A stretch of DNA of 64,000 nt from Candidatus Aenigmatarchaeota archaeon (GCA_043814985.1 JBDRJK010000019.1:88926-152925), one strand, 5' to 3'. Shown: positions 1-64,000, counted from the stretch's first letter. Made by a program: numbers and translations. The notes: generated from the letters alone by a model not told the origin.

Positions 1-142
1 GTTTTTTTCAGATATGGAAAATCCAGAATTTAAATTAAGGTCTTAAAACACTTTCAACGAGCATTCTCAAGACTTTTTAAAGCTTTCATTAGTTTATAAG
101 ATTCCGTATAATTTTATAAATGAGTTTTTCTCTATTCTTAAT

Positions 143-1174
143 ATGCTTCCTACGGTGAGTTTGATTGTTCCAGCGAGGAACGAGGAGAAGGTTATAGGCA
201 AATGCGTAAGAAGTTTGTTAAATTTGGACTATCCCAGAGACAAGCTAGAGTTAATAGTTGCAATAGACGGCTCCAAGGACAGAACCTTAGAGATATGCAA
301 GAGCTTTGGTAGGAGAGTGAGGGTCATAAAATCCTGTCCAAAGACATGCAAGGGAGACGCCTTGAACAATGTGATACCCAAGGCAAAAGGCGAGATAATA
401 GGTATCTATGATGCTGACTGTATTGTTGATAAAAACTGCCTGAAACATGCTGTCAAGCACTTTTCTGATAAAAAAATAGCAGGAGTTTGCGGCAATCTCA
501 AGTCCCACAACAAGGAGCAGGGCATGATTGCAAGGTCACTGGCCCTAGAAACCAGCTTCATATCTTTCATAGAGTACTTCCTTAACAGTCTCGGAGCCAA
601 CACACATTTCTTTGGAAAGAACATGTTCATAAGAAAGAATGTTTTGATGGATGTGGGCTGTTTTGACACTGAGACTTTTGTGGAAGACGTGGAGATGTCA
701 ATAAAGCTGAAAAAATACGGTTACAAGACGGTTTTCGAGCCCAATGCAATTGCATGGAACGAGGAGCCGCCTTCCTTCAGAGCATTCTTCAAGCAGCGTA
801 TAAGATGGGCCAGAGGAGCTGCAAAGCTGCTTAAGTACAAAAGAAGGCATGGAAAGGAATTCTTGTCAGATGCAATGCACGGCATATACTTCTACGTTCC
901 ACCTTTCGGTCTTATAACAGCAACTGTCCTTGCAATTGTTATGCAGTTCGGCTTGCCCTTTTTCTTGATACTTCCCTTTATTGTCCTTTTTATGTTCAAC
1001 ATGGTTCTGCTGGTTTATTCGAGGATAAAGTTCAAGGAGCCTATGGGAGATTTGCTTTATCTGCCGGTGTGGTTTGTTTTGAGCAATGTTCACTTGGTCT
1101 TGTTGCTCAAAGGCCTTCTAGATGAGAAAATGGAAAAGAGTGTTTCTTGGAATTCTGTCAGGGCATTTTCTTAA
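143..1174 (+). CDS. Glycosyltransferase family 2 (cellulose synthase-like) with C-terminal TM helices
   Basis: VPARNEE, DGSKD, YDAD (DxD), ED and QRIRW motifs; hydrophobic C-terminus. Confidence 0.9.
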   Translation: MLPTVSLIVPARNEEKVIGKCVRSLLNLDYPRDKLELIVAIDGSKDRTLEICKSFGRRVRVIKSCPKTCKGDALNNVIPKAKGEIIGIYDADCIVDKNCLKHAVKHFSDKKIAGVCGNLKSHNKEQGMIARSLALETSFISFIEYFLNSLGANTHFFGKNMFIRKNVLMDVGCFDTETFVEDVEMSIKLKKYGYKTVFEPNAIAWNEEPPSFRAFFKQRIRWARGAAKLLKYKRRHGKEFLSDAMHGIYFYVPPFGLITATVLAIVMQFGLPFFLILPFIVLFMFNMVLLVYSRIKFKEPMGDLLYLPVWFVLSNVHLVLLLKGLLDEKMEKSVSWNSVRAFS

Positions 1175-1216
1175 ATGTAAATATATAAAAACACTTGCAT
1201 ATTATTCTCTTAAACA

Positions 1217-1325
1217 GGGGTCATAGTCCAACCAGGCCAAGACGGCTGGCTCCAGTCATGGAGCTTTGATTCCGAAGATGAAAGGAAGAAACCAGCTGAT
1301 GGGGGTTCAAATCCCTCTGACCCCA
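1217..1325 (+). tRNA. tRNA-Trp(CCA) with a 35-nt intron at 37/38 (intron ~1256-1290)
   Basis: Acceptor GGGGTCA/TGACCCC+A; anticodon stem GCTGG/CCAGC; CT-CCA-G then intron; T-arm GGGGG-TTCAAAT-CCCTC. Confidence 0.9.
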
Positions 1326-1340
1326 CTTCATTGTGATTGT

Positions 1341-1739
1341 ATGGATTGTGTCTTTTGCAAGATTGTGAAGGGGGAGATACCCTGCCACAGGGTTTATGAG
1401 GACGATGAGTTCTTTGCATTTTTTGATATAAATCCTCTGAACCCAGGACATACTCTCCTTATTCCCAAGAAGCATGTCCAGTGGGTTAATGATTATGAGC
1501 CATTTTGCAGTTACTGGCAAACAGCAAGGAAAGTAGCTAATGTGATACAGAAGGTTCTTGACCCTTTGGTTGTCTCCTATGTTGTATATGGTTTGGGTGT
1601 TCCCCACGCGCACATACATCTGATACCAAAGTTCGAGAACGACGAGCATCCATTGGGACCCAACCCTGAGAAGGTGCAGAAGATACCAGAAGAGGAAATG
1701 AAAAAAATCGCTGAGAAAATAAGAAAGTCTTTTAAATAA
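1341..1739 (+). CDS. HIT family hydrolase (start moved to ATG 1341, downstream of tRNA-Trp)
   Basis: MDCVFCKIVKGEIP N-terminus, GHTLLIPKKH, HAHIH triad. Confidence 0.9.
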   Translation: MDCVFCKIVKGEIPCHRVYEDDEFFAFFDINPLNPGHTLLIPKKHVQWVNDYEPFCSYWQTARKVANVIQKVLDPLVVSYVVYGLGVPHAHIHLIPKFENDEHPLGPNPEKVQKIPEEEMKKIAEKIRKSFK

Positions 1740-1762
1740 TTACAATTAAAATCTATTCTAGA

Positions 1763-1834
1763 GCGCCGATAGTCTAATGGTTAGGACTTCAGCCTTCCAA
1801 GCTGATAATCCGGGTTCGAATCCCGGTCGGCGCA
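1763..1834 (+). tRNA. tRNA-Gly(TCC)
   Basis: Acceptor GCGCCGA/TCGGCGC+A; anticodon arm TCAGC-CTTCCAA-GCTGA; T-arm CCGGG-TTCGAAT-CCCGG. Confidence 0.95.
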
Positions 1835-1850
1835 CATTTTTGTGATTAAC

Positions 1851-3269
1851 ATGAGGATAGTCTTATGCACACCACCATTCAGGACGACTGATTATTGCTG
1901 GCCACCTCTGGGTCTATTGTATATGGCTTCCTATCTCAAGACAAAAAGCAGCCATGTTGTGAAGGTCATTGACGCTTATTACAGCATGAATGAGAAGCAG
2001 TTTCTGGATCAAATGAAGAAGGAGAAGCCTGACGTGATAGGCTTCAGCTGTACAACTTACACATTCTTGAAATCAATGGAACTGCTTAAGAAAATAAAAA
2101 ATGCCCTTCCCAACACCACAATTGTTCTGGGCGGCATCCATGCGACATTCTTTGCTGACAAGATATTGAAGAACTACAAGTTCATAGACTTTGTGGTCAG
2201 AGGAGAAGGTGAGATTGCCTTTACGGAACTGGTCAATAATCTGGGGAACAGGAAGAAACTGATAAATATCAATGGACTGGCCCTTCGCGATAAAGGCAAG
2301 ATAATAAGCAACGAGCCAAGCTTTATCTCTGATTTGGACTCCTTACCTTTGCCAGACAGAAGGCTTTTGGGGAACAATGACTATTCACAGTACTGGTTTG
2401 GTCTGAAGCTTAACTTTGGAAAGTTCACCACGCTCCTGACATCAAGGGGGTGTCCGCACAATTGCAATTTCTGCTGTTGTTCCGCCCTGTTCAAGAGAAG
2501 ATGGAGAACAAAGTCTGTAAAAAACATCCTTGATGAGTTGGAGGAGATGTACTTGCAGGGTTACGGGACCTGCATTATTGTTGATGACAACTTTACCTTG
2601 AATCCCAAAAGAGTTGTTCAGATATGTAGGGGCATAAGAAAGAGAAAAATAAAGATGAATTTCCATTGCGAGGGAAGGGTCGACAGGACAGACCCCAAAA
2701 TATTGAAGGAAATGAGAAAGGCAGGCTTTTCAACCATATACTTTGGGATGGAAAGCGGGGTCCAGAAGGCTCTTGATTATTACAAGAAGGGGATTAAGGT
2801 TGAGCAAATCAAGAATGCTGTCAGGAATGTTAAAAAGGCTAGGATGAATGCTATAGGATCCTTCATAATAGGTTCCCCGGTAGAGACCAAGGAGGATGTA
2901 ATGAAGACACTTGAATTCGCTTCTGGGTTGAAAATAGGTCTTCAGATAAACATACTAGAGCTTGTTCCAGGATCAGAGATATGGATGGATAATATTAAGA
3001 AGATGGGAAAGGACGACTGGAAGAAGGCGCATTTCATAACAGAATTCTATGACAACTTCACAAGAAAGGAGATGCTTTATTTTAGGGACTTGGGCTATAA
3101 GATGCTGTCTGAAAAGTGGATGAAAGTAAGTTCTGTGAAGGAACTGCCCAGCCTGTTGACAAGCTATAACGTAAAGGTTATAGTATCAAACATTTCCAAA
3201 GACCCATACTTATTCGTAAAACAGTTGAGCAAAATTCACAAAAAGGGTCTGTACCCTTTCAAGGTATGA
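1851..3269 (+). CDS. B12-binding radical SAM protein (class B methyltransferase-like)
   Basis: PPLGLLY and GGIHAT cobalamin-binding domain; SRGCPHNCNFC (CxxxCxxC); DDNF; GMESG. Confidence 0.88.
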   Translation: MRIVLCTPPFRTTDYCWPPLGLLYMASYLKTKSSHVVKVIDAYYSMNEKQFLDQMKKEKPDVIGFSCTTYTFLKSMELLKKIKNALPNTTIVLGGIHATFFADKILKNYKFIDFVVRGEGEIAFTELVNNLGNRKKLININGLALRDKGKIISNEPSFISDLDSLPLPDRRLLGNNDYSQYWFGLKLNFGKFTTLLTSRGCPHNCNFCCCSALFKRRWRTKSVKNILDELEEMYLQGYGTCIIVDDNFTLNPKRVVQICRGIRKRKIKMNFHCEGRVDRTDPKILKEMRKAGFSTIYFGMESGVQKALDYYKKGIKVEQIKNAVRNVKKARMNAIGSFIIGSPVETKEDVMKTLEFASGLKIGLQINILELVPGSEIWMDNIKKMGKDDWKKAHFITEFYDNFTRKEMLYFRDLGYKMLSEKWMKVSSVKELPSLLTSYNVKVIVSNISKDPYLFVKQLSKIHKKGLYPFKV

Positions 3270-3817
3270 GTATGGATAAAACACAAAATGAAATAATCAA
3301 GACTGCTGCAGAAATTATTAGGAAAGGTCAAATAGTCGTGTATCCGACAGACACTGTCTATGGTATTGGTGGTGATGCTACTTCTGAGGAGGTTGTTAGG
3401 AAAGTATACGAAATAAAGAGGAGACCTATGAATATGCCGATTTCAGTTCTTGTTTCAGACTTTGAAATGCTTGAGAAATATGCTGAAATAAACGAAGAGC
3501 AAATGGCTATCTTAAAGAAATTTTTACCAGGACCCTTCACCTTCATTCTAAAGCCAAAAATAAGGCTTTTTGTTTCTCGGGGTACAGTTGGGTTCAGAAT
3601 ACCAAATCACTGGTGCACCCTGATAGTTAAGGAATTTGGAAAGCCAATAACAACCACATCAGCCAACATACACCAACAGACTACTCCTGATAACATAGAA
3701 AAAATAAGAGATAATTTTAAGGAATCTGTTTCTCTATACATAGATGAAGGAACTCTAGAAGGAAAGCCTTCAAAGGTTGTAGACTTGATAGATAGATTAA
3801 AAGTGATTAGAGAATGA
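3266..3817 (+). CDS. sua5: Threonylcarbamoyl-AMP synthase (single YrdC/TsaC domain)
   Basis: YPTDTVYGIG, KRR, PGPFT and TTTSAN motifs. Confidence 0.9.
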   Translation: MSMDKTQNEIIKTAAEIIRKGQIVVYPTDTVYGIGGDATSEEVVRKVYEIKRRPMNMPISVLVSDFEMLEKYAEINEEQMAILKKFLPGPFTFILKPKIRLFVSRGTVGFRIPNHWCTLIVKEFGKPITTTSANIHQQTTPDNIEKIRDNFKESVSLYIDEGTLEGKPSKVVDLIDRLKVIRE

Positions 3818-3975
3818 AATACAAAAGGTTCAAACAATTCAAGGACCAGAGAAGGAAGATAGCAGAAGAGAGGATAGAAATACTTGAAGGCATGGTAAAG
3901 AAGAAGCCTGAGTTCGAAAAGAGGTATAAAGAACTAATAAAAAGGATAGCTAAGAAATATAGATTAAACATTTAA
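3814..3975 (+). CDS. rnp4: Truncated RNase P protein Rpp21-like (53 aa, helical N-terminal part only)
   Basis: Manual translation MKYKRFKQFKDQRRKIAEERIEILEGMVKKKPEFEKRYKELIKRIAKKYRLNI; IAxERIxxL...KRYxEL motif; ATGA overlap with sua5; sits in the usual rpp21 position upstream of rps19e. Confidence 0.7.
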   Translation: MKYKRFKQFKDQRRKIAEERIEILEGMVKKKPEFEKRYKELIKRIAKKYRLNI

Positions 3976-3999
3976 ATATTAAAGACGTAAAGTGAGTTT

Positions 4000-4404
4000 A
4001 TGAAACAAGTGCCACCACAGAAGATTGTAGAGAGAGTTTCAGAGAGACTGAAGAAGGACGAGAACATCAAGCCTCCACAGTGGTCTAAGTTCGTGAAGAC
4101 AGGTATGTCAAGCGAAAGGCCCCCTATAAAAGAGGACTGGTGGTTTTCCAGGTCCGCAGCCATTCTGAGAAGGATTTATGTTCATGGGCCTGTTGGCACG
4201 CAGAGACTTAGGACGTCTTTGGGAGGCAGGAGAAGAAGAGGACACAAGCCTGCTCACCGTGCCAGTGCTGGAGGAAAGATAATAAGGACAATTCTTCAGC
4301 AGTTGGAAAAGGCTGGTTATGTTAAAATAGTTGAGAATCCAAAAAAGGGAAGAGTAATAACGCCCAAGGGCCAGAAACTTTTGGAAAAGGCTGCAGGTGG
4401 ATAA
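4000..4404 (+). CDS. rps19e: 30S ribosomal protein S19e
   Basis: PPQWSKFVKTG..ERPP..DWW..RSAAILRRIY, GKIIRTILQQLE. Confidence 0.95.
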   Translation: MKQVPPQKIVERVSERLKKDENIKPPQWSKFVKTGMSSERPPIKEDWWFSRSAAILRRIYVHGPVGTQRLRTSLGGRRRRGHKPAHRASAGGKIIRTILQQLEKAGYVKIVENPKKGRVITPKGQKLLEKAAGG

Positions 4405-4660
4405 GATGAAGAGCGATGATGTCAAGCAGTTCGAGGATTTGAAGAACCAGACTCTCAGGAAGGTCCTGTCCAAAAACGCCCTTGAAAGGCTTGGTAGAGT
4501 TAAGCTGGCAAACCCTGTGCTTGCGACCCAGTTGGAGATGTACTTGCTTCAGGCTTTCCAGACTGGCCAGTTGAAGGGAAACGTTGATGATAAAAAGCTG
4601 AAACAGATTCTCAATATCCTAGTTCCAAAAAAGAGGAAGACGAGTATCAAGAGAAAGTGA
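4397..4660 (+). CDS. PDCD5-like DNA-binding protein
   Basis: LSKNALERLGRVKLANP..A.QLE, DDKKLKQIL; conserved position after rps19e. Confidence 0.85.
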   Translation: MDKMKSDDVKQFEDLKNQTLRKVLSKNALERLGRVKLANPVLATQLEMYLLQAFQTGQLKGNVDDKKLKQILNILVPKKRKTSIKRK

Positions 4661-4664
4661 TTAT

Positions 4665-4832
4665 ATGCCCAAGGCAAACCCATTAGCAAAAAAACTGAGA
4701 CTGATAGCCGCTGGCAAGAAGAAGCCAGCTCCTAGATGGGCTGATCTGAAAAAGCATGGGAAGAGAGCTAGGACCAGAAGAATTGCTGTTCATGTTACAA
4801 AGCACTGGAGAAGAGGAAGACTAAAGAAATAA
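4665..4832 (+). CDS. rpl39e: 50S ribosomal protein L39e (55 aa, not in ORF track)
   Basis: Manual translation MPKANPLAKKLRLIAAGKKKPAPRWADLKK...HWRRGRLKK; synteny. Confidence 0.85.
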   Translation: MPKANPLAKKLRLIAAGKKKPAPRWADLKKHGKRARTRRIAVHVTKHWRRGRLKK

Positions 4833-4843
4833 TACTCTGACTA

Positions 4844-5548
4844 TTATTTTATATTCATTCCAAGCAATTTTAAAACATTTCTTACAAGAGGATGATTCAT
4901 TATCCTGTCCAGACCATCCAGTTTTTCTATTGTGGCCAATATACCCAGAGTGTAGAGACCGTATAACAGTGGTATGAGAAGGGAAAACCCATTGGGATAA
5001 CCGTAGCTACCGCTTCCAATAACTGTTATTTCAACTATAATATCAACAACAGCGATAACCATGGCCAATATCAGGGCACTCTCCCTGTTTTTCTTTGGAA
5101 TGTTCGCTATGCCCCACAAGCCTACCACTATTGCCAGTGGCATCATGTCAGGTAGTGGCTCCAGATAGAGGTCCCTGATATAAAGTACGAGCGCAGAGAA
5201 AATCAGAGCATAGAAAATGGCGTTTGCCCCTATTAGGAATTTTACTTTTTTAAAATTCAGGAATAAGAACCTGACAATGACTCCAAGTGAGAAAAATAAA
5301 AACACCAACTCTACGGGTACCAGCCCAAAGACAAAGAAGAGGGATTCATTGTATGTCCAGTGTCCGTTCAGCGTGCCAAAGTATTCAAAAATGAAATCTG
5401 CAAGTGCTACAATAAGGCCTATTCTCCAGTACTTTTCAATTTCCTTTAATTCCTTCCTCTTGAGAATTATAATCAGCACCGAGAGTGCTGTTGCGAAAAG
5501 CGATAGTAATGTCAAGTAGCCTAGCATGGTCGATACCTTATTACTCAA
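4844..5548 (-). CDS. Hypothetical multi-pass membrane protein with two internal repeats
   Basis: About 7 hydrophobic segments; repeated D.I.E...G.W/Y.Y motif. Confidence 0.65.
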   Translation of the reverse strand: MSNKVSTMLGYLTLLSLFATALSVLIIILKRKELKEIEKYWRIGLIVALADFIFEYFGTLNGHWTYNESLFFVFGLVPVELVFLFFSLGVIVRFLFLNFKKVKFLIGANAIFYALIFSALVLYIRDLYLEPLPDMMPLAIVVGLWGIANIPKKNRESALILAMVIAVVDIIVEITVIGSGSYGYPNGFSLLIPLLYGLYTLGILATIEKLDGLDRIMNHPLVRNVLKLLGMNIK

Positions 5549-5582
5549 TGATGTTTTTTCTACCTCAAATATCTTTCACTCT

Positions 5583-6428
5583 CTATGTTAATAGTTTCAA
5601 TTCTTCCATTCTCTTCTTAGCATCTATCGAGCTTCTGAAAAGGTGCCAAAATATCTTTTGCAACCATTCAACCCATTGCTCATCATAAATATAGTAAAGA
5701 ATGTACATCTTTTCTTTCATCTCGTCCTTTGAGTAGTCCTTGGGATCCAATGATTCCCTTAGGATAGCTACCTTGTTGTCTATTATGTTGCCTCTTATGG
5801 GATGGAAGCAGTGTCTTACCTCAACAACATCTCTTCCTGTCTTCTGGTTTATTGAGAGAACATTCTGTATATTGTCTATGCCTGCCAATTCCACCCTGTT
5901 CAAGAACTTCAGTGAAATTTTATCTTTGCCCATAACCTCCAAAACATTAAAGATTCTCTTCTTTTGGTCTGTTAGGTTGACAAATGATAGATTCCCTGAT
6001 AAAAATAATATTTGCTTCTCTGCTTGCCTGAGCTCGTTCACAAATTCTTTGAAATGCGAGGATGAACTATATTCTTTTTTATTGATCATCTTCATTTCTT
6101 TCTTGTCATTGTCAATGAACTGGAATATTTCTGAAGGGCTGAAGTCTTTGTGGTACCTGCCAAAAATTATTTGTTTGAAAAGTCTTTCTTGAATATTAGA
6201 TGCATGGAATTTCTCCATATTATTCCAGAAAACAACCTTTAGCGAGCCTCTGGTACCTCCCCTGAAGACCCTTGAGGAGATGGTTCCCTGTTCCTTTTCT
6301 ATTTTTTCCACATAATTGTTGGCTGTTCTCCAGTTAATATTAATGTACTTCGCTATCTCATTGATGCTTCTAGGCTTCTGATAGACGAATTCATTGATTT
6401 TCTTTGTTATTTCCTTGGTTAGAACCAT
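5583..6428 (-). CDS. HTH transcriptional regulator with TrmB/PLD-like C-terminal domain
   Basis: KPRSINEIAKYININWRTA HTH; C-terminal IRGNIIDNK..WVEWLQKIFWHLF; likely start MVLTK at 6428. Confidence 0.65.
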   Translation of the reverse strand: MVLTKEITKKINEFVYQKPRSINEIAKYININWRTANNYVEKIEKEQGTISSRVFRGGTRGSLKVVFWNNMEKFHASNIQERLFKQIIFGRYHKDFSPSEIFQFIDNDKKEMKMINKKEYSSSSHFKEFVNELRQAEKQILFLSGNLSFVNLTDQKKRIFNVLEVMGKDKISLKFLNRVELAGIDNIQNVLSINQKTGRDVVEVRHCFHPIRGNIIDNKVAILRESLDPKDYSKDEMKEKMYILYYIYDEQWVEWLQKIFWHLFRSSIDAKKRMEELKLLT

Positions 6429-6462
6429 GCTAATAATATACAACTATGTGTATAAAAAAGTG

Positions 6463-6477
6463 TATGTAATATACATA
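6463..6477. promoter_or_regulatory. Candidate operator: inverted repeat TATGTA-ATA-TACATA, flanked by direct repeats TACAACTAT (6439, 6483)
   Basis: Read directly in the divergent intergenic region upstream of the HTH regulator. Confidence 0.3.
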
Positions 6478-6502
6478 TTTTGTACAACTATAAACTAATT
6501 AT

Positions 6503-6802
6503 ATGAAAAGAAATGTGAATTGGAAAAAATTCAAGAAACTGCTTGATAAGAATGAAGCAGGGTATGGTGCCATCAAGTATAGAGAAACCGTTGATAAACT
6601 ACTCGAGGACGAAATATTCAGCTTTAAGCCAGAAGGCAATTACCAGATAGTGGGGTGTAACGTGGTTCTTAATCCCCACTCACATATATTGACTCTCTAT
6701 TTCACAAGAAAGTCTGACGCTGTCAAATATGCAAATAAAAATTATGGCAATGCTTTATACGAGGTAATGGTTGACAAGATAGAAACTCTTGTTCGGAGTT
6801 GA
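6503..6802 (+). CDS. Hypothetical protein
   Basis: 99-aa ORF with ATG after an AT-rich promoter-like region. Confidence 0.55.
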   Translation: MKRNVNWKKFKKLLDKNEAGYGAIKYRETVDKLLEDEIFSFKPEGNYQIVGCNVVLNPHSHILTLYFTRKSDAVKYANKNYGNALYEVMVDKIETLVRS

Positions 6803-7217
6803 TTAAATGTCTATGCATCCTGATATAATTAAACTGACACATGAATTGTTTCCTGTAATAGCTGAATTTATAATCCAAAAAGAAAAGGAAAAGGAAAGGA
6901 AGGGGTTTCAGAGCCGCAAATACATCAATACTTTCATAAGTTGAGCCAGGAGGGAGGTGTAGATGGTTTGACATTCAGATATGAGACATTGGAAAGGCCA
7001 TGGAGTACACAATTAGAACAAGTCATAACAAACAATACTAGAAGTGGACGAATCGAACAAATTGGGAACTCTTTAAACCTCACCGTATACGGCAGAAGTT
7101 TAATGGACAAAAAATAGAAATTTAGTCAAGTTCTTTAGACCAAATGGAAGAGCCCCTAGAAGAGATTCATTATCAGTAATATTAAACCTTTAAATATTTC
7201 TCCTTCATTTTATTGTT

Positions 7218-7691
7218 ATGGCTGAAGAGAAAATATTCACAATTCCCTTGAGAGATATATTTTCAAAGGAAAGAGTCAGAAGGGCTCAAAACGCATCTAG
7301 GCTAGTTAGGAAATTCTTGATCAAGCACATGAAGTCTGAGAACGTTAAAGTAGGGAACTCTATTAATGAGAACATTTGGAAAAGGGGAATGCAGAAGCCT
7401 CCAAGAAAGGTCAGGATTCATGCTGTCAAAGAGGAAGATATTGTTTATGCTGAATTATTGGGTGTCGAGATAAAGACACCTTCCAAAGAAGAGTTGAAGA
7501 AGAAGGACGAGAAGAAGAAGCAAAAGAAGGAAAAGATAAAGGAAGAGAGGAAGGAGAGGAAGAAGATGTCAATACAAGAGGAAATAGCCGAGGAAGTTAA
7601 AGGAAAGCCAAAGGAAATACCAGAAATCAAAGAAGAGGTTCCGAAAGAAGAACCAAAAAAGGAAGAACCTAAGAAAGAAGACAAGAAATAG
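7218..7691 (+). CDS. rpl31e: 50S ribosomal protein L31e with K/E-rich C-terminal extension
   Basis: FTIPLR..RRAQ.A..VRKFL.KHMK..INENIWKRG..KPPRKVRI. Confidence 0.93.
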   Translation: MAEEKIFTIPLRDIFSKERVRRAQNASRLVRKFLIKHMKSENVKVGNSINENIWKRGMQKPPRKVRIHAVKEEDIVYAELLGVEIKTPSKEELKKKDEKKKQKKEKIKEERKERKKMSIQEEIAEEVKGKPKEIPEIKEEVPKEEPKKEEPKKEDKK

Positions 7692-7721
7692 TTTAAATAC
7701 TTCTGTTTCTAATTTCAAGAC

Positions 7722-8390
7722 ATGCCTTTCAAATTTTCAAAGATAGAATTTAACGGGGACCCAAACATAGGTCTGTACGGCTTTGCCACGAATGATTATT
7801 GTGTTCTGGGAATCGATCCGCGGAAAAAAATTCTTGAGCAGATAAAGAAAACTTTAAAGGCTGACATCAAGGTATCAACAATAACCGGGACACAGCTAAT
7901 AGGTCTTTTTGCCTCGGGAAATTCTAACGGGATAGTCCTGACAAAGATAATTGAAAATTATGAATTGAACAAGCTGAAGAAGCTGTTTGGTATAAACTTG
8001 GAAGTCATAAAGCCAAGGGAAACCGCCTTAGGGAATCTTATACTTTGCAATGACAATGGTTGTATAATATCCAAGAGTCTTTTCAAATACAAGAAGGCCA
8101 TATCTGATGCTCTAGGATGCGAGGTTGTTGTTGGGAAGGTTGCGAATGTTGACATAGTCGGTTCAGTAGCAATCGCATCCAATGTAGGTTGTCTATGCCA
8201 CAGGGAGGCAACAAAGCAGGAAATGGAGAAGATTGAAAAACTCTTAAAGGTTAAAGTTGATGTAGGAACTGTGGGCTATGGCAGTCCTTTTATAAAATCA
8301 GGATTAATTGTTAATAGTAAGGGAGCCCTATATTCAGAAGGAACAACAGGAGCTGAATTAGGAAGGATATCAGAAGTATTTGGTGAGTGA
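7722..8390 (+). CDS. eif6: Translation initiation factor 6
   Basis: NIGLYGFATND, GNSNG, ALGNLILCNDNG, GTVGYGS, TTGAEL. Confidence 0.93.
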   Translation: MPFKFSKIEFNGDPNIGLYGFATNDYCVLGIDPRKKILEQIKKTLKADIKVSTITGTQLIGLFASGNSNGIVLTKIIENYELNKLKKLFGINLEVIKPRETALGNLILCNDNGCIISKSLFKYKKAISDALGCEVVVGKVANVDIVGSVAIASNVGCLCHREATKQEMEKIEKLLKVKVDVGTVGYGSPFIKSGLIVNSKGALYSEGTTGAELGRISEVFGE

Positions 8391-8391
8391 A

Positions 8392-8799
8392 ATGACAAAA
8401 AAGCAAGAAGATATACAGAAGAAGGCAGTGCAATTCCAGATTTTGGAATCTAATTTGAAAATGCTTCAGGAAAGAGCAGGGGAAATCAACCAGAGGTTGA
8501 ACGAATTCCTGCAGACCAAGTCAGCAATAGAGGAGCTGAAGACAACCAAGCCAGAAAAAGCCATGATACCCTTGGGAAGCGGGAACTTTATTTTCGGTAC
8601 TGTTGAAAACAGCGATGACATAATTGTCGGCGTTGGAAGCGGTATTGCAGTAAAGAAAAAGAGGGAAGAGGCCTTGAAAATTCTTGATGCCAAGATAACA
8701 GAATCGCAGAATGCAATGAACGATATCACAAAAAAATCCCAGGGTTTGATACAGAGCTTGGAAAGAATACAGCTTGAGATACAAGAGTTGCAGAGGTGA
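8392..8799 (+). CDS. pfdA: Prefoldin alpha subunit
   Basis: Coiled coil, IPLGSG..IIVGVGSG hairpins, coiled coil; lies between eif6 and ftsY. Confidence 0.9.
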   Translation: MTKKQEDIQKKAVQFQILESNLKMLQERAGEINQRLNEFLQTKSAIEELKTTKPEKAMIPLGSGNFIFGTVENSDDIIVGVGSGIAVKKKREEALKILDAKITESQNAMNDITKKSQGLIQSLERIQLEIQELQR

Positions 8800-8803
8800 T
8801 AGC

Positions 8804-10375
8804 ATGTTCGGTTTTCTAAAAAAGAAGTTGAAAGAAGGAATAGATAAAATTTCTAAGAAAGTAAAGAAAAGGGAAGAGGAGATAATAGAGGAAGCTGTTG
8901 AGGAAATAAAAAAAGAGGAACAGATAGAAGAACCTAAAGAGGAATTGGTAAAGGAAGTCGAGGAAGAATTGGAGGAAGTTGTAGAAGAAGAGCCAGAAGT
9001 TGTTGAAGAACCTAAAGTTGAGGAAATCAAACCTGAAATTGAAGAAGTAGTTGAAGAAATCAAAGAAGAGATACCTGAAGTTATTGAAGAACCTGAGATT
9101 GAGAAAGAAACAATAGAAGAGGAAACCACTGTTGAGCCTGAGGTTAAAGAACCCACTGTTCTTGAAGAAGTTAAAGAAGAATTAAAGAAAGAGGAAATCA
9201 AACCGGAGATAGAGGAAGCCAAACCTGAAGTCAAAATAAAGGAAAAGCCTAAAAAGGAGAAGGGTTTTCTTGAGAAATTTAAGGAAAAGGTATCACATGT
9301 TGTTAAAGAAGAACCAGTTGAGCCTGAAATAAAGGAAGAACCCGAAAAGGAAATCAAGCCGGAAGTGAAGGAAGAGATTAAGCCTGAAATCAAAATAAAG
9401 AAAAAACCTAAAAAGAAAGTAAAGGAAATTCCAAAGGAAAAGCATGTCATTGAAAAACCGACGGAAGTAAAGCCTGTTGAAGAACTGAAAGAGGAAAAGA
9501 AGGCAGGCATTCTCAAGAGAATAAGGAGAAAGGTTACTGAGAAGAAGATAAGCGAGGAAGATGTAAAGGAAATGCTTGAGGACTTCAGGAAGGGTTTGAT
9601 TGAGTCTGATGTTGCTGTTGATGTTTCTGAAAAAATTGTAAATGATTTGAAGGGAAATCTTGTGGGCAAGTTCCTAAAGAGAAGCGAAGTCGAAAAAATT
9701 ATCAAGGAATCTTTCAGGAAATCTATTTTAGAGGTTTTGGATGTTGATGGCATTGACCTGATAGAAAAAGTGAAATCCAAAAAGCCGTTTATAATTATTT
9801 TCCTTGGTTTCAATGGTTCTGGCAAGACAACAACCATTGCAAGGATAGGTCACTTGTTAAAACAGAAGGGTTTCACTTGTGTCCTTGCTGCTGCGGACTC
9901 TTGGAGGGCAGCTGCCATTGAGCAACTGGAGGTTCATGGCAAGAATCTCGGCCTCACTGTTATCAAGCACAAGTACGGTGCAGACCCGGCTGCTGTTATT
10001 TTTGATGCAGTCAAGCACGCAAAGGCCAAGGACATTGATGTTGTCCTTGCTGACACTGCTGGCAGGAGCCATGCCAATACCAATCTTGTTGACGAGTTGA
10101 AGAAAATAGTAAGAGTGAATAAGCCTGACATGAAGGTTCTTGTTCTGGACGCATTGACAGGAAACGACATCTACGACCAGTGCAAAATTTTCAATGATGC
10201 TGTTGGTGTTGATGCCTTGGTTATAACAAAGGCAGACGTTTACGAGAAAGGCGGTGCAGCACTTTCAGCTTCCCACACCATAAACAAGCCAATATTATAT
10301 CTCGGAGTGGGTCAGAACTACGAGGACCTGGAGAAGTTTGACCCGGAAAAGATTGTAGAGAAACTTTTAGAGTAA
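8804..10375 (+). CDS. ftsY: SRP receptor FtsY with long acidic/Pro-rich N-terminal region
   Basis: MFGFLKKKLK start after GAGGTGA SD; GFNGSGKTTT, DTAGR, TKAD. Confidence 0.95.
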   Translation: MFGFLKKKLKEGIDKISKKVKKREEEIIEEAVEEIKKEEQIEEPKEELVKEVEEELEEVVEEEPEVVEEPKVEEIKPEIEEVVEEIKEEIPEVIEEPEIEKETIEEETTVEPEVKEPTVLEEVKEELKKEEIKPEIEEAKPEVKIKEKPKKEKGFLEKFKEKVSHVVKEEPVEPEIKEEPEKEIKPEVKEEIKPEIKIKKKPKKKVKEIPKEKHVIEKPTEVKPVEELKEEKKAGILKRIRRKVTEKKISEEDVKEMLEDFRKGLIESDVAVDVSEKIVNDLKGNLVGKFLKRSEVEKIIKESFRKSILEVLDVDGIDLIEKVKSKKPFIIIFLGFNGSGKTTTIARIGHLLKQKGFTCVLAAADSWRAAAIEQLEVHGKNLGLTVIKHKYGADPAAVIFDAVKHAKAKDIDVVLADTAGRSHANTNLVDELKKIVRVNKPDMKVLVLDALTGNDIYDQCKIFNDAVGVDALVITKADVYEKGGAALSASHTINKPILYLGVGQNYEDLEKFDPEKIVEKLLE

Positions 10376-10852
10376 TTATCTTGGTATTATAATTCCACTC
10401 AAATCCTCATAATTTCCTTCTAGATAGGCTTTTGCGGTTAAAGCGCACAGTAAAGCATCATACTCGTCCTTGTTCTTTCTAGGTTCCTTGCTTAATCCAA
10501 GAACCTTTTCTGATGCTTTAGAGAATACTTCTATCACCCTGTATTTTCTTTCAATCAGAATCTTGACAAGCTTGATTGCCCTTATCACAAGTATCCTCAT
10601 TGTTGGAAATAGAGGCGAAACAGGTTGGAATCCCCGCTTCATTAGTTTTTCGTCAGCAGGCCTCCATGCTCCGGATTTGGGCATCCAGAAGGGAGCATCT
10701 ATTGCTATGCAATCTGGCTTGATTAAGTCAATCTCATTGATGATATCAAGATCGCTGTAGAGTAATTTCGTCTCTGAGCCCTTCTCTGTTAATAGACAAA
10801 AACCAGTAGGGTTTTTAGACATTCCTGCAAGGTCTAGACCCACTACTTTCAT
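10376..10852 (-). CDS. DUF429-like predicted nuclease (RNase H-like fold)
   Basis: VVGLDLAG...PTG, IAIDAP, IEVF, DALLCALTA. Confidence 0.75.
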   Translation of the reverse strand: MKVVGLDLAGMSKNPTGFCLLTEKGSETKLLYSDLDIINEIDLIKPDCIAIDAPFWMPKSGAWRPADEKLMKRGFQPVSPLFPTMRILVIRAIKLVKILIERKYRVIEVFSKASEKVLGLSKEPRKNKDEYDALLCALTAKAYLEGNYEDLSGIIIPR

Positions 10853-10890
10853 ATTAATATTTAAGAACATCAAAAATTAAACTGTTAGGT

Positions 10891-12213
10891 ATGCTTGAAA
10901 AACTAAGCCAAGGATTAAAGAACGCCATAGACAGGATAACCAAGTCAGGATATGTAAACAAGGAGCTTGTCGATGATTTGGCCAAAGACATCAATAAGAC
11001 TCTCTTGGCAGGAGACGTCAATGTAAAACTTGCGGATTCTTTGACTAAAAGGATAAAAGACAGATCATTGAACGAGAAGCCACCAAAAGGTTTGACAGCA
11101 AAGGAGCACTTGGTAAAGATTGTTTATGATGAGCTGGTTAAATTCGTTGGTGATAAGCCGGAAATAATGATGAAGCCTGGCAAGATAATGTTTGTCGGTC
11201 TTTTCGCTGCTGGAAAAACAACATCAATAGGAAAGCTTGCCAACTTCTACAGGAAAAAAGGACTTAGACCAGCATTGATTGGTTGTGACATCCACAGGCC
11301 AGCTGCTATGGACCAGTTGTCACAGTTGGCTGAACAAAACCATGTTCCTGTTTATGCTCCCAAGGATGTGAAGGACCCTGTTGAGATTGCAAAAACAGGC
11401 CTTCAGAAATTCAAGAAATATGATATCATAATTATTGATGCTTCAGGTAGAAGCTCTTTGGATAATGAGTTGGCTGATGAGTTGAAGAAGCTGGGAGATT
11501 TTATAAAGCCTGACGAAGTCCTGTTGACAATACCAGCAGACTTGGGACAGGCAGCAGGGGAGCAGGCTGAAGGTTTCAAGAAACTGGTTGGAATAACAGG
11601 AATATTCCTTACAAAAATGGATGGAACAGCAAGAGGCGGCGGAGCTTTGACATCTTGTGCAATAACAGGGGCTCCGATAAAATTTATTGGAATAGGGGAG
11701 AAGCTGGATGCAATGGAAATTTTCGATCCTGAGAGGTTTGTCTCAAGGTTGATTGGTTTCGGTGACATGCAGGGCTTGTTGGAAAAGGCAAAGGAAGCAG
11801 AGTTCAAACCAGAAACAGCTGAAAAAATAATATCTGGCAAGTTCAGCATGGACGAGTTCTTTGAGCAGTTGCAGTCAATGCAGAAAATGGGTTCAATGAA
11901 ATCTGTTCTTGGCTCTATTCCAGGAATGGCTTCAATGAAGATGCCAAAGGACATGGATGTTAATAAACAGGAGCAGAAAATGAAGAAGTGGGGCTTTATG
12001 ATTCAGTCAATGTCAAAAAAAGAAAGGGCAGACCCGACAACAATTAATCCCTCTAGAGTGAAAAGAATCGCCAAGGGTTCTGGGACACAAGAATCCGAGG
12101 TCAGGGAATTATTGAAAACCTACCAGCAGATGAAGAAGATGATGAAGATGTTTTCAAGCAAGAGAGGAGTTATGGGAAAAATGATGAAGAGATTCAAAGG
12201 CTTCAAATTATGA
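10891..12213 (+). CDS. srp54: Signal recognition particle protein Srp54
   Basis: GKTT, DASGR, TKMDGTARGGGALT; Met-rich M domain; SRVKRIAKGSG. Confidence 0.96.
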   Translation: MLEKLSQGLKNAIDRITKSGYVNKELVDDLAKDINKTLLAGDVNVKLADSLTKRIKDRSLNEKPPKGLTAKEHLVKIVYDELVKFVGDKPEIMMKPGKIMFVGLFAAGKTTSIGKLANFYRKKGLRPALIGCDIHRPAAMDQLSQLAEQNHVPVYAPKDVKDPVEIAKTGLQKFKKYDIIIIDASGRSSLDNELADELKKLGDFIKPDEVLLTIPADLGQAAGEQAEGFKKLVGITGIFLTKMDGTARGGGALTSCAITGAPIKFIGIGEKLDAMEIFDPERFVSRLIGFGDMQGLLEKAKEAEFKPETAEKIISGKFSMDEFFEQLQSMQKMGSMKSVLGSIPGMASMKMPKDMDVNKQEQKMKKWGFMIQSMSKKERADPTTINPSRVKRIAKGSGTQESEVRELLKTYQQMKKMMKMFSSKRGVMGKMMKRFKGFKL

Positions 12214-12791
12214 GGACCTTCATTCTTTACTCAAGAAAAGCCAGAACAGACAACAAATTCAGCATAGATGACCTGTTAGATTCTGGTGGGAGGATGGATG
12301 TTGTCTGCAGTTGTATAACTTCTGCTTTGTGGTTATCACACAAGTCACGGGATGACACCAACTTTATTCTGGTTATGAACGGTCCGCCAAACCCTCCAGT
12401 ATCAATCTGGTTTGACGGCTCAAAGTTATTGAAGGTCTATGTTGACGAGAAGACCAATGCGATGTGGATAAAGAAGCTCCTGTCATTCAAGTTCGATAAG
12501 GAATGGAAGGAAATCAGCGGGACCAAGATTTCCAGAAAAAGTTTTCAGGAAGTATTAAAGGAATTAAATGGAAAGGTTTATGTCTTGCATGAGAAGGGGA
12601 CTCCCATCAAGGATGTGGAAATAGAGGAGAACCCCATCTTCGTGTGCGGTGACAACATCGGCATACCCCATGCTGAGGAGAAGTTTTTGATTAACAGAGG
12701 AGCGGAAAAAGTTTCGTTGGGCAAGAAGGTTTATCTTGCTACATCATGCATATCAACTTTAAACTGGATATGCGACCAAAGAGGTATTTGA
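12210..12791 (+). CDS. trmY: tRNA pseudouridine(54)-N1 methyltransferase
   Basis: GRMDVVC..LWLSH..R, LHEKG, GDNIG, VSLG..YLA SPOUT motifs; lies between srp54 and pus10. Confidence 0.88.
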   Translation: MRTFILYSRKARTDNKFSIDDLLDSGGRMDVVCSCITSALWLSHKSRDDTNFILVMNGPPNPPVSIWFDGSKLLKVYVDEKTNAMWIKKLLSFKFDKEWKEISGTKISRKSFQEVLKELNGKVYVLHEKGTPIKDVEIEENPIFVCGDNIGIPHAEEKFLINRGAEKVSLGKKVYLATSCISTLNWICDQRGI

Positions 12792-14018
12792 ATGATTGAA
12801 AACATTTCAAAGGTTTTAGAAAAAAATCTATGTGACCATTGTCTGGGAAGATTGTATTCTAGATTGTTGACAGGCATGACAAACGAGGAAAGGGGAAAGG
12901 CCATCAGGAAATTTGCAGCCATGATGATTGATGCCAAAGTAATTGACAATCCCGATATAGACTTTAATAACTTCCACGGTTTCAAATTCCGGAACAATGA
13001 GAGAGAAATAAAAAAGGGAAAGTGTTCTTTATGTTCCAACCTTTTTGACAAGCTTGACAGCTTTGCTGAAAAGGCTTATAAGAAAACAAATAGGCTTGAG
13101 TTTGAAAGCTTTCTTGTTGGTTCAAAAATCAGTGATGATATTTTCAAGAAAGAGGAAAAGCTGTGGGAAGTAACTGGGATAGAGCTTGTCGAGTCAATTA
13201 AGTCCGAGATAAATAGGGAATTGGGAAAAAAGATATGGGATTTGAACAAGAAGCCTGTCAATTTCAAGAAGCCTGACATACTCATAGTTGCGAATTTTGT
13301 GAATAACAAAATCGAAATAAAGATAAACTCGCTCTATGTTCTAGGCTATTACAATAAATTGAAAAGAGGCATTCCTCAATCCAAGTGGGGGACTCCCGGC
13401 AAGTACAAGACATCTGTTCAGGAGATAATTGCCAAGCCTTTCATGAAAGCCACAAAGGGAAAGAGCAATTCATTTCATGGTTCTGGAAGAGAGGATATTG
13501 ATGCTACATGTCTTGGTTGGAGACCTTTTGTTTTTGAAGTTATAGAACCTCTAAAGAGAAAAATAAATCTTAAGGAAATCGAGAAGCAGATAAACAAGAG
13601 CAAGAAGGTCAAGGTCAAAATTATTAAATTCTGTGATAAGGATACAGTCATAAAAGTCAAGGAAGGGAGAGGTGACAAGACCTACAGAGCCCTTGTCAAA
13701 CTGTCAAAACCAGTGGGGAAGAAAGAATTGGGAAAGCTCAAAGAGCTGAAAGTGTCAATATCACAGAGAACTCCTATCAGAGTTTCACACAGAAGAGCTG
13801 ATTTGATAAGAAGGAGAAAAGTAAAGGAAATAAGCTACAAGCAAATCAACAGCAAGACCTTGGAAATCAAGGTAAAGGGCGCTGCTGGTCTGTATATCAA
13901 GGAGCTGGTCACTGGAGACAAGGGAAGGACCAAGCCTTCTGTTGCTGAGAAGCTCGGCTGCGAGGCGGTTGTGAAGGAGCTCGATGTCATTAAAATCGAG
14001 AGACCAAAAAACTTATAA
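12792..14018 (+). CDS. pus10: tRNA pseudouridine(54/55) synthase Pus10
   Basis: CDHCLGR, THUMP region, HGSGREDID, QRTPIRV.HRR, GLYIKELVTGD.GRT.PS. Confidence 0.95.
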   Translation: MIENISKVLEKNLCDHCLGRLYSRLLTGMTNEERGKAIRKFAAMMIDAKVIDNPDIDFNNFHGFKFRNNEREIKKGKCSLCSNLFDKLDSFAEKAYKKTNRLEFESFLVGSKISDDIFKKEEKLWEVTGIELVESIKSEINRELGKKIWDLNKKPVNFKKPDILIVANFVNNKIEIKINSLYVLGYYNKLKRGIPQSKWGTPGKYKTSVQEIIAKPFMKATKGKSNSFHGSGREDIDATCLGWRPFVFEVIEPLKRKINLKEIEKQINKSKKVKVKIIKFCDKDTVIKVKEGRGDKTYRALVKLSKPVGKKELGKLKELKVSISQRTPIRVSHRRADLIRRRKVKEISYKQINSKTLEIKVKGAAGLYIKELVTGDKGRTKPSVAEKLGCEAVVKELDVIKIERPKNL

Positions 14019-14041
14019 AATTTCGGTTCCTATTGATTCAA

Positions 14042-14611
14042 ATGGAAGACGACCTGTTTCTGAAAAGCAAAATAGACAAGCTGAAGGGCAAAGAGCCTGT
14101 CGTGAGGATCCGAGCCAAAGAAACCAAGGAAGAGTACAAGAGGCCTTCCTGGGACGAGTACTTCATGAGCATAGCCAAATTGGTCGGGACCAGAGGCACA
14201 TGTGACAGGGGAAGAAGCGGGGCAATAATAGTAAAGGACAAGAGGATTATTACCACTGGCTACGCAGGCTCTCCAATGGGACTGCCCCACTGCGATGAAG
14301 TCGGCCATTTGATGAGCGATGTCATGAATCCTGATGGTTCAGTGTCAAAACATTGCGTGAGGACTGTTCACGGTGAGCAGAATGCCATTGTCCAGGCTGC
14401 TCTACACGGGGTTTCCACCAAGGGAGCTACTATCTATACCAAGTTTGAGCCCTGCTTCATTTGCGCCAAGATGATAATAAATGCGGGAATAAAGAGGGTT
14501 GTCTGCCAGAGGAAGTACCACGCGGCAGAATTCACCAGGAAGTTCTTCAAGGAAGCCGGCGTTGGACTGATTGTCCTGAGTGACGAAGTTGAGGAATACC
14601 CTAACCAGTGA
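14042..14611 (+). CDS. dCMP deaminase family protein
   Basis: RPSWDEYFM, HGEQNA, PCFIC zinc motifs. Confidence 0.9.
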   Translation: MEDDLFLKSKIDKLKGKEPVVRIRAKETKEEYKRPSWDEYFMSIAKLVGTRGTCDRGRSGAIIVKDKRIITTGYAGSPMGLPHCDEVGHLMSDVMNPDGSVSKHCVRTVHGEQNAIVQAALHGVSTKGATIYTKFEPCFICAKMIINAGIKRVVCQRKYHAAEFTRKFFKEAGVGLIVLSDEVEEYPNQ

Positions 14612-15176
14612 TTTTTGATAAGACTTCTTCTACCTTTTTTTGTAAATCCCCTAGAGTTCCAGTGTTTTTTATTGTAAAATCAGCCATTGCTACTGGCCCT
14701 GCTTTATGAAGGTTCCCTATCTCAGAATAGTCCCTGCTTTGTGCCTGTTCTTGTGTGAATGGCCTGTGTCTCATTTCTTTATCATTCTTTGGATCGTATT
14801 TTCTAATTTCTAATCTCTTGTAGCGTGTTTCTGGCGAAGCATAAACAGCTATACAGATAAATGATTCACCGTACCTTTTCTTTAATTCCAGATACTCTTC
14901 CCAGCTGTACAAGCCATCAGCAATAACATCACCCTTTTCCAGTAATTTGTCGATTTTCGGTATGTTCAAAATTGCATATGCGGCCATGCCATGCTCCTTT
15001 CTTATTTTCTCCCTTATTGGCCTTTCATTCTCTTCTGTTGGCTCAAGACCTCTTTCTTTCACAATATCCAGTGTTATCTGCCCAAAACGTATGAATTGAA
15101 AGCCTTTCTTTACAAGCATGTCAGCTACTGTGCTCTTTCCAGAACCTGTCATTCCTACTAGTGCGATTACCTTCAT
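14601..15176 (-). CDS. P-loop kinase (dephospho-CoA kinase/NMP kinase-like)
   Basis: GMTGSGKS Walker A, DGLY, RYKRL, RD..E, ADFTIKN. Confidence 0.8.
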   Translation of the reverse strand: MKVIALVGMTGSGKSTVADMLVKKGFQFIRFGQITLDIVKERGLEPTEENERPIREKIRKEHGMAAYAILNIPKIDKLLEKGDVIADGLYSWEEYLELKKRYGESFICIAVYASPETRYKRLEIRKYDPKNDKEMRHRPFTQEQAQSRDYSEIGNLHKAGPVAMADFTIKNTGTLGDLQKKVEEVLSKITG

Positions 15177-15238
15177 CTAACCACTTAATATATAAACTTT
15201 TAATTAATAACTATTATAAATATTTTAGGTTGGTTTTA

Positions 15239-15517
15239 ATGGTTTCAAAATCGCACGGTCCAAGAAGGGGAACAAGGAAGAGGTTTAAGAATGAGAGGAA
15301 GGCCACTGTCAACCAGTTCATGAGGAAGTTTGAGCTGGGAGACAAGATAGTGATTGACATAGAGTCCTCTTCGTCCAAAGGCATGCCTTTCAGAAGGTTC
15401 CAGGGACGTACTGGCAAGGTTGTTGGACAGAGGGGAAGGGCCTACTTGATTGAGATAAAGGACGGCAACATGGTCAAGAAGATAGCTACGAACCCGGAGC
15501 ATATTAAAACCATATAG
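15239..15517 (+). CDS. rpl21e: 50S ribosomal protein L21e
   Basis: SHGPRRGTR, KGMPFRRFQGRTG, PEHIK. Confidence 0.95.
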   Translation: MVSKSHGPRRGTRKRFKNERKATVNQFMRKFELGDKIVIDIESSSSKGMPFRRFQGRTGKVVGQRGRAYLIEIKDGNMVKKIATNPEHIKTI

Positions 15518-15554
15518 TTATTTTAATAATTTCTTGGTAACTTATTCTATATAC

Positions 15555-15640
15555 GCGGAGGTCCGATAGTCTGGTCAATTCGGTAGGCTTGAGGAGCCTA
15601 TGGGTTAGTCCCTTCGCAGGTTCAAATCCTGCCCTCCGCA
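15555..15640 (+). tRNA. tRNA-Leu(GAG)
   Basis: Acceptor GCGGAGG/CCTCCGC+A; anticodon arm TAGGC-TTGAGGA-GCCTA; long variable arm; T-arm GCAGG-TTCAAAT-CCTGC. Confidence 0.93.
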
Positions 15641-15699
15641 CAACATATTTTCTCATGAAGGGCGGCACATTAATAAGCAAAATTTCATAAATTGTTAGT

Positions 15700-16182
15700 A
15701 TGAAGAAAAGATATTTTTTGATTATTGCAGTTTTGATTTCAATTATAGTATCATTATACTTCTATATATCATATTTTTACATCGCGGAAGTACCAAATGA
15801 GTATATAGCTTGTGGTTGTGGTTGCTGTGGTGGTATGGAACCTCAAGAAGAATGTATCTACCATTCAAAAGGTGATGATATGAGGTCAATTATTATAAAC
15901 GATAGGTTAATGTCCAGAGACCCTATATGCCCTACGGTTGGGTGTAGTTTTCCTATAAAATATGTCTATTGTGACTGCACTCAAGACAATTCCGGTTCAT
16001 GTGATAGAACTTGCGAGTCTGATGATGATTGTCAATTATCATGTGGTTGTGACTGTATCTCTAAAAACGAAGTTTGTAGATTTGCAGGTACTTTTTGCGA
16101 AGAACCGGAAGAAAATCCAAGCCTTTATCAGAAATGCATATGTATCAATAACAGATGTGAACTTAAATGGGAAGAGGGTTAA
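15700..16182 (+). CDS. Membrane-anchored cysteine-rich surface protein
   Basis: N-terminal TM helix; CGCGCCG, CESDDDC..CGCDC, C.CINNRC. Confidence 0.75.
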   Translation: MKKRYFLIIAVLISIIVSLYFYISYFYIAEVPNEYIACGCGCCGGMEPQEECIYHSKGDDMRSIIINDRLMSRDPICPTVGCSFPIKYVYCDCTQDNSGSCDRTCESDDDCQLSCGCDCISKNEVCRFAGTFCEEPEENPSLYQKCICINNRCELKWEEG

Positions 16183-16207
16183 GGGAGAAACGTAGTTTCT
16201 CCTTAGG

Positions 16208-16232
16208 AGGTTCAAATCCTGCTCTCCGCACA
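16208..16232 (+). repeat. Copy 1 of tRNA-Leu 3' end (att-like direct repeat), preceded by a hairpin at 16180-16205
   Basis: AGGTTCAAATCCTGCTCTCCGCACA vs 15618-15642 AGGTTCAAATCCTGCCCTCCGCACA (24/25). Confidence 0.9.
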
Positions 16233-16281
16233 TCTCATGTTCTTCACCGCTTGATGTGAGGGCAGCAATAAGAATAAATTT

Positions 16282-17481
16282 CTAAATTTTTGTTGGAGAA
16301 GCTTCTCTCAAATAATTTTTATTGATTTTTATTCTGGTTCCATTGTGGTAGTATTTTTTCTTTGATAATCTCTCCCATCTTACCTCTTTCCCGAGTATGC
16401 TTAAAGTTCTTGCTACAACCAAACAAACAAGGGACAGCGCCGAGTCAAAAGTCAAATAAAGAGGGATGAACGGAATAAGACGCCCCTCTTTCATTTTAAA
16501 CAAACCTATGGAGATAGCTAAGAACGAGATTAGAAACGGAATAATAGAAAAAATACGCAATTGCAGGCTGCTCGCAAAAATAAAGGCTATTAAAGAAAAC
16601 AAACTTATGGTCTGTATAGCCACTGGATTGAGGGATATCACCGTTGAGGTAATTTTTTTCTTTCTAAATACGAATCTCGTGGGCATGCTGTACCATCTCA
16701 ACCTCTGTATAAAAAAGTGATAGACACTCTCGACCTCCTCTTGCCATACACTTGCACCAGTAACGGCCATCTTCCAGCCCCTGTTTTTCAGATTGCTGGC
16801 CATTTCTTCATCTTCTGCGAGCGTCTTTCCATGACCACCCACATCTTTCCACGCTTTCCTCTTGAACGAATAATTAGCGCCGCAAATGTACTGTTCAACG
16901 CCCATCCTCGCTCTTCCCCAATACGCAACATTTAACATCCACACGTCCTCTATGGCCCTCATCCTGGTCAGCAAGTTCTTGTACCAGTTACCGCAGAATA
17001 CCAATCCCAAGGATGCGCCAATCCTTTTGTCACTCATCAGAGTGCGGACGTGTTTCATCAGCCAGTCTCTTTCACATATTCCGTCAGGATCTGTGAGGGC
17101 GATGATGTCCCCCTTTGCCACATCTCTTATGGCATCGTCAAGGACCTGGCCCTTTCGGTTGTATCCCTTTTTGCTTCTATAATGTTTTATCAGCCCCAAT
17201 TTCTCGTAGTGCTTGCATATTTTCAGAGTCTTGCCAGTAGACCCGTTGTCATAAACTATTATCTCGTACTTGTCCTTTGGATAGTTCAATTTAAGGAAGT
17301 TTTCGATCTTTCTTTTTATTACATTTCCTGCCCAGTCGTCCCTGTATGCATATGTCATGACGCTGACCTTTGGCAAGACCTTTGGTTCCTTTGGCTGATA
17401 AGGTCTTTTCGCAATAAAGGCATAAAGAAGGTTGAGTAAGGATGACAGTATGAACAAAGATGATAGTATTTCTGTAAGCAT
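16282..17481 (-). CDS. Glycosyltransferase family 2 with TM helices
   Basis: DNGS, TDPD (DxD), LAED and QRLRW motifs. Confidence 0.88.
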   Translation of the reverse strand: MLTEILSSLFILSSLLNLLYAFIAKRPYQPKEPKVLPKVSVMTYAYRDDWAGNVIKRKIENFLKLNYPKDKYEIIVYDNGSTGKTLKICKHYEKLGLIKHYRSKKGYNRKGQVLDDAIRDVAKGDIIALTDPDGICERDWLMKHVRTLMSDKRIGASLGLVFCGNWYKNLLTRMRAIEDVWMLNVAYWGRARMGVEQYICGANYSFKRKAWKDVGGHGKTLAEDEEMASNLKNRGWKMAVTGASVWQEEVESVYHFFIQRLRWYSMPTRFVFRKKKITSTVISLNPVAIQTISLFSLIAFIFASSLQLRIFSIIPFLISFLAISIGLFKMKEGRLIPFIPLYLTFDSALSLVCLVVARTLSILGKEVRWERLSKKKYYHNGTRIKINKNYLREASPTKI

Positions 17482-17531
17482 ACTTTATTATTGGTGGCGT
17501 TTAAATAAGCTTTTTTATAAATTCTGATCTA

Positions 17532-17555
17532 GTTCAAATCCGGCCCTCCGCACCA
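17532..17555 (+). repeat. Copy 2 of tRNA-Leu 3' end (att-like direct repeat), ending in ACCA
   Basis: GTTCAAATCCGGCCCTCCGCAC vs 15620-15641 GTTCAAATCCTGCCCTCCGCAC (21/22). Confidence 0.85.
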
Positions 17556-17587
17556 TTCTTATTAATCAAGAATTCTAAATTGATAAT

Positions 17588-18427
17588 ATGAAACTAATAA
17601 TCTTAGGTTCTGGTGGAGCATGGTCTTGTCCCATACCCACTTGCTTTTGCGAAAAATGTAGAGAAGCAAGAGACAAGGGAGTGCCTTATTCCAGAGGAGG
17701 GCCTTCCTTATTCATAGAAGAGGAGAGCATACTGTTTGATACCCCGGAGGAAATTACTCAGCAATTAAACAGGGAGAAAGTAAAGAGATTGAGGCACGTA
17801 TTCTACACTCACTGGCATCCGGACCACACCCAAGGCATGAGGATATTTGAGAATATTGCAAGACGTTTGAAGCACCCGCAAGAATTACCGTTTGATGCGG
17901 AAATGATTGATGTCTATATACCAGTTGAGGTCTATGATGATTTCAAAAAGTATTTGTCGAATTTTTTCTATTATGAAGAAAATGGATGGATAAGGGTTCA
18001 TAAGATAGAAGACAGGAAAGAAATAAAGATAGGAAGGTTGTCCATAATTCCTCTAAGCTTTAGGGTTCCGGGAAAATCCCGTTATGGGTATCTAATAAAG
18101 GAAAGTAAAAAGAAGGTATTCTACGGGCCTTGTAGCATATGGAGCATGACAACTGACGAGAGCTTTGACAGTACTGATTTAATGCTTATAGAATTTGGTT
18201 GGTTAGGGAACACAGAAGAGAAAAGAAAGAATGATCCCAAGACTTCATCTATTCACTATCACATAAGCTTTGAAGAGGATATAGAACTTATCAGAAAACT
18301 GAAACCTAAACGGACTATACTTACACATATCGACTATACGGATTTTGAAAATGCTGAGAGGTTGGTAAAACCATTCAAAAAATTGAATATAGATATAGCA
18401 TATGATGGCATGAAAATAGAGGTTTGA
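17588..18427 (+). CDS. Metallo-beta-lactamase fold hydrolase (PhnP-like)
   Basis: LGSGG..P...C.CEKC, THWHPDH, LTH, AYDGM. Confidence 0.88.
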   Translation: MKLIILGSGGAWSCPIPTCFCEKCREARDKGVPYSRGGPSLFIEEESILFDTPEEITQQLNREKVKRLRHVFYTHWHPDHTQGMRIFENIARRLKHPQELPFDAEMIDVYIPVEVYDDFKKYLSNFFYYEENGWIRVHKIEDRKEIKIGRLSIIPLSFRVPGKSRYGYLIKESKKKVFYGPCSIWSMTTDESFDSTDLMLIEFGWLGNTEEKRKNDPKTSSIHYHISFEEDIELIRKLKPKRTILTHIDYTDFENAERLVKPFKKLNIDIAYDGMKIEV

Positions 18428-18476
18428 TTAGAGTTCCAACATCCGCATTTTTATTCTAAAAATTCCAACTAACCAT

Positions 18477-19157
18477 ATGGTAGACTGGTTCGGTTCGTTT
18501 CCCGTGGCTCCACTGCTTTTCGCGTTTCTGATTCCAATAGTTTACTCCTTGGTTAAAAGAAAGGAACTCAAATCAATCCTATTAATGACAGCATGCTCAG
18601 TAGGGGTCGTTGCCTTCTATCCAATTACTAACTTTCTGAGCAGCTCCATCCCGTTGTTTGGTTATTTAATAGGAAAAGTCATTCTTTTTGTCTTGTTCCC
18701 AATAGGGACAATATTCTTCATAGAGCGCTGGAGCATCAAAGACATCTTCACGAACTTGGGTGTCAGAAAGGAGAACCTAAAGAAAAGCATTCTCTATGGT
18801 TTATTAGCTGCAGTGGTTACAATAGCCATCACCACCTTGATTATTACTAGTAGCCAGATTGATTCTGTCTATAGCACGGTCATGTTTTTCGAGTCCTTCA
18901 CAGAGGAGTTCTTCTTCAGGGGCTTTTTATTGCTGTATTTAATGAAAAAGACCAGTCCCAAGGTAGCATATGCAACATCCATACTCGGCTTCATCCTAAT
19001 ACACCCCCAGAACTTTGACAATCTATTTATAATCTCAACAATGGTGCAGGGAGTTCTGATGACTGTCATTGCCGACAAGACCAAAAACATAGTGGGTCCT
19101 TGGGTTGGTCACGGCCTTAATAGGGTTGTTCCCAGTCTTCTGAGAATCCTTTTCTAG
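18477..19157 (+). CDS. CPBP/CAAX (Abi) intramembrane protease family
   Basis: EEFFFRG, F...H, H..N motifs; multi-TM. Confidence 0.85.
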   Translation: MVDWFGSFPVAPLLFAFLIPIVYSLVKRKELKSILLMTACSVGVVAFYPITNFLSSSIPLFGYLIGKVILFVLFPIGTIFFIERWSIKDIFTNLGVRKENLKKSILYGLLAAVVTIAITTLIITSSQIDSVYSTVMFFESFTEEFFFRGFLLLYLMKKTSPKVAYATSILGFILIHPQNFDNLFIISTMVQGVLMTVIADKTKNIVGPWVGHGLNRVVPSLLRILF

Positions 19158-19204
19158 ATAATCTATATTTAAAGATTTCTTCCTTACTTTAATCTAGTGA
19201 TAAG

Positions 19205-19471
19205 ATGGGAACTCCAAACTTTGAAATTAAAAGGGAAGAACATAAAAAGTGGTTAGAAGAACAAGGGATACCATTTGGAAGATGTGACTATGCTCCTAAA
19301 GAGGGGAATCTGGGTACTAACAAGTGTAGCATATACTCTCATGTTGATCCTGAATTCCAAGTTTTCACATGCCTTTCTGCATGTGGTAATGAAGTTAATG
19401 GTTTTGAGAACAACCTGAAAGTAACGCCATGTGAACATAAAAGATTGAAAGACCAATATGAAAAGAAATAA
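19205..19471 (+). CDS. Small hypothetical Cys-containing protein
   Basis: 88-aa ORF with GTGA SD-like site upstream. Confidence 0.55.
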   Translation: MGTPNFEIKREEHKKWLEEQGIPFGRCDYAPKEGNLGTNKCSIYSHVDPEFQVFTCLSACGNEVNGFENNLKVTPCEHKRLKDQYEKK

Positions 19472-19474
19472 TAA

Positions 19475-19894
19475 TCAGAATGATTTCATATATTCTCTTA
19501 TCTTATTAACCGAAATCTTGACTTCTTCAATTATTTTGTCATTCTTCATGTTCTCTTTGGCATAATTCATGATAGGTCTTACTGACTCTATCTTCCTGCC
19601 GAATCTCTCCATCCATCCGTGCCTAGGAAATATCCAGAGGTGAAATTTATGCTCGGAATCCTCGTTCTGAAAGAGGTAGACATCCTTTATTTTTAGTACT
19701 TCCTTCATTCCCCTTCTGAGATTTATTAGCAGTTTTATGAATTCCTTTGACTCTTCTTCATTGAGGTCAGCAACAGAATTTATCTTCCTTTTGGATGATA
19801 TTATGAAGAACCCTGGTATGGGAATCTCCCAGTCTTGGCCAACTTCGAAATGGTTAGTGGTTATTATTGTCTCATCAGGGAATAATTTTTCCAT
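19475..19894 (-). CDS. HIT-like hydrolase
   Basis: PIPGF.II..KR, HKFHLWIFPR. Confidence 0.8.
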   Translation of the reverse strand: MEKLFPDETIITTNHFEVGQDWEIPIPGFFIISSKRKINSVADLNEEESKEFIKLLINLRRGMKEVLKIKDVYLFQNEDSEHKFHLWIFPRHGWMERFGRKIESVRPIMNYAKENMKNDKIIEEVKISVNKIREYMKSF

Positions 19895-19967
19895 ATTAAG
19901 AAATTATGAAAATTGGTATTTATTAGAATATTATAATTTTTTAAACCAGCATTTCTAAATCTATTAT

Positions 19968-20483
19968 ATGAAAAAGACAAAGACTTACGAGAACTTTCCT
20001 TTATGGATAGTCGCCTTAACTAACCTTTTCTCCCTATCAATCTATCTGATAGGATTATATATTTTCTCAAGATTTGGAATACTATTCGCTGTATTCTTCG
20101 CTCTTTACATTATCTGGACTGAATTCCGCTTGGTTACAAAATCCTGCAGGAATTGTTATTATTATGGTAAATTCTGTGCATTCGGAAGGGGCAAGTGCTG
20201 TTCTCTGTTATTCAAGAAAGGCAGCCCCAAGAGGTTTGTGAAAAGAAAGGTAACAATGAAAGACCTAATCCCAGATTTCCTATTAACTATACTTCCAATG
20301 ATAGCAGGAGCCATACTTCTAATATACGACTTTTCATGGTGCATTCTTGCATTAATAGCCTTTTTGATTGTTTTCGGATTCTTTGGAAATGCAGTGATCA
20401 GGAGCTCTTTCGCCTGTAAATATTGCAAGCAAAGGAAAATAGGATGCCCTGCAGAAAAGTTATTCAAGAAAAAGAACAAATAA
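19968..20483 (+). CDS. Hypothetical membrane protein with two CxxC...C motifs
   Basis: 4 TM segments; CRNCYYYGKFC and CKYCKQRKIGCP. Confidence 0.7.
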   Translation: MKKTKTYENFPLWIVALTNLFSLSIYLIGLYIFSRFGILFAVFFALYIIWTEFRLVTKSCRNCYYYGKFCAFGRGKCCSLLFKKGSPKRFVKRKVTMKDLIPDFLLTILPMIAGAILLIYDFSWCILALIAFLIVFGFFGNAVIRSSFACKYCKQRKIGCPAEKLFKKKNK

Positions 20484-20516
20484 GCTTTTTAACCTTGAAT
20501 TACAATTAAAATCAAT

Positions 20517-21221
20517 ATGAAAGGCATGATTGTACCTGACCATCTGGGCGTTATTCTTGACGGCAATAGGAGATGGGCTATCGAAAATAAACTGAAGCCT
20601 TGGAAAGGCCACGCTTTCGGGGCTGAGAAATTTGAAAAATTTTTGGAATGGTGTGTGGAATTTGAAATACCTCAAATTTCCGCATATGTCCTATCAACAG
20701 AGAACCTTAACAGGTCAAAAAGAGAAGTTGATGCTCTGCTAGATTTATTCCAAAATGAGCTGGAAAGAGTCGAGAATAATAAGATAAGCCTTCTGGACAA
20801 GTATGAGATAAGAATGAAATTTATAGGAGATTTGACCAGACTGCCTTTGGGACTCCGTAGAGTAATGGGAAGAATAATGGACAAGACAGAAAAATATAAC
20901 CAAAGAGTCTTCAACATTATGGTTGCTTATGGTGGGAAGTTCGAGCTGACAAACGCTGTCAAGAAAATAGCTAAAAAGGCCTTGGAAACAGGCATAGTAA
21001 CTGTGACCGAGAAGACAATAAAGGACAACCTTATGGTAAAAGATGATATTGACCTTCTTATTAGGACTGGTGGGGAGAAGAGGCTTTCCAACTTTATGCC
21101 AATCCAGGCCGCCTATGCAGAGATGATAGTTCTAAGAAAATTGTGGCCAGACATCAGGAAAAGCGATCTGAAAAGATGTATTATGGAATACTCTAGAAGG
21201 CAGAGAAGATTCGGCCACTAG
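20517..21221 (+). CDS. uppS: cis-prenyltransferase (polyprenyl diphosphate synthase)
   Basis: HLGVILDGNRRWA, STENLNR, IRTGGEKRLSNF, RRFG. Confidence 0.95.
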   Translation: MKGMIVPDHLGVILDGNRRWAIENKLKPWKGHAFGAEKFEKFLEWCVEFEIPQISAYVLSTENLNRSKREVDALLDLFQNELERVENNKISLLDKYEIRMKFIGDLTRLPLGLRRVMGRIMDKTEKYNQRVFNIMVAYGGKFELTNAVKKIAKKALETGIVTVTEKTIKDNLMVKDDIDLLIRTGGEKRLSNFMPIQAAYAEMIVLRKLWPDIRKSDLKRCIMEYSRRQRRFGH

Positions 21222-22858
21222 ACCTTTTCTAGTATCTTTCTTACTCTTTCTCTTCCTATTATCAGAATGAACGGAGCTAGTCTGGGACCCCAAGACTTTC
21301 CTAGCAAAGACAGATATATTGCCTTGAAGAAATCCTTTGAATCGATTCCTACTTCCTTTTTTATCTCGAAGAACCTTCCATACAATTCCTTTTCTGTTAA
21401 TTCTTTTTTCAAGTCATTAGCCAAAATTTTTAATGCTTGCCTTTGTTTATCATCCAACTTTTCCTTTGGGGGATTTTCCAAAATCTTTATCTTGTAGCTT
21501 TCGCCTCCGTATCTTTCTGCCCAGTTCTTGGCCATCACGAGCATTTCCTTTATCTTGTTCTCGTCCTCTACTTTCTCCAGATGTCCTGTTGACTTGAACA
21601 GCTCGATTGCCTTCTCAAGCATCTTCTCCTTTGGAACCAATTGCGAAACTAAAGCAGCATAATCAAAAGGAATCTGGGCCGGCATCTTGTCGGGAACCTC
21701 GACCTCGCTCATAACATATAGCCTCTTTGAGAACTCCTCTTTGTCGTCCTCTTCCATGCCAAAGTAAATTCTCTGCAGCTTGTAGAACTCGTCAACATAC
21801 TTCGGGATGTACTCATAAGAAAAATCTCTGACTCTGTTCGGTCTCTTCATGAATAGCAGTCTCAGTATTTGCGGCGGAGCAAACAAGGGCCACTCCCATG
21901 TTGCCACCACATTACCCACGGATGCCGACATCTTCTTGCCAGATACAGTCAGGTACTCATAAGGTTGAATGTAGTTCTTTCCAGGATAAGGCTCTGCCCA
22001 ACCAAATATTTTTTCACATATCTCACCAGCGCTCCAGAAGGAACCCCCTGGCATGAAGTGCTCCTTGCCGCCAGCCTCGAAAATGACCTTCCAGTGTGCC
22101 CATAACATTCCCCACTCTACTCTCCACAACAATTTTCCGTTCTTCATGTTGCTTTCTCCCTTGAAGCCGCAGCCTTTCAGCTTTGTGTAAGCATCCACAC
22201 CGAAAGGTTTGAACTGGTAGTCCTCGCAGGAATATTTCACAACACCCCCATCCATACTAGTCACCTTTGTTGTCATTAGTTTTCTACAGTTCTCGCATAC
22301 AGGCTTCCATGGAGTCCAGTCTTTGGCTAATGGGACCCTTCTCTTCTTGTTGAGAATCTCTTTGATTTCATCAAGGTTTTCAAACACAAGCTTGATCCAC
22401 TTGGAGAAAGTTCCTGCTCTATATTCCTTGGATGTTGAGAAGTATTCAGGGCTTGTCCCGAATTTCTTCAGGCTTTCCACAAATTTCGTGCAGAAATGCT
22501 CGCTGTAAGTCTTGTGGCAACCCTCAGGGCATGGTATGTCAGCAACAGGCATTCCCAGATACTTGTCAAAGCTTTTGGGTATCCCTGCAGGAACCTTTCT
22601 CAAGGCGTCCATGTCCTCCCCTATCCACAGGAACCTGGGTTCACGACCCTTTTCCTTCAGTGACCTTACAACAGCATCGTTCCTTATGACGTCGGACGCG
22701 TTGCCTATGTGAGGAACTCCGGAAATTGAAGTAGAACTTTTTACAGCAAAATTTTTGGGCAGCTCGTATTTCTTTTTTATGTAATTGTAACCTTTCCTGT
22801 TCAAAATCATGTCTGCTATCTCATCTGACCAAAATATTTCTCCCATAATAATCTCCAA
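21218..22858 (-). CDS. lysS: Lysine--tRNA ligase, class I
   Basis: SGVPHIGN, KMSASVGN, GPRLAPF. Confidence 0.95.
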   Translation of the reverse strand: MEIIMGEIFWSDEIADMILNRKGYNYIKKKYELPKNFAVKSSTSISGVPHIGNASDVIRNDAVVRSLKEKGREPRFLWIGEDMDALRKVPAGIPKSFDKYLGMPVADIPCPEGCHKTYSEHFCTKFVESLKKFGTSPEYFSTSKEYRAGTFSKWIKLVFENLDEIKEILNKKRRVPLAKDWTPWKPVCENCRKLMTTKVTSMDGGVVKYSCEDYQFKPFGVDAYTKLKGCGFKGESNMKNGKLLWRVEWGMLWAHWKVIFEAGGKEHFMPGGSFWSAGEICEKIFGWAEPYPGKNYIQPYEYLTVSGKKMSASVGNVVATWEWPLFAPPQILRLLFMKRPNRVRDFSYEYIPKYVDEFYKLQRIYFGMEEDDKEEFSKRLYVMSEVEVPDKMPAQIPFDYAALVSQLVPKEKMLEKAIELFKSTGHLEKVEDENKIKEMLVMAKNWAERYGGESYKIKILENPPKEKLDDKQRQALKILANDLKKELTEKELYGRFFEIKKEVGIDSKDFFKAIYLSLLGKSWGPRLAPFILIIGRERVRKILEKV

Positions 22859-22897
22859 TAATTAAATTATTTATATTAGTTTACATAAAAAGAGGGT

Positions 22898-24094
22898 ATG
22901 ATAGACCCGTACACAGTATCTGTTTTGTTATTCTTCGCACTTCTCGGAATCATAATATACAGGGACAGGAAGAACATTGACTTCAAGTATATCCTCCTGA
23001 TGAGGAGAACCAAGAGGTTCAGTAAGATATTGGACACTATAGCTAAGAAGTCAGTTACTTTCTGGAAAGTCACAGGAACAATAGCCTTTGTGCTTTGCTT
23101 CCTTGTCATGATATACGGCACCTATACTATGATTAACATTGCCTATCTGATTCAGACTGGTGTGATAGACCAGCCAGCGCTATCTTTTGCGCTTCCTGTT
23201 CCATCGGACCAGATGATTGTCTCGCCCGGTTTCATAGGAATACCCTTCTGGATCTGGATAATAGTTATTACAATAATTTTGATACCTCATGAGGCTTTCC
23301 ACGGCATAATAGCAAGGGCTGAGAAGATAAAACTGAAGGATGTCGGTCTCATGCTTTTGGCGATTTTCCCAGGCGCGTTCGTTGAGCCTGACGAAAAACA
23401 ATTAAAGAAATCAAAGCTGATGACAAAACTGAGAATTTTCTCTGCTGGAAGCTTCATCAACATTGTCATAGGAATGCTTGTGATAGTTCTGGTTCAGAGT
23501 CTTCTCTGGTCCCCGAATGTGGGCGGCATACTCATAACAAACGTGAACGAGACATCACCTGCTTATGATATAGGCCTAGAAGAGGGAATGGTTATTGAGA
23601 GCATTGATGGAAAAGAACTAACCATGAATTTCGATGAGTATTCCTTTTTGATACTTATGGTGTCAGGCTCAAACTCGGGAGACATCACGCAATACATATC
23701 CCAGCTGATTCTTTTCAGGGAGCTCAGTGCTTACAGCCCTGGAGACACTGTTAGTTTGAGAATTAGTGGAAACGATTATGATTTAACATTGGCTGAACAC
23801 CCGGAGATAGAGGTGGAAGGCGGGTTCCCCTACATAGGAGTAAACTCCAAGTTCAACGTAGCAGATGTCAACATGTTCTTTGTCCTGTTCCCGCTTTTGG
23901 GATTGATAGCAACCCTCAGCATGCTGGTCGGCGCCTTCAACATACTCCCTATATATCCTCTGGACGGTGGCTTGATAGTCCAGTCATTGGCTGAAAGGTT
24001 TGCAAAGAAAATATCAAAACAGATTGTTATTGGCGTAACAGCAGTAATGGTTGTTATAATAATATTCAGCTTTGTAGGTCCTCTGTTTCTATAG
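22898..24094 (+). CDS. Site-2 protease (M50) with PDZ domain
   Basis: HEAFH, GAFVEP, NILPIYPLDGG. Confidence 0.92.
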   Translation: MIDPYTVSVLLFFALLGIIIYRDRKNIDFKYILLMRRTKRFSKILDTIAKKSVTFWKVTGTIAFVLCFLVMIYGTYTMINIAYLIQTGVIDQPALSFALPVPSDQMIVSPGFIGIPFWIWIIVITIILIPHEAFHGIIARAEKIKLKDVGLMLLAIFPGAFVEPDEKQLKKSKLMTKLRIFSAGSFINIVIGMLVIVLVQSLLWSPNVGGILITNVNETSPAYDIGLEEGMVIESIDGKELTMNFDEYSFLILMVSGSNSGDITQYISQLILFRELSAYSPGDTVSLRISGNDYDLTLAEHPEIEVEGGFPYIGVNSKFNVADVNMFFVLFPLLGLIATLSMLVGAFNILPIYPLDGGLIVQSLAERFAKKISKQIVIGVTAVMVVIIIFSFVGPLFL

Positions 24095-24483
24095 AACTTT
24101 CAGTTCCTTTATGTCGCTGTTCCTTTCCAAGAACTTTCTTATGACCTTTATGTTGCATCCGCCCTTGCCGATTATGGAGCCTCGGTTTTCAGAATTCAAA
24201 ACAACAGTTGCCTTGCCGTCCTTTATCTCGATTTTCTTGGCCTTGGGTATCATGTTCTTTATGAATTCCTCGTCGTTCTCGTCCCACTCAAACACCTTTA
24301 TTGGCTTTCTGAGCATCTTCTCTGCGCTCTTGATGTTGTAGCCGTTCTTGCCTATTGTCCTGGCCATCTTCCCGGGATTAACGAGAAAATAAAGAGTGTC
24401 AGAAAAAACACAGTCCCTAATTTCAGTTCCTGTTATGTTCTCGAATGTTGCCATCAGTTTTATTGTGTCGTTGTCAAATTCTC

Positions 24484-24487
<4 letters not shown>
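24089..24487 (-). CDS. nusA: Archaeal NusA (KH domains)
   Basis: IGKNG and IIGKGG GxxG motifs; follows rpl30e. Confidence 0.9.
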
Positions 24488-31616
<7,129 letters not shown>

Positions 31617-31620
31617 GGAA

Positions 31621-31866
31621 TCACTTCTTTTTGACAACTATCCTGTAGTATGTAGTTGATCCTGCAACTGGGGACTTTCTAAGAATCTTTAAAATATCTC
31701 CCTCTTCTGCTTCCAATTCCTTTACAGCAGGGTCGTTGGCAAGTATTTTGGGCAGTTGATTGGGTTTTATCTTCAGACTTTCAAGCAGTTCCTTTTTTTC
31801 ACTATCATCAAGAATAATGTGCTCTGGAACTAATTCATGTTTTAGAACGCTAAATTCTTTTCCCAA
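31621..31866 (-). CDS. rpoH: RNA polymerase subunit H (Rpo5)
   Basis: HELVPEH, QLPKI..DP, GDILKILRKSPVAG..YYR; likely TTG start after GGTGA. Confidence 0.93.
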   Translation of the reverse strand: MGKEFSVLKHELVPEHIILDDSEKKELLESLKIKPNQLPKILANDPAVKELEAEEGDILKILRKSPVAGSTTYYRIVVKKK

Positions 31867-31964
31867 CCCATCACCATATAGATTACTCTGACTGCAGAGT
31901 AAAACCAAGATGTATTTTCTATATAGATTTTTAAGGCTTATAAAGCTTACTATTTTAAGGCTTT

Positions 31965-32243
31965 TTACCTTCTTTTCCTAGTCTTGGTTTTTTTGACAGT
32001 TCTTTTAGCCTTCCTAACAGGCTTTCTTCTTGGTTTTGGCTTTACTCTTCTCTCTACAACCCTTAGTTCAACTGGTCTTGATGGAGTAGCTGGAAAATAT
32101 ATCTGTATAGCCACGCTTAAGATTGACACTGCAACCAAAAACATGCCAAAAGAAATTGCTACTGGACTTAATGGGTTTAAAAATACTATTACTATCCCTA
32201 TTGCGAAGAGTATTATAGTCAAAATCAATGTCCCTATATTCAT
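31965..32243 (-). CDS. Small 2-TM membrane protein with basic C-terminal tail
   Basis: Two hydrophobic helices, K/R-rich tail. Confidence 0.6.
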   Translation of the reverse strand: MNIGTLILTIILFAIGIVIVFLNPLSPVAISFGMFLVAVSILSVAIQIYFPATPSRPVELRVVERRVKPKPRRKPVRKAKRTVKKTKTRKRR

Positions 32244-32267
32244 AAGTCTATATTTGGAAAAACGTGC

Positions 32268-32731
32268 TTAAAAGGTTTTCTCTCTTGCCTTTAACGACTT
32301 GAATAGTTCTAAGGCCTTAAGCGATTCGTTTCTAACATCAAGGGGTATTTTCTCTTGGTTCAGCTCTTCTGATGAAAACCATGCAAAATCCTTTAATTCT
32401 GTTGTATTGGTAGATATGCTCTCTGGATTTTTCGGGACGCATAAATAGAAAAGGCAACAGTGGTTGTGATCTCCTACATTATGAACATTGACATAGAAAG
32501 GTACGGCAAGCTGTTCTACTATATTGCCTTCAATAGGAAGGTCATTCCTGTTTAATATCTCTATCTCAAGCCCCAGTTCTTCCTTGAGCTCCCTTTTACA
32601 GCGTCGTCCGGAGTCTCGTTTTCTTCCATGTGTCCTCCGGGAGGCAGCCACTTGTCCAGTTTTTTGTGATGAATCAAAAGAACTTTGTTTTCATTTATTA
32701 CGTAAGCTGCGATGACCAAATCATTTTTCAT
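32268..32731 (-). pseudogene. NUDIX hydrolase with a 1-nt frameshift inside the Nudix box
   Basis: Frame 1 MKNDLVIAAY...WLPPGGHMEENETPDDAVK; frame 2 continues RELKEELGL; one A missing in GTAAAAGGGAG (~32591-32597). Confidence 0.8.
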
Positions 32732-32767
32732 ATAATCAAAATTAGCATTAATAGCTTAAAATCATTG

Positions 32768-32840
32768 TGGGCCCAGAGGGATTCGAACCCTCGACCTATC
32801 GGTTAAGAGCCGATCGCTCTACCAACTGAGCTATGGGCCC
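32768..32840 (-). tRNA. tRNA-Lys(CTT)
   Basis: Reverse complement GGGCCCATAGCTCAGTTGGTAGAGCGATCGG-CTCTTAA-CCGATAGGTCGAGGGTTCGAATCCCTCTGGGCCCA. Confidence 0.95.
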
Positions 32841-32874
32841 GTTAAATAAGAAATAAGAATTACATTTTATAAAA

Positions 32875-33060
32875 TTACTTCTTTCTGTTCTTCTTCAAAA
32901 TGCTCTTCCATGCCCAATTGAAAATCCTCAATTTAGAAGAAGGATAGCCGCAGTGAGAACATTTCTTCTTTCTTATATGGTAGGTGTGCTTCCCGCATCT
33001 CCTGCAACGACTATGAGTAACTTTATTATGCTTACCAAAAGAAGGAGTTCCCTTTGCCAT
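32875..33060 (-). CDS. rpl37e: 50S ribosomal protein L37e
   Basis: KGTPSFGK..TH.RCRRCG..YH..K.CSHCGYP. Confidence 0.95.
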   Translation of the reverse strand: MAKGTPSFGKHNKVTHSRCRRCGKHTYHIRKKKCSHCGYPSSKLRIFNWAWKSILKKNRKK

Positions 33061-33073
33061 ATAAACACCCCTA

Positions 33074-33289
33074 TTACTCTGGTGAAACGAAGATTATTGT
33101 GTCTCCCCTAACAAGAATCGAACCAAGCTTGACTTTCTTGTCGTCCTTTGTCTCTTCCGCGTCTTCCAGCCAAAGGTTCAAGTGCAAATCAAACGCTTGC
33201 AGAACTCCTGTCATCTCTGCTCCGTTCTTCAACCTGATAATTACTCTCTTTTCTTTTGCTTTATCCAAAACGTCTAATGGTCTTGTCAT
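33074..33289 (-). CDS. Sm-like (Lsm) protein
   Basis: RPLDVL, G.LQAFD.HLNL.L.DAEE, VRGDTI; upstream of rpl37e. Confidence 0.92.
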   Translation of the reverse strand: MTRPLDVLDKAKEKRVIIRLKNGAEMTGVLQAFDLHLNLWLEDAEETKDDKKVKLGSILVRGDTIIFVSPE

Positions 33290-33371
33290 AAAATCAACAA
33301 ATTTAAACTCTATAAGAGATATTATGTCAACATATTTAAATATATCTGCGTACAATTTTGATAGTGATTAA

Positions 33372-33758
33372 ATGGCAATAACCCAAGTTAAAAGCAAGAG
33401 AAAACTTACTGGTGGGAAATACAAAAAACTTAGGAAGAAAAAGAAGAGGGATTTCGGTAGGGATTTCTTTCCCATAAGGATCGAGGAAGATTCAAGGAAG
33501 ACTCTGGTATGTCTGGGCAATACAGAAAAGCAGAGGATATTCCAGGCAGATAAGGCTAATGTTTTCGATGCTTCAGGAAAGGCCAAGGTAGTTGAAATTC
33601 TTAATGTTGAAAAGAATCCAGCCAACCCTCACTTTGTCAGGATGGGTATCATAACCAAGGGAGCTGTTGTCAAGACTGAGTTGGGTCTGGCAAAGATTGT
33701 TTCTCGCCCTGGACAGCACGGGGTTGTTAATGCTGTTTTGGTCAAAGAGAAGAAGTAA
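33372..33758 (+). CDS. rps8e: 30S ribosomal protein S8e
   Basis: SKRKLTGG, NPAN..VR..IITKGA, SRPGQHGVVNAVL. Confidence 0.95.
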   Translation: MAITQVKSKRKLTGGKYKKLRKKKKRDFGRDFFPIRIEEDSRKTLVCLGNTEKQRIFQADKANVFDASGKAKVVEILNVEKNPANPHFVRMGIITKGAVVKTELGLAKIVSRPGQHGVVNAVLVKEKK

Positions 33759-33839
33759 GAGCTTAAGTAAAAAATATTGATTAAGAAAATTTTATAAGTC
33801 CAATTCTTAAAATATAACTTGAATATTAAGTGATTTATA

Positions 33840-35660
33840 ATGTTTGAAATAAGTCTGTACTCCCTTTTACCATTAATAGCTTTTTTATCAAATATAATTC
33901 TAGGATTATTTATTCTCTTTAGAAATCCAAAAAATAAACTGAATATACTATATAGTCTAGTTACCTTTTCATGGGCTTTATGGGCTTTAGGAGATTTTTT
34001 GGTTTTCACAGCTTCTTCTCCAATAGAAGCTTTAAATCTAAGCAAGATAGCAACGATTGGTGCTTCACTTAATGCTATTTTAGTAATCCATTTCTTTCTA
34101 GTTTTCACGAAATCTAAAATGTTGTCAAATAAAAAATTCTATTCTTTATATTTAGTTTCTTTGTACTTCATATTTTTCACTCTTTCAACAAATCTAATAT
34201 CAGAAGGTGCAATAAGCTCTTGGTGGGGATATCACATAATACGTGGAATTCTATACTTACCTTTCACATCTTATATCTCAGGATATGTAATTTTTAGTAT
34301 TTTTTTTGCTTATAAGTATTTTAAGGGAACTAAATCGGAAAAAGAAAAAAAATTGATAAAGATACTAATCATTGCTACAATAATACCTCTTACTGGTGGG
34401 ATTCTATCTCAGGTTATTCCTCAAATTCTAGGTTTTGAGTTCATCCGTTTAACAACTACATTAACAACTATATCAGCAGTATTTATTGCATATTCAGTTT
34501 TAAAACATAGGTTGTTGTCTATCACGCCAAATATAGCAGCAAAAAAAGTATTAGATATTATGGAAGATTATTTAATTCTTGTTGATGAAAATAAGAAAAT
34601 ATGTTATATTAATAATTTAGTTATAAAACTTCTTGGATATAAAAAAGTAGAATTGGTTGGGAAACCTCTTAGTATTATTATTTCTGATAATAAAAAAAAT
34701 ATAGAATTTGTGATTTATAAAAATATTAAAGAGAAGAGCTATATGAGGAATTATGAAACAATAATTTTAACAAAAACTAAAAGAAAAATACCAGTATCTA
34801 TAAATGGTTCTGTATTGAAAGACAATATGGGAAATATTATTGGTTATATTCTAATCATGAGAGATATGATTGAGACTAATAAACTTATTTTTAATCTGAG
34901 AGAAAAGACATTAGAACTAGAAAAGTCTGAAAAAAGATTGAAAAAGAGTCTAAATGAACTTAAGAAGACAGATACAGAGAAAAATGAATTTATATCAATA
35001 GCAGCTCATGAGTTGAAGACGCCTATGGCAGCAATTCATGGCTTTTCTCAGCTCCTAAAGAATAAAAGTATTTGTGAAGATTCTAAGAGAAGAGAAAAAT
35101 ATTTAAAAATTATAGAAAGTGAGACTAATCGTCTAAGTAAGATGGTTACAGACATATTGGATCTTTCAAGAGTCGATCTTGGAACTTTGAAACTAGCTTT
35201 GGATGATGTTAATATAAATGATGTAATAGAAGAAGTAAAAAATGAGTTATATTCAGAAATAAATAAAAGGGGACTTAAATTAGTTGTAAAAAAAGATCCA
35301 AAAATACCAGTAATAAAAACGGACGAAGAAAAAGTAAAAAGAGTATTAATAAACCTGATAGGTAATTCAATAAAATATACTGAAAAAGGTAGTATTGAAG
35401 TTATGAGTGTAAAGGATAGAAATAGAATCATAGTTACCATATCTGACACTGGAATAGGTATTCCTAAAAAGGATTTCAAAAACATTTTCAAGAGATTTTT
35501 CCAGGTTGAATCCACATACACAAGAAAAATCAAGGGGACTGGTCTCGGTCTGTCTATATCTAAAGAACTAGTGGAAACAATGGGAGGCAAGATGTGGTTT
35601 GAAAGTAAAAACGGGAAGGGTAGCGCTTTTCATTTCATGTTACCGATAAAAAGAAAGTAA
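33840..35660 (+). CDS. Sensor histidine kinase (7TM sensor, PAS, HisKA, HATPase)
   Basis: AHELKTP H-box, NLIGNSIKY, DTGIGI, GTGLGL; markedly AT-rich. Confidence 0.92.
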   Translation: MFEISLYSLLPLIAFLSNIILGLFILFRNPKNKLNILYSLVTFSWALWALGDFLVFTASSPIEALNLSKIATIGASLNAILVIHFFLVFTKSKMLSNKKFYSLYLVSLYFIFFTLSTNLISEGAISSWWGYHIIRGILYLPFTSYISGYVIFSIFFAYKYFKGTKSEKEKKLIKILIIATIIPLTGGILSQVIPQILGFEFIRLTTTLTTISAVFIAYSVLKHRLLSITPNIAAKKVLDIMEDYLILVDENKKICYINNLVIKLLGYKKVELVGKPLSIIISDNKKNIEFVIYKNIKEKSYMRNYETIILTKTKRKIPVSINGSVLKDNMGNIIGYILIMRDMIETNKLIFNLREKTLELEKSEKRLKKSLNELKKTDTEKNEFISIAAHELKTPMAAIHGFSQLLKNKSICEDSKRREKYLKIIESETNRLSKMVTDILDLSRVDLGTLKLALDDVNINDVIEEVKNELYSEINKRGLKLVVKKDPKIPVIKTDEEKVKRVLINLIGNSIKYTEKGSIEVMSVKDRNRIIVTISDTGIGIPKKDFKNIFKRFFQVESTYTRKIKGTGLGLSISKELVETMGGKMWFESKNGKGSAFHFMLPIKRK

Positions 35661-35747
35661 TAAATAGTAAAAAAGTCGCTAAAATGATGATATAAACAAA
35701 TATGTGAATCATCTTAATCAAAGAAGTGTAAAGTTCTGGAATAACAG

Positions 35748-35969
35748 CTAATTGTGTAGTTTAATATTATATTTCCTATAGAGAGGCTTCAGTTTTCTTC
35801 TTGTCACGTCTTCACCTATTATTTTTGCTAAAAAATATTCACATTCTTCCATGAAGTCTTCTGGATATTTTTCTGGATCATCAAAACTATCAAGTTGTCT
35901 AGCCACTTCTCTTCCGAATAGGTCTAAAATAATTTTTTTTGCATCATCTTTTAATGCCATTTTCTCCAT
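35748..35969 (-). CDS. Small hypothetical helical protein
   Basis: 73-aa ORF, last gene of a tightly packed minus-strand operon. Confidence 0.6.
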   Translation of the reverse strand: MEKMALKDDAKKIILDLFGREVARQLDSFDDPEKYPEDFMEECEYFLAKIIGEDVTRRKLKPLYRKYNIKLHN

Positions 35970-35973
35970 CTAA

Positions 35974-36312
35974 TCAGCTTTTTATATACTTTGAATACTC
36001 CCTCTCGAACATGAAACAACCAATGAAAAATATAATGGAACCTATTGAACACAAAAGTATTATGTGAATAGAGCCATAGATTGTTTCTGGGAAGCCTCCA
36101 TGTATTCCAGACAGGCAGACAACTTCCCCCATTTCATGAAGTACTGCGAACAGGAACATCCCAGCACCTACCATAAACGCGTATTTTTTGAATCTTTTTC
36201 CGCCAAAAATTTTTAGAAACCCTATTAGCATAACGGTTCCGATTGTCAAGAAGAAAACGCTATATATTTCAGCACCAAGCATTTCGAAATGCGCAAGAGT
36301 TTCAATTACCAT
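35974..36312 (-). CDS. Small 3-TM membrane protein (paralog A)
   Basis: FFLTIG..FGGK..Y..FAVLHEMGE..HG..IH. Confidence 0.7.
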   Translation of the reverse strand: MVIETLAHFEMLGAEIYSVFFLTIGTVMLIGFLKIFGGKRFKKYAFMVGAGMFLFAVLHEMGEVVCLSGIHGGFPETIYGSIHIILLCSIGSIIFFIGCFMFEREYSKYIKS

Positions 36313-36634
36313 TTTCTTTTCTCCTTAAGGACATAAGACTCCCAATCTCTTTTTTTAGAAGAATGGCTGCGGCAAAATACGATGTAACCAACAAGATTGA
36401 AATAATCAAGAAATGTATTTCGAAATTTTGTAAATCATACAATCCATGTATCATTTCCAGACCTTCATGAAAAATAGCAAAAGCGATTATAACAACGCAC
36501 ATGAAAACCGAATAAATTTTGGATTTTTTCGAGCCGAATTTTAAGAAGAATTTTATAAGAAAAATCGCTCCGAGAGTAAGAAAAAACATGCTTATCGCAT
36601 CTGCTAAAACCAGCTCCAAAGGAACATATGTCAT
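36302..36634 (-). CDS. Small 3-TM membrane protein (paralog B)
   Basis: FFLTLG..FGSK..Y..FAIFHEGLE..HG..IH. Confidence 0.7.
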   Translation of the reverse strand: MTYVPLELVLADAISMFFLTLGAIFLIKFFLKFGSKKSKIYSVFMCVVIIAFAIFHEGLEMIHGLYDLQNFEIHFLIISILLVTSYFAAAILLKKEIGSLMSLRRKENGN

Positions 36635-37095
36635 TTATACATCTCCGTTAACGCGCCAGCAATGGCATAGCTCAGCACCGAGTACAGTATGAGCGACTCT
36701 CCGATGCCCACAAAAGGCATTACAGAGCCTGTCATGCTTGGATTAAGGCCTGCTAAAGAAAATCCTCCCGTAGTGAGGAAATGGCCTGATAGTCCTATTC
36801 CGATTATTATCTCACCAAGACCCCATTTTATGTTAAGCTTCTCTACTCTGTCTTTTATCCTCAAATCATAGAGCAAAAAAAGCAGGAGAAAGGATATGCA
36901 AAGAGTATGAACATGTGCTACTTTTAAAAATGAAGGTATCTCCTCTCCGGCAGACAGCATCTCAGCCATTTTAAATCCTATCCAGAGAGCATAAACTATA
37001 ATAAAATATATTGTGTACAGATACACCTTTCTAACTGAACTTTTCCAGCCATCGTTGGAATCGGAAATTATCGATTTTTTAATACTCTCTTTCAT
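36631..37095 (-). CDS. 4-TM membrane protein with AHVH motif
   Basis: Hydrophobic helices; KVAHVHTL. Confidence 0.65.
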   Translation of the reverse strand: MKESIKKSIISDSNDGWKSSVRKVYLYTIYFIIVYALWIGFKMAEMLSAGEEIPSFLKVAHVHTLCISFLLLFLLYDLRIKDRVEKLNIKWGLGEIIIGIGLSGHFLTTGGFSLAGLNPSMTGSVMPFVGIGESLILYSVLSYAIAGALTEMYK

Positions 37096-37181
37096 AATGA
37101 TAATTATTAATTCCGTATTTAAAAGTTATCTTTTTAAGTAATTGATTTTAATTTATTATATCATAATAAGCAAGTGTTGAA

Positions 37182-37553
37182 ATGCCTAAGAAAATAATGG
37201 TTGTAGACGATGAGGAAAATCTTCTAGAGCTTGTTAAGGTCATATTTGAAGAAGAAAATTTTGAAGTTGTTACAGCTGTCAGTGGGCAAGATTGTTTAAA
37301 AAAACTAGAGAGTTCTAAACCAGACCTAATCTTGTTAGATATGATGATGCCCAAGATGACAGGAAAAGAGACTGTTAAAAAAATCAGGGAGAATCCAAAA
37401 ACAAAAGACATCAAAATAATATTTCTTACAGTTGCAAGATTGTCAGAAGTTGGGTTGGAAGATCTCAAGAAACTGGATATCCTAGATTATATAACTAAAC
37501 CCTTTGACAATGATGATTTGGTTAGAAGGGTAAAGAAGGCACTGGGAGCATAA
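37182..37553 (+). CDS. Stand-alone response regulator receiver
   Basis: VVDDE, DLILLDMMMP, FLT, KPF. Confidence 0.93.
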   Translation: MPKKIMVVDDEENLLELVKVIFEEENFEVVTAVSGQDCLKKLESSKPDLILLDMMMPKMTGKETVKKIRENPKTKDIKIIFLTVARLSEVGLEDLKKLDILDYITKPFDNDDLVRRVKKALGA

Positions 37554-37621
37554 GATGTTATCTGTTTTGAAACAGAGAACAGATGAATGTATTAGGTCTT
37601 GTAGTGTTTACGTAATTTATA

Positions 37622-38242
37622 GTGAATAGAATGCTGCCCAAGTATAAAACCCAGATATTGAATACTTTCTGGAACTCTTGCGTTGATAATGCTTTAGGTG
37701 CTCTGTCTGAGATGATTAAAAAAGAAGTTAAAATAACTAAATCTTCAATAAACATTGAGCCCTTAAATAGGGTACCTGAATTAATGGATCATATAGAAAC
37801 ATCCAACTTGATTCTGTATACAAAGGTGGCTGGCAATCCCAAATACGTAATACTCTTGTGTTCACCTCTGAAGCATTATCTAAGGCTTATAGACATGTTA
37901 TTACACATGAAAATAGACTACTACGAAGCCTTGAACGAGGAAAACGAGGCTGTGGTTCTTGAGCTTGGGAACATCATAAACGGATACATCATATCATCAT
38001 TGAATCATTTGTTCGACACTAAATTCAATTTTGACAAAACCGAGATATCCACCAATCCGTTCAGGGTTGTTGAGGATTTCGGGTTTGGTAATATATACAA
38101 AGAAAAAATCAATGTTCTAGCATTTAATTCTGTTTTTAAAGTGAATTCTGAGAGTATTGAAGGAAAGTTGATTTTGTTAACAGAAAGAGACAAAGTTGAT
38201 ATTATTCTTGATAGAATAAGCAATAAACTGAAAGTAGTTTAG
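37622..38242 (+). CDS. CheC-like phosphatase
   Basis: NALGALSEM, ELGNII (ExxN); first catalytic site appears degenerate. Confidence 0.75.
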   Translation: MNRMLPKYKTQILNTFWNSCVDNALGALSEMIKKEVKITKSSINIEPLNRVPELMDHIETSNLILYTKVAGNPKYVILLCSPLKHYLRLIDMLLHMKIDYYEALNEENEAVVLELGNIINGYIISSLNHLFDTKFNFDKTEISTNPFRVVEDFGFGNIYKEKINVLAFNSVFKVNSESIEGKLILLTERDKVDIILDRISNKLKVV

Positions 38243-38434
38243 ACAATAATAAGTATATTTAAATTTAATGGCTAAATATATAAACTATGGCTGATATTCA
38301 ATCAATAGACATGAAAAATGGTAAAATTCTTGTAAATCTGAGATTAACCAAAGAAGAATACAACCTGTTGGGACAATTAACAGAGCAATTACTACTCTTA
38401 CCAGCAGGCCCCAATATCTCAAATGTTTTCTTAT

Positions 38435-38773
38435 CTAATCAACATTCTCATAATTTTCTGGATTCCAAGAAGGATTACAAGAAAATACGAGGTCCAATTT
38501 ACCCTCGAAAAAATATTTTTGATTGGGTTGAATAATAATAGCATCACCTTCATTTAAATCAAAATATTCTCCATCGATTTCTATTTTGCCATTGCCTTTA
38601 GAAATGAATATCATTTCTTTCGATACTTTGCTTACGACCCTTCCCCTTTCTGGATACCTTCCTCTTATCTCTATGAAGGCAACGTCAATATCCTTATCCT
38701 TATGCCCATATTCATAAGCTATGCAACTAGGAGTGTTAGCATGTTTTTTTCTTTCTGATTTTTTTACTATCAT
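38435..38773 (-). CDS. Cupin domain protein
   Basis: GRYP..G, E..F..G.G.IEIDG..L.EGD..I.PN. Confidence 0.8.
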   Translation of the reverse strand: MIVKKSERKKHANTPSCIAYEYGHKDKDIDVAFIEIRGRYPERGRVVSKVSKEMIFISKGNGKIEIDGEYFDLNEGDAIIIQPNQKYFFEGKLDLVFSCNPSWNPENYENVD

Positions 38774-39594
38774 TTAATCACCAATGATATTCTTAGGTTC
38801 CTTCCCTTATCAAAATGAGCTGTTTGGAGCAAATATCTTACTTTTTTATCAATCATAAATCTAGAACCCTTTGATACAGCTAACCTAATGTCTTTGTTTT
38901 TGAAAGTGTATTTTGGGAATTTACCGAAGTAATCATTTCTAGTCTGTTGAGCAATGTTTACATCTACAGGAACCCACCAACCCCTTTGATAGAATTCTGC
39001 CCAAACATGCATATCAAACCAGTTACTATGAAGTTTTGAATTCTTCAACCAAGACCAACCATCTCTCATAAAATATCCTGATACTATTCTTGCAGGTATT
39101 CCCAAATTCCTGCACATAGAAACAAAAAGAAGACTCTTGCCACCACACATGGCCTTTTTCTTATATACAGCCATTTTCAAATCATCAGAATCATCTTTTG
39201 TTAAATCTTTTAGATAATGTTTCAATACTTTAGGCCTTCCAATATTTTCTATAATCCAATCATAGATTTCTCTTACATTAGATAAACCTTTAACAAATTT
39301 TTTGGTTTTGCTTGTTAACAGTTTAGGTTCCTTTACCAAGAATCTTACATCATTACTGTCTTTGTATTTATCAATTCTTCTTATGTTGGCTTCGACCTTA
39401 GCTTCGATATCAATATTTTTCTTGGTTATATATTTTGCATATGAATAATATTTTTCTTTGAATAATTTTTTTGGGTTCTTGGAAAGTTCCAATGATAATA
39501 TTTTTTGGTTTCCATTATTGATTGGAAGGTGAATATATAGCGCAGATTTATTATTTGTAATAAATTTCCATCTAAGATTAAAATTCAGTTTCAT
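38770..39594 (-). CDS. Transglutaminase-like protein
   Basis: MCGGKS.LF..MCR..GIPAR, HVWAE, W.PVD triad. Confidence 0.85.
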
Positions 39595-40043
39595 CTAATC
39601 ATTTCCTTCTTCTTGAAGAACAACCAGTTCTTTGGAGGCTTGAACTTCACCAAGACATAATTGCCCTTCAACCTTTTTCCAATTATCTTGAAGATTATTT
39701 TGTCTTCTTTTTTACTTATTAGTTCGAAAGTTCCCCTGTCCCATATCTTTACATTTCCCGCCCCATACTGTCCTTCAGGAATAATGCCTTCAAATTTGGC
39801 ATAATCAATAGGATGGTCCTCAACTTCTACAGCCAGCCTTCTAACTTTAGGATCCTTCGAAGGCTCTTTAGGAACTGCCCAACTTTTCAGAACACCATCA
39901 AACTCCAGTCTCAAGTCCCAGTGCAAGTGTGAGGCATGATGCTCTTGAATAACATAAATTGGTTTTTTGGATTTTTTCACCTTGGCTTTAGGCTCGGAAG
40001 TTTTCTTAAAATCTCTTTTTTGCTTGTATTTTTCTAAAACCAT
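39591..40043 (-). CDS. Stand-alone LigD 3'-phosphoesterase (PE) domain protein
   Basis: [46 protein letters not shown]. Confidence 0.92.
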
Positions 40044-40047
40044 TTTA

Positions 40048-40947
40048 TCATTTCAGTGTTATTTTCATAGTGTCCTTGGCTACAATGACATTATCAAAAA
40101 TAGGCTTGACTGCATCAAGAACTTCCTTGTTTGACCTGTATCTCCTGCTCAAGTGCGTGAGAATAAGTTTCTTGACCTTGTACTTCTTTGCCATCTTTGC
40201 AACCTCAACAGCAGAGGCATGCGGCCTTCCCTCTTCAGGAATCTCAACAAATGTTCCGTCGTGTATTAGTATGTCTGCATTCTCAGAGAACTCAAGTAGC
40301 GTCTTGCAAATCTCAGTGTCACCAGAATAGACAATCTTCCTACCAGTTTTTTTAATGGCAATGTCCTCCAGTTTCACAATCTTATCATCAACCTTTATCT
40401 TACCCTCTTCCTTTATTGTCCTAAGTTTCCTTCCTGAAAGGCCGAACTTCTCGGCCTTCTTGACATCAATGTTCCAGTGATCCTTTTCTTGGAAACAGTA
40501 GCCTACAGCAGGAACTGAGTGCTTGACTCTTATTGAATAAATATCATACAATTCCGATTCAAATATCTTTTCAATATCCTTTTCACCGCAATCTTTTGGA
40601 ATTAATCTAAAACCAATTCCCCAGTAGCTCAGTTCAATTAAACCATCTATGAATCTGGAAGCCTCGGGGCCGTATACCTCTAATGGTTTATCTCTTCTTG
40701 ACAGATGCAAAGTTTCTATCAAAGGCAGTAAACCAGCGAAATGGTCAGCGTGCCAGTGGCTTATGAAGACATTCTTTATTTTCATTGGTGAGATTCTGAC
40801 TTTCTCCATCTGGAGTTGCGTTCCCTCGCCGCAGTCGAAGAGCATGTAGTCTGATCCATACTGTAGAAGTATTGCTGCGGGATGCCTCTTCAGGTTCGGG
40901 ATAGCTGCCCCTGTTCCCAGAAATGTTATGTTGATTGGTTCTGGCAT
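40048..40947 (-). CDS. rnz: Ribonuclease Z
   Basis: FLGTG, DCGEGTQ, SHWHADH, exosite, YSGDT, THLSRRY. Confidence 0.93.
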
Positions 40948-40951
40948 GTTA

Positions 40952-41275
40952 TCACTTCTTCTTTACCTTATTATAAATCCAGATTATGAAACAGGAAATT
41001 ATGTAAAATGAGATTAATAATAAAATTAAATTTGTATAATTAACATAATACAATTTTTGATAATTTGTATCTATACAGTGCCTACTATCTATGTTAAAAA
41101 TTGTAATAGGATAACCATAATGTTCTATACTGCCAGAGCATTCTGTACCATCATAATGTGTTATAGAAGAAAGTACTGGTGGATAAATTATAAAGAAAAT
41201 CAAAATAATTAATTCTATTGAAAAAACTATTATTTTCTTTAAATCTGGTTTCAAAAAATTTTTCCAGTTCATCAA
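40952..41275 (-). CDS. Hypothetical 2-TM membrane protein (AT-rich)
   Basis: WKNFLKP..KI N-terminus, two TM helices, overlaps cca stop. Confidence 0.6.
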   Translation of the reverse strand: MMNWKNFLKPDLKKIIVFSIELIILIFFIIYPPVLSSITHYDGTECSGSIEHYGYPITIFNIDSRHCIDTNYQKLYYVNYTNLILLLISFYIISCFIIWIYNKVKKK

Positions 41276-42633
41276 ACCACATTAATGTCCTTTTCAAACC
41301 ATTCCCTCAGGAATCTTCTAAAGTCTTCTGGCATTTTCTTCACCTCTTTCAGAAAATCCCCACCGCCAGCTATTACTGCTTTCCTTATGTTGGGCGCAAT
41401 CTTGCTGGGTAGCCCTCTTTCTCTCAAATCTTTCTCAGACTTTTTGAGCAGGTCTTTTAGAAAATGCAAGACCGTTGTGAACTTTCTCTCGACTTCCACA
41501 ACCCACTTCTCATTTTCAATGAAAACCTCGTTCTGTTTGTAGTGTTTTAGGAACTCTTCCGCGTGACTGCTGTAAACATCAGGCCCTATGTTCTTTGTGA
41601 TTTTTGGTATCTGCCATGCCTTCATTTCAAAGACCATTACGCACTTTTTGTCGCAGTAAAAGTCGCTCCTTAGAACATTGAAACCGTTTTGTGTTAGTAT
41701 TTTATCTATTGCTCCTTTGCCTCTTTTCATCTGAGGATAGAGCACATCCTCCACTGTCTTTGGCCTTTCAAAGCTTATCGAGTACCACCTTGTCCCTCTT
41801 TTCTTAATCTCCTTTGCCACTTCTTCCAAAGAATATGGTTTTGTTTCTGGTGGGAAGAAGAATTCCCTTTTCGGGTTGTCAACAAACCTCTTGCAGGCAT
41901 TGATGAATATGTAGAACTTTTCCACCGATACAGCTGCTCCAACGTTCCTGTTCTTGTCAACAGGGTCAACAACAATAAAGGGACTCTTGAATTTTTTCGC
42001 CTTTTCCTTATTGGAGTTTTTGAAAACTATGATATATCTTGCTCTCCACTTGGATGCATCTTTGGCAAGCTTCATGAAGCTCCCATATTTTATTATCAGT
42101 AATTCACATAGGTAACCCGAGAAGCCCAAAGTCTTAACGTCAGCTCCATAGCACTTGTTGGCTATGCAGAACTGCTTTAATAATCTAACTTCGTCAGGTT
42201 TCTTCAGGTTTTTCTCAACAAACTTCACATGATGCGGAGTCCTGTCAACTGATGACTTGATTTTTTCAGGATCCTTTATGGAGTAAGCAGGAACAATGTC
42301 CACCTGGTACTTTCCTATCTGTGCTTTGAGATAAGGATGCTCTGCGAAGGCTATCTCGTGCTTGCCTTTCAGTTCTTTAACAATTTTTTTGGCCAGAATC
42401 ATGCCATTTTTCTCAAGTTCCTTTTTGGATATCTTAGGATCGTACAACAAGAATAAGTCTACCTCGTTCTTTTCCGATATCCAGGTGTCTTTTGCAACTG
42501 ACCCGCACACCAACGGCTTCACATCCTTTTCCAAATTTCCAGTTAATTTGGTCAACTTTGCAATAAAGTCTTCCATTTCCTTATACTCTTTTTTGCTCGG
42601 TTTTAGCTCATTTAGAACGGATTTTAGATCCAT
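41272..42633 (-). CDS. cca: CCA-adding enzyme (archaeal class I)
   Basis: GSVAKDTW...EVDLF, AEHPY, DRTPHH, GFSGYLCELL, DPVD..RNV. Confidence 0.95.
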   Translation of the reverse strand: MDLKSVLNELKPSKKEYKEMEDFIAKLTKLTGNLEKDVKPLVCGSVAKDTWISEKNEVDLFLLYDPKISKKELEKNGMILAKKIVKELKGKHEIAFAEHPYLKAQIGKYQVDIVPAYSIKDPEKIKSSVDRTPHHVKFVEKNLKKPDEVRLLKQFCIANKCYGADVKTLGFSGYLCELLIIKYGSFMKLAKDASKWRARYIIVFKNSNKEKAKKFKSPFIVVDPVDKNRNVGAAVSVEKFYIFINACKRFVDNPKREFFFPPETKPYSLEEVAKEIKKRGTRWYSISFERPKTVEDVLYPQMKRGKGAIDKILTQNGFNVLRSDFYCDKKCVMVFEMKAWQIPKITKNIGPDVYSSHAEEFLKHYKQNEVFIENEKWVVEVERKFTTVLHFLKDLLKKSEKDLRERGLPSKIAPNIRKAVIAGGGDFLKEVKKMPEDFRRFLREWFEKDINVV

Positions 42634-42686
42634 TTCAATCGAATAGATTTATAAATTGACAAGTAGATAAAGTTTTAGGTGAAAAG

Positions 42687-43118
42687 ATGATAATCAGAGA
42701 AGTTATGATCAAGGATGTTAAGACAATCAGGCCTAGTTGTACTGTCAAGGAAGCTGCGATAATGATGAACGAGAACAGGTTCGGTTCTTTGATGGTTGTC
42801 TCTGGGACTGGGAAGATAGAAGGCATTGTAACAGAAAGGGACATACTTACTGATGTTGTTGCTGAAGGAAAGGATTCCGGCTGTGTCAAAGTCAAAGACA
42901 TAATGACAAAAGATCTTGTGATTATTTCTCCTGAAAAAACTTTGGAAGAGGCAGCGGATATAATGACAGAGGAAAAGATAAAGAAGCTTCCTGTTGTAGA
43001 GAACGGAAGACTTGTAGGAATTGTCACTGCAACAGATCTGATTTCTTATGAGAAGGACCTTATAGAAAAGATTGCAACACTTCTCACTGTTTCACCCATG
43101 AAGAGAATAGGCGGCTAG
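42687..43118 (+). CDS. CBS domain pair protein
   Basis: GIVTERD and LPVV..GIVTATD. Confidence 0.9.
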   Translation: MIIREVMIKDVKTIRPSCTVKEAAIMMNENRFGSLMVVSGTGKIEGIVTERDILTDVVAEGKDSGCVKVKDIMTKDLVIISPEKTLEEAADIMTEEKIKKLPVVENGRLVGIVTATDLISYEKDLIEKIATLLTVSPMKRIGG

Positions 43119-43726
43119 CCGTAGAAATCTTTTTCACCAGATTGATACAACCATATTGCAATGTCCAGTTCTTCAGCAGGTATTTTCAATTTGTCTGCTA
43201 GTTCTAAGAATTTCTTTTCCAGCTCCATATACCTCTTCTTTGTTAAACTCTTGTCTTGTTCAATTACTCCTACTTTTTTAAGAAAATTCTGAATATGAAC
43301 ATCTATTATTGCCATGCCCTTGAAGCCTATGTTCCTCATGAAGTGTGCAGATTCCTTCATACCCAATCCCTTTATGTTTTCTTTTAACCACTCCCTCAAT
43401 TCTGTAGGATTTGAATCAAGCCTTTGCTTTAATTCTGGGAGTTTATCTCTAGCTTCAATAATTCTCTGGGCTTTCACTTCTGGAAACCTAATACCTTTCA
43501 AATAACCTCTTAGTTCCTTCAAGTCTGCTGTGAAAAGCTTGTTGTCAGCTTTCAATCTGTTAACAGCTTCCCTGCAGTTCTTTGCCCTTGACTGGGGTGT
43601 CATGATGCAGAAGCACAATTCCCCAAATAAACACTCGTTATCCTTGACACTACATGATTTTACAAATGACCTTATCATTCCCTTCTTCTTGTCATAGAAA
43701 TCCAGAAGCTTTTTTGTCTCGTCCAT
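43115..43726 (-). CDS. ogg: 8-oxoguanine DNA glycosylase/AP lyase
   Basis: ELCFCIMTPQ, KGLGMKESAHFMRNIG, AIIDVH. Confidence 0.9.
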   Translation of the reverse strand: MDETKKLLDFYDKKKGMIRSFVKSCSVKDNECLFGELCFCIMTPQSRAKNCREAVNRLKADNKLFTADLKELRGYLKGIRFPEVKAQRIIEARDKLPELKQRLDSNPTELREWLKENIKGLGMKESAHFMRNIGFKGMAIIDVHIQNFLKKVGVIEQDKSLTKKRYMELEKKFLELADKLKIPAEELDIAIWLYQSGEKDFYG

Positions 43727-43773
43727 GAGAATTTATTATTTTTAAAAGCTATAAATGCTATTTAACTGATAGG

Positions 43774-44457
43774 ATGATGCCCGTCGTAATAGAACTCAGG
43801 AATGTCAGCAAGATTTATTGCACTACTGGTGTTCCTGTCCATGCTCTGAAGAATGCAAGCCTCGAGATAGGCAAGAAGGACTCGCTGTCAATAATGGGTC
43901 CTAGCGGTTCTGGGAAATCAACAATGCTTCACATAATCGGTTGTTTGGATAAACCAACAAAGGGAAAGGTCTTCATAAACGGCAAGGACATCTCAAGATT
44001 GGATGAGAACCAGATAGCTGCCATAAGGAGAAAGACAATAGGATTCATATTCCAGTTCTTCAACTTGATACCTAATTTCACTGCAAAGAAGAATGTCGAG
44101 TTGCCAATGATTTTCAGCAAGCATCCGAACAGGGAAAAGAGGGCAGAAGAATTGCTGAAGTCTGTTGGTTTGGGGAATAGAATAAAACACTACCCATCCC
44201 AGTTGAGCGGTGGTGAAATACAGAGAGTCTCCATTGCAAGAGCCCTGGCCAATGAGCCAGACATTATCCTGGCGGATGAGCCAACCGGTAACCTTGATTC
44301 CAAGTCTGGGGGAGAGATACTGGACATATTGAAGGACTTGAACAAGAACAAGGGCATAACCCTTGTGACAATAACCCATGACAGGAATATTGCTAAATAC
44401 TCAAAGAAAATAATTTATTTAAAGGACGGGCAAATAATTAAAAGAGGAAGAAGATGA
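43774..44457 (+). CDS. ABC transporter ATP-binding protein (LolD/MacB-like)
   Basis: GPSGSGKS, LSGGE, ADEPTGNLD, TH. Confidence 0.93.
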   Translation: MMPVVIELRNVSKIYCTTGVPVHALKNASLEIGKKDSLSIMGPSGSGKSTMLHIIGCLDKPTKGKVFINGKDISRLDENQIAAIRRKTIGFIFQFFNLIPNFTAKKNVELPMIFSKHPNREKRAEELLKSVGLGNRIKHYPSQLSGGEIQRVSIARALANEPDIILADEPTGNLDSKSGGEILDILKDLNKNKGITLVTITHDRNIAKYSKKIIYLKDGQIIKRGRR

Positions 44458-45590
44458 AAAAGGCAATTGTTTTAATGTTAGCGGTTCTGCTTTCTGTCAG
44501 CTTGGTAGAGGCAGCACCATCTTTAACTATTTCATGGCAGCTTTCAGCAGAAACTCTGAGGCCTGGGAGCGAGGTCGCACTGTCCCTTTCATTTACCAAT
44601 TCAGGTCTTACAGAAATAACTAATGTTTTTGTAACATCAACACTGGGACCGCATCTAAAACTGATTTCAGGCGTTACTAATCTGGAGCTAGGAGCCATAT
44701 ACTCAGGATCTTCGCAGCAGGCTGCCCTGTCCTTCAAGGTGGACGACAACGCTGTTTCCACATCATCCTTCATCACTTTGAAAGTCGAATACTACACTGG
44801 GACTTCCAAATACACCAAGACCCTTTCTATTCCAGTCACAATAAGAAGGCTGCCCATACTGCAGATTGATAATGTTTATTACGATGCTGACGTAGAGCCG
44901 GGAAAGGAGACCATGCTTTCATTTGACATAGTGAACAACGGCGACGGTCCTGCAAAGGAATTGAGGATATCATTGAACCAGACCGAACTGTTCATAGTTC
45001 CCAGTTCAAGCGGCGAAATCTTGATTCAAAATTTGGGAGCCTCTGAAAGAAAGAACATAGAGTTTCCACTGATATTTAATCCAGACGCATCCATAGGAAT
45101 AGAGTCAATAGTAGTCAACCTGATGTATTACGACGAGACCAAGAGCACTAGTTATTCTGAGACAAACAAGATTGGGTTAAGGGTGACAGGGGAAGCTGAC
45201 TTTGTTGCTTCTGTTGATTCGGGCGCTAATTTCTTTTATGGTACTGTGGGTGAGGCAGAGATAACCATTTCCAACAGGGGGAGCGGTTCAGCAGAGTTTG
45301 TGACTGTGAAGGCAACTTCTGATTACGGTTCCAAGGAGTTCTACATAGGAAGCTTGGATTCTGATGATTCTGAAACAATTGACCTTATGCAGGACTTAAG
45401 GGCAGTGTCCAGCAAGTATCCAATCACTCTGGAAATTTCTTACAAGGACAAATTCCAAACCAGCTATTCTCTTGTGAAAACTGTTGAGGCTATGCCTGGG
45501 AACGCGCCTGCTGACTACAGCATGCTGTTCATATTTATTATTGTTGGTGGCATTGGTTTCTGGTACTATAGAAAAAGAAAGAAGAAGTGA
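44454..45590 (+). CDS. COG1361-like S-layer/Ig-fold protein with signal peptide and C-terminal TM anchor
   Basis: Signal peptide; repeated N.G...A beta-rich units; TM plus RKRKKK. Confidence 0.75.
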   Translation: MKKAIVLMLAVLLSVSLVEAAPSLTISWQLSAETLRPGSEVALSLSFTNSGLTEITNVFVTSTLGPHLKLISGVTNLELGAIYSGSSQQAALSFKVDDNAVSTSSFITLKVEYYTGTSKYTKTLSIPVTIRRLPILQIDNVYYDADVEPGKETMLSFDIVNNGDGPAKELRISLNQTELFIVPSSSGEILIQNLGASERKNIEFPLIFNPDASIGIESIVVNLMYYDETKSTSYSETNKIGLRVTGEADFVASVDSGANFFYGTVGEAEITISNRGSGSAEFVTVKATSDYGSKEFYIGSLDSDDSETIDLMQDLRAVSSKYPITLEISYKDKFQTSYSLVKTVEAMPGNAPADYSMLFIFIIVGGIGFWYYRKRKKK

Positions 45591-46783
45591 TTTGGTTGAT
45601 CAGGGAAAGCCTAGAATTGTCCATTGATAGCCTAAAGCATAGGAAAATCAGCTCAGCCTTGACAATGCTGGGCATTGTCATTGGGATAACATCTATAATT
45701 TCTCTTCTGTCTATTGCTGAGGGTCTTCAGCAATCTGTAACTGACCAGCTGGAGGCTATTGGTTCAGACAAGATAATAGTTTCAAGTGCAGGGGATTTTT
45801 TCTCGTCTTTCATTGGTGAGGGCCTGAAGGAGGACGACATAGACATGGTTGAGGATGTGAATGGTGTTGAGGTTGCTTTCGGGATTCTTTTCAAGACAGT
45901 TTCAGTCAGGTACAGGAAAGAGAACATGATAAGCCAGGTTATTGGAGTTAGGTCAAGGGACACGGACAAGATATTTGAAGAGATGAATGTTTGGGAAATT
46001 GACAGTGGCAGGTATTTCAAGTCTGGTGAGAAGGGAGTTGCCGTTGTTGGCAAGCTGGCTGCAGAGGATGTTTTTGAAAAAGAAATCACCATAGGGGATT
46101 TTGTATATGTGAAGGAGGAGAAGTTCAAGGTGCTTGGGATTCTAAAGTCAACAGCCAACAACCAGAGAGACAAGTCAATCTTCATACCAATGGATCAGTT
46201 GAGGGAGTTGACTGATACTAAAGATTCTATAACAATGATATTTGTCAAGATTTCTGACCTGACTAAGGCAGAGGAGATTGCTGAGGAGATAGAGGAGGAG
46301 CTTGAAGACCTGTATGGAGAGGGATACTATCAGGCTTCAACAAGCGACCAGATAGCTGAGAGTGTCGGTTCAATAATTGCTGTTCTCTCCTTTGTTCTGG
46401 GAGGTATAGCTTCAATTGCTTTGATTGTTGCGGGAGTAGGTATTGCCAACACCATGTTCACTTCCGTGATGGAGAGGACCAAGGAGATTGGAGTGATGAA
46501 GGCAATAGGAGCAACTAATTATAATGTCATGGAGATATTTCTGGTCGAGTCTGGCATGCTGGGATTCTTCGGTGGCCTCATAGGAACTATTTTAGGATTC
46601 ATAATATCACAGGTAATAACACTGTTTGCAGGCAGTGTCCTGCCAGTTCCGTTCAGAGCAGTTGTTTCACCGGAGATGGTGATTTTTAGCTTAATGTTTT
46701 CATTTTTTGTTGGTATCATTTCAGGCATATGGCCTGCAAGGAGAGCTGCCAAGTTGCAGCCAGTAGAAGCATTGAGGCGTTAA
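45587..46783 (+). CDS. MacB/FtsX-type ABC permease 1
   Basis: LTMLGIVIGI, GIANTM..SVMERTKEIG.MKAIGA, PARRAAKLQPVEALR. Confidence 0.92.
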   Translation: MIWLIRESLELSIDSLKHRKISSALTMLGIVIGITSIISLLSIAEGLQQSVTDQLEAIGSDKIIVSSAGDFFSSFIGEGLKEDDIDMVEDVNGVEVAFGILFKTVSVRYRKENMISQVIGVRSRDTDKIFEEMNVWEIDSGRYFKSGEKGVAVVGKLAAEDVFEKEITIGDFVYVKEEKFKVLGILKSTANNQRDKSIFIPMDQLRELTDTKDSITMIFVKISDLTKAEEIAEEIEEELEDLYGEGYYQASTSDQIAESVGSIIAVLSFVLGGIASIALIVAGVGIANTMFTSVMERTKEIGVMKAIGATNYNVMEIFLVESGMLGFFGGLIGTILGFIISQVITLFAGSVLPVPFRAVVSPEMVIFSLMFSFFVGIISGIWPARRAAKLQPVEALRR

Positions 46784-46784
46784 T

Positions 46785-47984
46785 ATGATAAGAGAGAGTT
46801 TGAAAATATCAATAGACACTTTGAAGAACAGGAAGACCAGTTCGATTCTGACAATCATGGGAATTGTTATTGGAATATCCGCCATAATCAGCTTGCTTTC
46901 AATAGGGGTTGGTTTGGAGCAATCCATTACTGAGCAGCTTGAGGGCATGGGCTCTGACAAGATAATGATTATGCCTGGCTCGGGCAGCGGTTTTGCAATG
47001 TCAGCATTCACTGCTGAAAGTCTGACAGACGAGGACGTTGAAACTGTTGAGGACATATCAGGAGTCAAGATGGCTGTCGGTCTTTTGATGAAGACCTTGC
47101 CTGTCAGTTACAAGGATGAGGTTATATCTACATATGTTACAGGTGGGACAGCTGAGGCATACAACAGGATGTTTCTAGAGATGAAGATTTTTGAAATAGA
47201 TGTGGGAAGACCTCCCAAGAACGGGGAGAGAGGCGTCGCGTCTATAGGCTATAGGATTGTGAATGACGTTTTCGAAGAAGAGGTCAGTATAGGCGACAGC
47301 ATTTACATAAAGGACGAGAAGTTTAAGGTTATAGGCAGCCTCAAGTCCATTGGCAACAGTCAGGACGACCAGAACATCTACATAACTCTGGAAGACCTTA
47401 GGGAGATTGCAGGAGGAAAGGACACACTCACCATGATATATGCCCAGGTATCCAATACAAACAACATTGACAATATTGCTGATAAGATAAAGGATAAATT
47501 AGAGGACAAGTATGGTGAGAACACAATCACTGCCTTAACAAGCGAGCAGATGGCTGAGATGACTAGTTCGATATTCTCAATTCTTACTTTCGTGGTTGGT
47601 GGTATTGCTTCAATATCATTAATAGTTGCTGGTGTTGGTATTGCCAACACAATGTTCATTTCTGTCATGGAGAGGACCAAGGAGATTGGTGTGATGAAGG
47701 CCATTGGTGCGACTAACTACAATGTGATGGAGATATTCATTATAGAATCAGCAATGTTAGGCTTTATTGGAGGTTCCATAGGCTGTGCAATAGGTTATGC
47801 ATTATCATTGTTGATAAATGTTTTTGCTGCAGGCGCGCTGCCAATCACCTTTGAGGCGACTGTCACACCTGAAATGATTGGTCTCGGCTTAGGTTTCTCA
47901 GTTGTCGTTGGTGTTGTATCAGGACTCTGGCCTGCTTTAAGGGCTGCTAAGTTGCAGCCAGTAGAAGCATTGAGATATGAATAG
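46785..47984 (+). CDS. MacB/FtsX-type ABC permease 2 (tandem paralog)
   Basis: Same motifs as the preceding permease. Confidence 0.92.
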   Translation: MIRESLKISIDTLKNRKTSSILTIMGIVIGISAIISLLSIGVGLEQSITEQLEGMGSDKIMIMPGSGSGFAMSAFTAESLTDEDVETVEDISGVKMAVGLLMKTLPVSYKDEVISTYVTGGTAEAYNRMFLEMKIFEIDVGRPPKNGERGVASIGYRIVNDVFEEEVSIGDSIYIKDEKFKVIGSLKSIGNSQDDQNIYITLEDLREIAGGKDTLTMIYAQVSNTNNIDNIADKIKDKLEDKYGENTITALTSEQMAEMTSSIFSILTFVVGGIASISLIVAGVGIANTMFISVMERTKEIGVMKAIGATNYNVMEIFIIESAMLGFIGGSIGCAIGYALSLLINVFAAGALPITFEATVTPEMIGLGLGFSVVVGVVSGLWPALRAAKLQPVEALRYE

Positions 47985-47987
47985 AAA

Positions 47988-49496
47988 TTACTTGTATATC
48001 TTGAGATACTTCTTGGTCAAGTAATCTATGTAAACATCAATGTTCAGACCCTCACCACAGGTTTTCTTAATCACATCATCAGCTCCCATGGTTTTGCCGT
48101 AGCTGTGGACATTCTTTCTAAGCCATTGAAGTATGAAGGAAAGGTCCCCCCTTTGTATTTGCTTTTTTATTTCAGGATGATCCTTAGAAAGTTTGTCAAA
48201 AAGCTGTGCTGCATAGATGGTTCCTATTGCATATGAAGGGAAATAGCCGAAGTAGCCTTGACACCAATGAACATCTTGTAAAACACCATCCCTATCGTTT
48301 TTAGGCCTTACCCCCAGCATCTCCTTCATTTTTTTGTTCCATATCTTAGGCAGGTCCTTTACTTTAATGGATCCTTCTATCAGACCCGTCTCAATTTCAA
48401 ATCTCATTATTACATGAAGGCAATACGTTACCTCGTCAGCCTCAATGCGTATTAGGGATGGCTTGACATTGTTGACATGATTGTACCATTGTTCAAGGCT
48501 CACTCCCTTCAATTGCTTCTTGAATTTTTTCTTGAGAAATTTGAAGTAGTATTTCCAAAACAGGATGTTTCTGGCTACCATGTTTTCCCAGAACCTTGAT
48601 TGTGATTCACTCAAACCATATGAAGGAGAGTCGAAAATAACAGTATTTTCATAATTTTTTGGAGATCCAAGACCGTGTAGCGCATGGCCAGCTTCGTGGA
48701 CAGTTGAGAATATAGCGGAAGCAGGATTTTCTTCAAGGAAATTGGTTGTTATCCTTACATCTTCAGGTCCTATATCAGTTGTGAAAGGATGAGCTGATGT
48801 GTCCAGCCGACTTTTTGATGATGGAAGATTGACCAGTTTTATCAAGTCATCAGAAACATTCCTTTGTATGTTAGATGGAAATCTAGACTTTCTTATTTTA
48901 TTCTTTCTTGTTTTGTAAGTTTTGCTTTTCTTGATTTTCTTGAGAAGGATAACAAGTTCTTCTTTTAGTTTTTCGAATTTTTTAGAAAGCTTCTCAGTTG
49001 TCATACCTTCCTCAAACGTGTCAACAAGGCTGTTGTAGGGATGGCCAGGCAAATTAATGTAGGATGCCTCCTTTCTTTTTAATTCAACTATTTTTTCCAG
49101 GTGCGGTTGGAAAATCTTGAAATCAGATTTTTTCTTGGCTTTCTGCCATGCAACAAAAGCCATGCTAGTTGCTCTAGAAAGTTCCTCTACGAAAGAAGTA
49201 GGCAGCTTCCTCTCCTTTTCAACATCCTTGTTCAGCCTATCTATCACTATCATGTCCTTCCTTTTCAGCTTGCTGAATGTTTTTGGTTCCATGAGCACTT
49301 TTATGCTTTCCAGAAGTTCCTTTGAAGTCATCTTTTCATGTATCAGTTTTGACAAATAAGCTATCTGGTCGGCTCTGGCCTCTGCCGAGTCCTTAGGCAT
49401 GTATGTTTGCATGTCCCAATCAAGAAGGTCTAGCACATACTTTAGAATAAATATCTCTTTTTGGACTGAATATATTTTATCAAGCTCTTGCATCAA
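47988..49496 (-). CDS. Carboxypeptidase M32 (Taq-type)
   Basis: HPF, HEAGH, ESQSRFWEN, IRIEADE, QDVHW, YFPSY. Confidence 0.95.
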   Translation of the reverse strand: MMQELDKIYSVQKEIFILKYVLDLLDWDMQTYMPKDSAEARADQIAYLSKLIHEKMTSKELLESIKVLMEPKTFSKLKRKDMIVIDRLNKDVEKERKLPTSFVEELSRATSMAFVAWQKAKKKSDFKIFQPHLEKIVELKRKEASYINLPGHPYNSLVDTFEEGMTTEKLSKKFEKLKEELVILLKKIKKSKTYKTRKNKIRKSRFPSNIQRNVSDDLIKLVNLPSSKSRLDTSAHPFTTDIGPEDVRITTNFLEENPASAIFSTVHEAGHALHGLGSPKNYENTVIFDSPSYGLSESQSRFWENMVARNILFWKYYFKFLKKKFKKQLKGVSLEQWYNHVNNVKPSLIRIEADEVTYCLHVIMRFEIETGLIEGSIKVKDLPKIWNKKMKEMLGVRPKNDRDGVLQDVHWCQGYFGYFPSYAIGTIYAAQLFDKLSKDHPEIKKQIQRGDLSFILQWLRKNVHSYGKTMGADDVIKKTCGEGLNIDVYIDYLTKKYLKIYK

Positions 49497-49509
49497 ATCA
49501 TTAGATTAA

Positions 49510-49899
49510 TTATTTGACTTGCATCAGCATTTTTCTTCCCATGACGACCCAATACAAGACTTCTCCGCCCTGCTTCAGTTGCCCTTTCAGGTTTTCAGGT
49601 ATTGGAGAGTCGAATGTCTCATATGTTTCCATGTCCATTATCTGTGCATTGTTCTCAGACAAGACAATTACCTGCCCTGTCCTTTTCTCCACAATGGGGA
49701 CCTCTATATCTGAGGAAGCCGGCTTAACTACTGACCTTCTCTTGTTGTCAAATAAACCAGTTGCCTCCAGCCTTGCCTTTGCGCCCCCGTGCTTTCCGGG
49801 AACAGAGGTTGTTACCCTTATAACCTTGCAGGGTTCATCGTCAATGACACAGAATTTGCCAGGCTGTAAGTTTTTTATTTCCTTCCTTGTAGTTACCAT
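49510..49899 (-). CDS. eif5a: Translation factor aIF5A
   Basis: PGKHGGAKAR hypusination motif. Confidence 0.95.
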   Translation of the reverse strand: MVTTRKEIKNLQPGKFCVIDDEPCKVIRVTTSVPGKHGGAKARLEATGLFDNKRRSVVKPASSDIEVPIVEKRTGQVIVLSENNAQIMDMETYETFDSPIPENLKGQLKQGGEVLYWVVMGRKMLMQVK

Positions 49900-49948
49900 G
49901 AAAGAATAAGGTAAAAAGAACAATATAAAGTTTAGCTTAAACTATTTT

Positions 49949-50155
49949 TCAATTCTTGCCAGCAACCAGTCTTATGTCGTGCTTGAGAATTGTCTTCCGT
50001 TTGGCATGCCTGGCTGCTTGAGCAGCCTCTAGAGCCAGTTCCATGCATATCTCCTCAACAGTCTTTGCCAGCTCCTTGATGGCCTTTGAGGATATTCTCT
50101 TTGCCCCGGCCTTTCTTGATATTCTTTCAATTGACGCTAAGGGAAGCATAACCAT
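49949..50155 (-). CDS. Archaeal histone (HMf family)
   Basis: LPLA..ERI.RKAGA.RIS..A, HAKRKTI..DI. Confidence 0.93.
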   Translation of the reverse strand: MVMLPLASIERISRKAGAKRISSKAIKELAKTVEEICMELALEAAQAARHAKRKTILKHDIRLVAGKN

Positions 50156-50372
50156 CTGCTATATTTATGGGGAGGGCTTTGTTTAATAATTGTTGTTTGT
50201 TTAAAAAGTATGTTTCTTGTTTAATAAGTTGTTCTAAATCGATATATTTTAAACAAAGCCTATGGGGAGAAATTGTTTATAAAGGACCAAAAGCTTTAAA
50301 TATGCCCACAATACAAATAATTAATAATAAGAGTAAAAGTATTTACTACTTGATAGTAAATATGGTGAAAAA

Positions 50373-50654
50373 ATGAATGAAACTCAATACGGTTCAATAA
50401 CAGCAAAGGTAGAAGGAAGGAATATTGGTTCTATAGGAAGAGTTGTCAGCCATCAGGGTGGTTCAGGTGCTAATATGCTTACTGGATCTATAACAAGAGA
50501 CGGTGATGGAAATTACAATGTTCCAATTATAGCAGGAGTTAATTATTTGAATAATCTTGCTAAGGGGCTTGCTAAATATGCATCAGAAGTAACACCAGTA
50601 ATGTCAGTAGGCGTTTCTGGAGCTAATGCTGATTATGAAAGTCGTCTTTTTTAA
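50373..50654 (+). CDS. Hypothetical Gly-rich protein
   Basis: 93-aa ORF with GGTGA SD. Confidence 0.55.
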   Translation: MNETQYGSITAKVEGRNIGSIGRVVSHQGGSGANMLTGSITRDGDGNYNVPIIAGVNYLNNLAKGLAKYASEVTPVMSVGVSGANADYESRLF

Positions 50655-50665
50655 TATGTGATTAA

Positions 50666-51655
50666 ATGCCCAAAAAACAAAAAGAAAAAAAATGTTCGGA
50701 ATGTGGATCCACGTATTTTAGAGATGATGAGAGAAGGGGGGAGACAGTCTGTGCAAAGTGCGGTCTAGTTATGGAAGAGGACAAGATTGATGCTTCTCCG
50801 GAATGGAGAGCCTTTGACGAGGAGCAGATGTCCAGAAGAACAAGGGCAGGAGCTCCTTTAACATTCACAAAACATGATAAAGGATTAACAACTGAAATTG
50901 GAAGGGGAAGGGGAGAGCTTTTCAAGGTAGCCCCTTCAAAGAGAGCTCAGTATTATAGATTAACCAAATGGCAGAAAAGGCTTGTTGAGTCAAAAGACAG
51001 GAACTTATCATTTGCCTTATCTGAATTACAAAGGTTGATTTCTTTCCTTGGCTTGCCAAGGTCAGTTCATGAGCAAGTTGCCAAGAAATACGAGCAGGCC
51101 GTTGACAGAGGATTAGTAAGGGGAAGGTCAATGGAGTCTGTTATAGCAGCTTTATTGTATACTGTTTGCAGGGAAATGCAGACACCAAGGACTTTGGAGG
51201 AAATAGCCGAGGCTTCTGGTGTTGAAAGAAGGGAAATAGGAAGAACCTACAGGTACATAGCAAGGGAACTAGGCATGAGAATTCTTCCAGCCATGCCAAA
51301 GGATTATGTTCCAAGATTCGCATCTATGCTTGGCTTGAGCGATATGACCCAGGCAAGGGCAATAAGATATTTGGACAAGGCCAAGAAAATCGAGGCATCC
51401 TCAGGCAAGGGACCAACAGGAGTTGCGGCTGCAGCCTTGTACATAGCTGCTGTTCTTGAAGGCGAGAAGAGGACCCAGAGGGAAATAGCAGATGCAATCG
51501 GAGTGACAGAGGTTACAATAAGAAACAGGTTCAAGGAATTATGTGAGAAACTTGGCTTGGAAGAGGAAGTTGAGAAAAAGGTCAGGGAAGAGAGCTCAGA
51601 GCGTATAGAAAGGAAAGCCAAAAGGGCAGTCAATAAAAAGAAGAAAAGAAAGTAA
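50666..51655 (+). CDS. tfb: Transcription initiation factor B
   Basis: CSECG..CAKCG zinc ribbon, PEWRAF, two cyclin repeats, GVTEVTIRNR. Confidence 0.96.
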   Translation: MPKKQKEKKCSECGSTYFRDDERRGETVCAKCGLVMEEDKIDASPEWRAFDEEQMSRRTRAGAPLTFTKHDKGLTTEIGRGRGELFKVAPSKRAQYYRLTKWQKRLVESKDRNLSFALSELQRLISFLGLPRSVHEQVAKKYEQAVDRGLVRGRSMESVIAALLYTVCREMQTPRTLEEIAEASGVERREIGRTYRYIARELGMRILPAMPKDYVPRFASMLGLSDMTQARAIRYLDKAKKIEASSGKGPTGVAAAALYIAAVLEGEKRTQREIADAIGVTEVTIRNRFKELCEKLGLEEEVEKKVREESSERIERKAKRAVNKKKKRK

Positions 51656-51916
51656 TTAATACCTTTTCATTTTCTCTTCTATTAATTTTAACCTAGTATC
51701 AATTGTATCAAGCTTTTGTATTACTAAATCAATCTTTTCTACTTGATTGGCATTGGGAACTTCCAAGGGTTTGTCATAGAAGTCTGTTCTCGGAAAGTCG
51801 GGCTGTGATGTCCTGAACCTTTCCAAGTCTCCTGGCAGGTCTGGGTCTGTACTGCCTATGTCTTCAGGTAACCTAACCTCTTCTTTTTTTCTCTTGAATT
51901 TATCCAGTATTCCCAT
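51656..51916 (-). CDS. Hypothetical protein: N-terminal amphipathic helix, Pro-rich linker, C-terminal coiled coil
   Basis: MGILDKFKRKK ... IDLVIQKLDTIDTRLKLIEEK. Confidence 0.65.
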   Translation of the reverse strand: MGILDKFKRKKEEVRLPEDIGSTDPDLPGDLERFRTSQPDFPRTDFYDKPLEVPNANQVEKIDLVIQKLDTIDTRLKLIEEKMKRY

Positions 51917-51917
51917 A

Positions 51918-52403
51918 TTATCCCTCCATTGCTCCTAGTATCTTTTTTATTTCTATATCAAAATCATCCAACTTTCTTTTCTGCTCTATAATATACCTTC
52001 TTCTTATTTTGTGATAATATAAGTAGGCGTAAGATGTTATCAGGGCCTTTTCCAAGGAATTGGAATAGGGGAAAGTTGTGTCTAAAGTAGCAGAGACGAA
52101 TATGGTTATTTTTCCCATCTTGTCTTTTGCTTTCTGTACTCCATGTGTTTTTACAGTGACCCAGAAGGTTGACTTGTTGTCTTTGCCGTCTTTCCCTCTC
52201 CATAAGGCATAGAATTCAATTGGGTCTGACGACCTGTCCCATTTTAGCACATCCTCAAAAGTGTTTGGTTCTGTTATCTGGAAAACATCCTTTATGAGAT
52301 TCGGTGCCACTTTCAGGAATCTCGTGGGATGATAGCCAGAAAAATTGTAAGTCTTAAAGTGCTTTGGTGCTAAAACGTCAGTTCTGATATCTATACTTGG
52401 CAT
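51918..52403 (-). CDS. Hypothetical protein (paralog of 52405-52899)
   Basis: Similar length and pattern: D...P..Y.G..P.RF...F.I.E..W..G.I.I..L.T.FP..Y...R. Confidence 0.7.
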   Translation of the reverse strand: MPSIDIRTDVLAPKHFKTYNFSGYHPTRFLKVAPNLIKDVFQITEPNTFEDVLKWDRSSDPIEFYALWRGKDGKDNKSTFWVTVKTHGVQKAKDKMGKITIFVSATLDTTFPYSNSLEKALITSYAYLYYHKIRRRYIIEQKRKLDDFDIEIKKILGAMEG

Positions 52404-52404
52404 T

Positions 52405-52899
52405 TCAGCACCTTGTCAAAACTCTTATTTCATTAACAAAAGAGGATATTAGTAGTCTTCCCTCTCTCAGGAACTCGTCCCTTCTGGAAGAATAGAAGGT
52501 CGTGTGCCAGAACATTCTCAAAAACTCGTATAGCAGGCTCTTCTGCCAGAAAGTGTCTTGTGGATACTCTGTTCTCAGCCCCCCATCAACAACTATTTCC
52601 GCCTTTCCCCCTGATTTGGAAGTTTCACCAGTCAGCTTGATGTCTATCCAGTAGTACGAGAACTTGTCTAGGTCCTTGTTGATCTCCCATCTCACTTTGA
52701 ATTTTTCAGGCGTTCCCTTGAACCAGTGGTACTCCTTTTCCTGGATGGCGTGCTCATTGACTCTGAAAGATAATAGCATCAAATCGCGTATTTCCTTGTA
52801 GAACTTTTCTGGATTAGGCCCCCCGTATTTCACTACCACTCTGTTCACAGGCCTAAACAAATCATCATGAATCATTAATTTTGTTCTTGCCCACACCAT
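52405..52899 (-). CDS. Hypothetical protein (paralog of 51918-52403)
   Basis: D..P..YGG.NP.KF...F.V.E..W..GKAEI..LRTEYP..FY..RR. Confidence 0.7.
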   Translation of the reverse strand: MVWARTKLMIHDDLFRPVNRVVVKYGGPNPEKFYKEIRDLMLLSFRVNEHAIQEKEYHWFKGTPEKFKVRWEINKDLDKFSYYWIDIKLTGETSKSGGKAEIVVDGGLRTEYPQDTFWQKSLLYEFLRMFWHTTFYSSRRDEFLREGRLLISSFVNEIRVLTRC

Positions 52900-52957
52900 T
52901 TTTATCCAAACTAATATTAGATAAAGGTTTTTATAAACTTTATATCAATTATTAAAT

Positions 52958-53122
52958 ATGATTTTGAAGATTTTAGGCTTGCTAATGATTATTGTAGGTT
53001 TTTTGATACTGAAGTACTTCCCAGACATGGAAAGATATCAAAGAGGTGGGTTTACAATGAGTGGGATACTAATAGGATTAGTAATGCTTTTAGTCGGAAT
53101 AGGGTTAATAATATTTGGTTGA
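52958..53122 (+). CDS. Small 2-TM membrane protein (54 aa, not in ORF track)
   Basis: Manual translation MILKILGLLMIIVGFLILKYFPDMERYQRGGFTMSGILIGLVMLLVGIGLIIFG. Confidence 0.7.
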   Translation: MILKILGLLMIIVGFLILKYFPDMERYQRGGFTMSGILIGLVMLLVGIGLIIFG

Positions 53123-53126
53123 TAAA

Positions 53127-54851
53127 ATGGACAAGGAAATTTTTGAAATAGGTATTCCTGAACAGAGTGGACGGGGCATTCCTGTTAATCTAGTGCCAGA
53201 TCAAAAAACAAACATTTTGGGTATGCGTATAGAGTCCGACCCCACTTTAGGTATGTTCGTATGTTCAGGGCCTGTTGCACCTCCTGGAAAAGAAAAGTAT
53301 GCTGATCAGAATGTTGAATTGAACTTCACAGGCAAGCCCGGCGAAGCCTCGGGTTTATATTATGCCTTATTTTTTCAGCTTCCCAAGTGGGCATGGTATA
53401 TTCAAAAAGCTGACGAGTGGATAGAAGTCTCTCCTACTCATAAGGAATACTATGACAGGACAATGGCAACAAAGCAGATGCTGGAGTCAACAATAAAGAC
53501 AGGCTTGTCTTCAGCTGCCCAGGCTGTTGCTGATTTCGAGCTGATGAGCCATGACTTGAGAAAGTACAAGGAAATTCTCACTTACTTTGCCAAGAAGGAT
53601 GAGCATTCTCTGAAGGCAATGTTCATTGACCAGGTTGATGTTCACACTGATGTAAGCATGGTGCGCACTATTGCTCCTAGATGGCCAACAATAATAGATG
53701 ATTTTCAAAGTCTGACAGATGATGATCTTGAAGCTGGGGCTATTTCAAAAAAGTATAAAATTTCCAAGGCAGAGGCTGTAATACTGGTTACAAAGAACAA
53801 ACTATATAAGCAATGGAAGAATATGTTTGGGGCATCTGTCAGGGAAAGGTATGAGAGAATAAAAGGTATGGTCGAGAGCAGGAGGAAATCCATAAAGGAA
53901 TATAAGAAATGGTTGAAGCCTTACATTGCAAGGTTCAGCATGACAAAACTGGGAGGCGAGAGAAGAGCTGTTAGGGATAGTACCCTCAAATCATTTGCTG
54001 ACATAACAGGTGTGGCAACCTTCACGAACGGTATAAGGATATTTGCGTGGAGATTCTTTAAAACTGAGGAGACAAGAAAAGCAGCAGCGGAGAAGAAGGA
54101 TGGCTTTGCCTTGAATCCTTATGATGATTATGTGAGAGAGAGATTCATTCTCGACCCCTTTATTGGTTTAGCCTCCATTTATCCTTGGTTAAACAACGAC
54201 AGAAAGTACTGTCCAAAATGCAAGAAATATTCTCCTTCTGGAGTTATCCTATGCCCGAAGTGCGGTTCAACTAATCTTTTGAATAAAAAATTTGCAGATG
54301 AGATTGTTGAGGAGCAGATACTGCCTGCTTGGAAAAGGGGTGAAATGGGTCTGGATCCATACGAGATGTATTACATTTTTACTGACTACAAAATCATGAG
54401 ACTTGGTACAAGGTTACCTGTTGGTGAATTGGAAGACATAACATTTAACATGAGCAATTTCGTTGTTTCCCAGAACATTTTACTTGTCAAAATTCTTGAG
54501 CTTAAGTGTAGGGACATTGAGCTTGAACAGTACATAGATGAAATACTTGGGGTTAAGGTTGAAGAGAGGCAGATTAGCGAGATTGTCATGGATGAGTTCC
54601 CAGAACTTTTTCCCAAGCAAGAGGTCAGCGGTTACAGGAAGTTTATTAATGAATTGAGTCAAAGCGGAAAGGCCTATACCAGTTTCCTAAAAAAAGTCAA
54701 GACACCTAGATCAAGCAGAATATCTTTTTTCAAGCGAGGCCCCTACGAACATGTTTTTAGGGAAAGATTATCCAAGCACTACGCAAAGCAGGTAGCCCCT
54801 TACTTTTTCGGTATTGTGAAATTCATTATAGAAAAAATGGGTGTTGAGTGA
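53127..54851 (+). CDS. Large hypothetical helical protein with an inserted zinc ribbon
   Basis: Long ORF with coiled-coil-like stretches; CPKC..CPKCGS. Confidence 0.75.
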   Translation: MDKEIFEIGIPEQSGRGIPVNLVPDQKTNILGMRIESDPTLGMFVCSGPVAPPGKEKYADQNVELNFTGKPGEASGLYYALFFQLPKWAWYIQKADEWIEVSPTHKEYYDRTMATKQMLESTIKTGLSSAAQAVADFELMSHDLRKYKEILTYFAKKDEHSLKAMFIDQVDVHTDVSMVRTIAPRWPTIIDDFQSLTDDDLEAGAISKKYKISKAEAVILVTKNKLYKQWKNMFGASVRERYERIKGMVESRRKSIKEYKKWLKPYIARFSMTKLGGERRAVRDSTLKSFADITGVATFTNGIRIFAWRFFKTEETRKAAAEKKDGFALNPYDDYVRERFILDPFIGLASIYPWLNNDRKYCPKCKKYSPSGVILCPKCGSTNLLNKKFADEIVEEQILPAWKRGEMGLDPYEMYYIFTDYKIMRLGTRLPVGELEDITFNMSNFVVSQNILLVKILELKCRDIELEQYIDEILGVKVEERQISEIVMDEFPELFPKQEVSGYRKFINELSQSGKAYTSFLKKVKTPRSSRISFFKRGPYEHVFRERLSKHYAKQVAPYFFGIVKFIIEKMGVE

Positions 54852-56380
54852 TGGGATACATAGTTGGGGTTTCAAGCGGTTTGTTCATGGCAGCCTCCCA
54901 AGAGGAGAAGCCACATTTCATGACAGTTCCCAGGAAAATATTCAGGGGAGGTCTAGAAGGCGTCAATTTCACTCAATTGGATATTGAATCTATTACAGAG
55001 TTTGTCGAGCCTTATTTGGAGGAGGAGGTAAAGAAAATAAGAAAGCTGGGCATAAGGTTCGGCGTTCACGGCGAATCCTACGCCATGGGTGGAAGGGAGA
55101 AACCAATAGGCATGCTGGATTCTGCAATTTATGAAGAGTATGAGCATGCCCACATAAGACTGATACAGCACATAGACGGCTGTGGAAAAATAAAAGCAGA
55201 GTATGTGAACATCCACCCCTCAGAGACAGTCCCCTTCATCAGGCTGGGAATGCACCTTCAGCCAACCAAGCTGGTTGACTTCTGGGGTAGGTCCTTGAAA
55301 AACTTTCTCAAAGAAAACACCAAAGTTTTGGATTGGCTTGTTGATGCCTTAGACAAAGGTTTTATAAAAATAACCCACCTTTCAACTTATTTTTACAATA
55401 ATCGTGATAAGAAACTGAGAGCACTAAAAAAAGATGAAAAGGATATAACAGAAGAGGAGTATGCAAAAATTGTTAGAGAATCATACAAAGATGCTATTTT
55501 AGACCTTGTTGAATCACAGGACTTGGAGTATGCAGCAGAAAAAATTGCTTATTATTCAATCGCAAAGTGGATGCAGGATGTCAATGATCCTCTATGGAAG
55601 AGCATAGTTGGCAAAAAAATCCCAGAGGAAAAACTTCCTGAAAAAATTGATGAGTGGGTCCCTGCTGTTGCTGCAAAGTACATCTGGGGCCATTTCAATC
55701 CGATTAACACAAAGAAGTACAAAGACCCCAAGCCTTTATTGCAGAAACACGAACTGTATTTTGTTTTTGAATCATCAATGGGCTCTGGGGGAGTAGAGGG
55801 CATGAGCAGAATCTTCAGGCCCAGCCATTTTATAAAATTATGTCAGTCGATAAGGTCAAAATGGGTCGGGGTCTGTTTTGACTTCGAGCATGTACTCTCG
55901 CAGAATTTGGATCCCAAGAAGGATATAGAGGACATTTCATATGGAACAGCAAATCTCTTGAAAGTTTGCCATCTGGGTTTTCCAACTCCACATCCCACAG
56001 CACATATGCCAATACCACTCGGTTCCAAGCAGCAATTATGGTTGTATGAGAGATTATTTGAATTAAGAAAAAAGGGTTTCAAAGACGGTTATCTGATATT
56101 TGAGAGGGGCAGTTCTCCCAGAGAACAAAGTGTTCTGGCTTTGAGAATAATAAAGGATTTCCTAGAAAAGGATGTACCTCCAAAAGATTTACCTCTGAGC
56201 TTTTATGGTATGGAGCCTGAAGGACCTGACATTAGGAGGCAAGAGGTAGCAATAAGGGATCATTTTATGGACCCATTGAAGGGGATGCTGGCTGTTCCTG
56301 AGGAGGAGTACACCTTCCTTAGCAAGACAGCCACTGACAAGGGCAAGGCAGAAGTCTGGAAAAAGGAAAAGTATAAATAG
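54848..56380 (+). CDS. Xylose isomerase/endonuclease IV-like TIM-barrel protein with helical insertion
   Basis: GVHGE, NIHPSE, FE, CFDFEH, CHL, HMP, FERG metal-site pattern. Confidence 0.65.
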   Translation: MMGYIVGVSSGLFMAASQEEKPHFMTVPRKIFRGGLEGVNFTQLDIESITEFVEPYLEEEVKKIRKLGIRFGVHGESYAMGGREKPIGMLDSAIYEEYEHAHIRLIQHIDGCGKIKAEYVNIHPSETVPFIRLGMHLQPTKLVDFWGRSLKNFLKENTKVLDWLVDALDKGFIKITHLSTYFYNNRDKKLRALKKDEKDITEEEYAKIVRESYKDAILDLVESQDLEYAAEKIAYYSIAKWMQDVNDPLWKSIVGKKIPEEKLPEKIDEWVPAVAAKYIWGHFNPINTKKYKDPKPLLQKHELYFVFESSMGSGGVEGMSRIFRPSHFIKLCQSIRSKWVGVCFDFEHVLSQNLDPKKDIEDISYGTANLLKVCHLGFPTPHPTAHMPIPLGSKQQLWLYERLFELRKKGFKDGYLIFERGSSPREQSVLALRIIKDFLEKDVPPKDLPLSFYGMEPEGPDIRRQEVAIRDHFMDPLKGMLAVPEEEYTFLSKTATDKGKAEVWKKEKYK

Positions 56381-56410
56381 AATATAAAATAATTACTTTT
56401 TAGTGATAAA

Positions 56411-57634
56411 ATGACTAAGAGCGTTGGAAAGAAGCTTAAGAAATTCTCAGTAGAGACCAGGCTCAAGTCTTCAGAAGATTTTAAGAACAGGATTCTGGAC
56501 ATGTTCAAGGGTTATATCAAGTCTGTTATTGTTTTTGGTTCGTTTATGAAGGGTCAAGGCACTGGCAAGTCTGATGTTGATATATATATAATATTTGACG
56601 ACACCAAGATGCCCCTGAAAAAGTTCGAGGATATCAGGAGCAAAATTGACGAGGACATCTACAAGGTTGCTGCTTCAATTGATCCTAGATTGCATCCACA
56701 ACCTATCTTGGCTTTGACCGAGTTCATCAAGGGAATAAGGTATACACATCCGTTATTTTTCAACATAATCAGGGAAGGATATGCAATTTACGATACTGGT
56801 TTCTTTATTCCAATGAGAAAGCTTCTAGAATGGGGTGAGTTCCCCATAACACCCGAGGCAGCGCACATGAGAATGGAGGGCGTTCCCAAAAGGATTACAA
56901 GGGTTAAGAGCGTCAAGCTCTACATGATAGCAGAGGACATGTACTATGCTTTATTGGATGCTGCTCAGGCAGTTCTTATGTATGTAGGTGTTGGCCCGCC
57001 TGCTCCAAAGACTGCTGCCCAAGAAGTTAGGAAGCATCTGGTTGATGCAGGGTTGTTGGAGGAGGAGTATGCCCAGCTTCTGCAGGACATTTGTGATTTC
57101 AGGAAGAAGGTGGAGAACAAGGAAATAAAGGATATTTCTGGCAAAGAGGTTGATGAGTGGATCAAGAAGACAGAGAAGTATGTTGAAAGGTTTGAGAAGC
57201 TGCTAAAGGATTTGGAATTCAACAGGAAAGCATATGACATAAAGAGGAGCTACGAGGTAATGGTCAAGGCTTCTGTTGCTGCTTTGAAGTCTCTGAAGAA
57301 GCTTCCTAAGGAGCCTGAGAAACTGCCAGTTGCTTTCAAGAAGTATCTGGTTGATGCAGGTCTTGTCAATCCAACATATTCTGATGTTTTTGATAAAGTC
57401 ATACAAATGAGGAAACTCTTGGATGAGAAGAAAATAGGAGAAATAAAGGACAGGGACATTTTCATGAGCAGAGAGTATGTAAGAAGGTTTGTGGCTGATG
57501 TTTCCAAGTTCATGAAAACCCCCTTGCCTCAGGAGCCTGAGGATAAGATGGAGCAAGCAAAGCAGGTTCTTGAGACTGCCAAGGAAATAAGCAAAATCAA
57601 TAAAAAACCCAGAAAGAAAAAGGCAAAGAAGTGA
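56411..57634 (+). CDS. Minimal nucleotidyltransferase fused to duplicated HEPN-like helical domains
   Basis: FGS...SDVD; repeats KHLVDAGLL/KYLVDAGLV. Confidence 0.75.
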   Translation: MTKSVGKKLKKFSVETRLKSSEDFKNRILDMFKGYIKSVIVFGSFMKGQGTGKSDVDIYIIFDDTKMPLKKFEDIRSKIDEDIYKVAASIDPRLHPQPILALTEFIKGIRYTHPLFFNIIREGYAIYDTGFFIPMRKLLEWGEFPITPEAAHMRMEGVPKRITRVKSVKLYMIAEDMYYALLDAAQAVLMYVGVGPPAPKTAAQEVRKHLVDAGLLEEEYAQLLQDICDFRKKVENKEIKDISGKEVDEWIKKTEKYVERFEKLLKDLEFNRKAYDIKRSYEVMVKASVAALKSLKKLPKEPEKLPVAFKKYLVDAGLVNPTYSDVFDKVIQMRKLLDEKKIGEIKDRDIFMSREYVRRFVADVSKFMKTPLPQEPEDKMEQAKQVLETAKEISKINKKPRKKKAKK

Positions 57635-57638
57635 TAAA

Positions 57639-58430
57639 ATGGAAATTATTGTTATGGGCTCAGGGTCTGATTGTGGTATTCCCAGAATAGGATGTAAATG
57701 TAAAACCTGTAAGTTAGCTAGAGCAGGAAGTAAAAAGGATAATAGGCTAAGAACTTCAATTGCATTGAAGAAGAATAATAAATACCTGATAGTTGATTTT
57801 GGGCCAGACTTGAGATATCAGATGATTAAATATGGAATTGACTTTAACAATTTGGAAGTAGGTGTTATTACCCATGCTCATAATGATCACTGTATAGGAC
57901 TTTGGGAAAGAACAGCTATTACAATTGAACAGACAAATCCTCTGATAATATATTCACATCCTCAGATTCTGTCTTACTATTTTGAACAGAATAGTAGTTT
58001 TTATTATCTAAGGTCAAGTGGAGTGGTTGTTCCCAAGGAGGTTAATTTCGGACAAACATTCAGGACAAAAAACTTTTCCTTCCATCCCTTTGAAATATCC
58101 CATACGCCCGCATTTTTGGGCCCTACATTGGGATATAGCTTTGATAAGAAGAAAGTCATTTGTATTTTAGAGACATCTAAAATAACAGAAGACGTGAAAA
58201 AGGAGATTAATGGTTCTAATACATTGATTATTGACGGAACCTTCTTTAAGGAAAACAGGTTTGCTCATTTTCCCATTAAAAAAAGCGTTGATGTTCTGAG
58301 GAATCTTGATGTAAAGAAGGTCTATTACATTGGTTCGAATCACAGCGAGCCTTCCCATAAAGAGATACAAGACTTTCTCAACCAATATGGTTTCAAAATG
58401 GCTTATGATGGAATGAAAATAAAGGTGTGA
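57639..58430 (+). CDS. Metallo-beta-lactamase fold hydrolase (PhnP-like)
   Basis: GSG...P..GCKCKTC, THAHNDH, AYDGM. Confidence 0.88.
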   Translation: MEIIVMGSGSDCGIPRIGCKCKTCKLARAGSKKDNRLRTSIALKKNNKYLIVDFGPDLRYQMIKYGIDFNNLEVGVITHAHNDHCIGLWERTAITIEQTNPLIIYSHPQILSYYFEQNSSFYYLRSSGVVVPKEVNFGQTFRTKNFSFHPFEISHTPAFLGPTLGYSFDKKKVICILETSKITEDVKKEINGSNTLIIDGTFFKENRFAHFPIKKSVDVLRNLDVKKVYYIGSNHSEPSHKEIQDFLNQYGFKMAYDGMKIKV

Positions 58431-59251
58431 TTTTGAGAATTCTTGCTATTGGAGATTTTCATGGAAAAGTTCCTACTATTTTGAAAAGATTTGTTAAGAT
58501 AAACAACATTGATTTGATTGTTGGTACTGGAGATTATACTCCCTTTTCTTTAAGGAAGGAATTTTTTAAATATGGTTATAGTGGTGACTTTGAACTATGG
58601 AGAGCAATTGGAAAGAAAAAGGTTAAAGAGGGAACTTTGAAAGATTTGAAACAAGAAGAAGCAGTTATCAAAAAACTGAATGGATTGTCTGTTAAGACAA
58701 TTTCTATTACAGGGAATACGGACTATACAAAATGGGGAGATGCATACGATTCTAAAAAACCTGAATGGAGATGGCCTATCCAGGATTTTTTCAGTAAATT
58801 TGTTAAAAAGTATAATAACATAAAGGTTATTGATTATTCCTTTGCCAGATTCGGAGATTTTGTTTTTATTGGAATTGCTAACAGCACCTTTCCGGGAATA
58901 GTTAAAAGTAAGAATTATAGGATATATAGAAAAAAACTCGACAAGTTATTTAAAAGATTCGAGAAAGAGAAAGTTATTCTTGTTTCTCATAACATGCCTT
59001 ATGGAAAATTAGATAAAATAGAATCAGTGGATTTTGATAAGAGATTAAAAAGAGAGCATTACGGCTCTAAACTTGCTAGAAGGTTGATAGAGAGATATCA
59101 TCCTATCTTGTTCATTGGAGGTCATATGCATGAGAATCAGGGTAAGGTCAAGATAGGAAAAACCATAGTTGTCAATCCCGGTTATGGGAGAGAAGGTGAG
59201 GCAGCTGTGATTACTATGCCTGAAAAAAGAGTGAAATTCGTCAAAATCTAG
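58427..59251 (+). CDS. Metallophosphoesterase (calcineurin-like)
   Basis: GDFHG, GD, GNTD, SH, GHMHE, VNPG. Confidence 0.88.
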   Translation: MILRILAIGDFHGKVPTILKRFVKINNIDLIVGTGDYTPFSLRKEFFKYGYSGDFELWRAIGKKKVKEGTLKDLKQEEAVIKKLNGLSVKTISITGNTDYTKWGDAYDSKKPEWRWPIQDFFSKFVKKYNNIKVIDYSFARFGDFVFIGIANSTFPGIVKSKNYRIYRKKLDKLFKRFEKEKVILVSHNMPYGKLDKIESVDFDKRLKREHYGSKLARRLIERYHPILFIGGHMHENQGKVKIGKTIVVNPGYGREGEAAVITMPEKRVKFVKI

Positions 59252-59463
59252 CTTTTTACTATTCTAAAGTGGCATTTTCAGCCTTGAAACATTATAAATT
59301 ATCTTATAAAATTAACTACAAATCTATAGTGAAAAACCTACCCATTTATATACTAGAAACCCTATATCATAGAATAGTCTTCACGTGAAGTGAAGTATTT
59401 ATATGGTAACAACTTTAATTACAAAAGAAACATAGGAATTTGATGATGATGAGGGTTTTTGAT

Positions 59464-59718
59464 ATGGATCCAAAAGGCGTAATCGTAAACTATCATATTG
59501 CGTACACGAAAGAGGTTTTAGTAGAGATGCCTAGTATCAAATCTAAGAGGGATGCTGGAAAGTTTATTGGCAAGAGGGCTATCTGGGTTGACGAGAAGGG
59601 CAACAAGCACGTTGGTTTTGTGTCTGGTCTTCATGGAAGAAAGGGTACTTTGAAGGTCAAGTTCAAAAGGCCGCTGCCTGCAACTGCTCTGGCAAAGCCA
59701 ATAATGATCGCAGATTAG
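59464..59718 (+). CDS. rpl35ae: 50S ribosomal protein L35Ae
   Basis: KGVIVNY, A.KFIGK..W, G....HG.KG..KVKF..PLP. Confidence 0.8.
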   Translation: MDPKGVIVNYHIAYTKEVLVEMPSIKSKRDAGKFIGKRAIWVDEKGNKHVGFVSGLHGRKGTLKVKFKRPLPATALAKPIMIAD

Positions 59719-59751
59719 ATTTATATACTAAGTTCTTAATAAGTTTAAAAT

Positions 59752-60447
59752 ATGCCTAAAAAATCTAAGGCTTCTGATTTCGAGAGAATACCTTCTGGGA
59801 TTCCTGGCTTGGACAAGCTAATGGAAGGCGGTTTTGCAAAGGGTTCCACTAATCTAGTATCAGGTGCAGCAGGTACTGGAAAGACCATTTTTTGTTCTCA
59901 ATTCATCTGGGAAGGTTTGAAGAAGGGAGAGACCTGCATGTTCATCACTCTAGAAGAGAGGCCAGAGGATATTCTTGGTGATGTTCAAAGATTTGGATGG
60001 GACTTTGAGAAGTATATGAAAGACAAGAAGATGTTTTTGACATATCAGGATCCTTTCCAGATAACAGATGTCACATCTCCTTTACTTGATGAAATCAAAC
60101 AGAAGAAGGTTCAGAGGGTTGCAATTGACTCGACAGCTGTCTTTGGCATGTACTACAAGGAAGCTTTTGAGATAAGAAAGCAGCTGTTCAAACTTTTAAC
60201 AGGACTAAAGGATATTGGTGTTACTAGTATTATAACTTCTGAACTGCCTGAGGAGACCAATATATTGTCAAAGTTCGGTGTTGAAGAGTTCGTTGTTGAC
60301 GGAGTTATTATTCTTCACTTCTTAGGTATTGGTGAGGCTTCCTACCATTCCCTGCAAATTAGAAAGATGAGAAGAACAGACCATGATAAAGATGTATATC
60401 CAATGGAAATAGGAAAGAATGGAATAACTGTTAAGAAATTAGATTAG
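59752..60447 (+). CDS. KaiC/RAD55-like ATPase (single domain)
   Basis: RIPSGIPGLD, GAAGTGKT, LEE, IDS, EEFVVDG, KMRRT. Confidence 0.92.
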   Translation: MPKKSKASDFERIPSGIPGLDKLMEGGFAKGSTNLVSGAAGTGKTIFCSQFIWEGLKKGETCMFITLEERPEDILGDVQRFGWDFEKYMKDKKMFLTYQDPFQITDVTSPLLDEIKQKKVQRVAIDSTAVFGMYYKEAFEIRKQLFKLLTGLKDIGVTSIITSELPEETNILSKFGVEEFVVDGVIILHFLGIGEASYHSLQIRKMRRTDHDKDVYPMEIGKNGITVKKLD

Positions 60448-61310
60448 AAAGCTATAAGACCTATTAGAACTTCTACTGAAATACCCAAACTCATTAGCAT
60501 GAAGAATATTCTTCTTGCAGTGGACCTTTCATTAATCGAGTTGTAAAAACTTTTTGGTTTTCTGTATATTTTTCTGATTAGATATATGAAAGGTGGTAGC
60601 ATCAGCAAAGAAAAAACAAACTCTGATTTTATCATGTTCAAACCAACTAAAAACATCAAGTAAACAAATGATGTTAATAGCAGTATCGAAGATATTCTCG
60701 CAGATTTCTTAATACCATATCTTACTGGGACGGTTTCTACAGCATATGTTTTATCTCCTATAAAATCTTCAAAGTCTTTGGTTATTGAAAGACCAAATCC
60801 AAAGATAAACAAAAAAGTCAGAATGTATATCGGGATCGGATTTGCCGGCATTAATGCCCACCCAGCTAAAGGAAAAATTAGAGCATATAAAATGGTTACA
60901 GTTAAACTATTGATTAAAAATCTTTTTCTTAGATTTATGAGTGGAAGAGAATAAAGAATAGATATAGTTACTCCGATTAAATAAACTATAAAATATTCTG
61001 TTGTTAAGTAATAAGCAATCAAAATTCCTAAAGCATAGAGTAGAATCGAATATATGATTGCTTCTATTTTTTTTATTTTACCAGAGGGTATTGGTCTGAA
61101 AGGTTTATTGATAAGATCAATTTTAAAGTCTGTTACACCATTAAAAGTGTTAAAACCTCCTATTAAGAATACAGCAGAAATAAATGCTAGTAGAACATTG
61201 AAATCTAATAATCCACCACTAACTGCTATTCCAACAAACAACCCACTTAATGCTAAAGGTATGTGTTGTGGAACCATCACTTTTAGGTATTTTGATATAA
61301 AATCTAACAT
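60444..61310 (-). CDS. UbiA-family prenyltransferase (DGGGP synthase-like)
   Basis: N..TD..ID.INKP.RPIPSG and KDFED..GD motifs; multi-TM. Confidence 0.85.
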   Translation of the reverse strand: MLDFISKYLKVMVPQHIPLALSGLFVGIAVSGGLLDFNVLLAFISAVFLIGGFNTFNGVTDFKIDLINKPFRPIPSGKIKKIEAIIYSILLYALGILIAYYLTTEYFIVYLIGVTISILYSLPLINLRKRFLINSLTVTILYALIFPLAGWALMPANPIPIYILTFLFIFGFGLSITKDFEDFIGDKTYAVETVPVRYGIKKSARISSILLLTSFVYLMFLVGLNMIKSEFVFSLLMLPPFIYLIRKIYRKPKSFYNSINERSTARRIFFMLMSLGISVEVLIGLIAF

Positions 61311-61319
61311 TTCATCACC

Positions 61320-61829
61320 TTATTTTATAAAAAATTCACAAAATGGATCACCATTTGAAATACATTTGATCTCCTTACAATCAACATTTTTTTCAAATAC
61401 AGATGATGCCCCACCAGCAAAATATCCTTGAAGAATCACATCTGTTGAAGTTTTACTTTTTCCATACATTTCTGCAAATAAAGAATTTTTTACTCTTATA
61501 CGGGTTGTGAACTTAGAAAAATCATAACTTATAATTTTTACTATCCCCCATCCTGAAAGAGTTATTGAATTTGTTGCCCATTTAATCATCTCTATCTTAG
61601 ACATTTTATATCTCTTTTTTAATAAATCCATATATTTGATTCCAGTTTTTTTGGAGGCTGTATAGAATATTTTATCTGCTGTATTTCCATATTTTTTTCT
61701 TAATGCTCTTAGTGTCTCAACGTGTATAAGTAATGGAGATAACACAACTGGTTGTTTCAAAAGGGTTATTTTTCCCTCTTCAAAATCCAACTGTCTTGAA
61801 AATAACAATTTTTTTATAACGTCAAACAT
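61320..61829 (-). CDS. V4R domain protein
   Basis: SGWG, G..AG, E.KC...GDPFCEF. Confidence 0.85.
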   Translation of the reverse strand: MFDVIKKLLFSRQLDFEEGKITLLKQPVVLSPLLIHVETLRALRKKYGNTADKIFYTASKKTGIKYMDLLKKRYKMSKIEMIKWATNSITLSGWGIVKIISYDFSKFTTRIRVKNSLFAEMYGKSKTSTDVILQGYFAGGASSVFEKNVDCKEIKCISNGDPFCEFFIK

Positions 61830-61833
61830 TCTA

Positions 61834-62100
61834 TCACCTTATCATCTCATGGATTAATCTTAGTTTTTCAATTTCAAGAGGCCAAATTATAATTGTCTGA
61901 CCTATTTTCTTTGTTCTAACCTTCTCCTCTTTCTCCAATTTTCTTACATGATAAACAACTTTTGCAACAGCAGTCTTCCTTTTTCTCTCATCCATACTTT
62001 TCTTGTAAAGTCCCAAATGTCTTGCAATTTCCGTTATGCTTACTGGCCACTCCTTTTCAACTACTTCCAATATCTTGTTTCTAAGTTGTTTACCTTTCAT
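61834..62100 (-). CDS. Winged-HTH protein
   Basis: PVSITEIARHLG..V.YHV.KLE...V..KKIG. Confidence 0.75.
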   Translation of the reverse strand: MKGKQLRNKILEVVEKEWPVSITEIARHLGLYKKSMDERKRKTAVAKVVYHVRKLEKEEKVRTKKIGQTIIIWPLEIEKLRLIHEMIR

Positions 62101-62177
62101 GTATATTATTTATTTTTTGGTATATAAAATAATATGTGGCTACAGCTAGAAATATAAGCCTAAAAGTATAGCTATAT

Positions 62178-62591
62178 CTAAACTTTAACTTTCTTGACAG
62201 AAATGATGTTGTTAGGGTCAAAACCCTCGATAAAATCTATATTCCCCTTCAGGCTGACCCATTTTAAATCCTCATGGTCCTTGGAAAGCTTCACCTTACC
62301 CATTGTCTTGCACTTGAAGACAACTCTCTTTATCCTGACTATACCGTGGGATTCCCTTGAGATATTTGAATGGATTCCGAACATTTTGGCGCTTGTTAGA
62401 ATCAGTGAGGTCTCCTCCAGTAGTTCCCTTTTCAAGGCTTTTATCATATTTTCTCCTGGTCTGACCTTTCCCTCCGGCAGCTGCCACTTGTGCTTGTTGG
62501 TCAGGTTCTTTTCACTTCTTCGTAGAACAAGATACTTGCTTTTGTTCTCAATCAATGCAGATACTAATAGTAAGTCAAAATAGGATGCCAT
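62178..62591 (-). CDS. NUDIX hydrolase
   Basis: WQLPEGKVRPGENMIKALKRELLEET. Confidence 0.88.
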   Translation of the reverse strand: MASYFDLLLVSALIENKSKYLVLRRSEKNLTNKHKWQLPEGKVRPGENMIKALKRELLEETSLILTSAKMFGIHSNISRESHGIVRIKRVVFKCKTMGKVKLSKDHEDLKWVSLKGNIDFIEGFDPNNIISVKKVKV

Positions 62592-62615
62592 AGACTTATA
62601 TTACAACAGTTGCTT

Positions 62616-63254
62616 TTAAAATTTCTTTGCCCTTTTCCAGAGCTCGTTGAAATAGGTTTTGAAAATGTTTATCATGGCAGGGCTGTTGGTCCAAACAAAG
62701 TCAGACTCTAGGGGATTGTCTATCCTCATGCAGACTTCCTTGTTGTCAACAATACCTATTCTCGGGTGGACATTCATTGGCAGAATTCTTATGTTTGCTC
62801 CTTGTTTTTTATACCACATGGCCCTTGCTCTTTTGGATTCATCCATTTCAGAAGTTCCTATTATCCTTATCTTGACTCCCTTTCTCTTCAGGACCTTTGA
62901 ATATGAATTATCAAGAATAGAATTCCTGGAGAATTTGGAAGTTGTTGCCAACCCCATCTTCTTAGTCCTTCCAATCATCTCAGCAGCCTTTTCTAGAAAA
63001 GCCTTCCTGCCTCTTCCAGTCCATACTCCTAGCTTCTCCCCCCTTTTCTCAAAAGGCTTTAACTGGCTTATGATTAGGTTTGTTTTGTTATTCAGCTTAT
63101 CAATCTCAGTTCTCTTGCCCTCGATTATTTTTCTGAACGCTTGTTTTGGCTTGACTGCCCTGAACCTTTGAGGCTTTGAGTTCCAGCTTTCAGCCAGGGA
63201 TTTCAGCATAAGGTTCTTCATTACATTGTAGATTTTTGATTGTGGTATATGATT
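62616..63254 (-). pseudogene. TrmB-family regulator lacking the start of its HTH (5'-truncated at the integrase junction)
   Basis: Homology begins at IPQSKIY..L..K.L....KP.RF.AV.P; C-terminal IVDNKE..F...W PLD-like domain; no upstream HTH helices. Confidence 0.7.
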
Positions 63255-63264
63255 GGATTTGAAC
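63255..63264 (-). mobile_element. Candidate att core GTTCAAATCC at the trmB/integrase junction
   Basis: Plus-strand GGATTTGAAC; identical to the tRNA T-loop core in the tRNA-Leu repeats. Confidence 0.45.
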
Positions 63265-63310
63265 GGCTTTTCCACGAGTATATAAAAGCACGACAAGGCA
63301 GGTGATTAGT

Positions 63311-64000
63311 ATGGTAAGGAATTCAAACGAAACCCTGAGCAGGTACATAGACTCGCTGCTAACAAAGCCGAGACTCAGGAAGGGTACAAGAGGCGAGCTT
63401 CAGGACAGGGAGGCCACCAAGGAGCAGCTGGATGTGTTGAGGAGGTACTACAAATACCTCAAGTTCGAGAAGAAGGTCAAGATAACGACCATATCGAGCT
63501 ACCTCTCTACCATCAGGTTCTTCATAGTTGAGACTGGGAAGAGGTTCGAGGACATAACCAAGGAGGACATACAGAACTATTTCGAGCACACAGACAGCAA
63601 TTCAGAGTACACGAAGCAGAGGGTCAGGAACGCCTTGAAGCAGTTCTTCAAGTGGCTGTATAACACCCCGAAGGACGAGTACCCAGATGTTGTGGATTGG
63701 ATAACTGTCGGCAAGTTCAGAAAGTACCTGAGCCCCGATGATCTGCTGACCGAGGACGAGGTTCTTAGAATATTGAACGCCTGCGATAACCCTCGGGACA
63801 GGGCGTTGATATCCTTGTTATTCGACTCGGCAATGAGGGTCACTGAGGTCTCAAACCTTGACCTCAAGGACTTGAAGGTCAACGACAACCATGCCATAGT
63901 CTTTATCAGGCAGGCAAAGACCTCTTCAGGCACGAGGGAGGTTCCGATAGTGAACGCAGTCCCAGCTTTGAAGAATTGGCTGAGCCACCATCCATACAAG
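63311..64000 (+). CDS. Tyrosine recombinase/integrase (runs off window; absent from ORF track)
   Basis: GGTGA SD then MVRNSNETL...; SAM-like N domain (LKQFFKWL); LLTEDEV..RDRALISLLFDSAMRVTE (catalytic R); AKT; visibly higher GC than host. Confidence 0.92.
   Translation, partial: MVRNSNETLSRYIDSLLTKPRLRKGTRGELQDREATKEQLDVLRRYYKYLKFEKKVKITTISSYLSTIRFFIVETGKRFEDITKEDIQNYFEHTDSNSEYTKQRVRNALKQFFKWLYNTPKDEYPDVVDWITVGKFRKYLSPDDLLTEDEVLRILNACDNPRDRALISLLFDSAMRVTEVSNLDLKDLKVNDNHAIVFIRQAKTSSGTREVPIVNAVPALKNWLSHHPYK

Follow-up and report, generated by a model that had tools for sequence, protein, structure and literature searches.

The window, i.e. the whole 64,000-nucleotide stretch of DNA that was analysed, comes from the genome of a tiny groundwater archaeon (here G000). 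Ultra-small symbiotic archaea have genomes of ~0.8 Mb with few mobile-element genes, and their accessory genes differ between close relatives. At the locus under study an intact tRNA-Leu(GAG) gene (15555-15641, plus strand) is followed by a block of genes among which pieces of the tRNA 3' end recur. The left anchor is the gene for ribosomal protein L21e (15161-15517, plus strand; Pfam PF01157, E 3e-26), which is syntenic with the tRNA in relatives, and the right anchor is a putative UPP synthase-like gene (UPPS; 20517-21221, plus strand), named from our reading of its translation.

Gene content and tRNA copies at the locus

The first gene of the block (cargo 1; 15700-16182, plus strand) is an ORF for a Cys-rich protein of 160 aa whose N-terminal part includes a hydrophobic segment; it has no known family (none in Pfam, NCBIfam or PADLOC) and no homologue in the relatives' loci compared or elsewhere in its own genome. 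It is followed by a reversed GT2 glycosyltransferase gene (16282-17481, minus strand; PF00535 and PF13641) and by the gene for an MBL-fold hydrolase, PhnP/RNase Z-like (17588-18427, plus strand; PF12706, E 1e-20). Every NCBIfam match of the MBL protein fell far under its cut-off, and the nearest relatives found (49-53% identical) are encoded in bacterial MAGs, one of which is labelled Candidatus Berkelbacteria; at seven loci of MBL relatives (38-53% identity) neither a tRNA nor flanking repeats were present. The rest of the block (18477-20483) comprises a CAAX/Rce1-like protease gene, an 88-aa ORF, a HIT-like ORF on the minus strand and a 171-aa membrane ORF, with no recognisable tRNA copies and with genes that have no counterpart at this place in relatives. 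PADLOC matched 0/7 window proteins. The original prediction saw a platform for surface and glycosylation genes; the cargo does not show such a bias, since next to an MBL hydrolase and a CAAX protease there are methyltransferases, HEPN, a HIT-like protein and many family-less proteins. It also held that no integrase lies inside the array, and indeed none of the seven ORFs between the tRNA and UPPS matches a recombinase family; the three PF00589 genes of the genome are all outside the array, the nearest ~45 kb away.

The tRNA gene was called by ARAGORN and scored 49.6 bits with the Rfam tRNA model (threshold 29 bits); apart from it, the Rfam scan of 15000-21500 at E<=1 gave nothing but one spurious antisense match. 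The repeated piece is the 24-nt segment from the T-loop to the 3' end (15619-15642), found by pattern search with one mismatch at 16209-16232 (copy 1, plus strand, 23/24 identical) and with three at 17531-17554 (copy 2, plus strand), and with 0 matches in 100 dinucleotide shuffles, so that the two clear 3'-end repeats of the original prediction hold. The first pair, tRNA tail and copy 1, extends to 43 nt at 84% identity in a repeat search. The MBL cassette is bordered on its left by copy 2, whose 3' part is of the CCGGCCCTCCGCACC type, and on its right by a decayed copy 3 with an old trailer (18433-18458, plus strand). Of this third repeat, put forward as weak, 18440-18458 matches in 19/19 positions the 3' part and trailer of an orphan fragment that lies behind the orthologous GT2 gene in the congener G001; the repeat is therefore genuine though decayed, and copy 3 is the counterpart of the G001 fragment. 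Both have decayed as scars would. Similarity to the tRNA does fall numerically with distance, as had been noted, but this is not a decay series, because copy 2 is identical over 22-23 nt to other tRNA-Leu genes, namely the 3' end of an intron-bearing tRNA-Leu in the same genome (G000:C15) and tRNA-Leu(GAG) of the congener G002. As in tRNA-targeted elements, the tRNA stays intact and direct repeats of its 3' part flank the inserts.

The arrangement was compared with Logan contigs (assembled contigs only) of four DNA runs. Contigs from runs of two studies bridge, with 0 differences, both the stretch that leads from the tRNA end across the Cys-rich gene up to copy 1 and the one from copy 2 into the MBL gene; one of these runs may be the source sample. 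Contigs of related strains depart from the window sequence exactly at 15640-15643 and at 17553.

Insertion polymorphisms among relatives

The family shares the order Pus10, dCMP deaminase, kinase, L21e, tRNA-Leu(GAG), variable block, UPPS and LysRS, and the UPPS-like gene at this place is 69-85% identical (amino acids) in relatives of genera g1 and g11 and 36-44% identical in G005, G006, G025 and G017:C13. The gap between the tRNA and UPPS is hypervariable among relatives, from 90 bp (G006) and ~530-560 bp (G013, G020, G025) through 1.2 kb (G005), 2.1 kb (G018, G019) and 3.6 kb (G001) to 4.9 kb in the window genome. The relatives lack a fixed gene order, and they gain and lose units at tRNA-tail copies, as would be expected from the original prediction.

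Two same-genus comparisons gave insertions bounded at the T-loop. In alignment A1, G002:C1 is longer than G000:C15 and G001:C1 by exactly 870 bases; the insert sits between G53 and T54 of tRNA-Leu(UAA), consists of a left-end module, a single methyltransferase-like ORF (248 aa) and the hairpin module "motif a" (see below), and is followed by a 21-nt tail repeat. Behind the tail G000 has the same downstream flank as G002, and the flank of G001 differs; the site is filled in G002 and empty in the other two. For the MBL unit, G001 has a single orphan fragment behind GT2, of which the 5' part (TCTAGTTCAAATC) is found in G000 at copy 2 and the 3' part plus trailer (CATCCGCATTTTTATTCTA) behind the MBL gene, and by this comparison the unit lies inside an older orphan fragment. 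The new upstream copy has a different tail type, which fits an element-borne tail joined in the T-loop and not a target-site duplication. That new units insert into older orphan copies amounts to accretion, in line with the proposal that the array was built by stacking.

The GT2 "unit" is another matter. Orthologues at 73-88% amino-acid identity are retained in four relatives (G001, G002, G003 and G017), and G001 has no tail fragment between the tRNA and GT2; the gene is an old resident of the hot spot and not the free one-gene cassette it had been taken for.

Altogether, ten tail-bounded units in seven arrays from six genomes measure 0.31-1.32 kb and carry one ORF each (59-399 aa). The identity blocks vary, starting from T54 or from the T-stem or covering 13 nt only (G003 and G017), and since their lengths differ between cases more than one mechanism or enzyme may be involved.

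Such heterogeneous blocks could also be left by tandem islands, i.e. integrase-bearing viruses or plasmids that entered at the tRNA and were deleted down to single genes, with homologous recombination at the anchors (tRNA and UPPS) swapping blocks between strains. Archaeal elements are documented to integrate in tandem and to lose their integrase (review PMC8371274), G003 has a larger block (5.4 kb, seven ORFs, without integrase), and in several genomes we found no integrase at all. Erosion would, however, have to end repeatedly at T-loop-bounded insertions of one-gene size, which is what the ten units of 0.3-1.3 kb are, and to leave end modules that are common to units with unrelated cargo at three different tRNAs. 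In addition, the 55 ORFs scanned from variable regions and flanks of the 11 relatives sampled include no recombinase or transposase family and no integrase remnant. We consider eroded islands unlikely.

Recombinase candidates and the search for excision products

Of the genome's three Xer-like paralogues, one starts at 63302 and is cut by the contig end; the zinc-ribbon recombinases of this kind elsewhere in the genome are at G000:C15:7516-8007 and C19:53987-54466. An integrase acting on the array in trans had been proposed and can only be inferred. Three congeners (G001, G002 and G003) and G013 have no PF00589 match even at E<=1. These four genomes carry cassettes or fragments and are 81-90% complete (the G001 assembly has 7 contigs and is 89% complete). 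No serine recombinase was detected in the five genomes searched. One integrase gene, in G017:C2, was considered as part of an island and this was rejected because the region between the tRNA tails is housekeeping DNA (FttA, a proteasome subunit, ProRS and MetRS).

Cassettes and fragments in genomes where neither a tyrosine nor a serine recombinase was found would also be explained if no dedicated integrase were needed, that is, if circular or linear DNA taken up from relatives were integrated Campbell-style by host homologous or microhomology recombination over 10-25 nt of tail identity, and the differing length of the identity blocks from case to case agrees with this. We nevertheless regard it as quite unlikely: only ~10-13 nt are common to cassette tail and target in the MBL case, the junctions cluster at the T-loop and are not spread over the tail, and a conserved hairpin together with a tail-complementary arm suggests a recognised site.

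The assembled contigs of the four runs contained neither an excised circle nor a unit-precise empty-site joint. The joint 15641->17568 (13 letters between, with a side of 26) was examined as a possible excision product and rejected; it represents a relative's cassette with a left end of the MBL/C21 type. One joint that "goes back 52" (16267->16216) was seen in a single contig in X1.

End modules and a candidate cassette mechanism

Cassette 1 begins with a T-rich left-end module (15642-15699, plus strand) with a degenerate arm, GAAGGGCGGCA (15657-15667), that is partially complementary to the tRNA tail, and with a TATA-like TTAATAAG (15670-15677) ~25 nt upstream of the cargo 1 ATG, on the basis of which we infer a promoter role; its fold is weak (z -0.6). 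Module b (16233-16289, plus strand), behind copy 1, has a CATGTTCTTCAC loop and an arm, GAGGGCAGC (16258-16266), whose complement is CTGCCCTC in the tRNA tail, followed by AATAAG...TTCTAAATT, and its fold has a z of -1.3. There is no forward ORF behind module b in the window; the module is also present behind the real tRNA-Leu(GAG) in G013 and behind orphan copies in G013:C1 and G017. Module c (TTATTAAT...AAGAATTCTAAATTGATAAT; 17555-17587, plus strand) precedes the MBL start codon, recurs with the same first codons at G000:C21 ~825-850 and is also found in relatives' contigs from three runs. RNAalifold gave no consensus structure for nine left-end modules because the alignment was poor, so that the case for co-variation of arm and tail rests on individual folds and on inspection of the sequences. 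Two wider ideas were rejected: TTCTAAATT is not a general promoter word (25 exact genome matches vs ~20 expected), and an inverted arm is not a feature behind every tRNA gene (an exact arm of at least 7 nt at 0/33 predicted G000 tRNAs).

The right-end module of cassette 1, motif a (16170-16205, plus strand), consists of GGAAGAGGGTTAAG, a perfect 8-bp hairpin (16184-16191/16195-16202) and TTA. In a survey of hairpin modules by BLAST with the window as reference, which is less complete than a pattern search, cassette ends in G002:C1 and G020:C214 had motif a at 97-100% identity; overall it occurs at three kinds of cassette, Leu(GAG), Leu(UAA) and Gly(CCC). No homologue of the cargo ORFs tested was found in another genome's loci. 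In the opposite orientation motif a is present with 88-97% identity inside the T-loops of tRNA genes in families f4 and f7, where the module interrupts the T-loop in 6/6 loci read. Transposition of introns is known in Thermoproteales.

In the window motif a is located outside any tRNA, beside copy 1. Its kinship with the f4/f7 T-loop introns, which fold with a helix extending the T-stem, could mean that the orphan tails act in RNA, as alternative 3' exons, split-tRNA halves or processing signals, the cassette then being a giant T-loop intron. This we take to be very improbable, as the upstream tRNA is complete alone, orphan copies decay, motif a and the intron point in opposite directions, a complementary leader for a 5' half is absent, and the tRNA end is separated from the arm by T-runs. 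A split tRNA in particular was rejected on the grounds of the intact tRNA-Leu(GAG) and the decay of the orphan copies.

Junction hairpins are present on folding, and hairpins also form at the sites of classical integrons. An integron or CALIN with IntI and attC cassettes is nonetheless scarcely credible here, even though integrons and attC clusters have been reported in archaeal MAGs, including Aenigmatarchaeota (PMC9668308): the three recombinases score 23-46 bits with TIGR02249 (cut-off 265), NF011946 gives 31 bits (cut-off 435), no RYYYAAC or GTTRRRY core sites were seen when the junctions were read by eye, and the repeated core is specific to the tRNA and differs from one tRNA to another.

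We lean, at slightly better than an even chance, towards the stretch between tRNA-Leu(GAG) and UPPS being an insertion hot spot for small non-autonomous cassettes. That these accreted by T-loop crossover with a recombinase supplied in trans is likewise our favoured reading, held with modest confidence. A typical cassette is made up of a copy of the tRNA from T-loop to 3' end, a left-end module, a single ORF and a right end with a hairpin, directly adjoining the T-loop of the copy that follows. The left-end module is short and T-rich, often has a tail-complementary arm and carries a TATA-like box ~25 nt upstream of the start codon. Crossover in or beside the 7-nt T-loop (TTCAAAT) would rebuild the tRNA with the cassette's tail and displace the old tail downstream as an orphan, and such orphans would stay usable as targets and then decay. 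Cassettes presumably move as units, each probably expressed from its own promoter, and the recombinase would be a tyrosine-type enzyme in trans, either an Xer-like zinc-ribbon paralogue or one borne by a virus, a plasmid or the host cell.

Among the closest known systems, tRNA-targeted archaeal integrative elements and "gene capture" were reportedly described by She et al. in 2001/2004 (SSV/pNOB8-type and other tyrosine integrases), and a sublocation rule for T-loop crossover is said to go back to Williams in 2002. Like our locus, such elements show direct repeats of the tRNA 3' end, restore the tRNA, insert in tandem and leave cargo behind in the chromosome. They differ from the units of our locus, which measure 0.3-1.3 kb and have a single ORF, short shared end modules and no integrase or remnant, and several of whose hosts have no tyrosine recombinase that we could find.

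Non-autonomous, att-flanked DNA that piles up at one RNA gene through successive site-specific insertions is likewise described for CIMEs and the site-specific accretion of ICEs/IMEs in Streptococcus (PMC5704250, PMC7563491) and for the tandem ssrA islands of Dehalococcoides (PMC3146451). The window units resemble CIMEs in being att-flanked and without recombination or transfer genes; those systems are, however, bacterial, multi-kb and tied to an autonomous integrase-bearing relative, and no integrase-bearing element bounded by these tails was present in the loci examined. With integrons and CALINs, including archaeal ones (Ghaly et al. 2022, PMC9668308), the units have in common mostly one-gene cassettes with unrelated cargo, hairpin-forming sites between them and arrays often without a nearby integrase. 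Here, in contrast, no IntI or attC core motifs were read, a tRNA gene's tail serves as the recombination core, and the cassettes seem to carry their own TATA-like promoter where integrons rely on a platform promoter. Sugahara et al. 2012 (PMC3293823) proposed that tRNA introns are gained and tRNA fragments scattered via integration of a mobile element; common to that model and our data is one mobile module that occurs next to tRNA fragments and also as an intron of tRNA genes. The published case is a 1.8-kb recombinase-encoding element, whereas the module here is a 36-nt hairpin end of gene cassettes, inverted in T-loops of sister families. Our literature search found no published description of such one-gene tRNA-tail cassettes in DPANN genomes.

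As a tentative generalisation, to which we give clearly less than an even chance, DPANN archaea might have a tRNA-T-loop-anchored cassette exchange, integron-like but unrelated to integrons, in which each cassette has its own promoter and a structured site (hairpin, tail and tail-complementary arm). The arm would co-vary with Leu(GAG), Leu(UAA) or Gly(CCC) and so define or guide the target, the recombinase would not be encoded by the cassette and, in some lineages, not by the genome either, and the inverted end module would have seeded T-loop introns in sister families. If true, a minimal tRNA-anchored cassette system would explain single-gene trade in such small genomes, would provide a second, independent example of integron logic and would connect mobile DNA, in a concrete and testable way, with how tRNA introns and fragments arose, with non-canonical introns tied to cassette traffic.

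In strain-resolved metagenomics, orphan tRNA tails and insertions bounded at the T-loop can serve as easy markers. A metagenome scan with a 27-nt stretch of the window gave 0 loci and one with an 18-nt stretch gave 41, most of which look like chance matches; the others are four loci with a tRNA-Leu tail and one (L084) with a module-b-like context without a tail.

The tRNA-Leu(GAG) locus and its orphan tail copies

The genome that holds the window at C19:88926-152925 (G000; 808 kb in 21 contigs, 91% complete and approximately 40% G+C) carries the array between the genes for ribosomal protein L21e and a UPP-synthase-like protein (UPPS). An intact tRNA-Leu(GAG) gene at 15555-15641, on which ARAGORN and Rfam agree, is followed by the genes for a 160 aa Cys-rich protein of no family (cargo of unit 1), a reversed GT2 glycosyltransferase and an MBL-fold hydrolase (17588-18427). 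The repeated piece of this tRNA is its final 24 nt, starting at G53 in the T-arm and ending one base beyond the discriminator, with copies at 16209-16232 (copy 1, one mismatch) and 17531-17554 (copy 2, three mismatches); no match to it was obtained across 100 shuffles of the sequence. When extended, the pair of tRNA tail and copy 1 covers 43 nt at 84% identity. The weak third copy of the original prediction (copy 3, 18433-18458) is backed by the congener G001, in which the 3' part and trailer of an orphan fragment behind the orthologous GT2 gene match 18440-18458 in 19 of 19 bases. Copy 2 shares 22-23 nt of identity with the tail of an intron-bearing tRNA-Leu on G000 contig C15 and also with tRNA-Leu(GAG) of the congener G002, which rules it out as a decayed copy of the adjoining tRNA. 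None of the seven ORFs from the tRNA to UPPS is a recombinase, in agreement with the predicted absence of an integrase from the units.

Assembled contigs of four DNA runs confirmed the window arrangement across the junctions, and the contigs of relatives part from it exactly at 15640-15643 and 17553. One contig of run X1 has a joint at 16216-16267 going back 52 nt over copy 1 and its trailer, which may reflect either a strain with a short tandem duplication or an error of assembly.

For the proposed genome-wide scan for similar fragment arrays we used the 22-nt tails of the 33 predicted G000 tRNAs, allowing ≤3 mismatches. It recovered the two copies at this locus, and the extra matches were mostly on other tRNA genes; three fell outside the ARAGORN predictions and two of these are, by eye, intron-bearing tRNAs. 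The one orphan-like piece beyond the array, a T-arm and acceptor/tail sequence at C13:~10126-10153, follows an intron-bearing tRNA after approximately 20 nt that hold no ORF. The tRNA-Leu at C15:~41300-41545 (minus strand; seen via locus L001), judged to be of UAA type from its G001 counterpart, contains two or more introns and was not called in G000 by ARAGORN even with introns allowed.

T-loop insertions and unit anatomy

Alignment of the tRNA-Leu(UAA) genes revealed 870 bases in G002:C1 that are absent from G000:C15 and G001:C1, situated exactly between G53 and T54 and comprising a left-end module, one 248 aa methyltransferase-like ORF and a hairpin module. Behind the insert comes a tail repeat of 21 nt, and the flank beyond it is the same in G000 and differs in G001. 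At the window locus, only one orphan fragment is present behind GT2 in G001, reading ...TCTAGTTCAAATCTTGCCATCCGCA then TTTTTATTCTA; its 5' part is found at copy 2 in G000, its 3' part and trailer at copy 3 after the MBL gene, and the tail of the upstream copy (copy 2) is now of the CCGGCCCTCCGCACC type. Comparing G000 with G001 thus places the MBL unit inside an older orphan copy and therefore speaks for accretion. The predicted stacking was largely right. An incoming unit with its own tail, and a crossover in or beside the T-loop, would give exactly both patterns. Target-site duplication was rejected for the MBL insertion since it would leave two old-tail copies, and the upstream copy has a different tail.

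Ten tail-bounded units from seven arrays in six genomes span 0.31-1.32 kb and hold one ORF each (59-399 aa): 590, 1322 and ~900 nt in the window, 870 nt in G002:C1, 313 nt at tRNA-Gly(CCC) in G020:C214, 555 nt in G019:C42, 601 nt in G013:C1, 543 nt in G017:C41, and ~460 and 455 nt in G017:C59. An exception to one ORF per unit is seen in the congener G003, where the tRNA and a 13-nt piece of tail enclose a 5.4 kb block of seven ORFs.

At their right ends the units have hairpins abutting the T-loop. Motif a (16170-16205), whose 8-bp stem is perfect, recurs at the Leu(UAA) cassette of G002 and the Gly(CCC) cassette of G020 with 97-100% identity; a variant of it is common to G013:C1 and G019:C42, and the right end of G017:C41 is another hairpin, CTTCTT...AAGAAG. 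The 5' half of motif a is also present in G000:C21, G013 and G019, where no tail copy accompanies it. The C21 sequence (~805-1075; L045) is a cassette-like unit with a possible decayed tail, a left end and first codons the same as those of the MBL unit, an ORF for a 59 aa membrane protein and then half of motif a. The unit precedes tRNA-His by 45 nt, with a 16S rRNA gene close by.

Left ends consist of a T-rich stretch and a TATA-like box, an inferred promoter, ~22-30 nt ahead of the ATG. Nine distinct left-end modules also contain an arm whose sequence complements the tail in its T-stem-3'/acceptor part, and this arm changes with the tRNA: CTGCCCTC with GAGGGCAG for Leu(GAG), CCGGCCCTCC with GGAGGGaCGG for the Leu(UAA) cassette, and ATCCCGGTC with GACCGGGAT for Gly(CCC). 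It is absent where tails adjoin native flank, and an exact arm of ≥7 nt was present at none of the 33 G000 tRNA genes. Folded as single-stranded DNA, four of six arm regions gave z-values of -2.0 to -3.5, the two window copies folding more weakly (-1.3 and -0.6). The arm may belong to a recombination site that folds, or it may guide the choice of target.

We classify the array as a variant of tRNA-targeted site-specific integration, set apart because the units are miniature and non-autonomous cassettes with shared structured ends. In the parts of the literature available to us, tRNA-targeted and tandem integration and gene capture (PMC8371274) as well as integrons (PMC9668308) are described in archaea, and CIME with accretion and tandem ssrA islands are also covered. 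The main texts searched yielded no description from DPANN of one-gene cassettes that lack an integrase and sit at tRNA T-loops, and the available portion of a study of horizontal transfer in Aenigmarchaeota (PMC8407114) makes no mention of such cassettes.

Variable gap and cargo in relatives

Gene order is conserved as Pus10, dCMP deaminase, kinase, L21e, tRNA-Leu(GAG), variable region, UPPS and LysRS, and the gap from the tRNA to UPPS ranges from 90 bp (G006) through ~530-560 bp (G013, G020 and G025), 1.2 kb (G005), 2.1 kb (G018 and G019) and 3.6 kb (G001) to 4.9 kb in the window; the locus is split over contigs in G002 and G003 and rearranged in G017. GT2 is kept at 73-88% identity in G001, G002, G003 and G017, and is accordingly a resident gene and not the captured one-gene unit first proposed. 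Apart from GT2, neither the window cargo nor seven cargo ORFs of relatives gave a homologue in the loci of other genomes. The fixed unit order in relatives, which had been named as evidence against cassettes, was not seen because the gap varies and the cargo is unshared apart from the retained GT2.

Among 55 ORFs from the variable regions and flanks of 11 sampled relatives none matched a recombinase or transposase family. They include methyltransferases, HEPN, NUDIX, HAD, TspO, TauE, polyprenyl synthetase and similar families, many others being family-less, and the suggested bias towards surface and glycosylation genes is unsupported. The upstream side of the tRNA is variable too, since G000 lacks the dCTP-deaminase-like gene (330-354 aa) that G001 and G003 have between L21e and the tRNA (L017 7513-8577; L021 2681-3670).

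For the MBL hydrolase the closest relatives recovered are in bacterial MAGs (49-53% identity), one labelled Candidatus Berkelbacteria, followed by Woesearchaeota (42-43%); these similarities suggest transfer between ultra-small bacteria and archaea.

Recombinases and T-loop introns

G000 encodes three paralogous Xer-like tyrosine recombinases (27-34% mutual identity) with a zinc-ribbon-like C-terminal tail, all far under the XerA and integron-integrase cut-offs. Two of the genes adjoin TrmB-like regulator genes (window 62616-64000 and C19:52700-55300, L077), and the contig end truncates the one at the end of the window. Four genes of this kind are present in G017, where the neighbourhood examined is housekeeping DNA. 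G001, G002, G003 and G013 (81-90% complete) carry cassettes or orphan tails despite having no PF00589 match, even at E≤1, and no serine recombinase was detected in the five genomes searched. If an enzyme acts in trans, its source may be a transient element or a host cell; alternatively, some genomes may hold fossil cassettes, or recombination through short homology may take the place of such an enzyme.

In the sister families f4 and f7 (G030, G038 and G040) a motif-a module lies inside a tRNA T-loop in all six loci read (L034-L037, L041 and L042; G030:C5, G040:C1, C3 and C4, and two on G038:C1); the search for the module also gave three more hits in G038. The module is 88-97% identical to motif a over 30-36 nt in opposite orientation and is flanked by intact exon halves, CCA being encoded in five of the six. 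This intron is conserved, ~55 nt long, with the hairpins GGAGAAAC-NNN-GTTTCTCC and ACCCTC/GAGGGT, and occupies approximately position 58/59 of the T-loop in several different tRNA genes of both families. Mobile-element integration has been proposed to seed tRNA introns and fragments, as in the Caldiarchaeum model (Sugahara 2012, PMC3293823, in the part available); the occurrence of motif a in T-loop introns is consistent with this idea and no proof of it. One such tRNA-Leu is predicted to fold with two intron hairpins and a helix that extends the T-stem.
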